Shown: positions 1-64,000 of the stretch, piece by piece
Numbering within the stretch: the stretch's first letter is position 1
Layout of the letters: every line of letters begins with the position of its first letter
IMG/VR virus record: IMGVR_UViG_3300045988_112752
Reading direction: 5' to 3' (one strand)
Source of the DNA: a virus
Length of the DNA: 64,000 nucleotides
Notes under the pieces: model-generated
Told to the model about the DNA's origin: nothing
Seen by the model: only the letters and a program-made list of their open reading frames with translations
Databases searched by the model: none
Program-made: the position numbers and the translations under genes

Positions 1-1027
1 AAGCCACACGGCGCAGCTCTCTTAGATAGCCATCAGCAAACTTTTTTGAGCGCAGAAACATCTGCATTTCAAAATCTTCTTCTGGCGTAATCAGATACTC
101 ATAGTCGTAAACCAGTTCGGCATCATCCGCAGGAATGAGCTTGTAGTTTACCGCCATATCCACCATACTTTTTGTCACGTGCTTGCCATGATTAGGCATA
201 ATGCGAAACTGCCCCTCATGCTTCATCATCTTCAATGCCACGGCACGGATCATCGTGCGCAGGTCTGCCCCGACCACATGCACCGAGTGCCCTGTCTTCT
301 TGGCATTATAAAGAAGGTCGTTGTAGCGTATCACCTTGTTGGCGTAATCCTCCAACTCTTCCTGCACCCACCGATACGTCTTGCCCTTGAACGGACCTGT
401 CTCTACGGTCAAGTCCAGTTTTTCCTCCTCTTTCTCTAACCACGAGCCCTTGGCAGTGAGCGAGGCATCCGAGAGAAAGCGCGTGCTCTTATACATCGGG
501 TTGTAGTCGGAGAAGTTGATGTTGCCCAAGGGGTGCGTCTGTCCCGAAAGAGCCGGCATCAACTCGTCCGTCACTTTCTTATATGGAAAGAACCTCGCCT
601 CGTCGCCCACCATAGCCGAGAAGGTGTAACTGTTGGCACTTGCAGTCTGCGAGAGCGAGATAAGCACCCAGCCCGAGCCGTTGGCAAACCATATGTAGTT
701 GTCGTAGTTCTTCGGCTTGAAGATACTCTCCCGCACATGTTTGGGCGGTCGTCCCCAGCCGAAATGTATTCCTTGCGTAAAACCGAACATACGTTCCATG
801 GCCGCCATCGTACTCGGTATGGTCTTGCCGAAGCCTTGCTGACGCGACACTGCTACCCATGCACCGAGCATACCAGGCATGGAGTTAGAGGCCGTCCAGA
901 CGTAGGGAGCCACCAATCCGTCGGTCTTACCCACACGGCGGGCAGCAATCACTCGCTCGTCTTTGGCTCCCATGTATAGCGACTGCTGCTGAAACTTAGT
1001 CAAGTATATATTGTGTGCTTGCTGCAT
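1..1027 (-). CDS. terL: Terminase large subunit, N-terminal 342 codons; C-terminus lies left of the window
   Basis: Own translation of the minus strand from the ATG at 1027-1025 is open to position 1. It is absent from the ORF track because there is no stop in the window. MQQAHNIYLTKFQQQSLYMGAKDERVIAARRVGKTDG (Walker A-like RRVGKT) ... YTFSAMVGDEARFF (Walker B-like). Track ORFs 179-439, 533-979 and 579-860 are off-frame shadows. Confidence 0.8.
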   Translation of the reverse strand, partial: MQQAHNIYLTKFQQQSLYMGAKDERVIAARRVGKTDGLVAPYVWTASNSMPGMLGAWVAVSRQQGFGKTIPSTMAAMERMFGFTQGIHFGWGRPPKHVRESIFKPKNYDNYIWFANGSGWVLISLSQTASANSYTFSAMVGDEARFFPYKKVTDELMPALSGQTHPLGNINFSDYNPMYKSTRFLSDASLTAKGSWLEKEEEKLDLTVETGPFKGKTYRWVQEELEDYANKVIRYNDLLYNAKKTGHSVHVVGADLRTMIRAVALKMMKHEGQFRIMPNHGKHVTKSMVDMAVNYKLIPADDAELVYDYEYLITPEEDFEMQMFLRSKKFADGYLRELRRVA

Positions 1028-1029
1028 GT

Positions 1030-1197
1030 CTTTGAGTGTTGAGTTTTGAGTGTTGAGTTTTGATTTATCGGCTATGCCGATTTTGAGTTGTAGAGTTTTG
1101 AGTTTTGGATTTCATTCGGACGTTGAATAATTCAAAAGTGAATAACTCAAAATCGCCAACGGCGACAATTCAAAATTCAAAACTTAAAACTCAAAAT
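1030..1197. repeat. Imperfect inverted repeat made of GAGTTTTGA / TCAAAACTC units; each arm carries a short GC palindrome (ATCGGCtatGCCGAT, TCGCCaacGGCGA)
   Basis: Read directly. Left arm about 1033-1098 and right arm about 1125-1197 are largely reverse-complementary (e.g. gccgattttgagttgta vs ggcgattttgagttatt). Lies between the 74-aa ORF and the terL start. Confidence 0.6.
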
Positions 1198-1415
1198 TTC
1201 ACGTGCCCCACGTGCCATTTATTGCAAGTCCTACACCTATACACCGTATATCCCTGTGTCTTGAGCTTCGGGTTTTCCTGCAAGAACTCCCACGCATCAT
1301 CCTCCGTCTCGTAAACCTCCTTAGCTTTCCATGAGTGCTGCTTGCGTGTATAGTGCTCAGGGTCCGGCTTGAATGGCGGCACCTTGTTGAAGTATTTGTG
1401 TCTGTTGTTACCCAT
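1191..1415 (-). CDS. Hypothetical small protein with CxxC...H motif (CRTCNKWHVGH)
   Basis: ORF track 74 aa; tiles tightly in the minus-strand packaging operon between the MTase and terL. Confidence 0.5.
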   Translation of the reverse strand: MGNNRHKYFNKVPPFKPDPEHYTRKQHSWKAKEVYETEDDAWEFLQENPKLKTQGYTVYRCRTCNKWHVGHVKF

Positions 1416-1427
1416 GTGTTGTTTATA

Positions 1428-2128
1428 TTAAAATAGTGAGAGTTGCGCCTGCTCCAACTTTATGCGCTCGCAAGCCTTCTCGTAATACTCCTTGTTGAAC
1501 TCGAAGCCGATAAAGTTACGCTTCTCGCGGATGGCGGCAATAGCGGTGGTGCCGCTACCCATGAACGGGTCGAGAACAATATCTCCTTGCAGACTTGAGT
1601 TGACGATATGCTTTTCAATGAACGACAGAGGTTTTATTGTAGGGTGTCCCCAAGCTTTTTTGTCGGCAGAATTAAGAGGTGTAATGAAATACGTTCCTTT
1701 TGTTGAAACATCTCCGTATATTTGCACTCCCTTTTCTCTGAAGAACAGACAATACTCGGTATCAGTAATGTATTTGTTGTTACATGCAGGAATAGGATTT
1801 GTCTTATGCCATGTAAGCAAATTCCAGTTACATCCCTTTCCTCGCACGAAATAGTCTAAGTAAATGGGTATTTGCTTTTGACTACACCACAAGTATATAT
1901 TTATTCTCTTCATTACCCTACAACACTCGTCGAGAACTTTAAGGTCGAAGCCACTTTTTATTTCTTCGAGTTCTTTTACGTATCGTTTGTCGTCTTGTGT
2001 GTAAATTCCCCACCCATATTATCTAACAGATAGGGAGGGTCGGTCACTATTAACGAGACGCTTCCGCCCGGAATCCTTTTCATTCCGTCGAGGCAGTCTT
2101 CATTATATATTTTATCCAGTTCTATCAT
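1428..2128 (-). pseudogene. N6/N4 (beta-class) DNA methyltransferase interrupted by a frameshift
   Basis: Own translation from the ATG at 2128: MIELDKIYNEDCLDGMKRIPGGSVSLIVTDPPYLLDNMGG..., stop at 1978-1976. The other frame continues IYTQDDKRYVKELEE...CRVMKRINIY into track ORF 1428-1913, which ends DPFMGSGTTAIAAIREKRNFIGFEFNKEYY. DPPY and FxGSGT motifs are present. The frames join if the C4 run at 2008-2011 had one more base. Confidence 0.75.
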
Positions 2129-2273
2129 AATTGTGTTGTTTACGATTCCTCTCCAAAGTCTATTTTAAGCTGCTGAAACCTCTCGGCATACCATTGTCTG
2201 TATGACTTGCCCGAAATCCACCAGTCGTAGATGTTCTCCGCTATTTCGTTTTCTTGCCCCCCCCGTCAAGCGG

Positions 2274-3419
2274 TCAGAGGAGAGGCGACCTGAAAACCCG
2301 CGTTCGGCAAGTTTCCATATTCCTCGGTTCTGTCTCCCAGTTGCTGTTTGTCCGCATCCACTGCTTGCAGATGCGGAACGTCGGCATTGCTGCTCCTCGT
2401 ATTCTTGAGATTTTCCCCCCCCCAGTCGAATTGTTTGTAGAATCGAGACCTGTCCAATGTTCGGGGGCGGGATGCTTGATGTAGCCGCCTGCATCCTGAG
2501 CAATCCTCTGACGTTTCAGAGAGGCATCCAGTCTTTGCGGATGTTCCACCAGATATATTCTTTTTTTGAATACCTCCCCGTTTCGGATGGCCTTGATAGC
2601 CTTAATCCATCCTCGCTTGACATGTGGATAACGCTCGTTTTCAAGCATTTTTTGCTTGTGCGAACTCATAGGGCAACCTATGCAGCCTATGCGGTGCCAG
2701 CCTTCGTCGTAGAGTGAGCAATGCGGAACTTTCACAACATCATTAAGAAATTCCCATACATCCTGCTCCGTCCAGTAGATGATGGGCGATATTAGCAAAC
2801 TCTCTTTGCCGTGGATGCAGCCCAGCGTCTGTTCCTCGTCGGCATTGGTGATATTCACTCCGTCCGCCTTCGACTTCCGCTTCATGCGTTTAGCCTTCTG
2901 CTCCTGTCGGTATTCTTCCAGTCCGTCGAGGTCGCCGCTAAACTTTCGGTTGTTTATCTCCACCTCGTTGCGTTTGGCTCGGCGCGAACTCTCTGCCTTG
3001 CGTATGCCGATAAGCGTAACCTTGCCAGCACCTGCCGTTTCCTTATATTCGGCACAACACCAACGTATACGCATCGTTGGCAATATCTGTTTCTCGATGG
3101 CGTGCTGGAAGATTGATTTGCCGGGCTTTATCAGTTCCACTTCGGGATAGTTCTTCTTCACGAAGCGTATCACTTCTGGAGGATCAACACTCGTAAGGTT
3201 CATGTGACCCTTGAACTTCACTCCTGCCAACTGCGTCATGTGGTAAAGAGTCTGCGAGTCCTTGCCACCGCTAAATGCCAAGTAATAACCCTGCTCGGCA
3301 TCATAGTTGAGCGCAATCTTTTCCGCCTTTTGCAACAGCTCCACCGAGTGAAGCATTTTTTTGCGCAATCGTGCCGAAGCGCGGTCTAATGCTTCGGCAA
3401 GCGTAATGTCTATATTCAT
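2274..3419 (-). CDS. PAPS reductase / PP-loop ATP pyrophosphatase family protein; 3' end unclear
   Basis: ORF track 381 aa. Has YLAFSGGKDSQ (SGGxDS PP-loop) and a CIGCP cysteine motif. The last ~60 aa look non-protein-like and the region 2140-2500 switches frame at two homopolymer tracts (see findings). Confidence 0.75.
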   Translation of the reverse strand: MNIDITLAEALDRASARLRKKMLHSVELLQKAEKIALNYDAEQGYYLAFSGGKDSQTLYHMTQLAGVKFKGHMNLTSVDPPEVIRFVKKNYPEVELIKPGKSIFQHAIEKQILPTMRIRWCCAEYKETAGAGKVTLIGIRKAESSRRAKRNEVEINNRKFSGDLDGLEEYRQEQKAKRMKRKSKADGVNITNADEEQTLGCIHGKESLLISPIIYWTEQDVWEFLNDVVKVPHCSLYDEGWHRIGCIGCPMSSHKQKMLENERYPHVKRGWIKAIKAIRNGEVFKKRIYLVEHPQRLDASLKRQRIAQDAGGYIKHPAPEHWTGLDSTNNSTGGGKISRIRGAAMPTFRICKQWMRTNSNWETEPRNMETCRTRVFRSPLL

Positions 3420-3439
3420 GTCTTTATAAATTGATTAAG

Positions 3440-4204
3440 CTAACCATTGGATTCTTCACTCTTCGTTCTTCCCTCTTCACTTTCTGTCTCCATATACTCG
3501 AAGTAGTCCGGTTCTTCCGGCTTCTCACCACTCAGCAACTCCTCATCCTCAATCTCCTGAAGGTCTTTTGTGGTAAGACCATACTTGCGGGCCATGCGCT
3601 GCTTCTCCTCGTCGGTGTAGTTGATGCGGTCGCGCTTGACGATGCTCACGTCCTGCGTGATGGCAATGCGACTCATATCCGGCATCTCGTCCGTAGCGTC
3701 GCGCTCCTCGTCGAAATCCTTGTAGATTTTGCCCAGTGCCTCCATGCCCTTAGCCACGGCACGGTCATTGTTCTGCTGCTTGCCCGTGCGGATAAGCCAT
3801 TCTGCCGAACCGAGAAACATAGCCTTGTGGCGCGGACTCTCATCCGTCTGGAAGAAACGGATAAGATGGTTGCACACCAGCACGTCGTTGTTTAGCTCCG
3901 TAACGGTGCGCGGACAGATGTTGCCCTCGTCGTCAAGCGTAATTTTCAGCGCGATCACCATTGCCTGCGCATCCTTGTTGCCTTGCGCAGCCTGATTGAA
4001 GAATAACTCATAGTCGCGTCGGGCGATATTGCGGCACACGGTGCGCGGATCAATGTCCTTGTTCTGCACCCACCTCTTGTAAAATTCAGAGCACACCTGC
4101 ATACGGTAGCGTTGCTCCAGTTTAGGGAACGCCGTCTCAATGGATGTGCCGTAGCTCAACCACTTGTCGATACGGGCGAGCGTGTTTTGTGTAAGTCCTG
4201 ACAT
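3440..4204 (-). CDS. Hypothetical protein with acidic C-terminus; first gene of the packaging operon, candidate small terminase by position only
   Basis: ORF track 254 aa; same strand and tight spacing with the PAPS-reductase-like gene, MTase and terL. No motif recognised. Confidence 0.5.
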   Translation of the reverse strand: MSGLTQNTLARIDKWLSYGTSIETAFPKLEQRYRMQVCSEFYKRWVQNKDIDPRTVCRNIARRDYELFFNQAAQGNKDAQAMVIALKITLDDEGNICPRTVTELNNDVLVCNHLIRFFQTDESPRHKAMFLGSAEWLIRTGKQQNNDRAVAKGMEALGKIYKDFDEERDATDEMPDMSRIAITQDVSIVKRDRINYTDEEKQRMARKYGLTTKDLQEIEDEELLSGEKPEEPDYFEYMETESEEGRTKSEESNG

Positions 4205-4382
4205 GCTGTCATTAGTTTATTGTTGTACTTTTCTTGCTCGTAAAATTACGATATTCTCCGTCCTCCATACGGACATCCTTAATCTCCCCGTACCCCACCA
4301 TGTCCGCTGTGCGTAGCGCCTTATAGCTATCTTTGTGGTATAAAAACAAGGATAACAACAACACAAAAACAACAACACAACT

Positions 4383-4898
4383 ATGCAGAACCCTTTTTAT
4401 GTTTCGCGAGCCATTGCCGCAGTGCTCGGCTTGCTCTGGTGCCACATTGAGCCATCAATCAATTTTATCACCGTGTGCTTCTTCGCCCTAATCATCGACT
4501 GCTACACAGCATGGCGTTGCAATCGTCGCATCTACGAAAAATATCGCGAAGAGATAAAGCGCAATCCCAAGTGTAAAATGGACGGTAAGCTGCGCTCAAA
4601 GAAGATGGCAAAGATGGTGTGGACTTTCTCCGTGCTTATCATGTGCATCTGCCTCGCCTCGTATCTCGACCGCAACATCCTCGGCTACATGAACACCCAC
4701 CTCGCCAACCAGCTCACTGCCATGTACTGCCTCGTTCAGTTCGTCAGCATACTCGAAAATGAGAGCACCTGCAACGGTGCTGCCTGGGCAAGAGTGCTTC
4801 AAAAGATTGTGGCAGACAAGACCGAGCGACACTTCAACGTGAAGCTGAAGGAGCTGATGAAGGAGAAAGAGGAATCGGCGGAGTCGGCAAAAGAATAA
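4383..4898 (+). CDS. Holin-family membrane protein (phage_holin_4_1-like)
   Basis: ORF track 171 aa. Hydrophobic segments, ALIIDCYTA and VQFVSILENESTCNG resemble the DxxTG and SIxEN signatures of this holin family. Confidence 0.6.
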   Translation: MQNPFYVSRAIAAVLGLLWCHIEPSINFITVCFFALIIDCYTAWRCNRRIYEKYREEIKRNPKCKMDGKLRSKKMAKMVWTFSVLIMCICLASYLDRNILGYMNTHLANQLTAMYCLVQFVSILENESTCNGAAWARVLQKIVADKTERHFNVKLKELMKEKEESAESAKE

Positions 4899-4922
4899 AC
4901 AATAACGAATTTTAGTAGCATT

Positions 4923-5513
4923 ATGACAATAAGCAATATTCTTGAGCATTGGGCTTCCATCTACAAGCCCCTGTCTCACCGCCCCGAGAGCGAACGCCTC
5001 GAAGACCAGAGCTTCTTTCGCATTCGCTACATCGACCTTGAGAACATTTTCTCGCGCAACGCCAACATCATCCACTCGCCGTGTATGCTCCAGAGTGTGA
5101 TCACTACGGGCGAACTCGTCGATGCTCACAAGGCAGTAGTATCTCACCAAGTGTGGTTTCTCTCTAAGCTGAAGGATGCACCTCAGAACCTCGGTCGTTA
5201 TAGTGGCACACAACTCGAACGGGCTACAAGCGACCTTGTGGAATATTGCGAGCAACTTGTGTCATGGCTCTTTGAGGTGAAGCGTACAGGTGTTTGCCCC
5301 GTCACCAAGCGCAGTTTTGCTGACGATGCGCAACTCCTTGCCGAACTTCGCAGCATTGACCCCGAATCGGTGTCGTTCGGAGTTATGCCCGACATCTATG
5401 CTAACCAGTGGCTCATAGCTGGAGTAGACTGGAAGAGTCTCAAACCGCTTTACTCTTTTCAATGTGGCATGAACGGGCAGTATATTCTACCCAAGGACAA
5501 CGGTCAAGAATAG
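4923..5513 (+). CDS. Hypothetical structural-module protein
   Basis: ORF track 196 aa; co-directional and tightly spaced upstream of the tape measure gene. Confidence 0.6.
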   Translation: MTISNILEHWASIYKPLSHRPESERLEDQSFFRIRYIDLENIFSRNANIIHSPCMLQSVITTGELVDAHKAVVSHQVWFLSKLKDAPQNLGRYSGTQLERATSDLVEYCEQLVSWLFEVKRTGVCPVTKRSFADDAQLLAELRSIDPESVSFGVMPDIYANQWLIAGVDWKSLKPLYSFQCGMNGQYILPKDNGQE

Positions 5514-5523
5514 GAGGTAGATT

Positions 5524-6099
5524 ATGGCAAGATTTACTTCTCCAGTACAATCACCCTTCGCTCCTTTGTCGCGTATCGCTCCGCTGTATCTCAGCCAGAC
5601 TCTCATGGACCTTGAGGCAAACATGCAGGCACAGCGCATTTATCCAACAGAGGTATATCGTGGCTACGAGGAGATAAACCAATACCGTAGGGAGCACGGT
5701 ATGTGGTGGTCTACGGGTGAAGGAGCAAAGTCGTTCGACGGGCATATATATCAGGCAGACGATTCCTCGGGACTGCTCACGGTAGGCATACGCTACAATG
5801 ATTATCTGCGATATGTTGACCTTGGTGTCGGCTTGACTGGACACCCGTCCGACCCTGCCGCTCACATTACGGCGGACGTGGTAGACCGCCAACGTCCGGC
5901 AAGAAATGCCAAGCGTTACATTCGCGGCAAGTGGAACCGAAGGCAAGGTAAGTCGCATCGCCCTGCCATCCTACGAACCATACGTCGACTGCGTGACCGC
6001 TACCGCAACTATCTTGCCGACTTCTACGGCTACCAAGGAGCTATTGACATTGTACAAGCTCTCGAAGGCTTTGGCGAACACGCAAAGTCTACATTCTAA
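5524..6099 (+). CDS. Hypothetical structural-module protein
   Basis: ORF track 191 aa; AGGAGG 8 nt upstream of the ATG; directly precedes the tape measure gene. Confidence 0.6.
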   Translation: MARFTSPVQSPFAPLSRIAPLYLSQTLMDLEANMQAQRIYPTEVYRGYEEINQYRREHGMWWSTGEGAKSFDGHIYQADDSSGLLTVGIRYNDYLRYVDLGVGLTGHPSDPAAHITADVVDRQRPARNAKRYIRGKWNRRQGKSHRPAILRTIRRLRDRYRNYLADFYGYQGAIDIVQALEGFGEHAKSTF

Positions 6100-6124
6100 A
6101 CACTAACACAACACAAAAACAAAT

Positions 6125-9100
6125 ATGGCAAATTTGAAGACCGAAGTAATCCTCACGATGAACGGCAAGGCTGCTATCCAGGTGCTCGAAGCCCTGAGAG
6201 ACAAAGCCAAGTCGGTTAGAGAGGAAATAGACAATCTCGACGAGAAAGCCCCCGATTTCAAGCAGCGCAAAGCAGGACTGGAAGAAGTGTATAAGGCTTT
6301 GCAGTCAGCAGAAACGGACGTTATCAAAGGTACGGAACGACTGGACCATGCCCTTCAAAATCTTACGTCAACATCACTTCAAAACCTCCGCAAGGCTTTG
6401 GGCGACGGTCGTCGTCAGTTGCAGAGTCTGTCAGAAGATGACCTGGAGGAGATCGAGGAAATACGCAAGAAGATGAAGCTGGCGGGCGACCAGGTGCGCC
6501 TGCTTGAAGGTCAGTACGTCAAAATTCCCGATGGATTAAAGAATATAAAGAATCAGTCGGACCAATGGCTCGACAAAGCCATCAAGCAGCAGCGTGATCT
6601 CGTGGGCTCATTGGAAAAGTCGGATGCGTCTTATCAGAAAAATCTCTCTACATTGAAGCAGTTGGTGGCAGAAGAAGATAGACGCAAGGGCAAGATGAGC
6701 AAGAGTGATGCTATGGCTACCGTTTCTAATAAATATGCCAATGCTTCAGAACTCCGTCGAGCCAAGACCACTATCACAGAAGTGCGCGACAAAACCGACT
6801 CTCATAAGGTGGACGAGATAGAGCAGTACAACAAAGCTCTGCTGGAGATAGACAAGCGTCTTGGTTCTATTTCCGGACAATTTGTTGACGTGCAAAAAGG
6901 CATAAGCAATGTCAGCAACCAGTCGGACCAATGGCTCGACAAGGCCATCAAGCAGCAGCGTGACCTCGTTGGCTCATTAGAAAAATCTGATGCCTCGTAT
7001 CAGCAGAACCTCGCCACATTGAAGCAGTTGGAGGCAGAGGAGGATAGACGCAAGGGTAAGATGAGTGAATCGGAGGCACATCAGACCGTGAGCAGTAGTA
7101 ATGCTTCGGCATCTGATTTGCGTCGGGCAAAGACTACGCTTACTGAGGCTCGCGATAAGACTGCCCTTAGCAATACTGGAGAAATAGACAAATATAACAG
7201 CGAACTTCAGGAGATAGAAAAGCGACTGGAGGCTGTGTCGGGTAAAGCCCAAAAGGCTTCTATGAGTTGGAAGCAGATGAAGCAGGTGTTGGCAGAGCCA
7301 AACAAGGCTTCGGGCGAAGACATCAAGCGTACAATGGAGGTCATCGCTCAGAAGATACAACAGCTCCCTGCCGGCAGTAAGTATGTGGCTGATCTCCGTC
7401 GTCAATACTCTATGCTCGAACAGACGCTCAAAGGTACTCGTATGTCACAGAGCGCCCTTAACGATATACTTACTCGTAGTAAGCAAGGCAAGGCATCCAT
7501 CGACGAGCTGCGCCGTGCCTACAAGCAACTGGAGGAAGAGTTGAACCTGCTTAACACCAAGAGTAAGGAGTTTGCCGACAAGCAGAAGTCGATGAAGGAA
7601 CTGAAGAAAAACATCGACGAGGTGACAGGTGCAGCAAACAAGCAGGGTGGGGCATGGAACACCGCCCTAAAGAACCTTACTGCGTATGTAGGATTGTTCT
7701 CGGTGTTCAACCATATCAAAGACCTTGTAACGGGAGCTATTAAGAAGAACTTCGAGTATTCGGGTTCGTTGACCGACATTCGTAAGGTTAGCGGTCTGAC
7801 GATGGACGACGTGAAGAAGCTCTCTACTGAACTGGCTAAAATTGACACCAGAACAAGCGTGGATGGACTGGCGCAGCTCGCGTACGAGGCATCTAAGCTC
7901 GGTGTAGGAAAGTACGGAGTGGAAGGTATGGCCCAGTTTGTTAGGGCCGCCGATAAAATCAATGTGGCAATCGGCGAGGAAATGGGCGAAAAAGCCCTCC
8001 CGTCTTTGCTGAAGATGACGGAGGTAATGGGTCTTATTCCAAAGATGGGACTCGAAAGATCCATTGAGGCGGTCGGCTCCGCCATGTTTAAGTTGTCTTC
8101 AACATCTACCGCTACGAGCAACGACATTACTGAGTTTGCAAAGCGATGTACGGGTGTGGCACGAACCGCGGGTATTACAACCGACCAGTTGCTTGCCCTT
8201 GGTAGCGCGTTCAGTGCACAGATGGCTTCACCCGAAGTTGCAGCCACCGCCATGTCTAAGTTTATCGTGGCGTTGCAGAAGAACCATAACTTGATAGAAA
8301 AAGACCTTGCTATCCCTGCCGGAACCATTAACGATATGTATAAGGCAGGTCACGCAATGGATGCTATCGTCCTCATTCTTGAGAAGATGAAGGAGAAGGG
8401 CAACATGAATGCTCTTGGCGAAATATTCAAGGACGTAGGCGGCGATGGTCAGCGTCTTATTTCTTCTATGGTTACAATGGCTAAGAACGTGGATATGCTT
8501 AAAGACCATCTCTACGAGTCACAAGAAGCCTTCGAGGAAGCTACCGCTGTAGGCAAGGAATACTCGATGCAGCAGATGAGCGCAATAGGCATCCTCGAAA
8601 GAGCCAATAACCTTTGGGAGAAAGCGTTTGTTAATCCTGATGGCGTGGATGCCGTGAAGGGAATGGCAGAATGGTGGTATGAGATGTCGGCAACGATGAC
8701 AAGCAGCCCTCTGCTGAAAGGTACGCTTCAAATCGCTCTGCAAATGGTATTATGGACGTTAAAGGGTATTGCGACATTACTTCCAGTTATCATAGGCTAC
8801 ATGGCTTCGCAGGGGGTTTACTCCGGATTGAAACTTCTGTATCAGTATTTAGTAGCACTCGGTATGGCTGGAAAGGCCATGTTCCAATACGTAAGAGCTC
8901 TTGTCACGGCTAACGCAGCGCAAAGTACGTTAAATAAGACAATGAAACTGAATCCGTGGATAGCCCTCGCGAGCATCATTATCGGTGTAGCAGGAGCTAT
9001 ATATGGATATACGCAACGAGCAAGGGAAGCGGCTGCGGCAGCAAAGGAGGCAGAGAAACAGGCAAACGCATGGAAGTCTACTCTTGGTCAAGCCGCCGTA

Positions 9101-12100
9101 GAGACCAGTAATCTAAATCAAAAACTCGCCAACTACAAGCGGATGATGAGCGAGGCAAACCTTTCACAAAAGGAGCGTCAAGGTCTTATATCACGATTTA
9201 ACAGAGATTTCCACTCTTATATCTCTAAACTTGGCATTGAGGTAAAGAGTGTAAAAGATTTGCGCGACCATTACTCTGAGTTGGCACAGGAGGCCCAGAG
9301 GGCTACCTATTACCGTATGATGGAGCAAGCGAAGAAAAAAGCTCTGCCGAAACTCGATGCGGATAGAGATGCGGCTGCAAACGCTTTGTTGGCTCAGATT
9401 CAGAAAATGGGCATTGACAAATTTGGGGCTTCTTTCACTGATATAGACCGATGGGTACGCAAAGGCGCAAATGGAAATGCGATATTCTGGAGGTTAGCTA
9501 AAATGATGCCGGAGAGTAAGTCGGGTTTGAAGAAAGGCCTTGACTGGAAACTCGATAAGCAAGGTTTTGTATATCGTACGAGTTACGACGGCACGAAAGC
9601 AGGTCTTGCCGATTCTCATATGCAGTATGAACTCCGTGACTTGTTGTCCGCTGCTCGTTGGTATGCCAATTCTACGGGTAGAAGATATAAGAAAGAAAAG
9701 GATATTGAAGACAATTACCATAAGTGGTTTCCTAAAGGCTACACCCCTTACCCCGAAGAAGATCCCGGCACTCTCGATAACAACGCTCCCGAAAACAACG
9801 CTACCACTGGATCGGGTCATAATCCTAACCGTGATGAAAAGAATATCGCAAAAGACCGTGCTAATGCGCTTATCGCCAATATCAAGGCTTTCTATGAGGA
9901 ACAAATGCGCAAATACCTGGAATGGGTGGCACAAATGAACGCCGATGGGGAGAAGATAAGTGAAGGTCAGCAGAAAGAACAGTTGGATTATCTGCAATCG
10001 CAGATGGACCGTGCTCTTGGCACGGCTCGTCAATCTATTGCTAATCTTGGCGATGGTTGGAAACAGTTCTATTCCCACATGGATGAGGATGTGATGGTGT
10101 TCGATGATGAGACTTCTAAGCAACTGCTTGAGTCAATAGGCAAAGCGGATGTTGGTGAACTTCACAAATTGTTCACAAAACTATCTGGCGACCTATCACG
10201 TGAAAACAACAAGACTCTTGCTGAGAATCTTGGTGCATTGCTCGACCAGATATTTGCCAATGGTTCTAAGGAATTGCGCGAAGCAGCAGAAAAACTTCTT
10301 GCTCGTCAGCGTGAGATTCAGAAGATTTTGAACGAGCATGATTATACGGGTGCTGTTGACCGCAATACTCGCAGTAATTTTGACCGCTTAGGTTTTCTCC
10401 AACCGGCCAAGGATATTCGTTCTGACTCTCCTGAAGGTCTCGAAAAGATGAATACTGCTTTTGATAAGCTGACAACCAAGGCTCGTGAGTCTATTACCGT
10501 ATTGTATAGTCTTAATCCTGAGAGTGAGGATTTTCAGAATCATTTTCTTCAGTTCTTGTCTGTAGCCAATGAGGGTTTCGATTTCTCTGTTCTTAAAGTG
10601 CAAGACCTCAAAGCTCTTTATCTCGAACTGATAAAGTACAACGACGAATTTGCCGCAGCAGAGAAGAAGCAGTACGATGACGCTAAGAAAATTACCGATT
10701 TCCTTTGGAAGCGCGACAAGCGTAATCTCGACCAGCAAGAAAAAATGCGCAAGATGCAGAACGAAAGCAAGATGTTCGGCAAGCGTACAAACCTTCTCTC
10801 TAATCTCGGTCTCGCCAACCTTACAGCCGACCCAGAGATAGAACTGATGAAGGCTCGTATGCAAGCTGCTGAGAACTATTACGCTTTCGTGGAGCGCAAC
10901 AATAAAAACCAGCAGCTTCTCGCCGAAGCCGAGCGTGCCCGTCAGGAAGCCGAGCTTGCTTATGTCAATCAGATGGCAACGGCAATGAAGTCGCGTCTCT
11001 CTCAGATGAAGGAGCTCGTACAGCCTATCGAGGATTTCGGTGCTGCCGTAGGACAGGCTCTTGCAGAAATGCGCTACGATGCCGAGAGTGCAAACGACGC
11101 TATCAAGTCTGCCCTTAAGTCCATGCTTGAGTCCTGGGCAAAGATGGCACTCAACGATGTAAACACACAAATGTGGAAAGCCATCAATGATGCAGGAGCC
11201 AAGCGAGGTAAGAAAAACGCACAGCCCGACATTGAGGCGGCGCGTGCTAATGCCGACGCTAATGCGGTAACGATGAATACGTCGGATATTGGCACGGCGG
11301 GCAATCCGGCTCATGTCATTGTGGATAATGAAACAAAGCCATCGGATTCTATTTCAGACAAAAAGACAGATGTCGTTGTGCACTCGGAACCAGGCGGACC
11401 TGATGCGCTGCCCACGGTTGCTCACAAGGATTCGCCTATGGCAACTTCTCCTATTTTGGTGCCCAACAACACCGAAAGACATGGAGCTGGAGGGCTTTTT
11501 AAAAGTGTCGACCCCGACACTATGCCTTCTTACCCGTCTAAAGATAAGGTTAGCGCAGAACTCCCCGTAAAGATAGGAGATGACAATGTTGTTGACTCTC
11601 ATTCTAATTCTCAGGAAAAGTCAGATTTGCAGCACGAACCTCTTTCGCGCGTAGAAGAGAAGAGGAAGAATAACTTTCCATCTGATTTTCATCCTGACCA
11701 GTATCCTGAAATTACAGTTAATTCAAAGAAAGAAAGTCCTGTACCTACGGTTGATACAAAAACATATGAACCGCCGGCAAACGCGGCATTAAAACGTGCG
11801 CATAATACCAACAACCCTCAAAATGAAGAAAATCGGGAGGGTGTTGTTGGTTTAAGCGATATACAAGAAAATGTCCGAGGTATTTTAGAGGTTGCCAAGG
11901 ATCTGCAAAGCAAGGTCTCGGATAGAGCAGAGGGCGATGTTGGTAGTCCTACTGAACGAACAGAGGAACCAGATTCTTCTGCAAATTCTACATCGTATTC
12001 CGACCCTGCTCATCGCACAAAAAAGGCATTGCCGACAGATGCTCAGGAATCTCAAGGCAAAGTGCGCAATTCGCCTTCAAATCAAAGAAAAGGTTCTACA

Positions 12101-13234
12101 GCGTTTAGGGGTACAGCGGAACAGGCAGGAAGTTCTGTTGCTGATGCCATTACGGGGCAATCTTCTTTAGCTGAAGCAGGCGCAGGAATTGTAATGGGAG
12201 GAGTAAATGCTGCTCTTAATGCAGACCTCGGTGACAGTAAGAAGAAAAAGAAAGAGGAAAAGCAGCGCAAAAAACAGCTTCGAGAAGAAAAGAAGCACCA
12301 AAAGGCTCTTTCTAAAGAGGTCAAGCAAGGCACAAAGGAGCGCGAAAAGACTACCGACAAGGGCGTGAAGAATATGACCGTCACAACGGAGCAAGGAAAT
12401 AAAGAGCAGAGTAAAGGCACGGCGGTTGCACAGCAGACTATGCTTGGTGCAACAGATGCAGTTCTTAACACTACCCTCATTGCAAAACAAAAAAACAACG
12501 ATGCTATGGTGCAATCGGATGCAGCACGTACTGAAGCCGAGATGACATTCTCTATCGCTGGAGCAATGGCAAAGTGCTTTGAGTTCCTGGGTCCGATCGC
12601 CGGTCCGATCGCCGCCGCTGTAGTAATGTCAACTTTAATGGGCTTGCTCCAGTGGGCTTTAGGTTCGGCTTTGGGAGGAAAGAAGAAAAACTCCACCAAA
12701 GGTCCTAACACCAAGGTTGTATCGGGTATGCTCACCTACGACTCCGGCAACGTGCAAGATCTCCGTCCATTCGTCGGTAACGACGGTAGCCTCTATTGGG
12801 CGACCGAGGACAACAAGCCTCACGATGGAGTGTCGCTCCTCACGCAGCCGACTGCCACCACTATCAACGGCCAACCGTCCCTTGTAGCCGAGAACGGCCC
12901 TGAACTGGTAATCGGACGCGAGACCACCCAGGCGATGATGATGAACAATTCGCAATTACTCAAAGCCCTCGTCAACTACGACCGCAACTATTCCGGTCGC
13001 CGAGCCTACGACAATGGCAATATTGCGGAAACGTCCGCCACAATCACCCCACAGTCGCCTGCAACCGACGAAATGGTGTCTGCACAAGCCAATACCAATA
13101 TCGCGCTCCTGCAAGCCGTAAACACGCTCCTGCAACGTCTGGAGCAACCAATCGAAGCCAAAATCGACATGTACGGCCGTGGAAAACTCTACGACAGCAT
13201 GACAAAGGCTAATCAGTTTATGAAGAACAAGTAG
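6125..13234 (+). CDS. Tail tape measure protein (2369 aa)
   Basis: ORF track. Coiled-coil N-terminus with an internal tandem duplication. TP901-type core-like segment (SSTSTATSNDITEFAKRCTGVARTAGITTDQLLALGSAFSAQMASPEVAATAMSKFIVALQ). Hydrophobic helices, a long disordered S/P/E/K-rich region and a KKKKKEEKQRKK stretch. Confidence 0.8.
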   Translation: MANLKTEVILTMNGKAAIQVLEALRDKAKSVREEIDNLDEKAPDFKQRKAGLEEVYKALQSAETDVIKGTERLDHALQNLTSTSLQNLRKALGDGRRQLQSLSEDDLEEIEEIRKKMKLAGDQVRLLEGQYVKIPDGLKNIKNQSDQWLDKAIKQQRDLVGSLEKSDASYQKNLSTLKQLVAEEDRRKGKMSKSDAMATVSNKYANASELRRAKTTITEVRDKTDSHKVDEIEQYNKALLEIDKRLGSISGQFVDVQKGISNVSNQSDQWLDKAIKQQRDLVGSLEKSDASYQQNLATLKQLEAEEDRRKGKMSESEAHQTVSSSNASASDLRRAKTTLTEARDKTALSNTGEIDKYNSELQEIEKRLEAVSGKAQKASMSWKQMKQVLAEPNKASGEDIKRTMEVIAQKIQQLPAGSKYVADLRRQYSMLEQTLKGTRMSQSALNDILTRSKQGKASIDELRRAYKQLEEELNLLNTKSKEFADKQKSMKELKKNIDEVTGAANKQGGAWNTALKNLTAYVGLFSVFNHIKDLVTGAIKKNFEYSGSLTDIRKVSGLTMDDVKKLSTELAKIDTRTSVDGLAQLAYEASKLGVGKYGVEGMAQFVRAADKINVAIGEEMGEKALPSLLKMTEVMGLIPKMGLERSIEAVGSAMFKLSSTSTATSNDITEFAKRCTGVARTAGITTDQLLALGSAFSAQMASPEVAATAMSKFIVALQKNHNLIEKDLAIPAGTINDMYKAGHAMDAIVLILEKMKEKGNMNALGEIFKDVGGDGQRLISSMVTMAKNVDMLKDHLYESQEAFEEATAVGKEYSMQQMSAIGILERANNLWEKAFVNPDGVDAVKGMAEWWYEMSATMTSSPLLKGTLQIALQMVLWTLKGIATLLPVIIGYMASQGVYSGLKLLYQYLVALGMAGKAMFQYVRALVTANAAQSTLNKTMKLNPWIALASIIIGVAGAIYGYTQRAREAAAAAKEAEKQANAWKSTLGQAAVETSNLNQKLANYKRMMSEANLSQKERQGLISRFNRDFHSYISKLGIEVKSVKDLRDHYSELAQEAQRATYYRMMEQAKKKALPKLDADRDAAANALLAQIQKMGIDKFGASFTDIDRWVRKGANGNAIFWRLAKMMPESKSGLKKGLDWKLDKQGFVYRTSYDGTKAGLADSHMQYELRDLLSAARWYANSTGRRYKKEKDIEDNYHKWFPKGYTPYPEEDPGTLDNNAPENNATTGSGHNPNRDEKNIAKDRANALIANIKAFYEEQMRKYLEWVAQMNADGEKISEGQQKEQLDYLQSQMDRALGTARQSIANLGDGWKQFYSHMDEDVMVFDDETSKQLLESIGKADVGELHKLFTKLSGDLSRENNKTLAENLGALLDQIFANGSKELREAAEKLLARQREIQKILNEHDYTGAVDRNTRSNFDRLGFLQPAKDIRSDSPEGLEKMNTAFDKLTTKARESITVLYSLNPESEDFQNHFLQFLSVANEGFDFSVLKVQDLKALYLELIKYNDEFAAAEKKQYDDAKKITDFLWKRDKRNLDQQEKMRKMQNESKMFGKRTNLLSNLGLANLTADPEIELMKARMQAAENYYAFVERNNKNQQLLAEAERARQEAELAYVNQMATAMKSRLSQMKELVQPIEDFGAAVGQALAEMRYDAESANDAIKSALKSMLESWAKMALNDVNTQMWKAINDAGAKRGKKNAQPDIEAARANADANAVTMNTSDIGTAGNPAHVIVDNETKPSDSISDKKTDVVVHSEPGGPDALPTVAHKDSPMATSPILVPNNTERHGAGGLFKSVDPDTMPSYPSKDKVSAELPVKIGDDNVVDSHSNSQEKSDLQHEPLSRVEEKRKNNFPSDFHPDQYPEITVNSKKESPVPTVDTKTYEPPANAALKRAHNTNNPQNEENREGVVGLSDIQENVRGILEVAKDLQSKVSDRAEGDVGSPTERTEEPDSSANSTSYSDPAHRTKKALPTDAQESQGKVRNSPSNQRKGSTAFRGTAEQAGSSVADAITGQSSLAEAGAGIVMGGVNAALNADLGDSKKKKKEEKQRKKQLREEKKHQKALSKEVKQGTKEREKTTDKGVKNMTVTTEQGNKEQSKGTAVAQQTMLGATDAVLNTTLIAKQKNNDAMVQSDAARTEAEMTFSIAGAMAKCFEFLGPIAGPIAAAVVMSTLMGLLQWALGSALGGKKKNSTKGPNTKVVSGMLTYDSGNVQDLRPFVGNDGSLYWATEDNKPHDGVSLLTQPTATTINGQPSLVAENGPELVIGRETTQAMMMNNSQLLKALVNYDRNYSGRRAYDNGNIAETSATITPQSPATDEMVSAQANTNIALLQAVNTLLQRLEQPIEAKIDMYGRGKLYDSMTKANQFMKNK
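6551..7250 (+). repeat. Tandem in-frame duplication inside the tape measure gene (period 366 bp, 122 aa)
   Basis: NQSDQWLDKAIKQQRDLVGSLEKSDASYQ(K/Q)NL... begins at 6551 and again at 6917. The first ~130 nt of the two copies are nearly identical. Confidence 0.85.
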
Positions 13235-13318
13235 CCTTGTGCAACGAGCAGTCCGCGTCAAGCGGACTGCGATACATATATTCCGCAAGCAGTCTTCTCA
13301 ATCAGCAAAGCATTTATT

Positions 13319-13353
13319 AGGTCGTCGCGCCGTTAGGTGCGGCGACCTTTTTC
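13319..13353 (+). terminator. Rho-independent terminator after the tape measure gene
   Basis: AGGTCGTCGC ... GCGGCGACCT 10-bp stem (one G-T pair) followed by TTTTT. Confidence 0.75.
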
Positions 13354-14042
13354 TATCATTTTCTATTCTTTCTCTTCCCTGAAAGAATAAACTTCTATCC
13401 CCAAAAGTCCAAAACCACGAATTTTCGTAATTACCTAATAATCATGGACTTTATCTAAAGTCTACTCTTCAAAAGTCCAAAAATCTACTAATTAAGGTTA
13501 CTACTATATATAAATTTCGCCAATTTTCTTTCTTTCCCATTTTCAAAACTCCCGAACCCTAATTATATAGTTAGTAGCATTAACGCCTATGGCGTAAATA
13601 TTTGACATTTAATGAATTAGATAGGGTGGTATTGGCAACGAACTGGGCGTAAAAAATGCCGTGAAAACCTATGTTTCTACATCTTCTTATATTTTTTTGT
13701 TATTTGCGCTCGTATAGATATATAAAAATTTCCCCTATTTTTAAACTTTTAATAGATAAATAGCAGAAAATTAGAAAGTTAAATCGTTTTTTTTAAAATT
13801 CATTGGGCGGTCACGAGGTGGATTTGGGGTGGACTTTAGAAGCGTTTTTCAAAATCACGAACTTTTCATTTTTCGGTTTTCTTTGAAAAAATGGACTTGA
13901 AAGCTAAAAAACGGACTTTTGAAGGTTCAAAAATCTAAACATAACTAACATAAGAAAAACATAGCCGAAGTATTGTTTATTTCAATTTTAATTATTAAAT
14001 TTGCAACCGATATAATAACTTACTTATTTCTACTTATAGTAT
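13354..14042. promoter_or_regulatory. AT-rich non-coding region with iterons; candidate replication origin and primase promoter
   Basis: No ORF. AAAGTCCA at 13404 and 13472. Its complement TGGACTTT at 13445 and 13830, with variants at 13892 and 13912. AAAA(C/T)CACGAA(C)TTTTC at 13411 and 13851. TAaaTTTG -7 box at 13996-14003. Confidence 0.5.
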
Positions 14043-15113
14043 ATGTTCGACGAGATATGTTCTGTATATAAAGAGGCCAATGATGCAGAAGGTCGTTTCG
14101 TTGACCGCGAGACGGGTGAGTGCATCCAGCAGATGACTATCCGTGAGTTCTGTCTGACGGACAGATGGAAACCGTATGTGCAGCGACTGCGTGCAATGCG
14201 TCAGGAGTTGGGCAGCAAGGCAAAGAAGATGCCTGAGTACATCGAAACAAAGAAGATGCTGCCTGGTGCTACACTTAGTGGGCTGTTTGCTCTTTACGAA
14301 GATGACAGTCTTACCCATCCAGGGCAACGTGTCATGGTTAGCCGACGAGAGAGCCACCTAAAGCAGCATACTGGCTGGCTCGCTATCGACATCGACTTGG
14401 CTGACAACACCCATCTGAGCAATTTTGAGAATATCCGTATGGTGTGCCGCTTCCGACCGGAGATAGGGTTACTTATGCGCTCATGTTCGGGCAGCGGATA
14501 TTTCGGCTTGGTACGTCTGGCTTACCCCGACCGACATAAATCGCAGTTCAGAGCTCTGCTACAAGAATATGCTCCCATAGGTATCACGCTTGACAAGGCG
14601 TGCAGCAATATTGGGCGTGTGCGCTTTGCTTCATGGGATGATTCCGAGCATATATATATCAATGAACAGGTGATACCGTACCGTGGATTGGCTGAGGATA
14701 TTCCGCAAGTAATACCTCAAGCCGTTAGGCAATCGTATCGCCCTGGGGGTGGGTTTACCTACCATGATGAATGTGGAGTGCAGTTCTGGGAGCAACAGCG
14801 AGTGCAGGACCGATTAATAGAGTTGATAGTGGAAGAACTCGTGCGCAATCATAAAAACATCACCGAGAGCTATGAAGAATGGGTCAAGGTGGGTTGGGCG
14901 TTGCGTTCGCATCCTTATGGTTTTAATTTGTTTCACCAGCTCTCAGAATGCAGTCAGAAATATAACGAAGGTCAGACAAACGTGAAATGGACCCAGTTAG
15001 GTAGCAGTAAGACCGTGACGTATAATTACCTTATCCATGCCTGCAAAAAGGAACTTGGAATGGAAATATATCAACAGATTTGTAGGCGAGTCTGGAGTGA
15101 GTTGAAAAACTGA
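14043..15113 (+). CDS. Primase-like protein (VirE/BT4734-type AEP N-terminal domain plus PriCT-like C-terminal region)
   Basis: ORF track 356 aa. KKMLPGATLSGLF...HTGWLAIDIDLAD (DxD) and ESYEEWVKVGWAL (PriCT-like). Confidence 0.65.
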   Translation: MFDEICSVYKEANDAEGRFVDRETGECIQQMTIREFCLTDRWKPYVQRLRAMRQELGSKAKKMPEYIETKKMLPGATLSGLFALYEDDSLTHPGQRVMVSRRESHLKQHTGWLAIDIDLADNTHLSNFENIRMVCRFRPEIGLLMRSCSGSGYFGLVRLAYPDRHKSQFRALLQEYAPIGITLDKACSNIGRVRFASWDDSEHIYINEQVIPYRGLAEDIPQVIPQAVRQSYRPGGGFTYHDECGVQFWEQQRVQDRLIELIVEELVRNHKNITESYEEWVKVGWALRSHPYGFNLFHQLSECSQKYNEGQTNVKWTQLGSSKTVTYNYLIHACKKELGMEIYQQICRRVWSELKN

Positions 15114-15300
15114 AACGTATTCTATGGATATTTTATGGTTATTCTATGAATGTTCGTTGCGTATTCACTTCATGTTTACTTCGTATTTACTTAGTTTTTG
15201 ATAAATATTTTTATTTCAGAGCAAGTATTATGAAAGTACTATGAAAGTATTATGAATGTCTTATGATTGTTTTACAAAATAATATAAATTAATACGATAT

Positions 15301-15861
15301 ATGAAACTAATAACAATTACCGGTCCGAGTGGTGCGGGTAAGGACACTATAGCTCGGATAATGTCGGAAATGACAGACTGGCCTATTATCTGTTCCTACA
15401 CCACGCGCCCTATGCGTGAGGGGGAACAGGACGGCAGAGAGCATCATTTTGTAAAAAGGTTGAGCGCGGATGCTGCCGATGTGTTAGCATATACACAGTA
15501 TGGTGGCTATGAATATTGGGCTACGGTAGACCAAATCAAGGATATAGCTATCTATGTGGTGGATGAAGCCGGATTGATGTTCATAAAAAAATGGCATCCC
15601 GAAATTCAGACTTATTCCTTTTACGTCAAAAGTTCTACTATAACACGTTTGGCAAGAGGTGTCAAGCTCTCGCGGATATTGCGGGATGTGGATCGTCTGA
15701 ATGCAGCTATTGGGATTAAATTCGACTGCAAAATATTTAATGATGGGGGTATGTCGAAAGAAGATTTGCGCTATAAGGTAGCGCAACATGTTTGCTTTAT
15801 ACCATTTATTAGGGAGAAGCTCGATCCCTTTGGCGAAAAATCATCTAATCTTACTGAATAA
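15301..15861 (+). CDS. gmk: Guanylate kinase-like nucleotide kinase
   Basis: ORF track 186 aa. P-loop GPSGAGKDT and SYTTRPMREGEQDGREHHFV (guanylate kinase signature). Confidence 0.8.
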   Translation: MKLITITGPSGAGKDTIARIMSEMTDWPIICSYTTRPMREGEQDGREHHFVKRLSADAADVLAYTQYGGYEYWATVDQIKDIAIYVVDEAGLMFIKKWHPEIQTYSFYVKSSTITRLARGVKLSRILRDVDRLNAAIGIKFDCKIFNDGGMSKEDLRYKVAQHVCFIPFIREKLDPFGEKSSNLTE

Positions 15862-15879
15862 TATAAAATATAGAGCATT

Positions 15880-16182
15880 ATGAAAAAAGAAGTTAAGCAA
15901 CAGACGGATGTCAATACCTTTGATGATTTGAAGTTTTACAGTCATCATTATGACCGATTTGGAAAGATAGCGCAATGCCGATTCCCTAATGATTATGGTT
16001 TGTCGGTAGTAAACGGGGAATGTGCCTATTGCACTGCGGACACTTTTGAGGTGGCTATCTTACATAATGGAGGAATTACTTACGATACTCCTCTGACTAA
16101 TGATGTACTTCCTTCTCAGTCAAAAGAGAATATCAACCTCTTAATTAAGGAAGTAAAGAGTTGGGATAAAGACCAATATTAG
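15880..16182 (+). CDS. Hypothetical protein
   Basis: ORF track 100 aa; co-directional tiling. Confidence 0.55.
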   Translation: MKKEVKQQTDVNTFDDLKFYSHHYDRFGKIAQCRFPNDYGLSVVNGECAYCTADTFEVAILHNGGITYDTPLTNDVLPSQSKENINLLIKEVKSWDKDQY

Positions 16183-16228
16183 GATGTTATGATATACACC
16201 CCAAACAATAAACTAAAATTCATCAGCA

Positions 16229-17125
16229 ATGAAATTAATAAACAGTTCAGTGGAGTGGTGGCAGCAGGACAACCTGGCGCGACACATTGCACGAGTGGGC
16301 AGAATATGCTACAAGGCAAAAGGTAAGCAGCCTGACGAAGGCCTGACGGACGAAGAGAAGGAGGCTTTCATCCAGAAGCGCGACGAGAATCGTTGCAAAG
16401 GTTTTTGGGAAAGCGGACACCGTTCAATGTATCGACACGGCACCATGTATTTCTTCATGCCCAACGAAAAGGTTTTTCCCAACTATATCTGGGCATACCT
16501 AAACGCCTCGCCTTATATCGACTATGCAACCAAAAACCACAAGGTGTGGATAAGCGCAAACATGCAGTTCCTGCTTGAGAATGGTGACTTGTTTACGCCG
16601 TTGAAGCCATATACCGTGACTGAAGCTGAGTTTATAGAAAAGGCACAAAAATATGATTGTGAGTCGGCATTTGCCATTCTTCGTATGACGTTTGTCATTA
16701 CTACCCAAATAAGCACATCGCGTGAACTGAACCGCAAATCGCCCAACAGCATAGCCGAGCAAAGCACACGCTACTGTAACCTTGAGAAGAAAGGCGGTGT
16801 GCAGATAGCACGCCCATACTGGTATATTAACGGCACACGTTTGCAACGCATGGTGTATAGTTGTGTTTGCCGTGTGTGCGAATGGGGCTATAACTGCTTG
16901 CTGAATTTGGGATTGAAACCCGAGGATGCACGTGGCGTTCTGCCTCTCGATACATACACCGTGGTGGCATATACCTACACCATAGCCGAGTGGAAGGAAA
17001 TTATCGACCTTCGCTATCATGGCACCACCGGTAAACCGCATCCTAATGCGCATTTGGTAGCAGAACTGTTACGCAACAAGATATTGGAGCGTATGCGTGT
17101 GTATTTATCCGATTTTGAAATTTAA
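16229..17125 (+). CDS. ThyX-like (flavin-dependent thymidylate synthase fold) protein with non-canonical active-site motif
   Basis: ORF track 298 aa. ARVGRICYKAK, ESGHRSMYRHGTMYF, FVITTQISTSRELNRKSPNSIAEQSTRY and PEDARGVLPLDT match ThyX block order, but RHR is replaced by RKS in my alignment. Confidence 0.65.
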   Translation: MKLINSSVEWWQQDNLARHIARVGRICYKAKGKQPDEGLTDEEKEAFIQKRDENRCKGFWESGHRSMYRHGTMYFFMPNEKVFPNYIWAYLNASPYIDYATKNHKVWISANMQFLLENGDLFTPLKPYTVTEAEFIEKAQKYDCESAFAILRMTFVITTQISTSRELNRKSPNSIAEQSTRYCNLEKKGGVQIARPYWYINGTRLQRMVYSCVCRVCEWGYNCLLNLGLKPEDARGVLPLDTYTVVAYTYTIAEWKEIIDLRYHGTTGKPHPNAHLVAELLRNKILERMRVYLSDFEI

Positions 17126-17136
17126 ACTAATATATT

Positions 17137-17526
17137 ATGTCAAAATTAACATTAAACGAATATCAGGACAAGGCTATGAGCACTTGTATGCCTGAAAGCG
17201 ACAATCTTTTCTATATGCTTGCCAATCTCGTTGGTGAAGTCGGCGAGTTTGCAAGCAAGGCTGGCAAGCACATGCGTAAAGGCAAACTACACATCACTAC
17301 AATGCAGCGCGACGAGGAAGGCAAAATCCTGCATACGCAGATGTGGAACATCAGTGAAGAAGAACGACATCTTATGCTCTCCGAAATCGGAGATATTCTC
17401 TGGCAGACAGCCGGACTCGCCAAAGTGATGGGTGTCACGCTCGAAGAAGTGGCTGAAGAAAACCTCGCAAAAATTGCCTCACGCAAGCAGCGAAATGTCA
17501 TTGCCGGTAATGGTGACGAGCGTTAG
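17137..17526 (+). CDS. mazG: MazG-like nucleoside triphosphate pyrophosphohydrolase
   Basis: ORF track 129 aa. LNEYQDKAMST...LANLVGEVGEFA...EIGDILWQTAGLA...LEEVAEENLAKIASR. Confidence 0.8.
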   Translation: MSKLTLNEYQDKAMSTCMPESDNLFYMLANLVGEVGEFASKAGKHMRKGKLHITTMQRDEEGKILHTQMWNISEEERHLMLSEIGDILWQTAGLAKVMGVTLEEVAEENLAKIASRKQRNVIAGNGDER

Positions 17527-17569
17527 TTTTCTTATTTGATAATGCACCTTATGATAAATAGCATTAATT

Positions 17570-17806
17570 ATGGCTAAATCCAACCCTATCAAAGCGAGAG
17601 AAGAACTTGTGCGCAATCAACCCACCATCTACTCTTTCAATTTCTGCGATGTGCCTTCGGATAAGTATGCCGAGACATTGGACGTTCTCTTTCATAATCC
17701 GGATTATAACGAAGCCGTTGAGAAGCGCAATCGACTTGTGAAATCTGCCGAACGTCTACGTCCAGGTTCAAGCGAAATGGCAAACCTTGTGTGTACCATT
17801 CAGTAG
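17570..17806 (+). CDS. Hypothetical protein
   Basis: ORF track 78 aa. Confidence 0.5.
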   Translation: MAKSNPIKAREELVRNQPTIYSFNFCDVPSDKYAETLDVLFHNPDYNEAVEKRNRLVKSAERLRPGSSEMANLVCTIQ

Positions 17807-17830
17807 CACGATCGCAAGTTGGCAGACATC

Positions 17831-18529
17831 ATGTATTCTTCCATCGTCCAGACAAATCTCCATTCGGAAGTCGGTTATGACTTCCTTTCGTTTGACACGT
17901 TGCTCAAGTATTATGTTGACTACAAGAAAAACGGAATGCGTGAGCGTGTTGACCGCATGGCAGCTAATCTTGATAAGGTCACATTCCTCGCCGATATGCT
18001 TGAGAGCATTGTTACTGACGTGAAAGCCGATATGCGTGAAGTGTTCGGCGGCAGCGTTGAGTTCAGTCAGTTTGATGCCGTACTGAAGGTTCTTACTCAA
18101 TTAAGAGGATTCTTCAAGTCTGCCCGACGTGGCGATGCCGATTCTCCCGAAGCTCAACTCTATTTTGATTATTCCGACTCCATTAACGAATATATAGAGA
18201 AACGACTGAAGACGTACACTGTCAAATATCGCAAGATGCATCCTGCGGCACCGGTCTACACCGAAACCGATTTTGTGGAAGGCCTTCGTCAGTTCTTTGG
18301 TCGTAATGATAAATTCGACATGAGCGTTATCGGACATACCGAGTCAGGAGGTAGCTATATTGATTTGGCGCAGCTCTGCCTCCGTCTTAGTCGTAACGAC
18401 ATCGAGAAGGTAGAAAAAGTGGTTGGTAAGATGCAGTCTAACAAAATGACTGATGCAGCATTGCGCTACAGCTTCAATGTCACTGATTTAATTATGAGCC
18501 AGTACAAACGGCCCAAACCAAAACGATAA
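17831..18529 (+). CDS. Hypothetical protein
   Basis: ORF track 17819-18529 starts at a TTG; the first ATG in frame is 17831. Confidence 0.6.
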   Translation: MYSSIVQTNLHSEVGYDFLSFDTLLKYYVDYKKNGMRERVDRMAANLDKVTFLADMLESIVTDVKADMREVFGGSVEFSQFDAVLKVLTQLRGFFKSARRGDADSPEAQLYFDYSDSINEYIEKRLKTYTVKYRKMHPAAPVYTETDFVEGLRQFFGRNDKFDMSVIGHTESGGSYIDLAQLCLRLSRNDIEKVEKVVGKMQSNKMTDAALRYSFNVTDLIMSQYKRPKPKR

Positions 18530-18534
18530 CCGTT

Positions 18535-19269
18535 ATGCCTAACATTTATCTTCGCCTACCCACCAGTCGCTGCCAGTTCTTCCGCAATCGAGACCCGAAG
18601 CACGTGCTTGCCAAGGACGAACCCTTGGTGTTTAGTGTTTATTCGTCTGAATACTTCGTCATGCGCAGTTCGTTGACTAATGCAGGTGCCTTGTCGCAGG
18701 AGGTCAACCCTCAATGCTTCTCGCATCAGCAATGGCGCAATATGCTTAATGGCCGTCATCCGTTTGGTGGCAATGTATTGTTTACGCGCGACGCTTCCGA
18801 ATACCTTACGTATGATGAAGTACAGCACCTCAATGGCAACAAGGAATATGGAAAGAGTGACAATGAGGACTATCTTTGCATCAAGTTACCAAGCGAGATA
18901 GAGGTTATAGATACCGTCAGGGCTGTTACGCCTACATGGAATCTCGACCGCAGCGGTGTTTCAAAGCTGTTGGAACTATTGAACAATGACTTCAAGCGTA
19001 GCGTTGTGGAATGGGCTTTAGCTACCTTCGACTTCTGTACAGCCAACGGCAAGATTATAGCTCGAAGCAAGGCAGCAATGCTTGAGCGTTATCTTATGCG
19101 CTATGGCATTGACCCTTCTTCTGAGGAGAAGGACAATCTACGTAGAGTGGTGGAACGCTGGATAAAATCGGAGCACAAATTCTTTAAGGCTTATTCGTGT
19201 CTTGATATGCAGTATGAGGATATGTCTGAACACGAACATCATATAGACGAATTTCAGTGGTCGCATTAA
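18535..19269 (+). CDS. Hypothetical protein
   Basis: ORF track 244 aa. Confidence 0.6.
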   Translation: MPNIYLRLPTSRCQFFRNRDPKHVLAKDEPLVFSVYSSEYFVMRSSLTNAGALSQEVNPQCFSHQQWRNMLNGRHPFGGNVLFTRDASEYLTYDEVQHLNGNKEYGKSDNEDYLCIKLPSEIEVIDTVRAVTPTWNLDRSGVSKLLELLNNDFKRSVVEWALATFDFCTANGKIIARSKAAMLERYLMRYGIDPSSEEKDNLRRVVERWIKSEHKFFKAYSCLDMQYEDMSEHEHHIDEFQWSH

Positions 19270-19339
19270 AAACAAAGTGTATAAGATTGTTAATATAATT
19301 TGTAAAATAAGTTAAATAACAAACAAAGTTTTTCCCCAT

Positions 19340-19831
19340 ATGGAATTACCTAATAAATGTAAGGAGTTTTTTCTTGAGGGCATTACCGATGTGATGTTTT
19401 ATCCAAAGGAAAAGTGTGTTATCCCTGTGCCGTTCAGTATGGCACAAGTGTTATATATCAATAATTGTAGTTTGCCTGCTGAGCCAGCTTTGCGCTTGGC
19501 TACGAGTGGCGAAAACTATGTCATTGTAGAGAATCTTAAGGTGAAGGTGACGCTCGCCAAACAGGGCAATGGCACTATATATACCTATGATATTAGTGCA
19601 AATGTGGCAAATGGAGGCGAAAATGTGCGTGAAGCCTACCGAAATATGCGTGATAAGGAGTATTATGTGGTATTGCGCAAAATGGACGGTTCGTTGCAGT
19701 TGTGCTATACCTTACCCCATACATTCGGCATTGGTGGCACCACGGATAACAGTCAGGCCGAACTGGCACGAACCTTCACAGCCACCACGCAAGCCTTGTC
19801 GGAGCCTATACCTATCACGCTTCGAGAATAA
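19340..19831 (+). CDS. Hypothetical protein
   Basis: ORF track 163 aa. Confidence 0.6.
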   Translation: MELPNKCKEFFLEGITDVMFYPKEKCVIPVPFSMAQVLYINNCSLPAEPALRLATSGENYVIVENLKVKVTLAKQGNGTIYTYDISANVANGGENVREAYRNMRDKEYYVVLRKMDGSLQLCYTLPHTFGIGGTTDNSQAELARTFTATTQALSEPIPITLRE

Positions 19832-19874
19832 TAGATATGAGCCATTTTTTTGATACCTTATAATATACTGTTAG

Positions 19875-19906
19875 AGCCGCTATTCGTGAGAATGGCGGCT
19901 TTTTTT
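19875..19906 (+). terminator. Rho-independent terminator
   Basis: AGCCGC ... GCGGCT stem followed by TTTTTT. Confidence 0.7.
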
Positions 19907-19954
19907 GTCCTAATGTTAAAAACCTTGGTCTTTAATTTTGTATTCGGATAACAC

Positions 19955-20027
19955 AGCGGAGTGGTAGCAGTGGCAGCTCACTTGGCTCATAACCAAGAGG
20001 TCGAGGGTTCGAGTCCCTTCTCCGCAA
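19955..20027 (+). tRNA. tRNA with CAT anticodon (Met; Ile2-lysidine type cannot be excluded), no encoded CCA
   Basis: Folded by eye. Anticodon arm CTTGG-CTCATAA-CCAAG. T arm GAGGG-TTCGAGT-CCCTT. D loop AGTGGCA. Acceptor GCGGAG/CTCCGC with an unpaired A1-A72. Confidence 0.75.
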
Positions 20028-20087
20028 CATTTAGCAACCAGGTAAAAAGGTTGTATTCAGGATAACAACACAAATACATTTTTACTA

Positions 20088-21791
20088 ATGAAAGGCTTAT
20101 TTGAAATACTTACCGAAAAAAAGTGGATGGTCAGTCCCGACTTCGTGCATGGTATTCGCAAGTCGCTTGAGCACAACCTAAACACTCATGCGGCTTTCAG
20201 CAAGCCGGAGAAGAACTGCGGATATGTCACAGCTGAGGATAAGGATGGCAACACCTACTATCCGGAGGAATATCAGATTTCGGAGGATGGCAAGCAGATG
20301 CGAGGCAACTGGACTTTGGATCTTCCCGACGACGACGAGTACGCACAGAACTTCCCTTTCGTTTCGGTACTTTCCGTTGACGGTCCTATCACTCGCAACG
20401 GTGGCTATTGCTCGTATGGTTCTATCGACCATCGCGACATGATGATGCGAGCAGCCGATCATCCTCTTTGTCGTGGTCACGTTTTCATTATCAACACTCC
20501 TGGCGGTTCGGCATGGGCTAAGAACGACTACGCGCTTGCCATCGACTATGCTCACTCGAAGGGACAGAAGGTCATTGCCTTGGTTGATGGCTTGTGCGCT
20601 TCGGCAGGAATGTATCTCGCTTCTCTTTGCGATGAACGCTATTACATGAACCCGAAAGATCAGATTGGCTGCATTGGTGTGATGGCAGCGTTCTACACTT
20701 TGCCTGATGGTGCAAAAGACGAATACACCGATGAGACTTACCACGAGCTCTATGATCCTAAGTCGTTTGACAAGAATAAGGCTTATCGCGACATTGCCAA
20801 CAAGGACGATGATAAGGCACTTATCAAGGAGCTTGCCGAACTTGGCGTTGAGTTCCGTGCCGATGTTAAGAAGGCTTGCCCTAATGCCACTGACGAGCAT
20901 CTGCATGGCAAGGTGTTTAATGCCGAGGACGTGAAGGGTATTCTGATGGATGGTCAGTCGTCGTTCATGGGAGTGGTGCAGCACGTCTTTGAGCTTTACG
21001 ATGGCAGAGCCGAACTTATCAGTCGTGAGCAGACAGCCGAGCCTAATGGTGAACCGGAGCAGAAGCCCGAAACCGAGCCTACAGCCGAGCCTGAACAGGC
21101 AGCAACCAACACAAACACTAATATAAATATGGAGAATTATCCTCTTATTTGTTCTGCTTGCGGATTGCAGGCTGGCGAGATTGCCGTTACGGAAGAGGGC
21201 GCGTATATGAACGCCTCGCTTCTTGACAACCTCGAAGCCCACATGAAGGAGACCGAGCAGAAGGTGACTGATGCCGAGCAGAAAGCCACCACAGCGGAGA
21301 CTGCTCTTGCAGAATTGCAGGGCAAGTTCGACGAACTCTCCGCACAGGTAAACGCAGCCAACGAAGCAAAAGCAGTCGCGGAGACCGCACTTGCCGAAGC
21401 AAAGGAGGCTCACAGTAAAGAACTGAGCGACCTTAACGCACAGCACGCCGAAGCCATTGCCAAGAAGGACGACGAGTTGAAAACTCTCACCGAGGCAAAG
21501 GATAAGGAGATTGCCGACCTCACAGCCGCTAAGACTGAGACCGAGGCAAATCTTCAGAGCGCTAAGGACGCACTCGCCACAGCCGAGCAGTCGCTTGCCG
21601 ACAAGCAGGCTCAGATTGACGAGCTGACTAACGATGCCGGCACTGAGCAGAACGCTGGCAATGCTCCTGAGAACAATGGCGAGGGAGTAAAGGTCAAGAC
21701 TTTACGTTCATTCGACGGTAGCAAGTACAAGACCAACGCCGAGCGAAAAGCTGCCTTCCAGCGTTTCTTGCATGGCGAGGAGGAAAAGTAA
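20088..21791 (+). CDS. Prohead protease (S49/SppA-ClpP type) fused to a coiled-coil scaffold-like C-terminus
   Basis: ORF track 567 aa. FIINTPGGSAWA and DGLCASAGMYLASLCD (S49 motifs). The C-terminal ~200 aa are A/E/K-rich heptad-like repeats. Confidence 0.75.
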   Translation: MKGLFEILTEKKWMVSPDFVHGIRKSLEHNLNTHAAFSKPEKNCGYVTAEDKDGNTYYPEEYQISEDGKQMRGNWTLDLPDDDEYAQNFPFVSVLSVDGPITRNGGYCSYGSIDHRDMMMRAADHPLCRGHVFIINTPGGSAWAKNDYALAIDYAHSKGQKVIALVDGLCASAGMYLASLCDERYYMNPKDQIGCIGVMAAFYTLPDGAKDEYTDETYHELYDPKSFDKNKAYRDIANKDDDKALIKELAELGVEFRADVKKACPNATDEHLHGKVFNAEDVKGILMDGQSSFMGVVQHVFELYDGRAELISREQTAEPNGEPEQKPETEPTAEPEQAATNTNTNINMENYPLICSACGLQAGEIAVTEEGAYMNASLLDNLEAHMKETEQKVTDAEQKATTAETALAELQGKFDELSAQVNAANEAKAVAETALAEAKEAHSKELSDLNAQHAEAIAKKDDELKTLTEAKDKEIADLTAAKTETEANLQSAKDALATAEQSLADKQAQIDELTNDAGTEQNAGNAPENNGEGVKVKTLRSFDGSKYKTNAERKAAFQRFLHGEEEK

Positions 21792-21849
21792 AGGCTCTCA
21801 ACCAACACAAACAACAAAACATTAACAACAACACAAAAACACTACAATT

Positions 21850-23142
21850 ATGGCAAATTTACCTAAAGATTTTATCGGTCTTGATGCGCTTCAGCACGTA
21901 GCCGAGGAGGTTTCTAAGGAAATTGTGATGGGTCCAGGCTATTCGGATGCCGAAGAGATGGACCGCCTGGGCATTGACATCGTTAAAGGTGTTCAGTTCA
22001 AGCGTACTTTCCACTTGTTCATCCGTAAGGGTGGCACCACACGTCGTAAGGACGTTCACCGCGAGATCAACAGCGAAGCTGGATTCTTGAAAGAGCGCAC
22101 CCTTGTTGCCAAGCTTTCTTGGGACAAATTTCCCGGCAACATTGACGACTTCTGTGAGACAGTATTTGGTACAGACGCTCAGGGTCAGTTCCCTCTCTCT
22201 TCACAGGCAGTAGAGGCAATCCTCAAAGACTACGCCGACAACCTCGCAGCTAACTTGTGGTTTGGCGACATCTCTCTCGACAATGGCGACGACTCTGTTC
22301 CTGCTCACGATCAGGCAATGGCGCTCTACGACGGTTTCCACACCTGCATCAAGCACGACATCGAGGACGGCCTTATCTCAGAGGCTAACGGCAACCTTAT
22401 TCCTTGCGAGGCTATCACAGAGCCAGCTAACAACGACGACTCTTCTCCTTACGACAACTTTATTGCTTGGCACATGAAGTGGGATGAGCGTCTGCGCAAG
22501 GTTCCTACACGTGTCTACATGAACGAGACCACAGCTATGAATATTGCTGCTGGTTATGCCAACAAGTTCCATGGTAACTTCCGTGTAGAGTACAACCAGG
22601 GCGACAACTTCAAGTTACCGGGTCTTTCAAAGGTTACTCTTTGTCCTATCTCAGGCTTCGGTGAGGGCGACCGCATGTATGCTACCATCGACAAGAACTT
22701 TGTTTACGGTGTTGACACCGAGAGCAACCAGCAGTATGTAAGTGTTCGCCTCGGTTCTGATCGAGATCATCGTGACCTGTCTTTCCAGATTCAGAGCATT
22801 CAGGGATGTGGACTCCGGTCATTTTTGCGTAGCGCCATCGCGATCAGCGACGGTTCGCTCGTTGCTCCTGAGTATGTAGCAGGCGACTACGACAACACCA
22901 AGCTTGTTGTCACACTCGCAGGCACCGACGGTCAGAAGCCAGACGGTACAGTGAAGGTGAACGGCACTGCTTACACCAAGCCTCTCGACACCACACCTAA
23001 CCAGATTATCACTCTTGAGGCAACCGACGGCACCAACTACAAGTTTGATAGCTGGAGCAACGGTAAGAAGGACAAGAAGATTCAGCTCACTGCCACCGGC
23101 ATGAACATGGGTCTGACAGCGTTCTTCAAGAAGGGCAGCTAA
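21850..23142 (+). CDS. Major capsid protein candidate with C-terminal Ig/B-repeat-like extension
   Basis: ORF track 430 aa. Directly follows the protease-scaffold gene and carries the conserved CA-rich late leader. The call is mainly positional. Confidence 0.6.
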   Translation: MANLPKDFIGLDALQHVAEEVSKEIVMGPGYSDAEEMDRLGIDIVKGVQFKRTFHLFIRKGGTTRRKDVHREINSEAGFLKERTLVAKLSWDKFPGNIDDFCETVFGTDAQGQFPLSSQAVEAILKDYADNLAANLWFGDISLDNGDDSVPAHDQAMALYDGFHTCIKHDIEDGLISEANGNLIPCEAITEPANNDDSSPYDNFIAWHMKWDERLRKVPTRVYMNETTAMNIAAGYANKFHGNFRVEYNQGDNFKLPGLSKVTLCPISGFGEGDRMYATIDKNFVYGVDTESNQQYVSVRLGSDRDHRDLSFQIQSIQGCGLRSFLRSAIAISDGSLVAPEYVAGDYDNTKLVVTLAGTDGQKPDGTVKVNGTAYTKPLDTTPNQIITLEATDGTNYKFDSWSNGKKDKKIQLTATGMNMGLTAFFKKGS

Positions 23143-23269
23143 TACCGCAAGGCGGTTTCTTTTGTCTCTATAAATCCCGGCGGCGGTCGCTTGACCTGGC
23201 GGAAAATAGTGACCGTCGCCATTCCTTTTTCAGATAACACAACACAACAACACAAAAACTTATAAGAAT

Positions 23270-23833
23270 ATGGCAGTAACAGCAACATGTCCTGAGATTA
23301 AGAACATCCTCGCAGGTAACGAATGCTTGGAGAATTTTGGTGGTCTTAGTGTCAACGTCTATCTCTTCAACAAGGCCGACCTCAAGGCTCCTTTGAAGGC
23401 AGAAAAGAACGTTTATCCCGCTCTGACCTCCGAGTCGTTCAACACAGGTAAGGGTCTTTACAAATTCGAGTGTAAGGAGAGTAGCCAGGGACACACTTTT
23501 GAGTCGCTTGGTCGCCGCAAAGGTTTCAAGCAGCAGCTCGACTACGTGCTTGAGAGCGTAAATGCAGAGTCGGCAGAAGTAGCTCGTGCTCTGAACAACC
23601 TCGACCTTGGCTACATCATCCAGGATGGCGAGAAGAGTATCATCGTGTATGACGCTCAGCACAAGTTTGAGTATGCTTCGGGTGGCATTAAGGGCGACAC
23701 GGGCAAGAAGGCCGACGATGAACGTCAGGTGGAACTGTCGGGTTCTCTGCAACCCACAGCATACGGACGTTATGAGATTACAGAGCCTGAGACCGGCGGT
23801 TGGGATTCGCTCCTTGCATCAAAAAAAGGATAA
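23270..23833 (+). CDS. Virion structural protein candidate; 0-frame product of a probable -1 frameshift gene
   Basis: ORF track 187 aa; CA-rich late leader. Ends in A AAA AAA G GA TAA followed by a 9-bp stem-loop. The -1 frame is open to 23955. Confidence 0.65.
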   Translation: MAVTATCPEIKNILAGNECLENFGGLSVNVYLFNKADLKAPLKAEKNVYPALTSESFNTGKGLYKFECKESSQGHTFESLGRRKGFKQQLDYVLESVNAESAEVARALNNLDLGYIIQDGEKSIIVYDAQHKFEYASGGIKGDTGKKADDERQVELSGSLQPTAYGRYEITEPETGGWDSLLASKKG

Positions 23834-23993
23834 GCGATATTGAGACACAGAGCGAAAGCAATATCGCCACACAGCAGCTCGACGATGCCGACTCTTCCTT
23901 CTTCAGCGTAAGCGACGGAGAGGAAGGCGCAACGGCAAAGAAGAGCAAGAAGTAATCGCTCATACGAGAAAGATTTTTCCTTCATACGACAAA

Positions 23994-24045
23994 TCCCTGC
24001 ATCAATCCTTTATATATAAAAGGTGTGGATGCAGGAATTTTTTTG
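23994..24045 (+). terminator. Rho-independent terminator closing the capsid operon
   Basis: TCC(C)TGCATC ... GATGCAGGA stem followed by ATTTTTTT. Confidence 0.65.
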
Positions 24046-24201
24046 TTCTATATATATTAGTATTCTGATAAATTTATGCTAAAATTAGCGTTTTTAATAC
24101 AAAATCTAAAGCAAATAAGACAATAGTCTTTAATTTTGTAATTAGAAACGCTTTTTTGATAATATTGTTGTAAACGTAGAATAACTAAAAATATAGGATT
24201 T

Positions 24202-25131
24202 ATGGAACTAAGACTTTTACGTTCTTTTGTGAACGTTGCAGAAACTAAGTCGTTTAGCATGGCTGCTAATCGTTGTTGCGTTACCCAGTCGGCGGTAAGC
24301 CAGCACATTCGCGCCCTGGAGGACGAGTTAGGCTGCAAGTTGCTTATTCGCACATCGCACGGCATTATGCTCACCGAAAGCGGCGAAGCCCTATTGCCTC
24401 GTGCCAAGGAAATACTGAAGCAGACCGAGGATTGCAAAGAGCAAATCAACGCTCTCAACAACTGTATGACTGGCGAATTGCGTATTGGTGTAGGCTCGTT
24501 CATAGCTCCATACATTCGTATGGCAGCATTGATATTCATGGAGAGATACCCCAACGTGCGTATCAATGCCGACTTCACCAAGGCCTACCTTCTCAATCAA
24601 TCGCTAAGGGCGCACATGTTAGACCTCGCCTTCACCATGAACATGGCATACAGCTACGAAGGAATAGAGACAACACCCTGCATACCTTTTAACGTATATG
24701 CCATCATGCGCGACACCCATCCGCTTGCGTCGCTCCCGAAGGTGTCGTATGAAGACCTACTGAAGCACCCGATTATCATGCCCGACGTAGGCGAACGTGC
24801 CATAGAGACCTTCCAGCAAAACATCCAGCGCGACCTATACAAGCTCAACATCAAGTGCATCATCAGCGACCCCGACGAAGCCCTTGCCTCGGTGGAAGAA
24901 ACCAAGTACGTCACCTTCATGCCCAAGCTCTACCTGCGCAACCACCCTAACCTTGTGGCACGTCCAATCGTAGGTCTCGAACAGCAGTTGATGAGCAACG
25001 CCCACTGGATGCAGGACGTTCCTAAGAAGCGAGCCGTACAACTCTTCCTCGACATCATCCGCGACGAGGTAGTACCATACATCGCCGTAGCCGAAGAGTC
25101 GCAAGGAAAGTTTATTCCGCATCCCCGATAG
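24202..25131 (+). CDS. LysR-family transcriptional regulator
   Basis: ORF track 309 aa. N-terminal HTH LRSFVNVAETKSFSMAANRCCVTQSAVSQHIRALEDELG, then a typical LysR substrate-binding length. Confidence 0.85.
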   Translation: MELRLLRSFVNVAETKSFSMAANRCCVTQSAVSQHIRALEDELGCKLLIRTSHGIMLTESGEALLPRAKEILKQTEDCKEQINALNNCMTGELRIGVGSFIAPYIRMAALIFMERYPNVRINADFTKAYLLNQSLRAHMLDLAFTMNMAYSYEGIETTPCIPFNVYAIMRDTHPLASLPKVSYEDLLKHPIIMPDVGERAIETFQQNIQRDLYKLNIKCIISDPDEALASVEETKYVTFMPKLYLRNHPNLVARPIVGLEQQLMSNAHWMQDVPKKRAVQLFLDIIRDEVVPYIAVAEESQGKFIPHPR

Positions 25132-25156
25132 CGATTAGATTTTCTTATATCGACCC

Positions 25157-25187
25157 AAGCCTTACGTTAGCAGCGTGAGGCTTTTTT
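25157..25187 (+). terminator. Rho-independent terminator after the LysR gene
   Basis: AAGCCT ... AGGCTT stem followed by a T run. Confidence 0.65.
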
Positions 25188-25318
25188 ATTCTCGCATTAG
25201 CCGAAATTATACCTTATCCCACAGCAAGAACACTTAATGAGAAACACTTCGCTTCCACCACTTTCTCCCTTACCTTTGCAACAAGTTCAATAATGAACGA
25301 AACCAAACACAAACAACT

Positions 25319-25828
25319 ATGCAGATTAAAACTAATGACGGCAACTATGATGTTGCCAGCAAGGGACTCGGCAACACAGCCCTGGGTCTCGGCATCGCAG
25401 GCTTGGCAACGAGCCTATTGGGAGGCAGTGCCTCGCTTCTGGGCATCGGAAGAAACAACGGCATGACAGCCAATCCTACCGACCCTGATGCGCGTTTCGT
25501 AACTAAGAGTGAGACTAACCTCATCCAAGAGAACAGCACTCTGAAGACCGAACTCGCCATTCAGAAGAGCGAGAACTACACCGACAAGAAGCTCGTGGAA
25601 GTGACACAGTATCTCGATACGAAGTTGCGCCGTGTAGAAGACAAAGTGGATGCAAACAAGGATGCGCAGCAAGCCGTCAACGCACAGCAGATGGCTTACA
25701 ATGCGGCAGCTAACGCCAGCATCGACGTGCTCAAGTCGCAGGTGGCATCGTTGTCGAGCGTAACCAAGTTGTTCATCCCTTCAACCAACGTATGCCAGAC
25801 CGGTTGCGGTTGCGGATGCAATCAGTAA
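25319..25828 (+). CDS. Membrane-anchored coiled-coil protein ending in CQTGCGCGCNQ
   Basis: ORF track 169 aa. Gly-rich TM segment GLGIAGLATSLLGG, then coiled coil. TAccTTTG -7 box at 25271-25278 upstream. Confidence 0.6.
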   Translation: MQIKTNDGNYDVASKGLGNTALGLGIAGLATSLLGGSASLLGIGRNNGMTANPTDPDARFVTKSETNLIQENSTLKTELAIQKSENYTDKKLVEVTQYLDTKLRRVEDKVDANKDAQQAVNAQQMAYNAAANASIDVLKSQVASLSSVTKLFIPSTNVCQTGCGCGCNQ

Positions 25829-25854
25829 GAGAATAACGTAATCCAGCTATATAT

Positions 25855-26277
25855 ATGGAATACAAAAACTCACAAATCTTGGCGGCAGTCGTGTCCGAAT
25901 GGGCACGACCCGCCATTTCGCAGATAGCCGCAGGCAACCTCATGCGCCTACCCATGCTTCAGTCTTTGCAAGCCACCATCAGCTCATTAGGCATTGTCAG
26001 TGGCAGTTATGCCCTACAGAAGGACATCGAGCCACTCATCCAGCCAATCATCAACTCGCTCGTCGCACCTATGCTTGCCCGATATTTCGGTCAGATACCC
26101 GAAGAGAGCATACCGCAGATGGCACATGACATAGTGGAGAAGATGCGAGGTAACGGACCGCTGTCTGTGCTCGAGGGTATGGTGACGTTTGAAGACGAAG
26201 ACCTCACCGAGCTTGCCGATCTTCTTGACAAGAACCTACCCGTAGGGCAGACGCAAGGCTATCAGGTAAAACATTAA
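25855..26277 (+). CDS. Hypothetical protein
   Basis: ORF track 140 aa. Confidence 0.55.
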   Translation: MEYKNSQILAAVVSEWARPAISQIAAGNLMRLPMLQSLQATISSLGIVSGSYALQKDIEPLIQPIINSLVAPMLARYFGQIPEESIPQMAHDIVEKMRGNGPLSVLEGMVTFEDEDLTELADLLDKNLPVGQTQGYQVKH

Positions 26278-26335
26278 ACAGAGTAACAAACCAAGCGGCG
26301 GCAAGCATCGTCGCTATAATAAAACATAAACGATT

Positions 26336-26764
26336 ATGAACAAACGTACCATTCCGGCTATCATCATAGCCACACTTGCGGCTGGTGCAACCGCCGCTGC
26401 ACCCTATTATGATGTCAATATCACACAGCAGCTTTGCACACCGGCTTGCGTAGATGAGACACCCGTGTTCGCTCCGAAGTTCTCCGTCAAGAGCATTGCC
26501 AACGTAGGCACATCGCAGTATATCATCGTCATTCACGTTGAGGGTGTAATAAGCTACATCCCATGCAACTGCGGCTCGTGCTGCACACGCTCACAAGTGG
26601 TGTCGCAAGACTTCACCATACCTGTGTTCAGCGCCACTGCCATCAACTCGGCAACAATAACAGTAGGTACCGTACAGAACGGCATAGCGCGCATATCTTG
26701 CTGCAACTGTTCCAAGACTTTCGTGTCCGACTGCCCCGTAACGCTCACCCTTGCAACTACATAA
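26336..26764 (+). CDS. Secreted cysteine-rich protein
   Basis: ORF track 142 aa. Signal-like MNKRTIPAIIIATLAAGATAAA; motifs CNCGSCC and SCCNCS. Confidence 0.55.
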   Translation: MNKRTIPAIIIATLAAGATAAAPYYDVNITQQLCTPACVDETPVFAPKFSVKSIANVGTSQYIIVIHVEGVISYIPCNCGSCCTRSQVVSQDFTIPVFSATAINSATITVGTVQNGIARISCCNCSKTFVSDCPVTLTLATT

Positions 26765-26768
26765 AGCC

Positions 26769-27068
26769 ATGATAGTTCTGATAGCTATAGCCACCATGAT
26801 AGCTGCCACGCTTGCCCAACACCTCGGACTGGCCGAAGCCATTGCCCGTGTTGTTGACAAGGTGGCATCATGCCCTCAGTGTTTCACCTTTTGGGTAACA
26901 ATGTCGGCGTTGCTCTACCTCGGCCACGATGTCTACGCATCGGCGCTGTCGGCTATTGTGGTGGCATATCTGTCAAACTGGTTTGTGTTGTTGCTGCTTA
27001 TTCTTCAACGAAAATTTACGAAACTCTATGAAAAAGAAAGACACACCACCGACCGCCTCGACCACTAA
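26769..27068 (+). CDS. Small multi-pass membrane protein
   Basis: Track ORF 26751 starts at a TTG; the first ATG is 26769. Three hydrophobic segments; CPQC motif. Confidence 0.55.
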   Translation: MIVLIAIATMIAATLAQHLGLAEAIARVVDKVASCPQCFTFWVTMSALLYLGHDVYASALSAIVVAYLSNWFVLLLLILQRKFTKLYEKERHTTDRLDH

Positions 27069-27201
27069 GGTAAAGGCAGAAAGCAAGCCCCAAGCGCAAA
27101 CTTTCTTTCCAACGTTGCACATCTCTGCGCAAAAAACATTACTTATCCCACATTTTCGGGGCATCTGCCCTACATGTTAAACATATAAAGACTCAAACAA
27201 A

Positions 27202-27705
27202 ATGAATTACAAACAGATGATTGAACAGGCTCGTGCCAATGGTATGGCTACCGAGAAGAAGATGTGGGCAGCAGTAGAAACTCTCTCTACCGATCTCCTT
27301 GCGCTGGAGCAGACCGACCCCAAACTCTATTGGCACATATTGCGCCGTCAGCACGCCGTTCTCTATGGACGACACTATTCTGAGAAGATGGCCAACCACG
27401 ATGTTAATGCTCTTGTCTATAGCGGCATGTACGACGAGGAGGGTACGCCAACCGGCGGAGGTGCACATTGGACTCGTATCAAGGTAGACGAGCTGACTAA
27501 GGGCATGAAGTTTCACTCAAATGTCAACGCATGGGACAAATACGTCGCCTTCAATTCGATGTACGCCGACCTCTGCGCTTGCATGAACGAAGAGGAGATA
27601 ATCAAAGCCGCCTACACTTTCTACTTTTGTGATGACGACTGGCAGCCCTGCGAAGACGACTGCACTAAGGTGTGGGACTATAATGCCCTACACGCCACCC
27701 TCTAA
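27202..27705 (+). CDS. Hypothetical protein
   Basis: ORF track 167 aa. Confidence 0.6.
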   Translation: MNYKQMIEQARANGMATEKKMWAAVETLSTDLLALEQTDPKLYWHILRRQHAVLYGRHYSEKMANHDVNALVYSGMYDEEGTPTGGGAHWTRIKVDELTKGMKFHSNVNAWDKYVAFNSMYADLCACMNEEEIIKAAYTFYFCDDDWQPCEDDCTKVWDYNALHATL

Positions 27706-27807
27706 TTTTTTGAATTTTTACATTTGTATTCTTCAAAGCCACTTTGCGCTAATTACACAATTCGCAGAGTGGCTTCATTTGTATCTTCTCCTTATACGCT
27801 CCCCCAC

Positions 27808-27846
27808 CATGTCCGCCCCACCAAATTAAAAACTCCTACATTTGCC
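27808..27846 (+). promoter_or_regulatory. Conserved promoter-like element, copy 1 (ATGTCCGCnCCrCCAAA-N11/12-CCTAyATTTG)
   Basis: CATGTCCGCCCCACCAAATTAAAAACTCCTACATTTGCC. Contains a Bacteroides -7 box TAcaTTTG; near-identical copies at 37528 and 40061. Confidence 0.6.
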
Positions 27847-27867
27847 TATGAAAGAAACCCGAAAATT

Positions 27868-28941
27868 ATGACACAACGAAACATCAACCTAACGCTGCCC
27901 CGGTCATGGAACGAGTGCAGCACCGAGCAGTTGGAGCTCATATCCCGGATAATGCTTGAGCAGATAGAGCGAGCCGACCGTTATCATCCCTTCGACATGC
28001 GCAACGTCAAGATAGCGTGCTTCTTTGTTCTTGCAGGCATAGAGATAGTGGAAGGCATAGACGAGTCGAAGCCTCTTGAGAAGCAACACTACACTTGCCG
28101 ACTCTCCACCCCAAGCCGACGCAACCGTTTCTCCCGTCGCAAACAGCAGGAGGAAGAAACCTTCCCCATCTACTTATGGCAGTTCAACTATTGGCTAACG
28201 CCTAAGCCGAAGACCGACGACCGCAACTCGGCTGAGTATCTTGCCTCCGGTGCCGGATTGCTCGACTGGCTCGACAACGAGCGTGGAGCTCACCTCTCTC
28301 GCTTTCCCTACCCTACCCTTCGCCTACGCAACAAACGTGGTCTGCTACATCACAAGACCGACTATGAAGGTCCGGCGCAGGATATGGACGGCTTTTCATG
28401 GCAGCAGTATCGTTTTGCCTCCGATCTCATGGGACAATACACCTCGCTCGCCAACAACCTTGTCAAGATGAAGCAGATGGGCAAGTTCACGGCCGAGCAG
28501 ATAGCACAGCAAGCCGACAGCGTAGACCGGGCACGTTCCATGTTCCTCGCCACCATCTTCAACCGTCGTATCAACTTCATCGACACCAACACCAACCTCA
28601 AGGTGCATGATTTCCACTACGACGTGCGCCAATTCGACACCCAAGCCCCACTCTTCCGCCACTTCCCCGATTACCAATGGCAACCTATCCTCTTCTGGTG
28701 GACCGGCATGATGCACACCCTCTCACGGCGTTACCCCCATGTGTTCAAGGTGCAGAAGCTTGATCCTCGCAAGCGGCCGTCAACGCCCTTGGAGATATAC
28801 ACCGCCACCATCGCCACCATGCAGAAATACGCCTCGCTCACCGAAGATCAGGTGAACAATCAGTCGTATTCGCTTGTTCTGGAACATTTGGAGCGACTGA
28901 GCAAGGAGAATGAGGAAATGGAAAAGATTAGGAAGACGTAG
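27868..28941 (+). CDS. Hypothetical protein (357 aa) immediately upstream of rtcB
   Basis: Track ORF 27724-28941. I prefer the ATG at 27868 (MTQRNINL...) because the upstream part of the ORF covers the promoter-like element. Confidence 0.6.
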   Translation: MTQRNINLTLPRSWNECSTEQLELISRIMLEQIERADRYHPFDMRNVKIACFFVLAGIEIVEGIDESKPLEKQHYTCRLSTPSRRNRFSRRKQQEEETFPIYLWQFNYWLTPKPKTDDRNSAEYLASGAGLLDWLDNERGAHLSRFPYPTLRLRNKRGLLHHKTDYEGPAQDMDGFSWQQYRFASDLMGQYTSLANNLVKMKQMGKFTAEQIAQQADSVDRARSMFLATIFNRRINFIDTNTNLKVHDFHYDVRQFDTQAPLFRHFPDYQWQPILFWWTGMMHTLSRRYPHVFKVQKLDPRKRPSTPLEIYTATIATMQKYASLTEDQVNNQSYSLVLEHLERLSKENEEMEKIRKT

Positions 28942-28966
28942 TAAAATATTAACGGAAATATAGAGT

Positions 28967-30148
28967 ATGAAGAACGTAAAGATTTTTGCAAAGACCATCG
29001 AGGCGGAAGCTATGAAACAGATAGAAAACTTAGCAACGAGCGAGGCTTACTGCGACTGCAAGATACGCATTATGCCTGACTGTCATGCGGGTAAGGGATG
29101 CACAATAGGTACGGTAATTCAGACTGCCGGCAAGGTTGTACCTAATACCGTAGGCGTGGATATAGGCTGTGGTATGTTGGTATTCAAGTTCGCTGAGAAG
29201 GATATAAACCTTTCGCTTCTCGACCGAATCATCAATGAGTCGGTGCCGAGCGGATTTGACGTTCACGAAAAGTCCAAGCTAAAAGATTGTAGTTCGCTTC
29301 CGCTTACGTCACATCTTTTGCTCGATTTGCACAAAAGGACACAAGGTTGCTTCGATCTCGACTATATCGGACGCTCGCTTGGCACCCTCGGTGGCGGCAA
29401 TCACTTCATCGAGCTGGACGAGGACGAGCAGGGCTGTAAGTATCTTGTGATACATTCGGGCAGTCGCAATCTCGGAGTTAAGGTGTGCAACTTTTTCCAA
29501 CACTTAGCCAAAAAGAATGTGAATCGATACGAGGAGCGCAAGCGCATCATCGAAGACTTAAAGAAGTATGGCTTAGAGAGGGAGATTAACAATATGTTGC
29601 GTCGTTTTGACACCGTGCCTCCCGGTCTCGCCTATCTTGAGGGAGAAGACCTCAATGCCTACAATTTCGCTGCGAACGTCTGTCAGTATTTTGCCGACGA
29701 CAACAGATGGAATATAGCAATGCCTATAATCCATGGGCTTCAATTATCGGTTGTGGATTTCTTTACCACCAGGCATAACTATTTCGACATACACTCAGGC
29801 ATCATCCGAAAAGGAGCCGTGAGTGCCGAAAATGGCGAACAGCTTATCATCCCACTTAATATGCGCGATGGTTCGTTGATATGTCGCGGCAAGGGCAACG
29901 ACGACTGGCTTCAGTCGGCTCCGCACGGTGCAGGTAGACTAATGTCGCGCTCGGCGGCCAAGAAGCAGCTCAGCATGAAGGAATACCGACAGCAGATGCA
30001 CGACATTTACTCCACATCGGTATGCGAGTCAACAATCGACGAGTCGCCAATGGCGTACAAGCCCGCCGAAGAGATAGAATCGCTTATAGGCGACACTGTG
30101 GACGTGGTTAGGAGAATCAAACCGATATACAACTTCAAAGCGAAATAA
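28967..30148 (+). CDS. rtcB: RtcB-family 3'-phosphate/5'-OH RNA ligase
   Basis: ORF track 393 aa. MPDCHAGKGCTIGTV, GVDIGCGM, GTLGGGNHFIELD, HSGSRNLG and APHGAGR match the conserved RtcB metal/GMP-His blocks in order. Confidence 0.85.
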   Translation: MKNVKIFAKTIEAEAMKQIENLATSEAYCDCKIRIMPDCHAGKGCTIGTVIQTAGKVVPNTVGVDIGCGMLVFKFAEKDINLSLLDRIINESVPSGFDVHEKSKLKDCSSLPLTSHLLLDLHKRTQGCFDLDYIGRSLGTLGGGNHFIELDEDEQGCKYLVIHSGSRNLGVKVCNFFQHLAKKNVNRYEERKRIIEDLKKYGLEREINNMLRRFDTVPPGLAYLEGEDLNAYNFAANVCQYFADDNRWNIAMPIIHGLQLSVVDFFTTRHNYFDIHSGIIRKGAVSAENGEQLIIPLNMRDGSLICRGKGNDDWLQSAPHGAGRLMSRSAAKKQLSMKEYRQQMHDIYSTSVCESTIDESPMAYKPAEEIESLIGDTVDVVRRIKPIYNFKAK

Positions 30149-30249
30149 TACAACAATATACTGTGTTATCGTAAGTATTAACGAAATATAGAGAACAATG
30201 AAAAAAGAGAAAATAAAGCAGTTGGTGGATGTAATGTAGGCGTATGTAA

Positions 30250-30666
30250 ATGGCAAATATTAACAACATAAAAGGATTTGCAGAGATTATGAAAGCATGT
30301 TCAAAAAATAAGGTACTTGCTGCCATCTGCAACCGTCACGGCATCAACCTCTATCACCATCAGCTCGACGGAGCTTCGTGGCAGATTTGCGCTGGAGGCT
30401 ATGTTGTGAACGGATATTCAGACGGTCGCTCTGTGCATCGGTTATTGTCTAAAATGAGTGGTGTGCTTGTTTTACTATTGAAATACGGCAATCTTCGGCC
30501 GTGGCATCTTTTCGGTTACGAGCGTAATATCACATGGCGCAGGGAAATTCATGCGATTATGCCTATAGCCGAGCCTTTGTGCGATAAAGGCAGAAAGGTT
30601 TATACCTATTATGACAAAGAATATGATGAGTGGTTACAAGCATATTACGACTTAAAAAATTCATAA
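30250..30666 (+). CDS. Hypothetical protein
   Basis: ORF track 138 aa. Confidence 0.55.
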   Translation: MANINNIKGFAEIMKACSKNKVLAAICNRHGINLYHHQLDGASWQICAGGYVVNGYSDGRSVHRLLSKMSGVLVLLLKYGNLRPWHLFGYERNITWRREIHAIMPIAEPLCDKGRKVYTYYDKEYDEWLQAYYDLKNS

Positions 30667-30708
30667 GGGAAAGAGATTATTAACAACATAACGGATTTAT
30701 AGAGAATT

Positions 30709-31236
30709 ATGCGAACGATTAAGTTTAAGGGCATCTGGTTTGAAGATGGTAGTTGGGTACACGGTGCATTGGTGCGCAAGGTTCAGCATTGGCGTTCTTG
30801 CATAGACGGTCATGTGACCCATGTAGAGAACTACGACTATATCGTCAATCAAGACGAAATTGACAACTTGAAATATCATCAGGTTCATCCCTCTTCGATC
30901 TGCCAGTTCACGGGATTAACCGACAAGAATGGCAAGGAGATTTACGAGGGTGACGTGTTGCGGTCGGACAGTTATCCGTACAGCTGCCTTGAAGACAACG
31001 AGCGCGACAACTACTATGCCGTAGTGTATTACTGCGAGGAGGGAGCTTTCTTTGGTATAGTGACGGCAGTGAATCCCGACTCTAAAGTATGCGGTATTTC
31101 TGACGGCATTGGTGATGATGTCCAGAAAGAGAAAATGAAGAACTTTGAGGTTGTTGGCAATATCCACGAAGAGAAGTGGCAACAATACGGCGAATACTTT
31201 AAGACTGAAGAAGGAAAGGAGGCCGACAATGATTAA
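30709..31236 (+). CDS. YopX-family phage protein
   Basis: ORF track 175 aa. QFTGLTDKNGKEIYEGDVL ... FEVVGNIHE are typical YopX blocks. Confidence 0.75.
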   Translation: MRTIKFKGIWFEDGSWVHGALVRKVQHWRSCIDGHVTHVENYDYIVNQDEIDNLKYHQVHPSSICQFTGLTDKNGKEIYEGDVLRSDSYPYSCLEDNERDNYYAVVYYCEEGAFFGIVTAVNPDSKVCGISDGIGDDVQKEKMKNFEVVGNIHEEKWQQYGEYFKTEEGKEADND

Positions 31237-31672
31237 TGTAGAAGACCTTAGAATAGGCGACATTGTGCAGACAAACAAAGACTGCATGTTTCCGAAAGAC
31301 ACCTTGTGCATCGTTACCGAAATCCATCCCGACCGACAGCGTAATGACAAGAAGGGAGTCGTCAGTCTGAAGGCTGTCAACGACGAAGACGACGGTCCCT
31401 GGGGGACATGGTGCTGCAACATCGATGGCGTGCCCATCACGCCCGAAATACTTAAAAAGAACGGTTTTAAAGAAGAGATCGTTGGCAAGTACTTTACAAG
31501 ACCAATTAAAGCAAGAACAGGTAGCTCCCCTGCCAGATATTTGGCTGTAGAACGAAAAAAATACGCTTGGGCAATATTCATAAAGTATTACAACGTGAAA
31601 GGCTATGCACTCTTATGTCATATAAAGTACGTTCACGAACTACAGCTCGTCCTTAAAAATAGTGAAATTTAG
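31229..31672 (+). CDS. Hypothetical protein
   Basis: ATG at 31229 (MINVEDLRIGDIV...), in frame with track ORF 31145. Overlaps the yopX stop in aATGATTAA. Confidence 0.55.
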   Translation: MINVEDLRIGDIVQTNKDCMFPKDTLCIVTEIHPDRQRNDKKGVVSLKAVNDEDDGPWGTWCCNIDGVPITPEILKKNGFKEEIVGKYFTRPIKARTGSSPARYLAVERKKYAWAIFIKYYNVKGYALLCHIKYVHELQLVLKNSEI

Positions 31673-31695
31673 TCTGGAAATTAAAGTATAGTCCT

Positions 31696-32268
31696 ATGAA
31701 AGCAAAAAACAAGGTATTGTTTGACAGATACAACCTTTACTTTAGAGGTGTTTGGAAGAAACCCCACAACTATCCCTCGCTGTTAGATATGGTAGAGCGT
31801 CGTATAGGATGGAGGGTTGACGTACTTCGTTGTTGTAATAACTGGGAAGATATTGTTTCTACTGACCGTAAAGTGCTTTCCAACTTTTGTAATCCGAAGG
31901 TGTTCCACTTTCCGAAAAAGTGTTGTGTGTCTCCTAAAGTTTTCGACCCGAGGTATTCGATGAAAAGTGAATACCATATAGTAAGGAAGAAAAACAATCG
32001 GTATAAGGTTGTTCGGAACAAACCTAAAAGACGTTCTATTGGGAGAACCTTGGTGGTAGATACCAAGAGGGGTTATGTCCGTAATATTGGCGATAAGGTG
32101 TGGTATCATCCCGATTATATGGATTTCGGTTGTTATACCTGCGCTGATTACGGAACATGCTTTAATAATGGTCGCCATGACAAGAGTTTTTGTGCGGTGG
32201 CTGCAAAGTGCGGAATCGGTCGCTGCAACACATGGCAGGAAGTAAGAGAAAACAATGATCAACATTAA
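31696..32268 (+). CDS. Hypothetical Cys-rich basic protein
   Basis: ORF track 190 aa. Confidence 0.55.
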   Translation: MKAKNKVLFDRYNLYFRGVWKKPHNYPSLLDMVERRIGWRVDVLRCCNNWEDIVSTDRKVLSNFCNPKVFHFPKKCCVSPKVFDPRYSMKSEYHIVRKKNNRYKVVRNKPKRRSIGRTLVVDTKRGYVRNIGDKVWYHPDYMDFGCYTCADYGTCFNNGRHDKSFCAVAAKCGIGRCNTWQEVRENNDQH

Positions 32269-32388
32269 GATTTCGGTGCATCCAGTTAGCCATCGGCTCG
32301 AATGGCGAGGATGGGGGGTAACTTCTCACCTGCCCTACGAGCCACCGACTACAAATGCCCTCACTGTATAATGATAGAATATGATTAA
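32255..32388 (+). pseudogene. C5-MTase TRD-like mini-ORF a, split by a frameshift at a G6 tract
   Basis: Own translation: MINIKISVHPVSHRLEWRGWG (frame 1) and GNFSPALRATDYKCPHCIMIEYD-stop (frame 2). One extra G in 32313-32318 joins them. Confidence 0.55.
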
Positions 32389-32515
32389 GCAACACCCATT
32401 CGATGATTTTCATCAGCGCATACATTGGAACGGCAACTCCATCGGAACCGTTATCCAACAATGGGGCAATCCTGCGCCGAGACACGGATGGCGAATAATG
32501 ATTGAATATGAATAA
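32381..32515 (+). CDS. C5-MTase TRD-like mini-ORF b (44 aa)
   Basis: Own translation: MIKQHPFDDFHQRIHWNGNSIGTVIQQWGNPAPRHGWRIMIEYE-stop. The ATG is embedded in tATGAtTAA of ORF a. Confidence 0.5.
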   Translation: MIKQHPFDDFHQRIHWNGNSIGTVIQQWGNPAPRHGWRIMIEYE

Positions 32516-32834
32516 CCCTCACACGCCCCGCTACAAGCGTGGCACCGTCACCAAGGACGGCAAGCTGTATGGCCGCTATCCCGACGGTTCGCTCTACCGC
32601 ATCTACTCCACCTCTGACCGACCCTTCCTTCAGATTGTGAACCGCAAGGGAGAGACGTTCCTTCGCATACGCCAAGCCACCGAGCAGGGCTATACCGACT
32701 GCCCTTGCCCTGGAGCCGCCGACCTCAGCTATCCCTCCTCGGCTCTAAGGCGCAGCCGAACGGTTGGGGGGGGTAAGATAGTGAACGCTCTGACCGCAGC
32801 AAGCGGAGGATTGTGTGTTTTTGTAGAATTATAA
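32508..32834 (+). CDS. C5-MTase TRD-like mini-ORF c (108 aa)
   Basis: Track ORF 32502 (TTG); ATG at 32508 lies inside tATGAaTAA. IRQATEQGYTDCPCPGAADLSYPSSALRRSRTVGGGKIVNALTAASGGLCVFVEL resembles the xATKxGY...RRGRV...TLT type of TRD. In-frame G8 tract at 32766-32773. Confidence 0.6.
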   Translation: MNNPHTPRYKRGTVTKDGKLYGRYPDGSLYRIYSTSDRPFLQIVNRKGETFLRIRQATEQGYTDCPCPGAADLSYPSSALRRSRTVGGGKIVNALTAASGGLCVFVEL

Positions 32835-32849
32835 AAGGAGAAATAAATT

Positions 32850-33152
32850 ATGAGTTACAATACAGAAAAGATAATCGTAAAGAACGAGGACACGGGAAAG
32901 GAAGAGGACGTAAAGTTGTTCTATTCTACCATTACTGATAATGTAGGTATCACTTGCGGCGAGCAGGAGGTTTTTCTTACTCAAGACCAGTTTAAGGCTT
33001 TGTCGTGTCTTATGTTTAGATGTTTTTACACAAGAGATATGCTGAACGAAGCGCGAATGGCTAATGATTGGGACGATCACCCTTACACCGTCTTTTCTTC
33101 TCACGATGAAACCACGTGGACCAAAGAGGTTGAAGAAGATAGATATGACTAA
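32850..33152 (+). CDS. Hypothetical protein d (100 aa) embedded in the TRD array
   Basis: ORF track. AAGGAG upstream. No clear MTase motif, but it ends ...EDRYD-stop with the same tATGAcTAA overlap into ORF e. Confidence 0.5.
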   Translation: MSYNTEKIIVKNEDTGKEEDVKLFYSTITDNVGITCGEQEVFLTQDQFKALSCLMFRCFYTRDMLNEARMANDWDDHPYTVFSSHDETTWTKEVEEDRYD

Positions 33153-33276
33153 TCACGACCTCTACCAATATCCTCGTGGTAACAACGACGGAGGTAGATT
33201 AGGCACTGACGTTTGCCCGACCGTGACAATTAACGCATGGCAGCAAAATGTATTTCTGATTGAAGAATATGAATAA
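33145..33276 (+). CDS. C5-MTase TRD-like mini-ORF e (43 aa)
   Basis: Own translation: MTNHDLYQYPRGNNDGGRLGTDVCPTVTINAWQQNVFLIEEYE-TAA. Same frame as the core ORF, which starts 4 codons after the stop. Confidence 0.55.
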   Translation: MTNHDLYQYPRGNNDGGRLGTDVCPTVTINAWQQNVFLIEEYE

Positions 33277-33288
33277 AGCAAAGACAAT

Positions 33289-34593
33289 ATGATTACAAAA
33301 CTCAACTTCACTGACCGCACCATCAAGAGCTACGCTATCCGCAAGCTCACACCCAAAGAGTGTTTCCGACTGATGGGCGTTCGCGACAACGTAATCGGCA
33401 CCATGCAGAGCAGCAATGCCCAGGCAGCCGAGCGACTGCCCGACTGGAAAGGCAAGGGCAAGCCGGAAGACATGGCAGTGTCTGCGTCGCAGCAGTACAA
33501 GCAGGCAGGCAACTCAATCGTGGTGGACGTGTTGGCCCACATCTATGAGCAGTTGTTCTATCCGAAGCCGAATTTGCGTAAATTCAGACAACTCTCACTC
33601 TTTACCGACACCGGCGACTATTTGCCCGACATGCCGAAGAACTTAGACGATTCTGCTGAGGAAAAGATATTCCTTACCACGTTCTCCGGCTACGACTCGC
33701 AGCTCATGGCAGCCGACGTGCTGAAGGAGTGGCATCCCAACTTCCGATGGACGTGCAAGGGATGGAGCGACATTGACAAATACGCCTGTCTGATGCACAA
33801 CCTCGTATTTCCGCAGTTTGCCGACTGCGCACTTGGTGACATCACCAAGATTGACTGGCACGCCGTGAAACGCTCGCTCTATGGACGCGAGGTTGACCTC
33901 TTCACCTATTCCTCGCCCTGTCAGGACATCTCGCAAGCCGGCAAGCAGATGGGGCTTCAGGAGGGCAGCGATACCCGAAGCGCCCTCCTTTGGCGAGTGG
34001 CAGATGCCGTGGAGGTGTTGCACCCCAAATATCTCTTGCAGGAGAACGTGGCGGCATTGGTTAGCCAGAAGTTCATGCCCGACTTCCAGAAGTGGCTCGA
34101 CAAGCTCTCCTCACTCGGATACGTCTCACGTTGGGCTCGCCTGAACGCCAAAAACTACGGTGTGCCGCAGAACCGCGACCGTGTGTTCTGCATCTCCATG
34201 CGCCAGGACGTAGCCTTCGACTATCAGTTTCCCGAACCCTTCGAGCTGCGCACCCGACTGGAGGACGTGTTGGAAGAAGAGGTAGCCGACCGCTATTTCC
34301 TCAAGGACGATGCCGTGAGCAAGTTCCTCAAAGCAAACGACTCCGACAACGCCCTCTTCATGCAGTTCGACCTGCCGTCGACACACGAGGCAGCGATGTT
34401 TCTAAAGACGTGGCTCACGCTACGCATGAACGCTCTCAACGGATGGGAGAGGGAGCTGGACGAACTGAACTATTGTATAGAGAACGAGCGAGACGTATTG
34501 AACAGCGAGTTCGGATGCTTCAGTAAATATCGTGAATTTCCTTGCGAAGGTTTCGAGGAACTGTTCAATGAGAATATGGAGAGGAAGAAATGA
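33289..34593 (+). CDS. C5-cytosine DNA methyltransferase core with permuted motif order (IX-X, linker, I-VIII, extra C-terminal region)
   Basis: ORF track 434 aa. IRKLTPKECFRLMGV (IX), QQYKQAGNSIVVDVL (X), then TTFSGYDSQ (I), SSPCQDIS (IV), LLQENV (VI), QNRDRVF (VIII). Confidence 0.8.
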   Translation: MITKLNFTDRTIKSYAIRKLTPKECFRLMGVRDNVIGTMQSSNAQAAERLPDWKGKGKPEDMAVSASQQYKQAGNSIVVDVLAHIYEQLFYPKPNLRKFRQLSLFTDTGDYLPDMPKNLDDSAEEKIFLTTFSGYDSQLMAADVLKEWHPNFRWTCKGWSDIDKYACLMHNLVFPQFADCALGDITKIDWHAVKRSLYGREVDLFTYSSPCQDISQAGKQMGLQEGSDTRSALLWRVADAVEVLHPKYLLQENVAALVSQKFMPDFQKWLDKLSSLGYVSRWARLNAKNYGVPQNRDRVFCISMRQDVAFDYQFPEPFELRTRLEDVLEEEVADRYFLKDDAVSKFLKANDSDNALFMQFDLPSTHEAAMFLKTWLTLRMNALNGWERELDELNYCIENERDVLNSEFGCFSKYREFPCEGFEELFNENMERKK

Positions 34594-34736
34594 CACTCCC
34601 TTTCAACACCGAAACCGACGGCACATCACGCACCATCAAAGCCAACTACTTCAAGAAGGGCGCATACGATGTACTTGATGTCTCAGCCCAAGGAGCAAAC
34701 TTCAAAGCCACTGGCGCAATCGTGATATATGAATAA
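34590..34736 (+). CDS. C5-MTase TRD-like mini-ORF g (48 aa)
   Basis: Own translation: MTLPFNTETDGTSRTIKANYFKKGAYDVLDVSAQGANFKATGAIVIYE-stop. ATGA overlap with the core stop. Confidence 0.55.
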   Translation: MTLPFNTETDGTSRTIKANYFKKGAYDVLDVSAQGANFKATGAIVIYE

Positions 34737-34881
34737 CAACCCTCGCCCCATCATCCTCGGCTCTTACAGCCCCTCGCAGAACGGCATCGTCGTTTCGCCC
34801 CACGGTATAGCCTTGTGCATAGCCGGGGGAGGTAAGGGTCACGATGTGGATAAACCAAAAATACTGATAACGTATGATTGA
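34729..34881 (+). CDS. C5-MTase TRD-like mini-ORF h (50 aa), HhaI-type TRD
   Basis: Own translation: MNNNPRPIILGSYSPSQNGIVVSPHGIALCIAGGGKGHDVDKPKILITYD-stop. Compare M.HhaI QGERIYSTRGIAITLSAYGGG. Confidence 0.6.
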   Translation: MNNNPRPIILGSYSPSQNGIVVSPHGIALCIAGGGKGHDVDKPKILITYD

Positions 34882-35056
34882 CCGTTCCGTCCTCGTCCAC
34901 TACCGCACCGAAGAGGCGAAAGTCTACCGCCGCGAGCATGGTGACCGTGGAGGGTGCAAATACCAAGACAAGCTGCATCGTCCCAGTCCGTGGCCGTGGA
35001 GCAATTCGATAACAACAGTAACCAAAGACAACCTCCTATGCGTAACATTTATCTGA
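34874..35056 (+). CDS. C5-MTase TRD-like mini-ORF i (60 aa)
   Basis: ORF track: ...RTEEAKVYRREHGDRGG...SNSITTVTKDNLLCVTFI. It lacks the YE ending; that strand (NIYLIHE) sits in the next frame. Confidence 0.5.
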   Translation: MIDRSVLVHYRTEEAKVYRREHGDRGGCKYQDKLHRPSPWPWSNSITTVTKDNLLCVTFI

Positions 35057-35214
35057 TACACGAAGCTCGAACTGAACACGCAAAGGCTGTGCGTCGCAGA
35101 ACCGGCACTAACGATTTTCGCGATAAGGAATGGCATCTGCGGTCAGGACACATGATGCAATGTATAGGAACGTTTCTCACTACAGACAATCTGATAGCAA
35201 TATGCTACGAATAA
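35038..35214 (+). CDS. C5-MTase TRD-like mini-ORF j (58 aa)
   Basis: In frame with track ORF 34954: MRNIYLIHEARTEHAKAVRRRTGTNDFRDKEWHLRSGHMMQCIGTFLTTDNLIAICYE-stop. Confidence 0.5.
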   Translation: MRNIYLIHEARTEHAKAVRRRTGTNDFRDKEWHLRSGHMMQCIGTFLTTDNLIAICYE

Positions 35215-35354
35215 GAATAGCAGCCTTCCGTGGCCGCCCTTTGAATGGTGACGATTGCCCCAACATTCAGCGCATGGAGATAAACGCGCAGGGTACAACC
35301 AACACGCTTACGTCAGTAGGCAAGGATAATATGGCATATATAGAGTATGAATAA
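35202..35354 (+). CDS. C5-MTase TRD-like mini-ORF k (50 aa)
   Basis: In frame with track ORF 35130: MLRIRIAAFRGRPLNGDDCPNIQRMEINAQGTTNTLTSVGKDNMAYIEYE-stop (RGR...QRxE...TNTLTSVxKDN type). Confidence 0.6.
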   Translation: MLRIRIAAFRGRPLNGDDCPNIQRMEINAQGTTNTLTSVGKDNMAYIEYE

Positions 35355-35498
35355 TCAAATTCCATTCGTGCAACGCCTCTCTCGCCTCTGCCCACGTCGG
35401 GGGGGTACTCCACCGCCCTGTCCGCACGCTACGACGGATGGGCAGGACTCTACGACGAGCACGGACAGCACACCATTGTATTGATAGAATATGACTGA
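35347..35498 (+). pseudogene. C5-MTase TRD-like mini-ORF l, split by a frameshift at a G7 tract
   Basis: Own translation: MNNQIPFVQRLSRLCPRRGG (frame 1) and YSTALSARYDGWAGLYDEHGQHTIVLIEYD-stop (frame 2). One extra G in 35399-35405 joins them. Confidence 0.55.
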
Positions 35499-35670
35499 CA
35501 AGTATTACATTGGCTGGGTACGCAGCGGCAAGGACGGCAAGGGCCTCGTAAAGAGCCGACCGCGCAAGTAGATAGCCAATGCCGTGACAACCTCACCGCC
35601 CGGCAGCTTTGCCGACCCTCGCGACGGACTTGGCAACACCACACCGCATATAGTGTATAAATATGAGTAA
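35491..35670 (+). pseudogene. C5-MTase TRD-like mini-ORF m with an in-frame TAG
   Basis: Own translation: MTDKYYIGWVRSGKDGKGLVKSRPRK-TAG(35569)-IANAVTTSPPGSFADPRDGLGNTTPHIVYKYE-stop. Confidence 0.5.
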
Positions 35671-35702
35671 AAACATAATAAAACCATAAAACAAAAGATA
35701 CA

Positions 35703-36791
35703 ATGAAATCAGAAGAAATCAACATTGCCGACATTCTGCGCAATGAGCCAGCCGGAACAAGGCTGTATTCACCAGTTTGCGGAGCGTTGGAGCTTATAAA
35801 CGTGACAGATGGTGTCATTTGGTGTATGGAGCCTGGTTCGTCTTTGACTCCACATCGGATAAGTTTCACCTCCTATGGTAAACTTATCAATTATGGAGGA
35901 TGGAAGTTTGAAGGAGAGTGCCTGTTGTTCCCCGCAAAGGAACTGTGCGACTGGAACATCTATTGTTGGCGTGAGGGTGACATACTGGTAAGCAATGACG
36001 AGCGCAATGTGGTGGTGTTCGATAAGTTCACCCGGTCCGACAGAAGCCGTTTTGCCGCCCACTTCTGTATTGAGAAAGCGAATACAGAAGACAGAGAGTA
36101 TTACCGCAGAGCGGAGGAAATTCCGACAAGGGATTATTTTAACCGTTATTCTCTTGCGTTGAGAAAGGAAATTTTTGGGCAGATAGAAGAGCGTTTCTGT
36201 GCGCCCATCAACCGCTACACCTATAAGTTGCACCCGAATTTCGATCAAGGCGATTTCGTGGTTATGGAGGTGTCATACACCGACTCGCTTGATGTGCATA
36301 AGTATGTGTGCATATTCGACTGCTACGACTTGCAGCATAACCGTATGCACTGTTTCGCAGATCTTAACACTGGAGAAAGCGACACACCTTGCATAAATCA
36401 GATCCATGATTTGCGCGACAGCAATGATAGCGTGAAGAATATCACCTTGCGTTTCGCCAATGGCGACGAGAAAGCTATGCTTGTGAATGCTTTGTACGAA
36501 GAAGGCAAGCGGTGGGACGGCAAGGCGAAGGCGATTGTTAATGAAAAACGGCAGATAGCAGACAACGAGTATGAAGAGGAATCGCACAAGTTTGAGCCGT
36601 TCGACAAGGTATTGGTAAAAGGACCGAGCGAAAATGACACTTGGTTCCCGGGCTTTTTCTTTCAGGAATACAAAGAGTCAAAGGACTATCGGTATGCCAC
36701 AATTTGTGGGAAGTATTATACTTATTGTATTCCCTACAACGACAAGACCAAGCATCTCGTCGGTACGACACTTCCGTATGACGAAGACTGA
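35703..36791 (+). CDS. Hypothetical protein
   Basis: ORF track 362 aa. Confidence 0.65.
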   Translation: MKSEEINIADILRNEPAGTRLYSPVCGALELINVTDGVIWCMEPGSSLTPHRISFTSYGKLINYGGWKFEGECLLFPAKELCDWNIYCWREGDILVSNDERNVVVFDKFTRSDRSRFAAHFCIEKANTEDREYYRRAEEIPTRDYFNRYSLALRKEIFGQIEERFCAPINRYTYKLHPNFDQGDFVVMEVSYTDSLDVHKYVCIFDCYDLQHNRMHCFADLNTGESDTPCINQIHDLRDSNDSVKNITLRFANGDEKAMLVNALYEEGKRWDGKAKAIVNEKRQIADNEYEEESHKFEPFDKVLVKGPSENDTWFPGFFFQEYKESKDYRYATICGKYYTYCIPYNDKTKHLVGTTLPYDED

Positions 36792-36962
36792 CACCACTCG
36801 CACCCTCGTAGTCGGCATGATGCAGACTACGCCATTCACTCACATGTTTGACGTACTGCGCAGAGTGTATTCTACCCAAGGCTTATGTCCGTCTTTGCTT
36901 GTACCTACGGGTGGTAATCAAGAGATAAAGGTATTGATAGAACTATAAAAAATATAAAGACA

Positions 36963-37511
36963 ATGAAAACAGTAGAAAACAACCGTATGGAGGCATTGAC
37001 CTACATCATCGCCGACCTGAAGGCAGAGAACATGATGATGACAGAGCGTGTGCATCAGCTTATGGACGACTACAACAATGTGGCGCGTCAGTTGCGCGGA
37101 AAAGAGAAACACGAGCCTAATACAGAAGGCTACACTTTTAGTGAACTGACAGAAGCCTTGGAAAAATGCGAGGCATTAGAAAAGGAAAAAAAGGAGCTGA
37201 AGCAGCAATGCGCCCATCTCCAGATGGAGCGCAACGAAGCAAAGAGCCGTGCTGATGACTGCGAGCACCAAAGGAAAGAACTTTTTAAGCAAATAGCACG
37301 TTTTGACAAGTTGGAGTTTAAGGAGATAGGAACATCTTGCACCAGCAAACCTTTTGCGCCGGGAGACAATCCGGTGAAGGTTGGTTCTACTGAATGTTGC
37401 ACCTGCCGACACTTCCTCAAGATGGATAAGTATTTTTGTGTGCTGTGTGCGTGCCACTACGACGGCATGAAAGCCATGGAAGATATAGAACGCAAGAACG
37501 CCGATGATTGA
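36963..37511 (+). CDS. Coiled-coil protein with C-terminal Cys cluster (CCTCRH...CVLCACH)
   Basis: ORF track 182 aa. Confidence 0.6.
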   Translation: MKTVENNRMEALTYIIADLKAENMMMTERVHQLMDDYNNVARQLRGKEKHEPNTEGYTFSELTEALEKCEALEKEKKELKQQCAHLQMERNEAKSRADDCEHQRKELFKQIARFDKLEFKEIGTSCTSKPFAPGDNPVKVGSTECCTCRHFLKMDKYFCVLCACHYDGMKAMEDIERKNADD

Positions 37512-37527
37512 CACCGCACGATGTGAG

Positions 37528-37567
37528 CATGTCCGCACCGCCAAAATATTTCTCCCTACATTTGTAG
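37528..37567 (+). promoter_or_regulatory. Conserved promoter-like element, copy 2
   Basis: CATGTCCGCACCGCCAAAATATTTCTCCCTACATTTGTAG; -7 box TAcaTTTG at 37557-37564. Confidence 0.6.
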
Positions 37568-37579
37568 TCGGAAAAAGCA

Positions 37580-37636
37580 ATGTGTTAGCACATTTAATGA
37601 AAAGTGTTAGCACTTTGGATGAAAAGTGTTAGCACA
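37580..37636 (+). promoter_or_regulatory. Three operator-like sites (A)TGTG-TTAG-CACA(T) with 22-bp spacing
   Basis: ATGTGTTAGCACAT at 37580-37593, GTGTTAGCAC at 37604-37613, GTGTTAGCACA at 37626-37636. Each is a GTG-N4-CAC palindrome just downstream of the -7 box. Confidence 0.6.
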
Positions 37637-37819
37637 TTGCAAAAAGCCTCTTTGTGGAATTGGGTAAAAACATAGAGGATAGTATTGGCGATGATGTTGA
37701 GCCGTAACATCGGCGAGTGTATCGCCATTTCAGTTCTTTCCAGTTTTGCAAGACTTGGAAAGAACTGGAATACCTACTGACAGTCGTCTGACTAAACAAA
37801 ATTGCGTAACATTTCAACT

Positions 37820-38173
37820 ATGATACAACATCAGCATTGGGAAGACTCCACTCGCATACTCATTACCGACGAGCAGCATCATGGCAGCATACAGGCGTTT
37901 ATCCCTCACCGTGCCGAAGACAAACCCTTGGATGGCGAGGCAGACGCTCTTATCTATTCGCTGTGGGTGGGCGAACGGCACCGTGGCTGTGGGGTGGCAA
38001 AACTCCTGATGGAGGCAGCCGAAAGTGAACTGAAGCGTTGCGGCATAGCGACCGTCGCAATATCATGGGACGGACGCGACTCTCCTCAATGGGTGTTACA
38101 ATGGTATGAAAGGCTGGGCTACGAGGGAAAAGCGTTCGATTACCGATGCTGCACGCTTCTCAAACGGCTGTAG
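37820..38173 (+). CDS. GNAT-family N-acetyltransferase (small, 117 aa)
   Basis: Track ORF 37802 (TTG); ATG at 37820. LWVGERHRGCGVAKLLMEAAE (acetyl-CoA motif A-like RxxGxG) and WYERLGYE. Confidence 0.65.
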   Translation: MIQHQHWEDSTRILITDEQHHGSIQAFIPHRAEDKPLDGEADALIYSLWVGERHRGCGVAKLLMEAAESELKRCGIATVAISWDGRDSPQWVLQWYERLGYEGKAFDYRCCTLLKRL

Positions 38174-38333
38174 CCAAACAAAAAAACTCATCCCGAAGTA
38201 CAAGGGACCGTAATCAGTGTGTCGTATGTCGCCACTCCGTCCAACGTAATTAACGGGCTCTGGTGCAGACGAGCGAGGAGAAGGAAAACTCAACCACTGC
38301 ACATTTCTTTTTATTAACGGATTTATAGAAACA

Positions 38334-38972
38334 ATGGAAACAATCTTATTGAGAAATTACAGCATAGCACTTTTCTTCCAGTGCATGATGGGTATGATAG
38401 GAGTAGTAACCCTTACCGCCTGTCTCATTTGGCTGTTGCGCGAGTTCTTTCGTACCTATAGAGAAAAGAAGGCAAAGCAAAAGGATGGATGCCAACAGCA
38501 GGAAAAACGTACATGGCTGTTGGAACCGCCCGTGCTCCTCACTCAGGAAGAGCGTCGCGAATATATGCTCAACCATATCGAGGACGGACGTTTTTATGTT
38601 ATCTCGTCGCCCCGCAACTCTGACATCACCATTGTATGCGCAAAGCGATACGATGCTGAAGGGAAAAAGCTCTATTGTTATGTTTACCTTTGGATAAGCG
38701 GAAATGGCGTTTATAACTTGCATGTCAGCGACCCTCGCGGTATAATCAAATTGCGTGATTTCCTCGGCGACAAGCCCCTACGTATCGACTACGATCTTAC
38801 CCCAGCCCTCGTTGTCTTTGAAGAGGAATATATCTCGCCCTACCTCACGGAGAGAGATTGCAACAACTTCGTGCTCAGTATGCAGAAGGCTGGGGTTGAA
38901 TGTAATATCGAGAAGGGCGAAGATAATGGGCTGGGCTCTTACAAATATCGCTTGAAAGAAATAGAAAAGTGA
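38334..38972 (+). CDS. Membrane-anchored hypothetical protein
   Basis: ORF track 212 aa; N-terminal TM segment. Confidence 0.6.
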   Translation: METILLRNYSIALFFQCMMGMIGVVTLTACLIWLLREFFRTYREKKAKQKDGCQQQEKRTWLLEPPVLLTQEERREYMLNHIEDGRFYVISSPRNSDITIVCAKRYDAEGKKLYCYVYLWISGNGVYNLHVSDPRGIIKLRDFLGDKPLRIDYDLTPALVVFEEEYISPYLTERDCNNFVLSMQKAGVECNIEKGEDNGLGSYKYRLKEIEK

Positions 38973-39015
38973 GAACAAACATTATATTAAACAATTTAAA
39001 AACAAAACAACAATT

Positions 39016-39411
39016 ATGGTATCAATTATTTCAGCATTAATCATCCTCTTGATTATCTTCGTGCTTTCCATCTTTTCCTCTTGGATTGACAAGTTCGGCG
39101 CGAAGCGCAAGGAGGAGTTTATCAACAAGGCTATTGAGAAGGCTATCGACAAGTTTTCGTCAGTTGCTACATCCAAGATAGCTTTGGTGATGGAACAGTA
39201 CAAGACAGGTCCGTGGTATCTTGTGGTCTATACAACGACGCAGGGCCATCCTATCTGGATCTCAAACAACAACATCCGGTCTGTGATTCCTGACCCGAAG
39301 AACAGGCGACTTATCATCAAGTTATTCAACGGCGAGGATATGATTATTGACGACGTGGAGAGCTATGACCTCCAGGCAGCAAACAAGATGGCAGACTTCG
39401 ACTTTATGTAA
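39016..39411 (+). CDS. Small N-terminally anchored membrane protein, paralogue 1
   Basis: ORF track 131 aa. TM segment then ...TGPWYLVVYTT...; shares the GPW(Y/F)LVVY block with the next ORF. Confidence 0.6.
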   Translation: MVSIISALIILLIIFVLSIFSSWIDKFGAKRKEEFINKAIEKAIDKFSSVATSKIALVMEQYKTGPWYLVVYTTTQGHPIWISNNNIRSVIPDPKNRRLIIKLFNGEDMIIDDVESYDLQAANKMADFDFM

Positions 39412-39437
39412 AACGCAAACGCTCTGATTATAGATTT

Positions 39438-39860
39438 ATGGAACATTCAACTATTGGATTAATCGTTTGGATTTTGGCGGTAGCGTTGATGGTGGTCACG
39501 TTTATCTATTGCATGTGCAAAGGTTCCGGTGGCAAGCGGACACCTTTTCATCAGTTGCATTTCACTTCGCCTACACCGCCACCTGCAACTTGGAACACCA
39601 AAACTGAAACTAAGCCCACCGAGAATATCGGTCCGTGGTTTCTTGTGGTCTATGCCGATGTGGACGAAAGAAACTATACTGCCATTGCAGCGGAAGACGT
39701 TCTGGATTTTCAGTTCAGCGACAAAAGAGGTGAAATGAAAATCCACTGCAAGAAACATAACGGTTTTCCCGACAACACTATGCGCTTTGAAAACATACAC
39801 CATTATGAGTTTCAGCAGGCTTCACAGCTTGGAGATTATCGCGATATGGAAGAGGAATGA
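39438..39860 (+). CDS. Small N-terminally anchored membrane protein, paralogue 2
   Basis: ORF track 140 aa. TM segment then ...IGPWFLVVYAD... Confidence 0.6.
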   Translation: MEHSTIGLIVWILAVALMVVTFIYCMCKGSGGKRTPFHQLHFTSPTPPPATWNTKTETKPTENIGPWFLVVYADVDERNYTAIAAEDVLDFQFSDKRGEMKIHCKKHNGFPDNTMRFENIHHYEFQQASQLGDYRDMEEE

Positions 39861-40060
39861 CAGCCCTTCCGTTCGTTAAACGTATGAATATGGCATAAAA
39901 CATAACAACAAAGGACTTTCCGTGAAACATTGTCCCAGACTGCGTGGCTCGCATGGTCTTTCCCGAACAGCCTGACACCCCGAACTTTCCAATCTTTATG
40001 GGTGTGGGCAAAGGGAAGACAGCGAACCCGCAGTCTTTTCGTTTTATCCCTCCTACAGAC

Positions 40061-40100
40061 TATGTCCGCTCCACCAAATCAAAATCCCCTATATTTGCAT
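40061..40100 (+). promoter_or_regulatory. Conserved promoter-like element, copy 3
   Basis: TATGTCCGCTCCACCAAATCAAAATCCCCTATATTTGCAT; -7 box TAtaTTTG. Confidence 0.6.
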
Positions 40101-40181
40101 CGTAATATTTCAGATGAAGCAAGAGGTCCCTCGCGGTATCTCGCAGCCCTCAACCTACACACTAACAAACAAACACTAAGG

Positions 40182-41963
40182 ATGACAACAGTATCTTCTA
40201 TCGACCAGCTCCAACAGCGAAGTGAGGAGCTCAAGGCGCAAGGCTACGAGGCTGTGCGCCCTGCCGCTTTCGTCGGACCCAACTCCGATGGCAGCCGCAC
40301 GTTTTCTTGGGGCGAGTATGCCCACTCCATGCTCACCTCCTCGGCGCAAGGCTCGGCTGGCAGCGCCAATGCCCGACGCGAAATCTCTGCCGTGTTCGGC
40401 TCAAGCGGCGGCGAGAACAAAGCCAAGCCGCAGAACGTCGGCACGCCCGACCTCGGCTTCATGGAGTGGGGCTTGGGCAACCGACTGCCCAACCTCGTGT
40501 ATCTGCTCTCCAAGATGTCACCCTTCACAGCCGCAGGAGTCGATTTCGTGAAGAAGATACTCGTGGGCCGCGGACCATGCGCCAAATACCACTACACACA
40601 GTATGTCGGCGGCAACATCACCGAGAAGTACATCCCCTTTCCGTCTGCCGGCACACTGCTCCGAGGACAGATAGCCGACCTCAAGGCTAAGGAAAAGCAA
40701 ATGTCAGAATCGGAAAACCGAAACTCGTATTCGGAAAATCAATCGTCAGAGTCGAACAACCAATTCTCACAATCGGTAAACCAACTCTCACAATCAGAAA
40801 CCGAAGACACCGACTCAGAGGAAATGAAATCCCTCAAGGACGCTTTGGAAGAATGGAAGCGCACTAACAAGGAGTTGCAGGAGTTCATCGACAACAACGA
40901 CCTCCATCAGACCTACCTCGATATGGCAGGCGATATGTCGCTCATGTCGCAATGCTTCTGCGAGCTGCAACTCAACCAGCGTCAGCTCGACGCGAACGGA
41001 CACCCCGTGCCTACGTCGCAATGGGACCCGAAGGTTATCCGACTGAAGCACCGCAGCGTCTTCACCACCCGACTGGAGCGCATGGACGACCAGTATCGCA
41101 TCAACTATGCCTACACCTCAAACCAGTGGCTCGACTCTACGCAGGTGCAGACCTCGCTCAAGCCGGAAGACATGCGCATAGCCGCCGTGCCATATCTCGC
41201 AGCCGACACAGCCGTGAAGGATCTCGACCGCCGTGTGCGTGAGGCTCGTCAGCAGCGAGTGAGCCGCAAGAACCGACCCACACGCTTCATCATGTCGCCA
41301 CGCGACTTCGGCGGTCCCTACTATGCCGATGCCCTCTGGCACTCTATCTTTGCCGGAAGCATCTTCGAGTATGCCTTCACCATCGTTGACGACCGCCTGA
41401 CTCGCAAGCGCAACAGCAACATCATCGGTCGCGTAATCTACATTCATCAGGAATACCTCAAGCAGCTCTACACCCAGCAGGGCGAGAACAAGAACAAGAC
41501 GATGGCGCAGATACAGCAGGAGGTGTTCAGCGACATCAACACATGGCTGTCTAATCCCGACAACGCAGGTCAGGCACTCATATCTGCCGTGTTCACCGGC
41601 TTGGACGGTAAGGAGCACAAGGCATGGGAGATTGTGGAGATTGAGAGCAAAGCCAACTCACAGGCACAGGCAGAGAAGACCGAGCTTCAGGAAATCTCCT
41701 CCATCATCTTCTTCGCAATGGGTCTCGACTCAAAGCTCATCGGGAACACCCCAGGCGACGCTACATCATCGGGTGGCACCGATCTGCGCGAGCGTTTCTT
41801 GGTCAAGCAGATACAGTTTGCCCCCATGCAGCAGCTCATGCTCAGACCGCTGGAAGTGATAACGAGAGTGAACAAATGGGACTCGCACCTGGTGTGGCAG
41901 ATAGACCGCGAAGTGCTCACTACGCTGGATAACTCGAAGACGGGGGTAGCGAAGCAGGAATAA
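40182..41963 (+). CDS. Portal protein candidate (593 aa) with an acidic Ser/Asn/Gln-rich insertion
   Basis: Track ORF 39930-41963. I prefer the ATG at 40182, downstream of the promoter-like element. EISSIIFFAMGLDSKLIGNTPGDATSSGGTDLRERFLVKQIQFAPMQQLML resembles the conserved portal stem/clip block. Size fits. Confidence 0.55.
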   Translation: MTTVSSIDQLQQRSEELKAQGYEAVRPAAFVGPNSDGSRTFSWGEYAHSMLTSSAQGSAGSANARREISAVFGSSGGENKAKPQNVGTPDLGFMEWGLGNRLPNLVYLLSKMSPFTAAGVDFVKKILVGRGPCAKYHYTQYVGGNITEKYIPFPSAGTLLRGQIADLKAKEKQMSESENRNSYSENQSSESNNQFSQSVNQLSQSETEDTDSEEMKSLKDALEEWKRTNKELQEFIDNNDLHQTYLDMAGDMSLMSQCFCELQLNQRQLDANGHPVPTSQWDPKVIRLKHRSVFTTRLERMDDQYRINYAYTSNQWLDSTQVQTSLKPEDMRIAAVPYLAADTAVKDLDRRVREARQQRVSRKNRPTRFIMSPRDFGGPYYADALWHSIFAGSIFEYAFTIVDDRLTRKRNSNIIGRVIYIHQEYLKQLYTQQGENKNKTMAQIQQEVFSDINTWLSNPDNAGQALISAVFTGLDGKEHKAWEIVEIESKANSQAQAEKTELQEISSIIFFAMGLDSKLIGNTPGDATSSGGTDLRERFLVKQIQFAPMQQLMLRPLEVITRVNKWDSHLVWQIDREVLTTLDNSKTGVAKQE

Positions 41964-41987
41964 CCATAACAAAAGGATTTATAGACT

Positions 41988-42758
41988 ATGATAGAACTGA
42001 ATAAGATATATAATGAAGATTGTCTCGAAGGAATGAAGAGGATTCCCGACGGAAGCGTGGATTGCATTGTGTGCGATTTGCCGTATGGTGTCCTCAACAA
42101 GCAGAGCGAGGGAGGAGGATGGGATAGTATTATTTCACTTAATTCCTTATGGGAACAATATCAGCGCATTACAAAACCCAATGCAGCTATAATCCTATTC
42201 GGACAGGGTATGTTCACGGCAAAGCTGATGATGAGCAACGAGAAGATGTGGCGCTATAATATCACTTGGGATAAATGCCGTACAACTGGCTTCTTGAACG
42301 CAAAGAAGATGCCATTAAAGCAAACGGAGATTATTTCCGTTTTCTACAACGGACAGCCAACCTATCATCCACAAATGCGCAAATGTCTTCCACATGAACG
42401 TAATCACAGCAGAGGAAAGCAAGAGAAAGAGCAAACCAACAGATGCTACGGAAACTTTGGTAAGGCAGATGATGTTATAACTGACGAAAAATACCCAACT
42501 GATATTGTCGTATTTCAGAGGGATATTCACAATAGTTTCCATCCCACCCAGAAGCCTGTCGCTCTCATTCAGTATCTCATCCGCACCTACTCCAACGAGG
42601 GCGACACCATATTAGACAACTGCATGGGTAGTGGCACCACCGCCATTGCAGCCATCCGCGAGAAACGCAACTTCATCGGCTTTGAGCTTAACAAGGAGTA
42701 TTACGACAAGGCTTGCAAGCGCATCAAGTTGGAGCAAACACAGCTCACGCTGTTCTGA
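41988..42758 (+). CDS. N6/N4 (beta-class) DNA methyltransferase, tandem copy 1
   Basis: ORF track 256 aa. CIVCDLPYG (motif IV variant) near the N-terminus; HPTQKP and DNCMGSGTTAIAA (motif I) near the C-terminus. Confidence 0.85.
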   Translation: MIELNKIYNEDCLEGMKRIPDGSVDCIVCDLPYGVLNKQSEGGGWDSIISLNSLWEQYQRITKPNAAIILFGQGMFTAKLMMSNEKMWRYNITWDKCRTTGFLNAKKMPLKQTEIISVFYNGQPTYHPQMRKCLPHERNHSRGKQEKEQTNRCYGNFGKADDVITDEKYPTDIVVFQRDIHNSFHPTQKPVALIQYLIRTYSNEGDTILDNCMGSGTTAIAAIREKRNFIGFELNKEYYDKACKRIKLEQTQLTLF

Positions 42759-42786
42759 CAATAAACAATAAAAGGATTTATAGACT

Positions 42787-43560
42787 ATGATAGAACTGAA
42801 TAAGATATATAATGAAGACTGTCTCGAAGGAATGAAAAGGATTCCCGACGGAAGCGTGGATTGCATTGTGTGCGATTTGCCGTATGGCACGACAGTATGC
42901 AAATGGGATTCCATTATTCCGTTTGAACCCTTATGGGAACAATATCTACGAGTAGCAAAAGAAAACGCGGCTATAGTGTTGTTTTCCGGAGAACCTTTTA
43001 CGAGTAAACTGATTTTGTCAAACATTAAATTATATCGTCAGAAACTTACATGGTTGAAAACAAGGCCAACCAATGTGATGAACGCAAAGAAACAGTTTAT
43101 GAATTGGACTGAAGATATTTGCGTGTTCTATCGTTCTTTACCAACTTATAACCCTCAAATGAGAACGGACGGACAGTTTTCTGGCAAGATAGTTCAACAC
43201 TTGAATGAAAGCAGAAAAAATGGAGTTCACAATGGCTACCAGAAAAAAGAAGGATATATACATGAAGGAAATGGAGGTTTATTCTATCCAAAGACCGTTT
43301 TGGAATATTCTAATGCTCATCAGAGCCAAGAGAACCACTTCCACCCTACCCAAAAGCCCGTCGCTCTCATTCAGTATCTCATCCGCACCTACTCCAACGA
43401 GGGCGACACCATATTAGACAACTGTATGGGTAGCGGCACCACCGCCATTGCAGCCATCCGCGAGAAGCGCAACTTCATCGGCTTTGAGCTCAATAAGGAG
43501 TATTACGACAAGGCTTGCAAGCGCATTAAGTTGGAGCAAGCGCAACTCACGCTGTTCTGA
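42787..43560 (+). CDS. N6/N4 (beta-class) DNA methyltransferase, tandem copy 2
   Basis: ORF track 257 aa. N- and C-termini match copy 1; the central ~150 aa differ. Confidence 0.85.
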   Translation: MIELNKIYNEDCLEGMKRIPDGSVDCIVCDLPYGTTVCKWDSIIPFEPLWEQYLRVAKENAAIVLFSGEPFTSKLILSNIKLYRQKLTWLKTRPTNVMNAKKQFMNWTEDICVFYRSLPTYNPQMRTDGQFSGKIVQHLNESRKNGVHNGYQKKEGYIHEGNGGLFYPKTVLEYSNAHQSQENHFHPTQKPVALIQYLIRTYSNEGDTILDNCMGSGTTAIAAIREKRNFIGFELNKEYYDKACKRIKLEQAQLTLF

Positions 43561-43612
43561 TGAATGCTCAGATGCTAAACATAACAAAAAGATTTATAGA
43601 ATAATTAGTAAT

Positions 43613-44290
43613 ATGAAAAATGTAGAAAAAATAAAGGAAGCAATAATGCAAGACCTTCTGGAGAAGTTCGGTCTTTTGATAGACGAATGCGCGGCTCAAG
43701 AAAAGAGAATATTCGACTTGGAAGAAAAAGTTGCTGCACTCTCCTCTCAAGTTAAGAAAAAGAAAAGAAACTCGAATCCTGAATATCTTTCTCTCGTACC
43801 TGCTACGAGTACATTCAACGAGATTGTCTTTACTCCTGGCAGAATATTAAAACTCAAGAAACTCGATACTTCTTCTCCTGCCGACTATGCCATTGTGGTT
43901 GTAAAGCGTTTCTTTCCCACCGATCATATACTTGAGTGTTACGCTTTTTATGTTCACGAAAAATCGGGTGTTGACAAGTTGTATCTTGCTGACGAGCAAG
44001 CAATAAACGCTTACAGCAAACTTTCCCAAGGTCTTATAAGCTCCATCGCTACCCATGTTGGGTTAGATATGGATCAAGATTGGAAAATCGAAGGAGGCTT
44101 GATGGCTTTTGATGAAGTTCAGAAACTTTTTCAGATGGCAGAGTCTGTCGGTTACAAGGCGGACCATTCGATTACAACCAGTCCTGTTCCCAGTGGTTGC
44201 ACTCGCATGGCCGTCCACGAAGCCTGCGTGTATAGTTCGTTTGAAAGGGTAAAAAAGAAAAATAATAGACACGGCAGGCATAAAAAATGA
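43613..44290 (+). CDS. Hypothetical protein (225 aa)
   Basis: Track ORF 43448 overlaps the MTase 3' end. The ATG at 43613 (MKNVEKIKEA...) follows the GATTTATAGA leader. Confidence 0.55.
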   Translation: MKNVEKIKEAIMQDLLEKFGLLIDECAAQEKRIFDLEEKVAALSSQVKKKKRNSNPEYLSLVPATSTFNEIVFTPGRILKLKKLDTSSPADYAIVVVKRFFPTDHILECYAFYVHEKSGVDKLYLADEQAINAYSKLSQGLISSIATHVGLDMDQDWKIEGGLMAFDEVQKLFQMAESVGYKADHSITTSPVPSGCTRMAVHEACVYSSFERVKKKNNRHGRHKK

Positions 44291-44343
44291 GTTAAAAATC
44301 GGCTTGCCGACAATTCAAAACTCAAAATTCAAAACTCGTAGTT

Positions 44344-45375
44344 ATGATCATTTCAACCACCAAGGAGCTACGGCTCCACATCCCCAGCAACGCCATTGAC
44401 GAGATAGGTTCTCTTCAAGGCATACTCGACAACAGCGAGAAGGATTTTCTTCGTGACAAGTTGGGCGACTCGCTTTACCGCAAACTGTGCGAGTATTATC
44501 AGTCCGTTTCGCCCGACGAGTTCTACATGTCCGTCACCAACGGCGAGCACACTCACCAGCCCTGGATGCAACTCCTCGTACTGGCACAGCGCATGGTAAC
44601 ATACGATGCCATGTCGCGCTTCGCCTACACACAAGCCCTCTCCATCAACGGCACGGGCATCAATGTGGCTTCGAGCGAAGACTACGGCGCTGCATCCAAA
44701 GACCTCCTCGACAAAGGCGTGCAAGGCTACAAGCGCGAGGCAATGGTGTCGCTCAACCAAATGCTTGTGATGCTCGAAGGTTGGGCACGCAAGATGGAAG
44801 CAATCGAAACAGCCGACCCACGCGTAGCGCAAGAAGTGGACGAGGAACACAAAGCCATTGAGGAAATAAGCCTCTTGTGGCAGGAGAGCCAGTACTACTA
44901 TCTCCACCACGACCTCCTCATAGCCACCTGCGCCGACCTCCAGCAATACCTCGACATCTACGAGAGCCGCGAGAAGTTTATCCGTCTGCTGCCCGATCTT
45001 CACTTCATTCAGGACGAGTACATCAGCGAGGCTATTGGCGAGCCGATGGTGCAGCACCTGCTCCATACCACTGACCCTGCCGACAAACCCCTCTTGCGCA
45101 AGGTACGTCGCCTGATGGTAGCTCACCTCGAAGAGCGCACCACCATCCTCACTATCGACAAGGCACGTCGCTCCGCAGCCCACAACGAAGCCATCTCGCT
45201 CCGAGCATCGGTATTGCGTCTCGTGGAAATGCGCAAGTTAGTAGAAAAAGCCAATACTGAAAATCAGAACACCAATTCTGACAATCAGAACCCCTCAACC
45301 AACACCAACGACGACAAAGGCTACGAGAACAATCAACCCGGCAGCAAGTTCTTCGTCTCGCCATTACTATATTAA
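44344..45375 (+). CDS. Hypothetical virion-module protein
   Basis: ORF track 343 aa. Preceded by the palindrome plus CAAAACTCAA repeat element also found upstream of terL. Confidence 0.6.
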   Translation: MIISTTKELRLHIPSNAIDEIGSLQGILDNSEKDFLRDKLGDSLYRKLCEYYQSVSPDEFYMSVTNGEHTHQPWMQLLVLAQRMVTYDAMSRFAYTQALSINGTGINVASSEDYGAASKDLLDKGVQGYKREAMVSLNQMLVMLEGWARKMEAIETADPRVAQEVDEEHKAIEEISLLWQESQYYYLHHDLLIATCADLQQYLDIYESREKFIRLLPDLHFIQDEYISEAIGEPMVQHLLHTTDPADKPLLRKVRRLMVAHLEERTTILTIDKARRSAAHNEAISLRASVLRLVEMRKLVEKANTENQNTNSDNQNPSTNTNDDKGYENNQPGSKFFVSPLLY

Positions 45376-45419
45376 GATTTAGAAAGGCCCAGTAAGGCCT
45401 AAAAATCCCAACAGCAACT

Positions 45420-46481
45420 ATGGAAGATATTATCCGCATTTTGACCCCTGCCCTATCCGCCCGCATCCTCACCTCCGACCAGCGTGAGGCTTTCGAGCGT
45501 GGCCTTACCCTCTTGGAAGGCACCCCTGGTGCTGCCGCCTTCATCCGCGACAGCCGCCGTTTCCGCGACTACCACCGTCGCGTGCGTCAGCTCCTCACCT
45601 ACCTCCAGACCTCCCAAACGTCACGTTCGGAAATCAAACGTCACGTTGGTCGCCCCACAAAGGAGGAGCAGGCAGCCTACGCACAGGCACAGAAGGAGAA
45701 GGCTCTTGAGGAAGCGCGTCGCTCTCTCTTCCCCGACCTCCAGCCCGACCTCACCCTACAGCCCCTCACCTACGGCGGCATCGTAGCCAACCCCAACGGC
45801 GAGACAATCGCCTCTACCATGCCCAACCTCATGCAGCTCCGACCGTTCCTATCCGAGCGACTGCAAGAGCAAGTCAACACCGTGCGCTCCCTGCGCAACG
45901 AGATGGCAGCTAAGTCTGAGCAAGCCAAGACTATGGCAGAAGCCAACGAGAAGGCAGGCAGACAAATCTACACTGAAGAGGAGATTGCCCTTCTCGCCAC
46001 ACGAGCCGTGAAGATAGAGAGCGACATTCTTCCGCGCATCTACATCAACGTAGACCGCGAGATAGGCGAGGCATATCTTCGCCTATCCCCACGCACCGGC
46101 GACCCCGAATACATCGCCCGTATCGAAAAGGCGTGCAACGTCCCGCCGCAGAACCTCCGCGCCCAGTTCCGGCCCTTCTACGACAAGGCCCTCGCCCGCG
46201 ACCCTCTCTTCGCCCAGACCATAGCCGACCGCATAGCCGCCGACCGCCCTGAAGTAAAAGCCGAGCGCGACCGTCAAGCCCAACACAAAGCCGAAGCCGA
46301 CGCTCTCATAAAATACATCTGCCGCAAGGACAAGCCAAGCACCAAGGCCCGCGTGAAAGGACTCACAGAACGCATAGCCAAGCTCCGAAAGGAATACAGC
46401 GACATCGTGAGCGAGGACGAGATAAAGGGCTTCGAGGCAATCTTAGAGAAAACCAAAAGTGAAGTTTCACCAAAGGCTTAG
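45420..46481 (+). CDS. Hypothetical virion-module protein
   Basis: ORF track 353 aa. Confidence 0.6.
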   Translation: MEDIIRILTPALSARILTSDQREAFERGLTLLEGTPGAAAFIRDSRRFRDYHRRVRQLLTYLQTSQTSRSEIKRHVGRPTKEEQAAYAQAQKEKALEEARRSLFPDLQPDLTLQPLTYGGIVANPNGETIASTMPNLMQLRPFLSERLQEQVNTVRSLRNEMAAKSEQAKTMAEANEKAGRQIYTEEEIALLATRAVKIESDILPRIYINVDREIGEAYLRLSPRTGDPEYIARIEKACNVPPQNLRAQFRPFYDKALARDPLFAQTIADRIAADRPEVKAERDRQAQHKAEADALIKYICRKDKPSTKARVKGLTERIAKLRKEYSDIVSEDEIKGFEAILEKTKSEVSPKA

Positions 46482-46526
46482 AAAGGCCTAAGAAGGCTTA
46501 GTAAGGCTTATCATAAAAATATCCCC

Positions 46527-47174
46527 ATGAAAGTTTTCGATCAACTAAAAGACATCTGCATCACCGCCTGCCACACCCGCCACGCTTGTGCCGAAGGCTA
46601 TCGTGCTATGCTCGCCACCGAGAACGTCAGTCAGCTTATGGCAGTCTGGCGTGCGAATTGGGAAGACCTCGTAGAGAGCAAATTCTCCGACATCATCAAC
46701 GACCAGCTCCCCGCCCTCTACCTCGACCCTACCCTAAAATCAGAAATGAACACAGCCGGCATCTACGTCAACGAATGTCCGCTGATCGCACCCGAATACG
46801 TCCTCGTTATCGTTACCGACCACGACGGCATCGTTGATATAAACGATTACGCCAAGTGTTACGTCCTTGGCAAGGCATGGGTTCGTGCATGGGACCACGC
46901 CCAGGTATATAGCGAGAAGAACGATAGAGCCATCATAATGCTCTACGATTACTCTTACGGCCATGTCAGCAAAGGCAAGACTTTTGCCAACGGCCACTCC
47001 CGCTTATGGACCTCCACTAACGCCGCCCTTAACGGCAGCGTAACGTGCGAGACCCACGGTGGCGAGATACGCGCCAGCAGCTATCTCAAGATTGAAGCCT
47101 ATGGCGACACTAAGGTTTTCAGCAAGACCGATCGCAACATCACGCTATACGGCAACTCCCACATAATAGTATAA
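46527..47174 (+). CDS. Hypothetical virion-module protein
   Basis: ORF track 215 aa. Confidence 0.6.
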   Translation: MKVFDQLKDICITACHTRHACAEGYRAMLATENVSQLMAVWRANWEDLVESKFSDIINDQLPALYLDPTLKSEMNTAGIYVNECPLIAPEYVLVIVTDHDGIVDINDYAKCYVLGKAWVRAWDHAQVYSEKNDRAIIMLYDYSYGHVSKGKTFANGHSRLWTSTNAALNGSVTCETHGGEIRASSYLKIEAYGDTKVFSKTDRNITLYGNSHIIV

Positions 47175-47213
47175 TACTTAAAGGCCCAGTAAGACCCATT
47201 AAAAACAACCAAC

Positions 47214-50051
47214 ATGAACAGCAAACTTACTATACTTGCCGACGGAAAACCGCTTGCTTTGAATGAAGATGCGTCTATCAGTATCGAGTTGAGCAATCCC
47301 TTGTTCAATGATGTTGATATGTTCTCCTATCCCGTAGAGATTCCCTTGGAAGGCAACCGTCGTTTTCTAAAGAACGTGGATGATGTCAACTCCGACATCC
47401 GCCCCGTCAGCTACGAGCACACACCCATGCAGATAATAGCCGACGGAGTGCCCTTTGCTTCCGGCACCGCCATTATTCAGGAAGACGAACGTCTGGAAGA
47501 CTCCCTCTCACTCAATATCGACGCAAGCACGCAATCATTCTCCGACCTCATAAGCGACCTCAAGTGCAACGAAGTGCCTATACCTTCTAAATACAAGGAT
47601 CAGCTTCTTATAGGCGAGAAGATTGACAAGGTGGACGTGAGCGTGAAGTACAACACCGACGTTGTTATAAAGTATCAGGGCAAGAAAGGCAACAAGAAGT
47701 ATGGTTCGGTGGGCGAGGACACAACCGAAGCCTCTTTTTCACCGCAAGCTCTTGGCTTCTCTTATCCGGCACAATGTGTGGAGGAAGGTAATAATCACGA
47801 AGCCAAGCTGAAGAAGACGTACACCTATCCGCACGGCAATGAGGTGAAGATTCCCGAAGTGCTGAAATCGTACATCAACGTGAGCGACCCCTATCCCCTG
47901 AAGCCATATTGTAATGCCCGTGTGTGTTATAAGCATTACGATATTGACGAAAAGGGAGAAACATCATCCAAAGTGGTAAATTCTATCAAAGGACGAGATG
48001 GCGAGAACAATCTAAGCACATTGGAGCAGGAAATGTACGAAGACCGTGGTCCGGTATGGGTATTGGATGCCAACCGTCCGCAGTCTGGCATCTGCTTCTA
48101 TGTGCTGTTCTTCCTCGACTGTCTCTTTGAGCATCTTGGCGTGCAGTTCGACAATTCGGCTCTTACAGCCATCGGCGACCTAAACCGTCTCTGCTTCTTC
48201 ACTACAAAGTGCGCCTACAACATCGAAACGCTTTATGCCAAGGATACTTATCGGGAGAAAGACAAGGAGGTTATTGCCGGACTGAAAAAGAAAGGCGACG
48301 TAAAGGTTGGCTTTTTCCAGAAACAAGCCAACAGCGAAAAGGAAGTTGCAAACCTATTTGATGATGTAAACGCATGGCTCAGTTCACGTGGTTGTGGCGG
48401 CAAACTTAAACTTGAAAACCCGAAAGACAAAAGCGTGCAGGAAGTAAAGTATCGCAAGGTGACGTATAAGGTGGTAGAGAAGCCGTATAACGGCAGTTTC
48501 GGCTATCAGGACGTATTCATGGACGCCGAGGTTGTTGCGGTATTGGATGACCATTGGAGCACCGTAACCGTAGGAACCGACAAGGTGGCAAGCATTACCT
48601 GTAAGAGCACCATCAAGTCAGCTCAGATGAGCGCAAGCATTTTCCGCATGTATGCCAATGAGCAGAACTTTCCTGCCGAGTCTGTGTCGGACGTTATCGA
48701 CTCGCTTGAGCAGCAGTTCGGCATAAAGTTCCATTACGACTACGAGCAGAAGAAGGTTACGGCTTATCTAATTCGTGACGTGTTCCGCAAGCAGAATCCC
48801 GACCCTCGCTCTTTCCATGCCGAAGTGCTCTCAATGGTGCCGATGACGGAGAAGATAACCGGTGTGCGTGCCGGATATGCTGCCGAGAGCGAAGCCAAGG
48901 AGCAGAAAGACAACGTGAAGTATGCCGTTAAGGATTTCAATACGGATTATGACTACATCGAATACCCTAAGAACTCCACCGTGACGAGTCTTACGTATAA
49001 GGACATCATTCATCGTGTCCAGAATACTGAAATGAGCGTGTTCGTTGACCTTCAGACTGGCAATAAATATCGTGTGAAGATTGACAAGGATTTTACCAAT
49101 GCCGGCGATATGAAGCCACGATTGTTTGAGGTGGCAGCAATGAAGGGAGTAGAGGAAGGCGATTGCTCTACACTTAATGAAGACTATATCATTGAGTTCA
49201 AATCGTCGTTCGTTCCCGTAGGTATGGTGGATGCCAACTATCGCAAGGCTCTCGCTTCCAGCACCGGCAGCAAATGCGCCACCGACAACACCAAGCAGCC
49301 CGCCGAGGTGGGCAAGCAATACAGCGGATATGAGTTTAGCGAGATAAACGGCTCTTACGCCAAGACCCAAATGGCAGCTCTCATCGACGAGGATATGGAG
49401 CATGAGTTTGTGAAGCAGTACGTCAAGAACACCATGTCGTCAATGGTGGCTGACTTCTACGTTACTGAAGAGCTCTCGCTGCGTGAGAGCTACGACCCCT
49501 CATCCACCGACGACGGCAACTCGCCCCTACAGTCATACGATTGGGGCTTGTCGGTGGCTATCATGCGAGGTGGCGGCATTGACTCGACACACGAGTCCTA
49601 CGACTACAACTACGACGGTTTCGGCAACTCGAAATGGCGCACAAAGGCAGGTGAGTATGCCCTGACAACCGACTCTATCGACCCCTACGGCGTGCCGTAC
49701 GACTACAACGGCATTGAGCCGGGCAACGGTAATGAAGAACGCTTCTCACTGAAGCCCCGTGCTTGGGTGCAGCCCGAATGGGCAGACGCTCCCCTCGTAG
49801 TAAACACCCCATCGGTCAAGAACCGAGGCTACGTAGACGTGTTTCTCGTCGATTACATCTACTTCCTCCTTCATCGCAAGAAGTATTACGTCAGGTGCCT
49901 CGCCTCCGTAGCGCAGATAGCCGACATTCAGAACCACTGGAAAGAGTGGTGGACCATCGACGGCAAGAAGTGTCTAATCAACAAGGTGAATGCCGACGTG
50001 TCGGCGAAGGAAGGAATGGGAGAAGTAGAGCTTGAGATTTATAGCATTTAA
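47214..50051 (+). CDS. Large tail/baseplate structural protein candidate (945 aa)
   Basis: ORF track. The call rests on size and position upstream of the fibre-like gene. Confidence 0.45.
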   Translation: MNSKLTILADGKPLALNEDASISIELSNPLFNDVDMFSYPVEIPLEGNRRFLKNVDDVNSDIRPVSYEHTPMQIIADGVPFASGTAIIQEDERLEDSLSLNIDASTQSFSDLISDLKCNEVPIPSKYKDQLLIGEKIDKVDVSVKYNTDVVIKYQGKKGNKKYGSVGEDTTEASFSPQALGFSYPAQCVEEGNNHEAKLKKTYTYPHGNEVKIPEVLKSYINVSDPYPLKPYCNARVCYKHYDIDEKGETSSKVVNSIKGRDGENNLSTLEQEMYEDRGPVWVLDANRPQSGICFYVLFFLDCLFEHLGVQFDNSALTAIGDLNRLCFFTTKCAYNIETLYAKDTYREKDKEVIAGLKKKGDVKVGFFQKQANSEKEVANLFDDVNAWLSSRGCGGKLKLENPKDKSVQEVKYRKVTYKVVEKPYNGSFGYQDVFMDAEVVAVLDDHWSTVTVGTDKVASITCKSTIKSAQMSASIFRMYANEQNFPAESVSDVIDSLEQQFGIKFHYDYEQKKVTAYLIRDVFRKQNPDPRSFHAEVLSMVPMTEKITGVRAGYAAESEAKEQKDNVKYAVKDFNTDYDYIEYPKNSTVTSLTYKDIIHRVQNTEMSVFVDLQTGNKYRVKIDKDFTNAGDMKPRLFEVAAMKGVEEGDCSTLNEDYIIEFKSSFVPVGMVDANYRKALASSTGSKCATDNTKQPAEVGKQYSGYEFSEINGSYAKTQMAALIDEDMEHEFVKQYVKNTMSSMVADFYVTEELSLRESYDPSSTDDGNSPLQSYDWGLSVAIMRGGGIDSTHESYDYNYDGFGNSKWRTKAGEYALTTDSIDPYGVPYDYNGIEPGNGNEERFSLKPRAWVQPEWADAPLVVNTPSVKNRGYVDVFLVDYIYFLLHRKKYYVRCLASVAQIADIQNHWKEWWTIDGKKCLINKVNADVSAKEGMGEVELEIYSI

Positions 50052-50087
50052 CTAATAAATAATAATTACCAATTAATAATTAAAGCA

Positions 50088-51125
50088 ATGGCAAGTCATT
50101 TAAGGTTAAACTCAGGTTCGGTGTTTAATGGAAATCCTATTAATTTTATAGTTAATCCTGTTAATTTAAAAGACACTCCTTCTTTTCATCGTATGATATT
50201 CGAGATAAAATGTGGTATAAGTGACGGGAACTATGAAATCATAAAGATGTCGGAACCTGTAATTAGTGAAAAAGTTAGGGCTGTTGTGGTTGATATTTCC
50301 TCCGCTCTGCGTTCTTTTCGCGATTCGTATGTTTACAAGCCCGAACCTGGTGCAATGCCCGTAGTGAAATTCAATGTGTCGGCATACGACGAGTATATGC
50401 TTAACGGTGAAGTACATGAGACTCCACCGGTGTCTTACTTGTCCGGAGACGATGTGAAGCAGACCCTATTCGGAGGCTTCTCCGATTACGACCGTCTCAC
50501 AGCCACAAACGACACAATGCCCGTTAGCCGCATGACACGCAAGCCTACCACCATACCGCAGTTGGCATGTGTCGGCGAGACCATCATCTACGTAGAGCCT
50601 TACTCACCTGCCATTGACCTCACCACAGCCACATGGGATGCACCCGAAGCAAAGGTTTTCACTATAACCAACGAAGGACAGCAAACCATAGGCGACATCA
50701 GCGTTTATGCCATGCCGCAGGCAGAAGCTGTCCGTCGCACGGAGTTCCGCTTCATCAATTCGTTCGGTGTATTGGAGAGCGTCAGTGTACCGAGAGTATA
50801 TAGCAAGAAGCTCAGTATTACAACCAATAATTACACCTTGACGCAGACAGAATCTCTGCGCTCGATCTCACGCGCAGCAACTCGCAAGCAGAACAATCAG
50901 GAAGAATGGAACTTCCAGACTGACCCTCTCGATGAAGCATGGCTCGCATGGTATCTGCATGAGTTCCTGATGACAGAACACGCATGGATAAACATCAACG
51001 GCAATTTTCTGCCTTGCACCATCACAGCCGACGACGAAATCTCTTTTGATGATAAGACAAAAGAAGGTGTACACAGCGTGTCGTTTACGGCGAAACTCGA
51101 CTTCCGAGGAAGTACTATCATTTGA
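50088..51125 (+). CDS. Tail/baseplate structural protein candidate
   Basis: ORF track 345 aa; positional. Confidence 0.4.
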   Translation: MASHLRLNSGSVFNGNPINFIVNPVNLKDTPSFHRMIFEIKCGISDGNYEIIKMSEPVISEKVRAVVVDISSALRSFRDSYVYKPEPGAMPVVKFNVSAYDEYMLNGEVHETPPVSYLSGDDVKQTLFGGFSDYDRLTATNDTMPVSRMTRKPTTIPQLACVGETIIYVEPYSPAIDLTTATWDAPEAKVFTITNEGQQTIGDISVYAMPQAEAVRRTEFRFINSFGVLESVSVPRVYSKKLSITTNNYTLTQTESLRSISRAATRKQNNQEEWNFQTDPLDEAWLAWYLHEFLMTEHAWININGNFLPCTITADDEISFDDKTKEGVHSVSFTAKLDFRGSTII

Positions 51126-51262
51126 GTTTTGAATTAGGAACTGGTCGGCTTGCTGTCGGCTTGCGACCTCAAGAGACGCACGTGCCCTTGGGGTCGTTTG
51201 CGTATGTCCGTATGAATAGAGCATTTTATGCTAAATTAGCAACAGAAAAATAAACGTAATAT

Positions 51263-54200
51263 ATGACACAAGCAACAACCAACGACTATTGGATTTCGTC
51301 TACGGCACTTCATATCGAGCTGAATGCCCTTGGTTATCCCGATTATGTTCAGGCATCGTGCGTCAGCGGTGCCCAGATACTTGTGTACGTCAAGGACATC
51401 ATCGGATTCGATGCAGGTCACAATTATCGCCGTTGGCCCTTACAGGCTTCGCCTACTGTATTCAATTCGCACACCGAAAAATACGTCTATGCCGCCATAC
51501 CGCGCAGTTTAAGTTCTGCGGCTTCGGCGCGGATTGTGTTCCCATCTGAGCAGATTGACATCTACGGCAAGAACGCGAACGCCGAACAGATTGGCGACGA
51601 GAAGTATTACTACATCTTCCTGCAAGGCAAGATAACGTCGTCAGGCGACAACGGCACCATAGCCCGCGATTGGGACACACGTTGTTTTTGGGGTTATCTG
51701 TCTTCCGACGAAGCCATATCCGCCATTGGAACTGAAAGTGAGTGGTACCACTATTCGCAGACCGACAGTATTGTAACGTTTCTCAAGAAACTAACAATGA
51801 AACCTGGCACGTGGTTTCGTGAGTTATTTGCAAAGGTTGTAACTATTGTGACCGGCGGCAGCATTGCGTTTGAAGGGAAAGCGGGGGCTATATCTGGAAT
51901 TACCAACACAAAAACCCCTCTTGATTCGGAGACCGATATTGTCACACCTAAATATCTTGACGATAATGCTTTGTCGAGTGTGCACGACGATGAAGCAAAA
52001 GGTGTTATCAGTTTTCTAAGTGGTATAAAATTTATTTCTAATAATAAAATTCACAAGATAACCTCCGACGGCATCGCTACCCTTAAAGAGATTGTGTCGG
52101 CTGCGTTCCGTTCGGGTGCGCTCGGCTCTGGCTTCAAACTTGGCGATTACAACGGAAGTGGTGACAGTTACTTGGAGGTAGACCGACTGCTTGTGCGCAA
52201 GGCGGCGGAGTTCGTAAGGCTCGTAATCCGAGAGCTTCAAAGCGTAGGTGGTGAGATTGTTCTGTCGCCTGCTGCTATGAAGATTAGCAATGTGGTCTAT
52301 TTTGAGAAGTTCACGGTTCTTCCCGAATACGACGGCTCTCCCCTACGTTACGATGTTTACCGCTGTTACTTTTCACAGAAGAAAGGCGACGAGGAGATTG
52401 AGAACCAATTTGTGATGGGCGACCTCGTGCGCTGCCAGACGTTCAACGTAAAGGAGGGCGTGAATGAGAACGTGAAGAATAGATACTACTGGCGTAAGGT
52501 GTACAAGGTAGGTAAAGATTTCATCGACTTACTTGCTGACGATTGTGATACTGGTAGCGATATTCCGCAGGCAGGTGACGAGCTTGTACAGATGGGCAAC
52601 GTCTATGACACAGCTCGCCAGTCGGTCGTTGTTTTGTCGGCATACGGAGCGGATGCACCATCATTAAAGATGTACGAAGGCGTAGATAGCTACTCGTTAG
52701 AGAATAGAGAGGTCTTTGTCCTGTCGCGTCAGGAGATGTTCGCCATAGCCGATAAGTTTAGGTTCGTTACGCGCAAGGCTAATGGCGAGATAGAAAGCAC
52801 GCAGTCGTTTGCGGAGCTTGTAATGTCTGTGGATGGACTCAAGTCAACGGTCGCCACCAACAAGAGTGACATAACGCAGATGAAATCAGATATAAAGCAG
52901 ATGCCAAATCAAATACTCTTACAGGTGGGGAAGTATTATCCGACAAAGACGGATGTAACCAAGCAGATAGAGTCGGCCAGCTCGGAGATAACACAGACGG
53001 CAACCAATATCGCAATGAAGGTAGGCTACACTCTTGCCGAGCGACGTAACCTGCTCGTCGGTTCGTTGTTCCGCAAGCAAGGCGAGGGTTTCTTTCTTCT
53101 ACGCTCTAAGATATATCGCACGTCGGCGCATGAGGGTGCTAACGTGATATTCGCGCCCGATGCCAAGGCAGGCGGTGCGCAATGGGGTGGAGCAGCGAAC
53201 TCTCGCAACATACACGTCACTAAGGACAAGACGTACACGCTGGCTTTCTGGGCACGCACGGAGTCTGCCAAAGTCGAGATTGTGGGAGAGGTGGTGTGGC
53301 ATAGCTCGGCAACCGACACGTCACGACCAGGTGGATATACCGGTCCGAACGGCAGTGCGAATTTAGGCGTAGTAACGATAACGCCAAGCAACGGCTGGTA
53401 TCTGTATCAGAAGATGTTTACCGTTGCAGCGAACGCTCATTATGAGTGGATTTCCGTTGCGTGTCTAAAGGCTAACGCATCTACTGCGAGTCAGCAGGTG
53501 TACATCGCACACCCTATCCTCATTGAGGGTACGGCGGAGGACTTTGTGTGTTGGAGCGCATCGCCTGACGATTACGACTACATCGGGGGCAACCTGCTCG
53601 ACAACACACGCACGTTTGCCAAAGCCGGCAACCTAACACGAATGGATGCGTCAGTGGTAACTAACGAGTCGTACAACAACGGATGCTCGGTAATATATGC
53701 AAACGCTGCCTCCAAATACATTGAGATGGCGCAGTGGAGTGTTAGTTCTATCATCAAGAAAGATGAGGACTATATGTTCTCGTTTATGGCAAAAGGTTTC
53801 GGCAGCATCGACGCATACATGTGGAGTGGTTCTAATCTAAGCATATTCGCCGAAGACAGCGAGCGCGATACGACAACAAGCAACGCCGACGGAGGTCGTC
53901 GCTTCTCTCTCACAAGCGAGTGGAAGCGTTATTGGGTGCACTGGCGGTCAGAGGGCACCGGCATACCTAACTACGTCCTTATCCGTTGTCTGCAAGGCAG
54001 TAAGGCGTGGGTGACGATGCCGAAGTTAGAGGTGGGCGCAACTCCTACCGACTGGATAGAGGGCAAGAGTGGCTTTGTCGAGGACAGTGGCATCGCCGCC
54101 AAGCTGCTGCGCACTGGCCTTGACATCGAGAACGGCAAGATAACGGCTACAGCAGACAAGTTCGAGGTGCGCAACAACAGTGGCAAGGTGACAGCGAGTG

Positions 54201-54922
54201 TTAATAAGGACGGCGTGCTGGAGGTTGGCTCAGGAGTGTTTGGCGGTTCGCTGGTGGGCGTGTCGGGCACGTTCTCTAAGTTGATGCACGTGTTAAACTC
54301 CAACGTTTCTATCTCGTTCGACCAGACTCACGGCGGTTTTCTACTGAAGGGCTATACAATAAACGACGGTTCAATGAGGGTATATGGAGATTTCTCGGTG
54401 GACGGCGAAACGAATGTGGGCGTGATACGCACAGGGGACACATGGGTGAGGGGCAGTTTCGGTGCTTTGAATCGTGTCTGCGCCAGTATATCGGACGGAC
54501 TGATGCGTGTTTACAGTGGCGAAGAATTGTTTGCCGAGACTCAGCTCAAAACTTCTTCTAATAACGGCATAACGTACTATAACGTCCCGTGCCAAGTAGA
54601 CGTTTTGCATGAAGGTTTTACGCTCGTCAACAACTTCGGCAACGGTGCTCCTATCGACACGTTCGTGTTCAAGGGCAATAGTCGGGCTAATCTCGTTTAT
54701 AATTTCAAACTCTCCTACACGCAGAAGATTACGGTGTTGCACGCCGTCGATTCGGTAAAAAATAAAATTTTTGTGCCTATTTGCGGCAAGAACACCGAAC
54801 TGGTCGGCGGTTTAGCGTTGCAACTTTGGAAGGCACCGCGGGGATTTGCCTCGCCGTCTATGCCAAGCGTACCTGGACATGATGTGTTCGTGATTTCGAG
54901 ATACGACAACGACTGGGCGTAG
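51263..54922 (+). CDS. Tail fibre / receptor-binding protein candidate (1219 aa) with two jelly-roll carbohydrate-binding-like modules
   Basis: ORF track. Two segments follow a CBM-like pattern: NLLVGS...KTYTLAFWARTE...GWYLYQKMF...ILIEG and GGNLLDNT...DYMFSFMAKG...WKRYWVHW...MPKLEVG. Confidence 0.5.
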   Translation: MTQATTNDYWISSTALHIELNALGYPDYVQASCVSGAQILVYVKDIIGFDAGHNYRRWPLQASPTVFNSHTEKYVYAAIPRSLSSAASARIVFPSEQIDIYGKNANAEQIGDEKYYYIFLQGKITSSGDNGTIARDWDTRCFWGYLSSDEAISAIGTESEWYHYSQTDSIVTFLKKLTMKPGTWFRELFAKVVTIVTGGSIAFEGKAGAISGITNTKTPLDSETDIVTPKYLDDNALSSVHDDEAKGVISFLSGIKFISNNKIHKITSDGIATLKEIVSAAFRSGALGSGFKLGDYNGSGDSYLEVDRLLVRKAAEFVRLVIRELQSVGGEIVLSPAAMKISNVVYFEKFTVLPEYDGSPLRYDVYRCYFSQKKGDEEIENQFVMGDLVRCQTFNVKEGVNENVKNRYYWRKVYKVGKDFIDLLADDCDTGSDIPQAGDELVQMGNVYDTARQSVVVLSAYGADAPSLKMYEGVDSYSLENREVFVLSRQEMFAIADKFRFVTRKANGEIESTQSFAELVMSVDGLKSTVATNKSDITQMKSDIKQMPNQILLQVGKYYPTKTDVTKQIESASSEITQTATNIAMKVGYTLAERRNLLVGSLFRKQGEGFFLLRSKIYRTSAHEGANVIFAPDAKAGGAQWGGAANSRNIHVTKDKTYTLAFWARTESAKVEIVGEVVWHSSATDTSRPGGYTGPNGSANLGVVTITPSNGWYLYQKMFTVAANAHYEWISVACLKANASTASQQVYIAHPILIEGTAEDFVCWSASPDDYDYIGGNLLDNTRTFAKAGNLTRMDASVVTNESYNNGCSVIYANAASKYIEMAQWSVSSIIKKDEDYMFSFMAKGFGSIDAYMWSGSNLSIFAEDSERDTTTSNADGGRRFSLTSEWKRYWVHWRSEGTGIPNYVLIRCLQGSKAWVTMPKLEVGATPTDWIEGKSGFVEDSGIAAKLLRTGLDIENGKITATADKFEVRNNSGKVTASVNKDGVLEVGSGVFGGSLVGVSGTFSKLMHVLNSNVSISFDQTHGGFLLKGYTINDGSMRVYGDFSVDGETNVGVIRTGDTWVRGSFGALNRVCASISDGLMRVYSGEELFAETQLKTSSNNGITYYNVPCQVDVLHEGFTLVNNFGNGAPIDTFVFKGNSRANLVYNFKLSYTQKITVLHAVDSVKNKIFVPICGKNTELVGGLALQLWKAPRGFASPSMPSVPGHDVFVISRYDNDWA

Positions 54923-55052
54923 CTATAATTGTTATTTATTGGTTTTTATTATTAATTGATTTGTTATGAAAGTAAGTGATGTTTTGGTTGACAAGCTGAA
55001 GTAGTTTGAGGGTATCGGGCTAAGGCGTACCGGTGCCCTGCTGTAGGGTGGA

Positions 55053-56198
55053 ATGGAAATATTTATGGTTAAATATAAAATACAAAATAGAACACAAAGT
55101 AATATGAAGAAAATAGTAAGAGGCAATGATTTTACGTTGCGCATACCGGTAAAGAAGATAGTCAACGGCGAGCAGGTATCGTTCCCGTTGTCTGACTGCA
55201 CCGACATCGCGGTGCATGTCGTAAGCAAGTACAAGCGTACCGCACTCCCCTACACCATCGACAAGGAGTCGGACGATGTGCTCTTGGCTGACGTTGACGG
55301 CACGGCACTATCGTTAGGCACTTATGCCTTGGAGGTGACGGGTAAGCTGGAGGATGCTAACTGGCGAAGCTACGAATACGAGCAGTTTGCCATCGTTGAC
55401 AACAACGCAAGCAGCGATACTACATTGGGTGACGAAGTAATCAGCGGTGCCCTTGTGATACTGCCTCCTGGGTCATCAAGCTTGAAACCTGACATCCCCC
55501 AAAAAGTAAAAAAGCGTAAGCAGATAATGATCGGCAAGGCGATAAGATGTAAGTCGTGTGATGTGCTGGATGCAGAGAACTGGTATGTGTTCTCTCAAAA
55601 CTTTGCTTTTTTGTTACTCCCTTCTGGAATAGATAAAGATGATATGGTCGTGCATTATCGCCCTAAATTTAAAAATGAATATGAAACATTAGACAATTTT
55701 GAACTTTTTTTAAAAACTGCTGAAGTGGTTGCTTTTGGTCTTTCCGTTGATGGACCTTTAAAATGGAAAGTGGAGAAGTACTTGGATGACCCCACAACAG
55801 GGAAGTTTGAGGTATGGCTCGTTTACACGTCTTGTCCCAAGACTATCAAGGGTATGGGTACGAAATATGAGTATGTGAATGGACGCAAAGTGTGGAATCG
55901 CACTCTTTATATCGGAGATGTAACCGCCCATTCTGTAGTGACCCTGTGTAATACAACACGTTTTAGTGTGTATCACAAAAGATCCTACACGAAAAGTAGA
56001 AATTTAAGAAATGAGTCAAAAATAAGAAAGAGAAAGTGTCTTCGCTGGAAGCGTTTGAACGGTATTGATAGCGTATCAAGAAAAAACAGACCGGGGTTGT
56101 ATAGAATCTCTTTAAAAGACAGTAATTCCTCAAAAAAGGTAAGTTTTGATTTTTATTTTAGACGCATAGGTAATGATTTATATCCAATAAAGGCATAG
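55053..56198 (+). CDS. Hypothetical tail-associated protein; start uncertain (alternative ATG at 55104); C-terminal half AT-rich and very basic
   Basis: ORF track 381 aa. Confidence 0.5.
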   Translation: MEIFMVKYKIQNRTQSNMKKIVRGNDFTLRIPVKKIVNGEQVSFPLSDCTDIAVHVVSKYKRTALPYTIDKESDDVLLADVDGTALSLGTYALEVTGKLEDANWRSYEYEQFAIVDNNASSDTTLGDEVISGALVILPPGSSSLKPDIPQKVKKRKQIMIGKAIRCKSCDVLDAENWYVFSQNFAFLLLPSGIDKDDMVVHYRPKFKNEYETLDNFELFLKTAEVVAFGLSVDGPLKWKVEKYLDDPTTGKFEVWLVYTSCPKTIKGMGTKYEYVNGRKVWNRTLYIGDVTAHSVVTLCNTTRFSVYHKRSYTKSRNLRNESKIRKRKCLRWKRLNGIDSVSRKNRPGLYRISLKDSNSSKKVSFDFYFRRIGNDLYPIKA

Positions 56199-56383
56199 AT
56201 AGTTAAACTTAAATCCGTCCACATTTCCGATTGCGGAATGAAAAGAAATATTGAGTAACCATCTATGCAGAGCAAAGTTACAAAAAAAAACGGACTCGGC
56301 AAACAAATATGTGAAAATTTTATTTCATCAGTTAAGAAGATTTGTGTTAATCAAGTATTTAATTTTGTAAAGAAGATAAAATT

Positions 56384-56845
56384 ATGGAAGTAAAAGTAAG
56401 ACGAATAGCAAAGAAGGAGACATATACCATCGGCAAGATGTACGTTGACGGCGCATACATCTGCGACACGCTCGAAGACAAGGACAGAGGGCTGACATCT
56501 AACATGTCGGTGGCGCAGATATGCGGAGTGAAGATCAAGGGCGAAACCGCCATACCGACGGGCAGATACCTCGTAGACATGAAGACGGTATCGCCACGCT
56601 TCGGAGGTCGGGCGCAGTACCAATTCTGCAAGGGCAGACTACCGCGACTGTGCAATACGCCTGGCTACCAGGGCGTGCTGATACACATCGGCAACACAGC
56701 AAAGGACACGGAGGGCTGCATCCTCGTAGGCGAGAACAAAGCGGTCGGTCAGGTGCTTAACTCCACGGCGACATTTAAGAAAGTGTACGCGAAGCTGAAA
56801 GCGGCTGACGAGAGAGGAGAACAGATTTGGATAACAATAGAATAA
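56384..56845 (+). CDS. Candidate cell-wall hydrolase / endolysin (YkuD-like, DUF5675-type pattern)
   Basis: ORF track 153 aa. IPTGRYLV...SPRFG...PGYQGVLIHIGNTAKDTEGCILVGE resembles the L,D-transpeptidase-fold H...GC catalytic pattern. Followed by a membrane protein. Confidence 0.4.
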   Translation: MEVKVRRIAKKETYTIGKMYVDGAYICDTLEDKDRGLTSNMSVAQICGVKIKGETAIPTGRYLVDMKTVSPRFGGRAQYQFCKGRLPRLCNTPGYQGVLIHIGNTAKDTEGCILVGENKAVGQVLNSTATFKKVYAKLKAADERGEQIWITIE

Positions 56846-56855
56846 GGAGGTGCAG

Positions 56856-57191
56856 ATGGATATAAGGGGAATACTGATGCTGCTGAACTGCATCATATTG
56901 GGAGCGACAACGCTCTTTATCTTCTACAAGGCAGCGCAGCTCGATATGGTAGATGAAGGCTACGACGAGATTAAGCGAAACCGGCAAGGTGCTATCGGAT
57001 GGTTTATCACGGCTATATTCGTAGGCGTTCTTGCGCTGCCCGTAATGGTGCTGCGAGAGGTGTATCAATGGAAGCGGTACAAGCTACCGAGTATTGAATG
57101 GGATGACATTTGCCGCTATGGGTTTACTATTGTCATTGGCTCTATGCTGCACGTGCTCTTGCTTGTTGTGGTTACGCCATCTTCTTGTTGA
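56856..57191 (+). CDS. Three-TM membrane protein, holin-like partner of the preceding gene
   Basis: Track ORF 56850 (GTG); ATG at 56856 preceded by AAGGAGG. Confidence 0.45.
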   Translation: MDIRGILMLLNCIILGATTLFIFYKAAQLDMVDEGYDEIKRNRQGAIGWFITAIFVGVLALPVMVLREVYQWKRYKLPSIEWDDICRYGFTIVIGSMLHVLLLVVVTPSSC

Positions 57192-57210
57192 CAGCACAGG
57201 CAAAAAGGTC

Positions 57211-57250
57211 AAATAAAAAGCCGCTCCCATTCCTCACGAATGAAAGCGGC
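57211..57250 (-). terminator. Terminator hairpin serving the minus-strand lipoprotein gene; also ends the plus-strand lysis operon
   Basis: GCCGCT ... AGCGGC stem. On the minus strand it is followed by CTTTTTATTT. Confidence 0.55.
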
Positions 57251-57357
57251 CCAACTTTTAATACTTTACAGATATATGACTAAGAGCCATATTCTTGTCT
57301 GCAAAGGTACGATATTTTTTTTGTTTTTACAACTGAAGACACAAATTCACACAAAAA

Positions 57358-58128
57358 CTATTCTACTTTCTGCCAAACCCATGCCGACTGCGCGTTACTT
57401 TCGTTGTAGAACACTATTTCCTCTTTATCTCTTACATAAATATACGAGCGCGAGCCTGTTCCGGGTGTGAGGAAGATGTCGAAAGCTACGTGGCCGTTCT
57501 TTGTGGAACAAGTGGTGGTGATGTCTATGTCTATTTTGGGAGCCGTAAACCTAACCTTACCCTTCTTTCCCACCGTCATGGTGAATTTAGCGGCTGTTCC
57601 GTCCGACGCATATCCCGTTACCCACCATGTGCCTATGAGGGCACCGTCGTGGTCGGAAGCGTCGGAGTAGTCTACTATTTCGTCCCGCCAGCTGCGAACG
57701 TTCAGTTCGTGCTCGTCACCGTTAGGAGCCGTAGCCCTGATTTCCTTGACGTTTGTTAGCAGCTCGTTTATTGTGAGCGATCCGTAAAGGATGGAGTTCC
57801 AGTCGAAGCCCTCGTATGCACCCGTCGTGAATGTGGTGACGAGCTTGCCGTCCGCTACAGCCCACGTACCGAAGAAGTTTGACTCTGCCCATGTGAGCGA
57901 CCCCGACGTTACGCCGCCGCTGCTCATACAAGTTACCAGTCGGTTGCGGTAGAAGCGGAACTCGCTGCGCTTGTTGTTGTCCAGATACCATTTATACCCC
58001 GTGACGTATTCCTCCACACGCTTCTCACTGAACGTGCCGTCGTCGTCGTCGCTGCTACAACTGCCCATACTTACACACGCTGTCGTCATCATCGTCAACA
58101 GCAGCATCATTCTAAAGATTTTCTTCAT
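57358..58128 (-). CDS. Surface-exposed lipoprotein candidate
   Basis: ORF track 256 aa. MKKIFRMMLLLTMMTTACVSMGSC-SSDDDDG: signal peptide, lipobox Cys, and acidic run right after Cys as in the Bacteroidota lipoprotein export signal. Confidence 0.7.
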   Translation of the reverse strand: MKKIFRMMLLLTMMTTACVSMGSCSSDDDDGTFSEKRVEEYVTGYKWYLDNNKRSEFRFYRNRLVTCMSSGGVTSGSLTWAESNFFGTWAVADGKLVTTFTTGAYEGFDWNSILYGSLTINELLTNVKEIRATAPNGDEHELNVRSWRDEIVDYSDASDHDGALIGTWWVTGYASDGTAAKFTMTVGKKGKVRFTAPKIDIDITTTCSTKNGHVAFDIFLTPGTGSRSYIYVRDKEEIVFYNESNAQSAWVWQKVE

Positions 58129-58394
58129 ACATTAATATTTTTATACGTTAGTACTTTCGTAGGTTTGTATATTTTTGTTTTCTGTCATTCAATGTTTTAT
58201 AATACCGTCATCACAAGATTGACAATCCTTACAGCTACATGCGCTCGCTTGTCACCGACGACCTCAAGGTGATGCTCGCCGGCAACGACCTCACGGGTGG
58301 CGTAGTGCCGGCGGTGGCTCCACAGGTGGCGGTGGTCAGAAGCCTGGCGGCGAACTGGAGCCGTAACGGTCGCTAAGCGGATAACTTAACATTC

Positions 58395-58432
58395 CCCACG
58401 GTAGGCACGCGAGGCTTGCCGTGGGATTTTTT
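58395..58432 (+). terminator. Rho-independent terminator behind an orphan gene fragment
   Basis: CCCACGG ... CCGTGGG stem followed by ATTTTTT. Confidence 0.65.
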
Positions 58433-58547
58433 CTTTGCAATGTCCGTAGGACGAAAAGCAAAAAAAACACTGCTATCCTCGCGGACGGCAGTGCTCAAAA
58501 CCAAAATAGTAACATAATCATTAAAGATTATGAAACATGTCGTTTTA

Positions 58548-58886
58548 TCACTCTGCCTTAATGCTTGCGCTGATTTTTGCGCCACACGACGGGCAGACTG
58601 TCTGTATCTTAAATTCTGATGGTGCTTTTTGTGTCTTTTCGCATTCCTGCCATTGATCTTCATCTGGGAACAACTCAGTTATCTTCACGCCTAATGCGTC
58701 GGCTATCTCATAAAGGTTGCTCAATGAAGGATTGCCGTTGATACGCGAACTCATTGTAGCTTTCGTGATTGTGCGCTGATTGTTGTCCTTGTCGGTGCGG
58801 ATTATCTTGTTGGCGAGGTCGGTCAATGTAAGACCCTTCTCCTGCATGATTTCAGCTATGCGGAGATTGTTTCTCTTTCGTTCCAT
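58548..58886 (-). CDS. XRE-type HTH regulator with C-terminal CxxC zinc-ribbon-like tail
   Basis: ORF track 112 aa. LRIAEIMQEKGLTLTDLANKI ... NLYEIADALGVKITELF ... CPSCGAKI. Confidence 0.75.
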   Translation of the reverse strand: MERKRNNLRIAEIMQEKGLTLTDLANKIIRTDKDNNQRTITKATMSSRINGNPSLSNLYEIADALGVKITELFPDEDQWQECEKTQKAPSEFKIQTVCPSCGAKISASIKAE

Positions 58887-58935
58887 AATAATGTTCTTTG
58901 ATGTTTCTATTCTGTAAAGTATTAAAAGTTTGATG

Positions 58936-58967
58936 CAAAGTTATATAATTATATGAATATTTACAAA
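58936..58967 (-). promoter_or_regulatory. Canonical Bacteroides promoter for the 58886 regulator gene
   Basis: Plus strand shows CAAAgtTA (58936-58943) and CAAA (58964-58967). On the minus strand this reads TTTG-N20-TAacTTTG, about 50 nt upstream of the ATG. Confidence 0.55.
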
Positions 58968-59042
58968 CTATTTTGAAGAAAAATGATACAAATACGAATA
59001 TTTTAATACTTTTGTTTGGTATTATGATATTATTGAGCGCGT

Positions 59043-59486
59043 CTACCCTACCCCATTCTTCTCCTCGGCATATCGTGGAATGTTGGTGACGAGGAAGGCA
59101 GTGGCGCAGTTTGGGCATACCAGCACTTTGTGTGCGTCTTGTGGGGTCTGGGCGAACAGCGGACCTAAGCGTTCACGCTCGGCATACTCCTTCAGTTTTT
59201 CAAAGCTCACCTTGGGCTCTTCGATGATTGTGCCGTCTTGAGCCATGCGATAGAAGAAGTCGCGAGGGTCAACGTCTATTGCCCAGGCTATCTTGTATAT
59301 GGTGGAGAGCGTAGGATTGCCCGAAGTCATTTGCGACACGGCAGCCTTGGTCACACCCAGACGTTCTGCCACTTGCTGAGTGGTGAATCCCTTTCGGTGA
59401 ACGGTCTCCATAATGTTCAGTTCCGTAACGGGAGCGTATGGCTGCACCACCTTGCGCCCATCTTTCTTTATCTCGATGTCTATCAT
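59043..59486 (-). CDS. XRE-type HTH regulator with C-terminal CxxC zinc-ribbon-like tail (repressor candidate)
   Basis: ORF track 147 aa. FTTQQVAERLGVTKAAVSQMTSG ... CPNCATAF. TAacTTTG -7 box (plus-strand CAAAGTTA at 59516-59523) upstream. Confidence 0.75.
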   Translation of the reverse strand: MIDIEIKKDGRKVVQPYAPVTELNIMETVHRKGFTTQQVAERLGVTKAAVSQMTSGNPTLSTIYKIAWAIDVDPRDFFYRMAQDGTIIEEPKVSFEKLKEYAERERLGPLFAQTPQDAHKVLVCPNCATAFLVTNIPRYAEEKNGVG

Positions 59487-59904
59487 ATATATAGTGTTTT
59501 GTGTTGTTTATAACGCAAAGTTAAGATATTTTGCTTTTATGCGCAGGACATTGTGCGTATTTCGTCGTTTTTGTGTAAGTTTGGTCTATTGATTAAGTGT
59601 TTTGGTATAGGTTGATGTTGTTTTAACGTACTAAACATGAGCGTTTTAATCTGTTTGTTCCCCAAAATAATCGTTGTAATTTGGGTTTTCTCGAAAGTGG
59701 CAGCACGTAGGTTGCTACCCATAAAACCATGTAAATTTTTAAGAATTAGAGCAAAGGTGTTGTTTTGAACGGCTCAACCTCACAAGCGACCAACCACCGC
59801 ACTGAGACCCCTTGGCTTAGTGTCGGTTAGTAAAATCTTATTATATATGCTAACGAGTATAAAGGGGGGGGCTGTGGTGGTCTGTGGTGGTCGTGAATGT
59901 GCCT

Positions 59905-60057
59905 TATATATAATAAGGTGTAATAATAAAATAATACAAAAATAAATACCCGTATGAAAAAATCCTTATTTTTATTTGGCGGTGTTAGATTATTTTCATA
60001 CCTTTGCAGCAGTTAAAGAAAAAAACCAAATAGTAACAAATAAAATACTTTAAGATT
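59905..60057 (+). promoter_or_regulatory. Early promoter region, copy A of a ~150-bp duplicated segment
   Basis: TTTG (59975-59978), 20 nt, TAccTTTG (59999-60006). The whole segment recurs at 61019-61169. Confidence 0.65.
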
Positions 60058-60411
60058 ATGAACAAAAGACAATTTTCGTTGTTAATCGCGCTTGCAACAA
60101 TAGCAACTAACAACAAGGAAGGATTTACAGTAAATGCAGCAACTTTGCAACCAATTACAACAGGGTACGCTGTAGCCATCGCAGCAACACAAAATTCGTT
60201 TGGTCTCGAAGGCCTTGCGAACGTTGTAAGATACGTTAGCGAACACCCTGAAATAAATGCTTTTGGCGGTTGGTATAATAGCCGAAATAATATGTATTAT
60301 TTTGACGCTACAATGATTGTTAAGGATTTGAAAACAGCTATAGAAATCGGGCGTGCAAATAAACAGCTTGCAATTTTTGATCTTGCGAACGGCTTACCTA
60401 TCGACTTATAA
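60058..60411 (+). CDS. Hypothetical early protein
   Basis: ORF track 117 aa. Confidence 0.6.
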   Translation: MNKRQFSLLIALATIATNNKEGFTVNAATLQPITTGYAVAIAATQNSFGLEGLANVVRYVSEHPEINAFGGWYNSRNNMYYFDATMIVKDLKTAIEIGRANKQLAIFDLANGLPIDL

Positions 60412-60470
60412 TACATGAAGAGGACCGGCGCCGCCGGTCCTTACATTCAACAAATTAAATATTATATATT

Positions 60471-60821
60471 ATGATATACAACAAAGAAATTAACGGCGTT
60501 AAATTTTCGCTTGTTTGTGAATCTTGGTGCACTCGAAACTTTTGGGGGCACAGAGTAACTTTGTATAAAAATGATACCGCAGAAGTTGGGAGTATAAAAA
60601 TACGCTATTATAATAGAACTTGGGAGGAATACCAATACCAAAGCGCAATAAAAGGCGTTATATATAATGCCATTCAAGAAATTAAAGCGGTTGCAAAGAA
60701 AGCGTTTTTAACTTTGCATAACTACAAACTTTTGACGAAAAAACGCGCCGCCGAATTTACCGAATATCTTGCAAAGGATTTAGAATATAATACATATAAA
60801 GAACTTTTTGAAATGTTCTAA
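60471..60821 (+). CDS. Hypothetical early protein
   Basis: ORF track 116 aa. Confidence 0.6.
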   Translation: MIYNKEINGVKFSLVCESWCTRNFWGHRVTLYKNDTAEVGSIKIRYYNRTWEEYQYQSAIKGVIYNAIQEIKAVAKKAFLTLHNYKLLTKKRAAEFTEYLAKDLEYNTYKELFEMF

Positions 60822-60828
60822 TTGTTTG

Positions 60829-60858
60829 ACGTGCTGCGAATTTGCAGCACGTTTTTTT
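60829..60858 (+). terminator. Rho-independent terminator
   Basis: ACGTGCTGC gaattt GCAGCACGT followed by TTTTTTT. Confidence 0.8.
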
Positions 60859-61018
60859 GTATCTCGTTGTATGGTGCTGTATGGTGTCCCCTGGTGCCCC
60901 ACTCCATCACATTACACACATTATATAATATCACAGATATTAGAGTATTTGAGGCGGTGCCTACTCATTATAGATATTATAGAGCATCACTGATATTATG
61001 TTTTTTATATTGTTTGCA

Positions 61019-61169
61019 TTATATAATAAGGTGTAATAATAAAATAATATGAAAATAAATATTTGTATGAAAATTTTTTTATTTTCATTTGGCAGTGTTA
61101 GATTATTTTCATACCTTTGCAGCAGTTAAAGAAATAAACCAAAATAGTAACAAATAAAATACAAAGATT
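61019..61169 (+). promoter_or_regulatory. Early promoter region, copy B of the duplicated segment
   Basis: TTTG (61088-61091), 20 nt, TAccTTTG (61112-61119). Confidence 0.65.
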
Positions 61170-61397
61170 ATGAAAACAATGTATTTAATGGAACATTACG
61201 CCATCAACCGCAAGAACGGAGTCCGAACGTATATAGGTTCGGCATGTGTTGAGTTCCGCGTTAAAAACCTTGTTATGAAGTCTGTGAGAAATCATGGTTA
61301 TCAGTATAACAGGAGTAAGAAGGCTTACATCCTGGAGGCTGATTCCGTTGAGTCGTGCACCGACAAGGCCATCACAGTGAAGTCTTATGCAATATAA
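61170..61397 (+). CDS. Hypothetical early protein
   Basis: ORF track 75 aa. Confidence 0.55.
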   Translation: MKTMYLMEHYAINRKNGVRTYIGSACVEFRVKNLVMKSVRNHGYQYNRSKKAYILEADSVESCTDKAITVKSYAI

Positions 61398-61425
61398 TTA
61401 TAACAACTTTAATACTTTACAGATT

Positions 61426-61701
61426 ATGGCAAGAATCACTAAAAAACAGGAGTTCGACGAGCTTTCCAAGTTCGGTTGCGCTTTCCTTCAGACCAACAAT
61501 TATGGGGGCTATTGCATCGTTATAGATGATGGCGGGGAACAGGTATTGTGGCGCGACTGCACCAGCAGAAACGAGCATACGGCGCGACGTTGGCAGCGCA
61601 TCAAATACACTTGCCCGCGTGATCCTGAAACCGAATCGCGTCCGTACCTTACTATATACGGCATCCGCTATTATTTAGACGACTTCATGCGCTGCGCCTA
61701 A
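61426..61701 (+). CDS. Hypothetical early protein
   Basis: In frame with track ORF 61387. The ATG at 61426 follows the AACTTTAATACTTTACAGATT leader. Confidence 0.55.
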   Translation: MARITKKQEFDELSKFGCAFLQTNNYGGYCIVIDDGGEQVLWRDCTSRNEHTARRWQRIKYTCPRDPETESRPYLTIYGIRYYLDDFMRCA

Positions 61702-61778
61702 CCATACCAGGGAGGCTCCGGCCTCCCCTATTATAGAAAACATATAACATCACCAACTTTATAAATACTTTACTGATT

Positions 61779-62453
61779 ATGAGTACACCGAATTTTGCAT
61801 TAACAAATGCTTCACGTTATTTCGTGTTAGGAATGCCTGTATATTACACACAGGAAGAAATAGACGAGCGCGAACTCGACCAGGACCTTTTAGGCGAGTT
61901 TGACGAGATAGGCACAGAATTTAATTATGATGCCGTCAGAGGCAATGTAGCCTACGAACTGAAGGCGAAGGGATGGCACGATATAGCGGACTGTGACGGC
62001 GATCGCAATTATCCAACGTCTCTATTTTCAGAAAAAACGGTATCTATTAAGTGCGGCGACAATTCGATCGACATCACCATTCAAGCCGGCTGCACGTCTG
62101 GTTATTACCAGGCAGCCAATTTTGATTGGTTTGTAAATATCAAGACCTACAGAAAGGTAGATTATTATTACGAAACGTGTGATTATGATTACAACGACCT
62201 GTCAGCCGACGACGTGATCAACGACGATTGGTACGAGAACAAAGGCATGAGCAAGATTCACGCGGCACACATTCTCCGCAAAATCGAGTCTATTATAGAC
62301 GACTTGAAAAATGAGGCTGAGCTTGCCTTCTCACAGTATTGCGACGAGGAGTTGTTTTGCGATTTTATCGCCTTCAACGGTGAAGCCGGCTACAGCAAGA
62401 TGGGCAAACGCCTCTGGCAAGAAGTAGAAGAACTGAATAAGAAAACCGCTTAA
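61779..62453 (+). CDS. Hypothetical acidic early protein
   Basis: ORF track 224 aa. Confidence 0.6.
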   Translation: MSTPNFALTNASRYFVLGMPVYYTQEEIDERELDQDLLGEFDEIGTEFNYDAVRGNVAYELKAKGWHDIADCDGDRNYPTSLFSEKTVSIKCGDNSIDITIQAGCTSGYYQAANFDWFVNIKTYRKVDYYYETCDYDYNDLSADDVINDDWYENKGMSKIHAAHILRKIESIIDDLKNEAELAFSQYCDEELFCDFIAFNGEAGYSKMGKRLWQEVEELNKKTA

Positions 62454-62464
62454 ACAATATCATC

Positions 62465-62722
62465 ATGGCACCAACTATTATAATATCACGCACAACGAGC
62501 ACACGTGCCCTTCTCACGGCTTTATTTGCCGTCGTCGTGTTACTCGTCAGTCGCACGGTAGAAAACGCCCTGGCAGCCCTTAAAACGGCTCGCCAGTGGC
62601 TCCAGTCGCAGCACAGCTTTTATGGAGAAGATGGCGATCCCATCAAGTGCACCGGCTGGCAGTTCGTCGGCTACAATATCATTGCAGCGGTAGTGGCAAT
62701 ATTGCTCTGCATAAAGTATTAA
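62465..62722 (+). CDS. Small two-TM membrane protein
   Basis: ORF track 85 aa. Confidence 0.5.
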   Translation: MAPTIIISRTTSTRALLTALFAVVVLLVSRTVENALAALKTARQWLQSQHSFYGEDGDPIKCTGWQFVGYNIIAAVVAILLCIKY

Positions 62723-62775
62723 CCGCCTTATTATCGGCAAGTCAACATATCACCAACTTTTAAAATTTACAGATT

Positions 62776-63168
62776 ATGGCACAGATAGCATTATTCAACG
62801 TTACTAACGATTCACAGTATTTACCGCAGCGTCGCGACATATTCAACGAGGCACGATGGAAGGAGGCGAAACGCCTCCTGGCACAGGCCCTGAAGTTGAC
62901 AAGCAAGGAGGCAGGCAGATATACGTCGCGCTTCCTCCAGGATAGAATGGTCGGTGGAGACTTCCCGGCACCAGCAGGAGGCTATCACAATGGCATCACA
63001 TGTATTGCCAACGGCGGCGAACACAGCCAGCAGAGAGGCGAGTTTACTGTGTACGATATTATAGGCAGCTCGTATATTTACGAGGCTCCGACAGGCGATT
63101 TGTGTATTGCCAATATTCCAGAGGATGGCCAAACGGAATACTACCGTATAGCCGTATTGTCTTACTAA
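62776..63168 (+). CDS. Hypothetical early protein
   Basis: ORF track 130 aa. Confidence 0.6.
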   Translation: MAQIALFNVTNDSQYLPQRRDIFNEARWKEAKRLLAQALKLTSKEAGRYTSRFLQDRMVGGDFPAPAGGYHNGITCIANGGEHSQQRGEFTVYDIIGSSYIYEAPTGDLCIANIPEDGQTEYYRIAVLSY

Positions 63169-63238
63169 TCATCATTCACGGGCTGCGACTGGCAGCAGGG
63201 CAGCCCTATTATAGAACACTTTTAAAATTGAGAATATT

Positions 63239-64000
63239 ATGAACGAGATATTTGTCGAAGTAAAAAATCCTATTTGCAAAGATGGCTCGGTGTGGCTGTG
63301 GGAGTCTGAAAGCATAGAGATGGTGCGCTGCCTCGCATCCAAAGAAGATGCACAGAATTATATAGATCTGCATCATCAGTTTTGCCGTGAACGCGGCATG
63401 AAGGAAAAATCCTACAGCATCGGCACGCAGGCGGACTTTAGGGCGGCTGTAAAGAAGTATGAAGCCGACAAGAAGGCCAACGAGGTGAAGGAGTACGGCA
63501 AGCACGTTGACGCATTGATAGAGCGCAGACTGCTTGAAATTAAGGCCCTGGACGGACTTATTCAGGTGTGCCGTAAGTTTGACGGAAAGGTGCTTAATAA
63601 ACGCTTCCACGATGCCGTAAAGGACGTGACGGGCTTTTATAGTTCGTTCGGAGAATACCGCTTCGATTTGGAATGCTACGATTATTACAACTATACAGAG
63701 TATCGCCCTAACGTCTCATTGTCCGCCGACTGGAGCCACGGCATCAACCGTTACACCGGCAAGAAGAAGGAAGTGAATCCGAACGACTGGCAGTGGAACA
63801 CTGGCGACCGTCTGGAGGCAGAAAAAGCGGTTGCTGTTATAGAGCATTACAAAAACGGCCGACTTGCCGAAATCGAGAGATTGAAGGCTTCAAAAAAGAA
63901 GTATGCAGCCTATCTGCGACTTGCACGAAAAGCGGAGGCGATAATGAAGGATATGGAAGGTTACGACTACGAGATCCGCGAGTATGCCAAAGAGAAGGCA
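63239..64000 (+). CDS. Hypothetical early protein, 5' part (254 codons); continues beyond the window
   Basis: Own translation from the ATG at 63239 is open to the window end: MNEIFVEVKNPICKDGSVWLWESESIEMV...EIREYAKEKA. Not in the track because no stop is present. The minus ORF 63209-63610 is a shadow. Confidence 0.65.
   Translation, partial: MNEIFVEVKNPICKDGSVWLWESESIEMVRCLASKEDAQNYIDLHHQFCRERGMKEKSYSIGTQADFRAAVKKYEADKKANEVKEYGKHVDALIERRLLEIKALDGLIQVCRKFDGKVLNKRFHDAVKDVTGFYSSFGEYRFDLECYDYYNYTEYRPNVSLSADWSHGINRYTGKKKEVNPNDWQWNTGDRLEAEKAVAVIEHYKNGRLAEIERLKASKKKYAAYLRLARKAEAIMKDMEGYDYEIREYAKEKA

What the first reader, a model, noticed from the sequence alone, without database searches (positions are those of the whole stretch)
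32255..35670. About a dozen stand-alone C5-methyltransferase TRD mini-genes flanking a single catalytic core
Apart from one 434-aa ORF, this 3.4-kb stretch is tiled on the plus strand by 12 short ORFs of 26-108 aa. By my own translation, 11 of them look like isolated target-recognition domains (TRDs) of C5-cytosine DNA methyltransferases and nothing else. The TRD-like segments are: a ...GNFSPALRATDYKCPHCIMIEYD; b ...NSIGTVIQQWGNPAPRHGWRIMIEYE; c ...IRQATEQGYTDC...SALRRSRTVGGGKIVNALTAASGGLCVFVEL; e ...GTDVCPTVTINAWQQNVFLIEEYE; g ...TSRTIKANYFKKGAYDV...GAIVIYE; h ...SQNGIVVSPHGIALCIAGGGKG...KILITYD (compare M.HhaI QGERIYSTRGIAITLSAYGGG); i RTEEAKVYRREHG...SNSITTVTKDNLL; j RTEHAKAVRRRTG...CIGTFLTTDNLIAICYE; k IAAFRGRPLNG...QRMEINAQGTTNTLTSVGKDNMAYIEYE; l ...STALSARYDGWAGLYDEHGQHTIVLIEYD; m ...IANAVTTSPPG...TPHIVYKYE. 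None carries catalytic motifs I-VIII or IX-X. Most end with a hydrophobic strand plus Y-E/D followed at once by a stop codon. In most cases the next ATG is embedded in the same 9-mer (tATGAaTAA, tATGAtTAA, tATGAcTGA), the layout expected for termination-reinitiation coupling. In ordinary enzymes that strand runs directly into motif IX. In the known multispecific Bacillus-phage enzymes (SPR/phi3T/H2 type), several 40-50-aa TRDs are fused in one chain. Here they are separate cistrons on both sides of one core. Possible readings are: (i) a multispecific methyltransferase whose TRDs are supplied in trans to a permuted core; (ii) a library of silent specificity cassettes for recombination; (iii) decaying remnants. 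Cassettes a, l, m and the i/j pair do show frameshifts or an internal stop, which favours at least some decay.
Basis: partly seen in the sequence, partly recalled or inferred. Interest (0 to 1): 0.9.

Follow-up and report, generated by a model that had tools for sequence, protein, structure and literature searches.

The report
Phage methyltransferase with detachable specificity cassettes
A gut phage carries one cytosine-methylase core that lacks its DNA-reading part, flanked by about a dozen tiny, separately translated genes that each encode only such a reading module, several with slippery G-runs that switch them on or off; if they work together as the evidence suggests, this is a new plug-in way for a virus to protect its DNA from many host restriction enzymes.

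Summary
Window 33289-34593 encodes a circularly permuted C5-cytosine methyltransferase (motif order IX-X-I-VIII) with no target-recognition domain (TRD). Eleven mini-ORFs of 43-108 aa tile the flanks, most ending in hydrophobic-E-Y-E/D plus a stop, with the next ATG inside tATGAnTAA.

The layout recurs in all 84 related phage loci examined. About 20 cassette families occur in mosaic combinations, and none is ever fused to the core.

Cassettes c, e, g, h and k match TRDs inside ordinary or multi-TRD phage methyltransferases, always between motifs VIII and IX. For a, b, i, j, l and m the TRD label rests on motif resemblance, tail and position only.

The cassettes are under purifying selection (dN/dS 0.04-0.47; about 1 or more in most shifted-frame controls).

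The apparent decay in a and l is length variation in poly-G tracts. Genomes with zero substitutions over 4-5 kb differ only in these homopolymer lengths.

Best reading (confidence 0.6): a multispecific phage methyltransferase whose TRDs are separate, translationally coupled, individually phase-variable subunits acting in trans on one core. Assembly and activity are inferred, not shown. I found no published precedent.

The parts
32255..32388 (+). Cassette a (family 5), phase OFF in this window. ATG at 32255, poly-G tract of 6 at 32313-32318, TRD-like end ...GNFSPALRATDYKCPHCIMIEYD in another frame.
   Evidence: In relatives G4/G7/G10 are in frame with MxxIKISVHPVSHRLEWRGWGG-NFSPAL..., while G6/G8 are out of frame. 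dN/dS 0.35. No significant TRD homology was found.
32381..32515 (+). Cassette b (family 10), intact, 44 aa, ends RIMIEYE*. Its ATG is embedded in a's tATGAtTAA.
   Evidence: dN/dS 0.10. The TRD label is unproven and rests on tail and position only.
32508..32834 (+). Cassette c, 108 aa, ends CVFVEL*. G8 tract at 32766-32773 is in frame (ON).
   Evidence: With f21 it hits Streptococcus phage Javan6/33 C5-MTase genes at E = 7e-5. It matches phrog_8411 positions 109-160, directly before the motif IX positions 166-197 that the core hits. In relatives the tract is G8/G11 in frame and G6/7/9 out of frame.
32850..33152 (+). ORF d, 100 aa, not TRD-like, function unknown. AAGGAG lies 8 nt upstream of its ATG. 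It ends RYD* with e's ATG embedded.
   Evidence: no Pfam or PHROG hit. Conserved in L001.
33145..33276 (+). Cassette e (family 2), 43 aa, ends FLIEEYE*.
   Evidence: The family HMM scores 27.1 bits on Dulem virus 40 beta subunit aa 163-196 and 25.3 bits on Javan6 MTase aa 269-297. The best of 3600 shuffled decoys scores 6.7. dN/dS 0.32.
33289..34593 (+). Catalytic core: circularly permuted C5-cytosine methyltransferase with motif order IX, X, I, IV, VI, VIII, followed by a roughly 75-aa tail (predicted helical only in a failed, low-confidence AF2 model). It has no TRD.
   Evidence: PF00145 E = 4e-49. Two-piece alignment to Dulem virus 39 and Javan179 enzymes. More than 7900 relatives, all of about 434-462 aa among those listed. 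Never fused to a cassette in 85 loci.
34590..34736 (+). Cassette g, 48 aa, ends AIVIYE*. ATGA overlap with the core's stop.
   Evidence: The family HMM scores 16.2 bits on the first TRD of Dulem virus 40 beta (aa 2-39); best decoy 4.2.
34729..34881 (+). Cassette h, 50 aa, ends KILITYD*.
   Evidence: The profile hits P0277 at E = 3.9e-9 against 1.84e9 proteins. P0277 is a 162-aa protein with an h-like segment, then motif IX, then motif X. All 129 close relatives are 33-87 aa.
34874..35056 (+). Cassette i, 60 aa, intact, ends CVTFI*.
   Evidence: Same ORF in L001. Weak paralogy to j (17 and 16 bits against best decoys of 13-14). The TRD label is pattern-level only.
35038..35214 (+). Cassette j (family 8), 58 aa, ends AICYE* with TAC (no embedded ATG).
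   Evidence: dN/dS 0.15.
35202..35354 (+). Cassette k (family 4), 50 aa, ends AYIEYE*.
   Evidence: tblastn hits 11 annotated C5-MTase genes among 13 matches, best E = 5e-4. The HMM scores 59.5, 57.5 and 40.4 bits on Javan179 beta, Dulem39 and Dulem40 beta, always between motifs VIII and IX. Dulem39 aa 344-401 hits this spot in the window at E = 5e-6.
35347..35498 (+). Cassette l (family 1), phase OFF. G7 tract at 35399-35405. The TRD-like end ...STALSARYDGWAGLYDEHGQHTIVLIEYD is in another frame.
   Evidence: In relatives G5/G8 are in frame and G6/7/9 out of frame. dN/dS 0.25.
35491..35670 (+). Cassette m (family 3), interrupted by an in-frame TAG at 35569-35571. Ends HIVYKYE*.
   Evidence: Relatives read K-[Q/R/E/L]-IANAVTT at that codon. 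TAG is used as a genuine stop by 66 cassettes in this clade. No suppressor tRNA in the window.

Best explanation
This is a multispecific phage C5-cytosine DNA methyltransferase built from separate parts.

One catalytic core (motifs IX-X fused ahead of I-VIII, no TRD) is co-expressed with a set of 43-108-aa TRD mini-proteins. In this window 8 are in phase: b, c, e, g, h, i, j and k.

The cassettes are translated as a chain by termination-reinitiation at tATGAnTAA overlaps. Each is proposed to dock non-covalently onto the core through its conserved hydrophobic-E-Y-E/D (or VEL) C-terminal strand. That strand corresponds to the strand that precedes motif IX in single-chain enzymes. Each docked TRD would give the core a different target sequence, so that progeny DNA is protected from many host restriction systems.

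Poly-G (and some poly-C) tracts inside individual cassettes slip during replication and turn single specificities on or off. The phage population would therefore carry a mix of methylation repertoires.

Shown here: the anatomy, its conservation, purifying selection, TRD homology of five cassettes, and tract hypermutability.

Inferred: translation coupling, assembly in trans, one motif per cassette, and the anti-restriction or bet-hedging role.
For: - Core is a permuted PF00145 enzyme without a TRD.
- All 85 loci have 3-12 such cassettes flanking the core and no fusion.
- All 129 relatives of h among 5.8e9 proteins are 33-87 aa.
- TRD homology: k; h to P0277, a TRD-IX-X protein, at E = 3.9e-9; c; e, g, and the non-window families f6, f19 and f21, the last matching the classical H2 and rho11s multispecific enzymes. 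All matches fall between motifs VIII and IX. 31 of 33 tblastn hits of a concatenated cassette query lie in annotated C5-MTase genes.
- dN/dS is 0.04-0.47 for nearly all families. The shifted-frame control is about 0.8-2.2 for most families, with one at 0.46.
- Start-codon logic: the Tyr codon is TAT in 461 of 513 cases when an ORF follows in the ATG frame, but Tyr is kept as TAC when none follows (Fisher p = 4e-18). The ATG therefore behaves as a start and the Tyr as a protein feature.
- The H2 enzyme's TRD also ends ...PKIAVEY, and ...GEYPKY precedes its motif IX (output).
- The same family sits upstream of the core in some phages and downstream in others, so position relative to the core does not matter.
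- Poly-G runs are 11-fold enriched on the coding strand of the arrays. Their lengths fall in and out of frame. They are the only differences between genomes with 0 mismatches over 4-5.3 kb.
- Precedent: natural and engineered C5-MTases cut in the variable region complement in trans (PMC5944983).
Against: - No direct evidence of translation, binding or methylation.
- Structure prediction failed. The k+core chimera gave mean pLDDT 40.5. h alone gave pLDDT 62 with no structural match.
- Six window cassettes (a, b, i, j, l, m) have no statistically supported TRD homology.
- Known split enzymes keep the TRD covalently attached to either motif VIII or motif IX. A TRD free at both ends is untested.
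- Motif I of the core is atypical (FSGYDS rather than FxGxG). It is invariant across the 22 aligned core sequences, but activity is unproven.
- Homopolymer length differences could in part be assembly errors.
Confidence: 0.6

Rival explanations
1. The mini-proteins are made and selected, but do not act as specificity subunits of this core. They might instead regulate or inhibit the core, compete with one another, or target host methyltransferases or restriction enzymes.
For: Purifying selection and conservation show function but not which function. A TRD free at both ends has no biochemical precedent. Six cassettes lack demonstrable TRD homology.
Against: The core lacks any TRD, yet is itself highly conserved. 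Five cassettes are homologous to TRDs in the canonical position. In all 85 loci examined the cassettes flank the core, and the window holds only one catalytic core.
Confidence: 0.17
2. The stops are bypassed by serial +1 frameshifting or readthrough, giving one long multi-TRD polypeptide, as in the Bacillus-phage enzymes.
For: Each cassette is in the +1 frame of the previous one. Cassette e and the core share a frame, separated by TAA and four codons. Single-chain multi-TRD relatives exist, such as Dulem virus 39.
Against: All three stop codons are used (TAA 422, TGA 151, TAG 66), and I saw no shared slippery sequence at the junctions (not searched for systematically). The embedded ATG is conserved only where a cistron follows. 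Up to ten consecutive recoding events would be needed. Cassettes lie on both sides of the core.
Confidence: 0.06
3. The cassettes are a silent library that is moved by recombination into an expression site next to the core.
For: Mosaic presence and absence of families, and a 15-28-nt direct repeat at junctions that could mediate recombination.
Against: No fused expression site in 85 genomes. Every cassette has its own start and is under selection in place. In-cassette phase switches make sense only if the cassette is expressed in place. All cassettes are on one strand, and the window's array has no convincing inverted repeats.
Confidence: 0.05
4. These are decaying remnants of tandem multi-TRD methyltransferase genes, or the stops are sequencing errors.
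For: a, l and m are disrupted in this window. The permuted core looks like a fusion product of two genes.
Against: The same stops and starts recur in 85 independent assemblies and in more than 100 protein clusters. dN/dS is well below 1. Disruptions concentrate in homopolymer tracts and are absent elsewhere.
Confidence: 0.03

Closest known systems
Multispecific C5-MTases of Bacillus phages (M.SPRI, M.Phi3TI, M.Rho11sI, M.H2I)
   Same: A phage-borne enzyme with one catalytic framework and several TRD modules of about 40-60 aa. Family f21, present in relatives of this phage, matches the H2 and rho11s TRD at aa 323-353 (20-25 bits against a best decoy of 8.9). The TRD end ...PKIAVEY resembles the cassette tail.
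   Different: In those enzymes all TRDs sit in one polypeptide between motifs VIII and IX (review PMC12707154). Here each TRD is its own cistron, the core is permuted, and cassettes carry phase-variable tracts.
Multi-TRD and split alpha/beta phage enzymes (Dulem virus 39; Dulem virus 40; Streptococcus phages Javan179 and Javan6; M.AquI type)
   Same: These are the closest annotated relatives of the core (about 36-45% identity). Dulem virus 40 beta carries g-, f21-, k-, e- and f6-like modules in series before motifs IX-X. Some are naturally split in the variable region.
   Different: There are at most two chains, and every TRD stays covalently linked to motif VIII or motif IX. They have normal motif order and no stand-alone TRD genes.
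Natural circularly permuted C5-MTases (M.BssHII, M.Alw26I, M2.Eco31I, M.Esp3I, M2.BsaI)
   Same: Motifs IX-X precede I-VIII, and the permutation point lies in the variable region (PMC5944983).
   Different: Those enzymes keep their TRD in the chain (TRD-IX-X-I-VIII). This core begins 14 residues before motif IX and has none.
Type I R-M HsdS specificity subunits and SSR-driven phase-variable methyltransferases (phasevarions)
   Same: Functional analogy only: a separate specificity subunit, and homopolymer-tract ON/OFF switching of methylation specificity.
   Different: A different enzyme class (amino-methyltransferases), cellular rather than viral, and no sequence relationship. Here many alternative subunits would share one C5 core.

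Membership tests
C5-cytosine DNA methyltransferase (PF00145) | Catalytic motifs I, IV (PCQ), VI (ENV), VIII (QxRxR), IX and X | tested here: met
   PF00145 E = 4e-49. PCQDIS, ENV, QNRDRVF, RKLTPKECFRLMG and GNSIVV were read and aligned. Motif I is atypical (FSGYDS).
C5-cytosine DNA methyltransferase (PF00145) | TRD in the same chain between motifs VIII and IX | tested here: not met
   Homology to the reference enzymes ends at core aa 361, and the 73-aa tail has no counterpart in them. No fusion in 85 loci.
Multispecific phage C5-MTase (SPR/phi3T/rho11s/H2 type) | Several independent TRD modules serving one catalytic framework | tested here: inconclusive
   Several TRD-homologous modules are present. 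That they serve the core is inferred.
Multispecific phage C5-MTase (SPR/phi3T/rho11s/H2 type) | TRDs contiguous in a single polypeptide | tested here: not met
   Stops and restarts at every junction, conserved in 85 loci. h relatives are all 33-87 aa.
Multispecific phage C5-MTase (SPR/phi3T/rho11s/H2 type) | Several distinct 5mC target sequences methylated | not testable with these tools
   Needs a methylome or an expression assay.
Circularly permuted C5-MTase (M.BssHII type) | Motif order IX-X-I-VIII in one chain | tested here: met
   Two-piece alignment: aa 15-98 to IX-X, aa 99-361 to the N-terminus through VIII.
Circularly permuted C5-MTase (M.BssHII type) | TRD retained at the N-terminus of the permuted chain | tested here: not met
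   Only 14 residues precede motif IX.
Split alpha/beta C5-MTase (M.AquI type) | Two polypeptides cut in the variable region that reconstitute activity | tested here: inconclusive
   The cut lies in the variable region, as in Javan179 and Dulem40. Here, however, the TRD is free at both ends. Reconstitution was not tested.
SSR-mediated phase-variable gene (contingency locus) | Homopolymer tract inside the ORF whose length varies in and out of frame among near-identical genomes | tested here: met
   Genomes with 0 mismatches over 4-5.3 kb differ only in tract length.
SSR-mediated phase-variable gene (contingency locus) | Reversible high-frequency switching within one population, with a phenotypic change | not testable with these tools
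   Needs read-level data or experiments.
Shufflon or silent-cassette recombination system | Inverted or direct recombination sites with an expression locus | tested here: not met
   All cassettes are on one strand. In the window's array only weak inverted repeats were found. No fused expression site in any of the 85 loci. Neighbouring ORFs were not systematically scanned for a recombinase.

The most novel reading that the evidence does not exclude
C5-cytosine methyltransferases can work like Type I systems. One TRD-less catalytic core would accept any of a pool of about 20 interchangeable 45-60-aa specificity subunits. Each subunit is its own cistron and many are under independent homopolymer phase variation, so a single phage lineage could generate up to 2^n methylation repertoires. 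That would let it hedge between hosts with classical restriction systems and hosts with methyl-dependent ones.
Probability: 0.5. Interest if true: 0.9.

Novelty: new variant of a known kind. Interest (0 to 1): 0.8.

Why it matters
C5-MTases are textbook single-chain enzymes, with rare two-part exceptions, and their TRD acts in cis. A natural system in which a minimal TRD peptide acts in trans would have four consequences.

- It would define the smallest autonomous DNA-recognition module of this enzyme class.
- It would explain how abundant gut phages cope with the many restriction systems of their hosts.
- It would provide a documented case of contingency-locus phase variation in a virus's counter-defence genes; my searches of the held library found no reported case.
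- It would offer a ready-made toolkit of one core plus swappable 50-aa specificity peptides for programmable 5mC writing.

It is directly testable. Natural strains already form an ON/OFF matrix that methylome data could decode into cassette-to-motif assignments.

Tried and rejected
- blastn of the region against GenBank phages: no match.
- Pfam on seven mini-ORFs, and PHROGs on cassette peptides: nothing except c to phrog_8411.
- phmmer of h against PDB sequences and tblastn of h against phages: nothing.
- AF2 of a k+core chimera with a shallow alignment: mean pLDDT 40.5, unusable.
- AF2 of h alone: pLDDT 62, a beta-hairpin plus a C-terminal strand, with no meaningful Foldseek match in the PDB.
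- Two long hits of the h profile (P0282, P0296) are low-complexity repeat proteins and were discarded.
- Stop-codon recoding was rejected because all three stops end cassettes and the window has no suppressor tRNA.
- Family 12 (dN/dS about 1) was dropped as a likely off-frame artefact of ORF d.
- L096, a 41%-identical hit in a Clostridia MAG, is an ordinary alpha/beta split enzyme and not this architecture.
- i/j/k paralogy is only marginal against tail-preserving decoys.
- Seven literature searches found no description of stand-alone TRD cistrons or phase-variable phage TRDs. Trautner et al. 1996 was not available to read.

Full report
**1. What is in the sequence**

The plus strand of window 32255-35670 holds one 434-aa ORF (33289-34593) and a chain of short ORFs on both sides of it.

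The long ORF is a C5-cytosine DNA methyltransferase (PF00145, E = 4e-49). Its motifs are circularly permuted. Residues 15-98 align to motifs IX-X at the C-terminus of normal-order phage enzymes. Residues 99-361 align to their N-terminus through motif VIII and the first part of the variable region. The last 73 residues have no counterpart in the reference enzymes (the failed AF2 model predicts helices there, at low confidence). The core therefore has no target-recognition domain (TRD).

The catalytic signatures PCQDIS, ENV, QNRDRVF, RKLTPKECFRLMG and GNSIVV are present. Motif I is unusual (FSGYDS) but invariant across the 22 aligned core sequences. The window holds only one such catalytic core.

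Ten of the fifteen plus-strand stop-to-stop segments in the whole 64 kb that end in [YF][ED] lie in these 3.4 kb (P = 4e-10).

Three corrections apply:
- ORF d (32850-33152) is not TRD-like.
- i and j are two intact overlapping ORFs.
- a and l are frameshifted exactly at poly-G tracts, and m has an in-frame TAG.

**2. Conservation**

The core has thousands of relatives at more than 83% identity on 90-105-kb gut metagenome contigs. PHROG hits in the window identify a tailed phage: head maturation protease, tail protein, RtcB ligase and a primase-like protein. A few MAG bins name Prevotella, which is weak host evidence.

I collected 84 related loci with cores 68-97% identical to the window's. 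Every one has 3-12 mini-ORFs of the same type around the core.

The mini-ORFs fall into about 20 recurrent families. Their order is largely conserved but presence and absence are mosaic. Several families (6, 9, 11, 15) lie upstream of the core in some phages and downstream in others.

In no locus is a cassette fused to the core. All 129 relatives of cassette h among 5.8 billion proteins are 33-87 aa and have no Pfam domain. The stops are therefore real and ancient, not errors.

**3. Are the cassettes TRDs?**

*Cassette k.* It hits 13 places in GenBank phages, 11 of them inside annotated C5-MTase genes (best E = 5e-4). In Dulem virus 39 and Streptococcus phage Javan179 the matching segment lies between motif VIII and motif IX.

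*Concatenated query.* A query made of 18 cassette families gave 33 hits, 31 of them in annotated C5-MTase genes. These include Javan6/33 (families f21 and c in series, E = 7e-5) and the classical multispecific enzymes of Bacillus phages H2 and rho11s.

*Family HMMs against eight reference enzymes with 3600 shuffled decoys.* Best decoys scored 4-11 bits.

| Family | Target | Bits |
|---|---|---|
| k | Javan179 beta / Dulem39 / Dulem40 beta | 59.5 / 57.5 / 40.4 |
| h | P0277 | 46.1 |
| e | Dulem40 beta / Javan6 | 27.1 / 25.3 |
| f21 | H2 / Javan6 / rho11s | 24.6 / 22.4 / 20.5 |
| f6 | Dulem40 beta | 19.6 |
| g and f19 | Dulem40 beta | 16.2 |

Every hit lies in the variable region.

*Cassette h.* Its profile, searched against 1.84 billion representative proteins, found only small proteins plus P0277 (E = 3.9e-9). 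P0277 is a 162-aa protein made of an h-like segment, a linker, motif IX and motif X.

*Cassette c.* It matches phrog_8411 just upstream of the positions that the core's motif IX matches.

*Overall.* c, e, g, h and k are TRD homologues. Dulem virus 40's beta subunit carries g-, f21-, k-, e- and f6-like modules in one chain, whereas this phage has them as separate genes. For a, b, i, j, l and m I found no significant homology. Their TRD label rests on motif resemblance, the shared tail and their position.

**4. Are the cassettes functional genes?**

Pairwise dN/dS within families is 0.04-0.47 for nearly all families. The same alignments read in the +1 frame give about 0.8-2.2 for most families, with one at 0.46.

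The junction is TAT-GAN-stop with an embedded ATG in 527 of 639 cassettes, and all three stop codons are used. This excludes stop-codon recoding.

Codon choice separates two constraints:
- When an ORF of at least 25 aa follows in the ATG frame, the Tyr codon is TAT (461 of 513).
- When none follows, as for the cassette just before the core, Tyr is kept but encoded TAC (Fisher p = 4e-18).

The ATG therefore behaves as a start codon, and the hydrophobic-E-Y-E/D tail is selected as protein. The same kind of tail ends a TRD inside the single-chain H2 enzyme (...PKIAVEY) and precedes its motif IX (...GEYPKYRIRKLTP; output). It is thus an ancestral feature of TRD modules.

**5. The "decay" is phase variation**

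Plus-strand G runs of at least 6 are 11 times denser in the arrays than in the flanks (0.69 against 0.06 per kb). C runs are not enriched. Three of the window's four G runs lie in cassettes a, c and l.

Tract lengths across relatives fall in and out of frame:

| Cassette | In frame | Out of frame |
|---|---|---|
| a | G4, G7, G10 | G6, G8 (about half of 46 loci) |
| l | G5, G8 | G6, G7, G9 |
| c | G8, G11 (12 loci) | G6, G7, G9 (11 loci) |

f6, k, e and h behave the same way.

The decisive observation comes from assemblies with zero substitutions over 4-5.3 kb: L001/L002/L004/L010, L044/L045 and L058/L059. They differ only in homopolymer lengths in cassettes c, f6, a and others, plus a poly-C tract in family 7. 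These tracts mutate much faster than the rest of the sequence, and the downstream reading frames stay under selection. That is the signature of contingency loci.

In this window a (G6) and l (G7) are OFF and c (G8) is ON. m's TAG looks like a simple nonsense change.

**6. Mechanism proposed**

Shown: a conserved TRD-less permuted core, conserved stand-alone TRD-type cistrons with overlapping stop-start junctions, selection on them, and hypermutable tracts.

Inferred:
- The cassettes are translated by termination-reinitiation.
- Each docks on the core through its C-terminal strand, which is homologous to the strand preceding motif IX.
- Each holoenzyme methylates a different motif.
- Slippage toggles individual specificities.

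Precedent comes from natural (M.AquI) and engineered C5-MTases cut in the variable region, which complement in trans (PMC5944983). A 2025 review still describes phage multispecificity only as several TRDs in a single polypeptide (PMC12707154).

The core's anatomy suggests an origin from a Dulem40-like alpha/beta enzyme. Motifs IX-X run into an N-terminus-like QLSLF segment and then motif I. This fits a beta-alpha fusion, with the TRDs split off one by one.

**7. Rivals**

- Another role for the mini-proteins cannot be excluded (0.17).
- Serial recoding into one chain is unlikely, given three stop codons, no shared slippery sequence that I could see, and a selected ATG (0.06).
- A silent cassette library lacks any expression site and conflicts with in-place selection and switching (0.05).
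- Decay or sequencing error is largely refuted (0.03).

**8. Limits**

- Structure prediction was uninformative.
- No read-level data were available to show tract heteroplasmy within a population.
- No experiment bears on assembly or activity.
- Seven full-text searches found no prior description. The library does not hold most subscription papers or REBASE notes.

**9. Verdict**

The decay reading is replaced by phase variation. This is a new architectural variant of the multispecific phage C5-methyltransferase, of high interest to restriction-modification and phage biologists, and directly testable.

Noticed in passing
window 2274-3419 (-), 2257-2264, 2415-2423: A PAPS-reductase-like ORF (phrog_424, E = 2e-35) has a 9-nt homopolymer (poly-G on its coding strand, ...STGGGKIS...) near its 3' end, and an 8-nt one just past its stop. 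It may be another phase-variable gene.
   Followed up: partly
window 1428-1913 (-): A 161-aa ORF matches only the C-terminal half of amino (N6A/N4C) DNA methyltransferase families (phrog_67, E = 4e-38). It is either a second, possibly split or truncated, methyltransferase or a fragment.
   Followed up: partly
window 28967-30148 (+): An RtcB-type tRNA ligase lies about 3 kb upstream of the array. A similar neighbourhood of methyltransferases plus a tRNA ligase was noted for 'Quimbyviridae' gut phages (PMC8008677).
   Followed up: no
window 59864-59871: The only other G8 run in the window lies in a stretch with just small ORFs.
   Followed up: no
window 33269-33292: The ATG embedded in e's tATGAaTAA opens a 7-codon ORF whose TGA overlaps the core's ATG (ATGA), so the coupling chain could reach the core. 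Only 4 loci share this. Most have TAC and a 9-13-nt spacer instead.
   Followed up: yes
window 34372-34590 (core aa 362-434) and relatives L024, L039, L043, L057: The middle of the core's C-terminal tail occurs in at least three unrelated sequence variants among relatives, while both of its ends are conserved. Its function is unknown; it could be a docking platform.
   Followed up: partly
window 33289-34593, aa 132-137: Motif I reads FSGYDS, with Asp in place of the second Gly of FxGxG, and is invariant across the 22 aligned core sequences. AdoMet binding should be checked.
   Followed up: partly
L087 1-1169 (Logan SRR12177861): A more distant relative has TRD-like mini-ORFs next to P0277, a separate TRD-IX-X protein that ends at QLSLFG*, exactly at the permutation junction of the window's core. 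In that lineage the core is apparently split further.
   Followed up: partly
L001 about 7627 (family 7 cassette) against L002/L004/L010: A poly-C tract (C8 against C6, coding Pro-Pro) also varies between otherwise identical genomes, so switching is not limited to poly-G.
   Followed up: partly
L086 (Javan179) 1067-2345; L088 (Dulem virus 40) 1679-3619: In both records the C5-MTase is encoded by two adjacent CDSs with different product names: an alpha part (motifs I-VIII) and a beta part (TRDs plus IX-X). The Javan179 alpha part ends ...AVIELIE*, resembling the cassette tails.
   Followed up: yes
window 32368-32395, 32495-32522, 33262-33276, 35340-35354, 35478-35505: The junctions share a 15-28-nt direct repeat (ATAATGATWGAATATGAWTAA). 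It could promote cassette loss, gain or exchange by recombination and so explain the mosaic repertoires.
   Followed up: partly

What the first reader, a model, noticed from the sequence alone, without database searches (positions are those of the whole stretch)
33145..34593. The only catalytic C5-MTase ORF has circularly permuted motif order and is separated from an upstream TRD by one in-frame TAA
Residues ~17-82 of ORF 33289-34593 carry IRKLTPKECFRLMGV (motif IX) and QQYKQAGNSIVVDVL (motif X). After a ~35-aa linker come TTFSGYDSQ (I), SSPCQDIS (IV, catalytic Cys), LLQENV (VI) and QNRDRVF (VIII). About 110 residues with no motif I recognise follow, ending ...NENMERKK with an ATGA overlap into TRD g. 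The canonical order is I-VIII, TRD, IX-X. Permuted single-chain enzymes (M.BssHII type) and two-chain enzymes (M.AquI, M.EcoHK31I) are known but rare. TRD e (...VFLIEEYE) lies in the same frame and is separated only by TAA (33274-33276) plus 4 codons from MITKLNFTDRTIKSYAIRKLTP. That is the normal TRD-to-motif-IX connection. An internal ATG at 33631 (MPKNLDD...) would give a conventional N-terminal half. The locus looks like a duplication-and-truncation route to permutation, with TRDs left on both sides.
Basis: partly seen in the sequence, partly recalled or inferred. Interest (0 to 1): 0.7.

Follow-up and report, generated by a model that had tools for sequence, protein, structure and literature searches.

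The report
Split multi-target DNA methylase of gut phages
A widespread group of human-gut phages carries a cytosine DNA methylase whose catalytic chain is circularly rearranged and has no DNA-reading domain of its own, while 8-16 such reading domains are encoded next to it as separate mini-genes, an arrangement not described before that probably lets one enzyme protect the phage against many restriction systems.

Summary
ORF 33289-34593 is a C5-cytosine methyltransferase with motif order IX-X-linker-I-IV-VI-VIII, followed by an ~85-aa helical tail. It has no target-recognition domain (TRD).

The permuted ORF is real. It is full length in more than 120 protein clusters and more than 80 viral contigs (68-97% identity, omega 0.16).

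The linker is a fusion seam. Canonical enzymes end at core residue 105 (QLSLF) and start at residues 110-125. This supports an origin from two tandem genes.

The in-frame TAA before the ORF is chance: 11 of 42 related junctions are in frame. The internal ATG at 33631 is not conserved.

The larger finding is the flanks. Thirteen mini-ORFs (28-108 aa) each match one TRD module of single-chain multi-TRD methylases. In their own frame omega is 0.05-0.43, against 0.95-3.3 in the other frames. Their start and stop codons overlap. They come and go as cassettes, on either side of the core. Most of their frameshifts sit in length-variable poly-G tracts.

Best reading: a fragmented multispecific methylase with trans-acting TRD subunits. 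That last step is inferred, and an engineered equivalent was inactive.

The parts
32255..32388 (+). TRD mini-ORF T1, disrupted in this genome. ATG 32255, MINIKISVHPVSHRLEWRGW, then a G6 tract at 32313-32318, then the TRD frame GGNFSPALRATDYKCPHCIMIEYD-stop. G7 would be in frame.
   Evidence: 64% identical to P0152 residues 337-369, just before motif IX. Intact with ATG in 25 loci and frameshifted in 22.
32381..32515 (+). TRD mini-ORF T2 (44 aa, ends IMIEYE). 8-nt start/stop overlap on both sides.
   Evidence: omega 0.15. 57% identical to P0167 404-438, just before motif IX.
32508..32834 (+). TRD mini-ORF T3 (108 aa, long TRD ending CVFVEL). Contains an in-frame G8 tract at 32766.
   Evidence: (omega 0.13). 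48% identical to P0186 481-534, between motifs VIII and IX.
32850..33152 (+). Non-TRD ORF (100 aa) lying inside the array. Function unknown.
   Evidence: no family hit. Present in about 27 loci, omega 0.18.
33145..33276 (+). Its TAA stop at 33274-33276 happens to be in frame with the core.
   Evidence: omega 0.17. 44% identical to P0139 259-301, directly before motif IX at 305. In-frame relation not conserved.
33289..34593 (+). TRD-less, circularly permuted C5-MTase catalytic chain (434 aa).
33337..33534 (+). Motif IX (IRKLTPKECFRLMGV, residues 17-31) through motif X (QQYKQAGNSIVVDVL, residues 68-82).
33604..33657 (+). Linker and fusion seam (residues 106 to about 123). It follows QLSLF, where canonical enzymes end, and precedes IFLTTFSGYDSQ, where they start. 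It holds the non-conserved ATG at 33631.
   Evidence: low pLDDT at 100-112. A homing endonuclease is inserted at this position in L090, L112 and L121.
33676..34188 (+). Motifs I (TTFSGYDSQ), IV (SSPCQDIS, catalytic Cys211 at 33919-33921), VI (LLQENV) and VIII (QNRDRVF).
34381..34590 (+). C-terminal helical domain (residues about 365-434). No family match. Proposed docking or adaptor element.
   Evidence: helices 365-382, 390-414, 422-433; pLDDT 64-81.
34590..34736 (+). ATGA overlap with the core stop.
   Evidence: (omega 0.21).
34729..34881 (+). TRD mini-ORF T8 (50 aa, ends ILITYD).
   Evidence: 75 of 82 loci; omega 0.10; 0.08 against 1.9 and 3.3 in the other frames.
34874..35056 (+). TRD mini-ORF T9 (60 aa, ITTVTKDNLLCVTFI).
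   Evidence: omega 0.12. 51% identical to P0216 306-356.
35038..35214 (+). TRD mini-ORF T10 (58 aa, ends LIAICYE).
   Evidence: omega 0.15; 34 of 34 intact with ATG.
35202..35354 (+). TRD mini-ORF T11 (50 aa, TNTLTSVGKDNMAYIEYE).
   Evidence: omega 0.22. 49% identical to P0193 287-329, before motif IX at 339.
35347..35498 (+). TRD mini-ORF T12, disrupted in this genome. ATG 35347, a G7 tract at 35399-35405 (G5 or G8 would be in frame), then GGYSTALSARYDGWAGLYDEHGQHTIVLIEYD-stop in another frame.
   Evidence: tract length 4-9 among loci.
35491..35670 (+). TRD mini-ORF T13, with an in-frame TAG at 35569-35571 where relatives have CAG (Gln).
   Evidence: The window uses the standard genetic code, so this is a nonsense allele.
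36778..36948 (+). TRD mini-ORF T14 (56 aa, RVYSTQGLCPSLLVPTGGNQEIKVLIEL). It lies beyond a 362-aa non-TRD ORF (35703-36791).
   Evidence: (omega 0.27).

Best explanation
The locus encodes a fragmented multispecific C5-cytosine DNA methyltransferase.

The catalytic chain (33289-34593) contains everything except the DNA-reading part. Motifs IX-X are joined through a fusion seam to motifs I-VIII, followed by a novel helical C-terminal domain.

The reading parts are thirteen separate mini-proteins in this genome, ten intact and three disrupted. Each equals one TRD module of ordinary multi-TRD enzymes. All share a hydrophobic-I-E-Y-(D/E) carboxy-terminal tail. They are translated from tightly overlapping, coupled start and stop codons.

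Shown here:
- the permuted order of motifs;
- the fusion-seam origin of the linker;
- the homology of each mini-ORF to a TRD module;
- frame-specific purifying selection on each mini-ORF;
- cassette-like gain and loss on either side of the core;
- near-obligate co-occurrence of the mini-ORFs with the core.

Inferred:
- Each mini-protein docks non-covalently between the two retained stubs of the variable region. These stubs are the N-terminal MITKLNFTDRTIKSY and residues about 348-364 (NALFMQFDLP). Both are low-confidence in the monomer model. The C-terminal helical domain may help docking.
- Docking rebuilds the small domain, so that one core methylates as many motifs as there are intact TRD genes. 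This would protect phage DNA from many host Type II systems.
- Poly-G tracts in Gly-Gly codons of many TRD genes let individual specificities switch off and on without inactivating the rest. A covalent tandem-TRD enzyme could not do this.
For: - Permuted order.
- Conservation of the whole ORF: more than 120 clusters at 83-94% identity with 100% coverage. 80 IMG/VR loci at 68-97% identity. Core omega 0.16.
- Fold: AF2 model with mean pLDDT 76.5. Best PDB matches are M.MpeI and M.HhaI at E about 1e-12.
- Fusion seam: canonical C-termini end at core residue 105 in 14 of 16 sequences, and canonical N-termini begin at residues 110-125.
- Mini-ORFs are TRD modules: 40-67% identity to segments lying between motifs VIII and IX of single-chain enzymes, and to the tandem TRDs of the Dulem virus 40 beta chain.
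- Mini-ORFs are translated: omega 0.05-0.27. In a frame control, omega is 0.08-0.43 in the annotated frame and 0.95-3.3 in the other two. Most have ATG at the aligned first codon.
- Junctions: 370 of 544 have 8-nt or 4-nt start/stop overlaps. Where no ORF follows, TAT becomes TAC and the ATG is lost.
- Action in trans is plausible: families D, F and E lie upstream of the core in some phages and downstream in others. Clade L064-L073 has all its TRDs downstream.
- Co-occurrence: 77 of the 79 loci found with T8 alone carry the core. One of the two exceptions is cut by a contig end.
- Tolerance of a multi-chain state: an HNH homing endonuclease splits the core in its linker in L090, L112 and L121.
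- Shared C-terminal tail across unrelated TRD families.
- Poly-G: 77 of 95 TRD frameshifts sit at G6-G10 tracts in 12 or more families. Three of the six G/C runs of 6 or more in the window lie in the 4.7-kb array.
Against: - No experiment or complex model shows that a free TRD binds the core.
- The exact engineered equivalent was inactive in E. coli: M.MpeI and M.SssI split into [IX-X-I-VIII] plus [TRD alone] (PMC5944983).
- Mini-proteins of 28-60 aa may not fold alone.
- About 10% of TRD ORFs across genomes are disrupted, and several core genes carry nonsense mutations or frameshifts. The system is therefore dispensable and partly decaying in some phages.
- Poly-G length differences come from metagenome assemblies. 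Within-population switching was not examined.
- The selection estimates use tblastn-selected alignments.
Confidence: 0.55

Rival explanations
1. Programmed recoding joins TRDs covalently to the core or to each other. This could be readthrough of the TAA at 33274 or frameshifting at the TATGAATAA junctions. The real products would then be ordinary TRD-IX-X-I-VIII or tandem-TRD chains.
For: In the window, TRD e, the TAA and the core are in one frame, and this is colinear with a canonical enzyme. More distant relatives (P0131, P0271, P0272, P0168, P0217) do have TRDs fused in front of IX-X. A conserved junction sequence exists.
Against: The frame relation to the core is at chance level: 11 in frame against 31 out of frame. 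The spacer varies in length. TRD-TRD junctions need different shifts: overlaps of 8, 4, 13, 14 and 19 nt, and gaps. No slippery site fits. The ATG inside the junction is kept only where an ORF follows. A stop is always present between the TRD and the core in this clade.
Confidence: 0.07
2. The mini-ORFs are a library of silent TRD cassettes. Recombination at the repeated junctions moves them into an expression site, as in pilin or hsdS shuffling. They would not be independently acting proteins.
For: 15-28-nt junction repeats flank the cassettes. Cassette content and position differ between phages.
Against: None of about 160 loci shows an expression site with a TRD fused to the core. The cassettes keep their own ATG codons and overlapping stops. 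No recombinase or inverted-repeat system is evident. All cassettes point the same way.
Confidence: 0.08
3. The mini-proteins are functional but do not serve the core. For example, they could act as decoys or inhibitors of host methyltransferases or restriction enzymes. The core would then act alone or be inactive.
For: Selection on the mini-ORFs is shown but their partner is not. The engineered core-plus-TRD split was inactive. One locus (L118) keeps its TRDs without the core.
Against: The mini-ORFs co-occur with the core in 77 of 79 loci, within 0-1 kb for most. Both chains keep the stubs and tails that flank TRD modules in covalent enzymes. A C5 core without a small domain has no known way to bind and flip its target (established for M.HhaI and M.HaeIII; own knowledge).
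Confidence: 0.15
4. The locus is debris of a decayed multispecific methyltransferase gene, with stops and frameshifts accumulated between former tandem TRDs.
For: Three of thirteen TRD ORFs in the window are disrupted. Some relatives have a broken core.
Against: There is frame-specific purifying selection on every module and on the core across 68-97% divergent genomes. Start codons and the junction architecture are conserved in 544 junctions. The same split layout is found in more than 150 contigs.
Confidence: 0.04

Closest known systems
Natural circularly permuted C5-MTases (M.BssHII, M.Alw26I, M2.Eco31I, M.Esp3I, M2.BsaI; 27 found in REBASE; PMC5944983)
   Same: Motifs IX-X precede I-VIII in one chain, and the break point lies in the variable region. 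More distant relatives of the window protein (P0131, P0271, P0272) have exactly this TRD-IX-X-I-VIII layout.
   Different: Those enzymes keep their TRD in the chain, mostly at the N-terminus. The window chain has no TRD at either end and carries an unrelated helical C-terminal domain.
Multispecific phage C5-MTases (M.SPRI, M.Phi3TI, M.Rho11sI, M.H2I; own knowledge), and the multi-TRD gut enzymes found here (e.g. P0273, Dulem virus 40 beta chain)
   Same: Several short TRD modules, each homologous to a window mini-ORF, serve one catalytic core. Module boundaries carry the same hydrophobic-V/I-E tail.
   Different: There the TRDs are contiguous in one polypeptide between motifs VIII and IX. Here each is its own gene, and they lie on both sides of the core.
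Two-chain C5-MTases M.AquI and M.EcoHK31I (PMC3404938)
   Same: An active enzyme assembled from separately translated pieces, with the split in or near the variable region.
   Different: M.AquI splits into I-VIII plus half a TRD, and half a TRD plus IX-X. M.EcoHK31I detaches only motif IX. Neither has a free TRD or multiple alternative partners.
Engineered cp361M.MpeI and cp357M.SssI split into [IX-X-I-VIII] + [TRD] (PMC5944983)
   Same: Same topology as the proposed core-plus-TRD pair.
   Different: The engineered pairs were inactive. The natural system has extra elements: a C-terminal helical domain, an N-terminal stub and IEY(D/E) tails.
Type I R-M specificity subunits (HsdS) and phase-variable methyltransferases (own knowledge)
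   Same: Works like them in logic. Specificity is supplied by a separate, exchangeable, sometimes phase-variable gene product.
   Different: No sequence or fold relationship. HsdS serves N6-adenine methyltransferases.

Membership tests
C5-cytosine DNA methyltransferase (Pfam PF00145) | AdoMet-binding motif I and catalytic motifs IV (PC), VI (ENV) and VIII (QxRxR) | tested here: met
   Pfam E=4e-49. Alignment to M.HhaI and M.MpeI. Invariant F132, P210, C211, E252, N253, V254, Q294, R296, R298 across 44 homologues. Fold match.
C5-cytosine DNA methyltransferase (Pfam PF00145) | Motifs IX and X present | tested here: met
   Residues 17-31 and 68-82, but located N-terminal to motif I.
C5-cytosine DNA methyltransferase (Pfam PF00145) | A target-recognition domain in the same chain between motifs VIII and IX | tested here: not met
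   No TRD-like segment in residues 1-16 or 330-434. The C-terminal part is a helical bundle.
C5-cytosine DNA methyltransferase (Pfam PF00145) | Transfers methyl to cytosine C5 at a defined motif | not testable with these tools
   Needs expression and methylome analysis.
Natural circularly permuted C5-MTases (M.BssHII type) | Motif X precedes motif I, with the permutation point in the variable region | tested here: met
   Definition taken from PMC5944983.
Natural circularly permuted C5-MTases (M.BssHII type) | TRD retained within the permuted chain | tested here: not met
   The TRD is fused only in distant relatives P0131, P0271 and P0272.
Multispecific (SPR-type) C5-MTases | Multiple TRD modules serving one catalytic core | tested here: inconclusive
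   Thirteen modules homologous to TRDs are present next to the only core. That they serve the core is inferred.
Multispecific (SPR-type) C5-MTases | TRDs contiguous in one polypeptide between motifs VIII and IX | tested here: not met
   Each has its own ATG and stop, in differing frames.
Two-chain C5-MTases (M.AquI type) | Motifs I-VIII and IX-X on different polypeptides | tested here: not met
   Both blocks are in one ORF in the window. The condition is met only in the variants L090, L112 and L121, which are split by an HNH gene.

The most novel reading that the evidence does not exclude
Free-standing TRD mini-proteins act as interchangeable specificity subunits for a TRD-less, permuted C5-methyltransferase core. 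This would be an HsdS-like division of labour never seen in C5 enzymes. Poly-G tracts would make each specificity individually phase-variable, giving gut phage populations a combinatorial, switchable methylome.
Probability: 0.4. Interest if true: 0.85.

Novelty: new variant of a known kind. Interest (0 to 1): 0.7.

Why it matters
If the TRD mini-proteins work in trans, several things follow.

- Sequence recognition in C5 methyltransferases could be fully detached from catalysis. Protein engineers tried this with M.MpeI and M.SssI and failed.
- The natural solution (tails, stubs, helical domain) could guide the design of programmable split methyltransferases.
- It would explain how abundant, probably Prevotella-associated, gut phages evade many restriction systems with one enzyme.
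- It would provide more than 20 ready-made TRD families whose motifs can be read out one gene at a time.
- It would add a possible phase-variable layer to phage epigenetics.

Even without trans action, the locus documents all intermediate stages of methyltransferase permutation in one related set of proteins: canonical, two-chain, permuted with the TRD fused, and permuted without a TRD.

Tried and rejected
- First AF2 run with a shallow alignment: too poor to use, pLDDT 53.8. It was replaced by an alignment supplemented with canonical fragments.
- Foldseek cannot align across the permutation, so TM-scores are modest.
- Megablast of the region against 50,697 phage records: no match.
- tblastn of T3 against the same collection: no match.
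- Stop-codon reassignment as an explanation for the TAA, or for the TAG in T13: rejected. The standard code gives 85% coverage of the window by stop-to-stop stretches of at least 120 codons, counting both strands and including spurious ones. All three stop codons are in use, and the only tRNA in the window is tRNA-Met.
- Literature searches for free TRD subunits or crAss-type multispecific methylases: nothing found.
- RtcB-mediated RNA joining of the pieces: considered only because an RtcB gene lies 3 kb upstream. There is no evidence for it.
- L174 (Clostridia MAG): turned out to be an ordinary two-chain enzyme, not a permuted one.
Full report
**1. The observation**

ORF 33289-34593 (434 aa) is a C5-cytosine DNA methyltransferase (Pfam PF00145, E=4e-49, two stretches).

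Against solved structures:
- residues 15-49 align with motif IX of M.MpeI and M.HhaI;
- residues 64-86 align with motif X of M.HhaI;
- residues 160-347 align with motifs I/II-VIII.

The short N-terminal block is significant on its own. It matches phage protein families of the 'TRD+IX-X' type (E down to 1.5e-13). It also matches the C-terminus of the Dulem virus 40 beta chain (E=7e-19).

The TAA at 33274, the four-codon spacer, the ATGA overlap at 34590 and the ATG at 33631 are all as described. No second methyltransferase core exists in the window.

**2. The permuted ORF is real and widespread**

- Full-length homologues (83-94% identity, 100% coverage, 434-462 aa) form more than 120 clusters. 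They sit on contigs of 80-105 kb, some binned or labelled as Prevotella or Caudoviricetes.
- Eighty IMG/VR loci carry the ORF at 68-97% identity.
- The N-terminus MITK(L/F)(N/D)F is nearly invariant.
- Core omega is 0.16.
- An AlphaFold2 model built on an alignment that also held fragments of canonical enzymes reaches mean pLDDT 76.5. The catalytic domain is confident. Residues 1-16, 100-112 and 348-364 are low-confidence. Residues 365-433 form a helical bundle.
- The best PDB matches of the model are M.MpeI, M.HhaI and M.HaeIII.

**3. Origin of the permutation**

Canonical relatives end with ...QLSLF, exactly at core residue 105 (14 of 16 sequences). They begin at core residues 110-125. The 'linker' is therefore the seam between the end of one gene and the start of the next. 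This is the classical tandem-fusion route to circular permutation.

All the intermediate stages occur among the proteins and loci found here:
- canonical single chains with tandem TRDs (P0273, P0127, P0128);
- two-chain enzymes (Dulem virus 40: I-VIII, then six or more tandem TRDs plus IX-X);
- permuted chains with N-terminal tandem TRDs (P0131, P0271, P0272), which is the M.BssHII-type layout described in PMC5944983;
- the TRD-less permuted chain of the window.

In three loci (L090, L112, L121) an HNH homing-endonuclease gene sits in the seam. It splits the core into IX-X and I-VIII genes.

**4. What does not hold**

- The in-frame TAA is coincidence. Among 57 distinct upstream junctions, 11 are in frame, 31 are out of frame and 15 have no TRD nearby. 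The spacer length varies.
- One clade has no upstream TRD at all.
- M115 (ATG 33631) is Leu in most relatives.

**5. The flanks are the main finding**

Thirteen mini-ORFs of 28-108 aa lie in 32255-33276, 34590-35670 and 36778-36948.

- Each is 40-67% identical to a segment lying between motifs VIII and IX of single-chain enzymes, often directly before motif IX. Each is therefore one TRD module.
- They are under purifying selection. Omega is 0.05-0.27 against the window sequence. In a frame control, omega is 0.08-0.43 in the annotated frame and 0.95-3.3 in the other two.
- Most have ATG at the aligned first codon.
- Of 544 consecutive TRD-TRD junctions, 316 overlap by 8 nt (TATGAnTrA: Tyr-Glu/Asp-stop over Met-x) and 54 by 4 nt. 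The remainder overlap by 13-19 nt or leave small gaps.
- Where no ORF follows, the ATG within the tail is lost, with TAC in place of TAT.
- This mixture of junction types argues for coupled, independent initiation and against a single recoding mechanism.
- At least 20 TRD families exist in this phage group. Each genome carries about 8-16 of them, in a syntenic but cassette-like order. Families D, F and E occur on either side of the core.
- Unrelated families share a hydrophobic-I-E-Y-(D/E) C-terminus.
- In a search started from T8 alone, 77 of 79 loci also have the core. One exception is cut by a contig end. In the other the core has been replaced.

**6. Mechanism**

The best-supported reading is a fragmented multispecific methyltransferase. 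One catalytic chain is served by many separately translated TRD subunits.

In covalent multi-TRD enzymes, only the first and last modules are directly tied to motifs VIII and IX. Modules must therefore already dock largely through non-covalent contacts (inference).

The core keeps both stubs of the variable region, residues 1-16 and about 348-364. Both are disordered in the monomer model. It also adds a helical domain of unknown origin. These elements and the common TRD tail are the candidate docking surfaces.

This step is not shown. The engineered equivalent, M.MpeI or M.SssI split into [IX-X-I-VIII] plus [TRD], was inactive (PMC5944983). I therefore give the full mechanism a confidence of 0.55.

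**7. Poly-G tracts**

- In the window, T1 is shifted at a G6 tract and T12 at a G7 tract. T3 holds an in-frame G8.
- Tract lengths differ among relatives: 6-8 in T1 and 4-9 in T12.
- Across all loci, 77 of 95 TRD frameshifts coincide with G6-G10 tracts, in at least 12 families.
- Three of the six G/C runs of 6 or more in the 64-kb window lie in the 4.7-kb array.

This is the signature of contingency loci. It suggests a rationale for splitting the TRDs: one specificity can be lost without losing the enzyme. Assembly artefacts and fixed alleles are not excluded.

**8. Novelty**

Circular permutation, multispecificity and two-chain C5 enzymes are each known. A TRD-less permuted core with an array of free TRD genes was not found in the literature searched. 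It was also not found among 50,697 phage records (no match covers 80% of the query). I class it as a new variant of a known kind, of high interest to restriction-modification specialists and directly testable.

Noticed in passing
window 32313-32318, 32766-32773, 35399-35405; loci L009-L088: Poly-G tracts, arising from Gly-Gly codons, occur inside many TRD mini-ORFs and vary in length between related phages. They account for 77 of 95 frameshifts. This may be phase variation of individual methylation specificities.
   Followed up: partly
L090 216-773; L112 about 4218-4834; L121 about 4399-5015: In L090 an HNH/NUMOD4 homing-endonuclease gene is inserted exactly in the linker of the core, separating an IX-X ORF from an I-VIII ORF. 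L112 and L121 show the same split, with about 600 nt between the two halves. The content of that gap was not examined.
   Followed up: partly
L002 (Dulem virus 40, PP511379) 2974-4914: The two genes annotated as methylases are one two-chain multispecific enzyme. The alpha chain holds motifs I-VIII. The beta chain holds six or more tandem TRDs plus IX-X and ends in the same QLSLF.
   Followed up: partly
window 35569-35571: There is an in-frame TAG in TRD T13 where relatives have CAG (Gln). The window otherwise uses the standard code, so this looks like a nonsense allele.
   Followed up: yes
window 28967-30148: A phage-encoded RtcB tRNA-splicing/repair ligase (phrog_1075, E=6e-124) lies 3 kb upstream of the array.
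   Followed up: no
window 2257-2264, 2415-2423 (minus-strand ORF 2274-3419) and 59864-59871: These are the other long G/C homopolymers of the window. Of the first two, the run at 2415-2423 lies within, and the run at 2257-2264 just 3' of, a PP-loop/PAPS-reductase-like ORF (FSGGKDSQ) whose C-terminal end looks frameshifted. The third lies in a stretch with no ORF of 60 aa or more.
   Followed up: no
window 32850-33152 and 35703-36791: Two conserved non-TRD ORFs (100 aa and 362 aa, no family hits) are embedded in the TRD array.
   Followed up: no
L118 5187-6153: One phage has lost the core, and a different ORF now occupies its place. It still carries the downstream TRD mini-ORFs.
   Followed up: partly
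L016, L035, L057, L062/L063, L066, L069, L070, L075 (core at 4501): The core gene carries nonsense codons or frameshifts in about 10% of related contigs. Some of the frameshifts are at a C-run in KLTPPEC. The enzyme is therefore dispensable or switchable.
   Followed up: partly
P0048, P0053, P0085-87 (C-termini): Some core variants extend by about 25 aa (GQTPTTSNSGGVSSSPFKLV). This looks like a short TRD-like module fused to the C-terminus.
   Followed up: no
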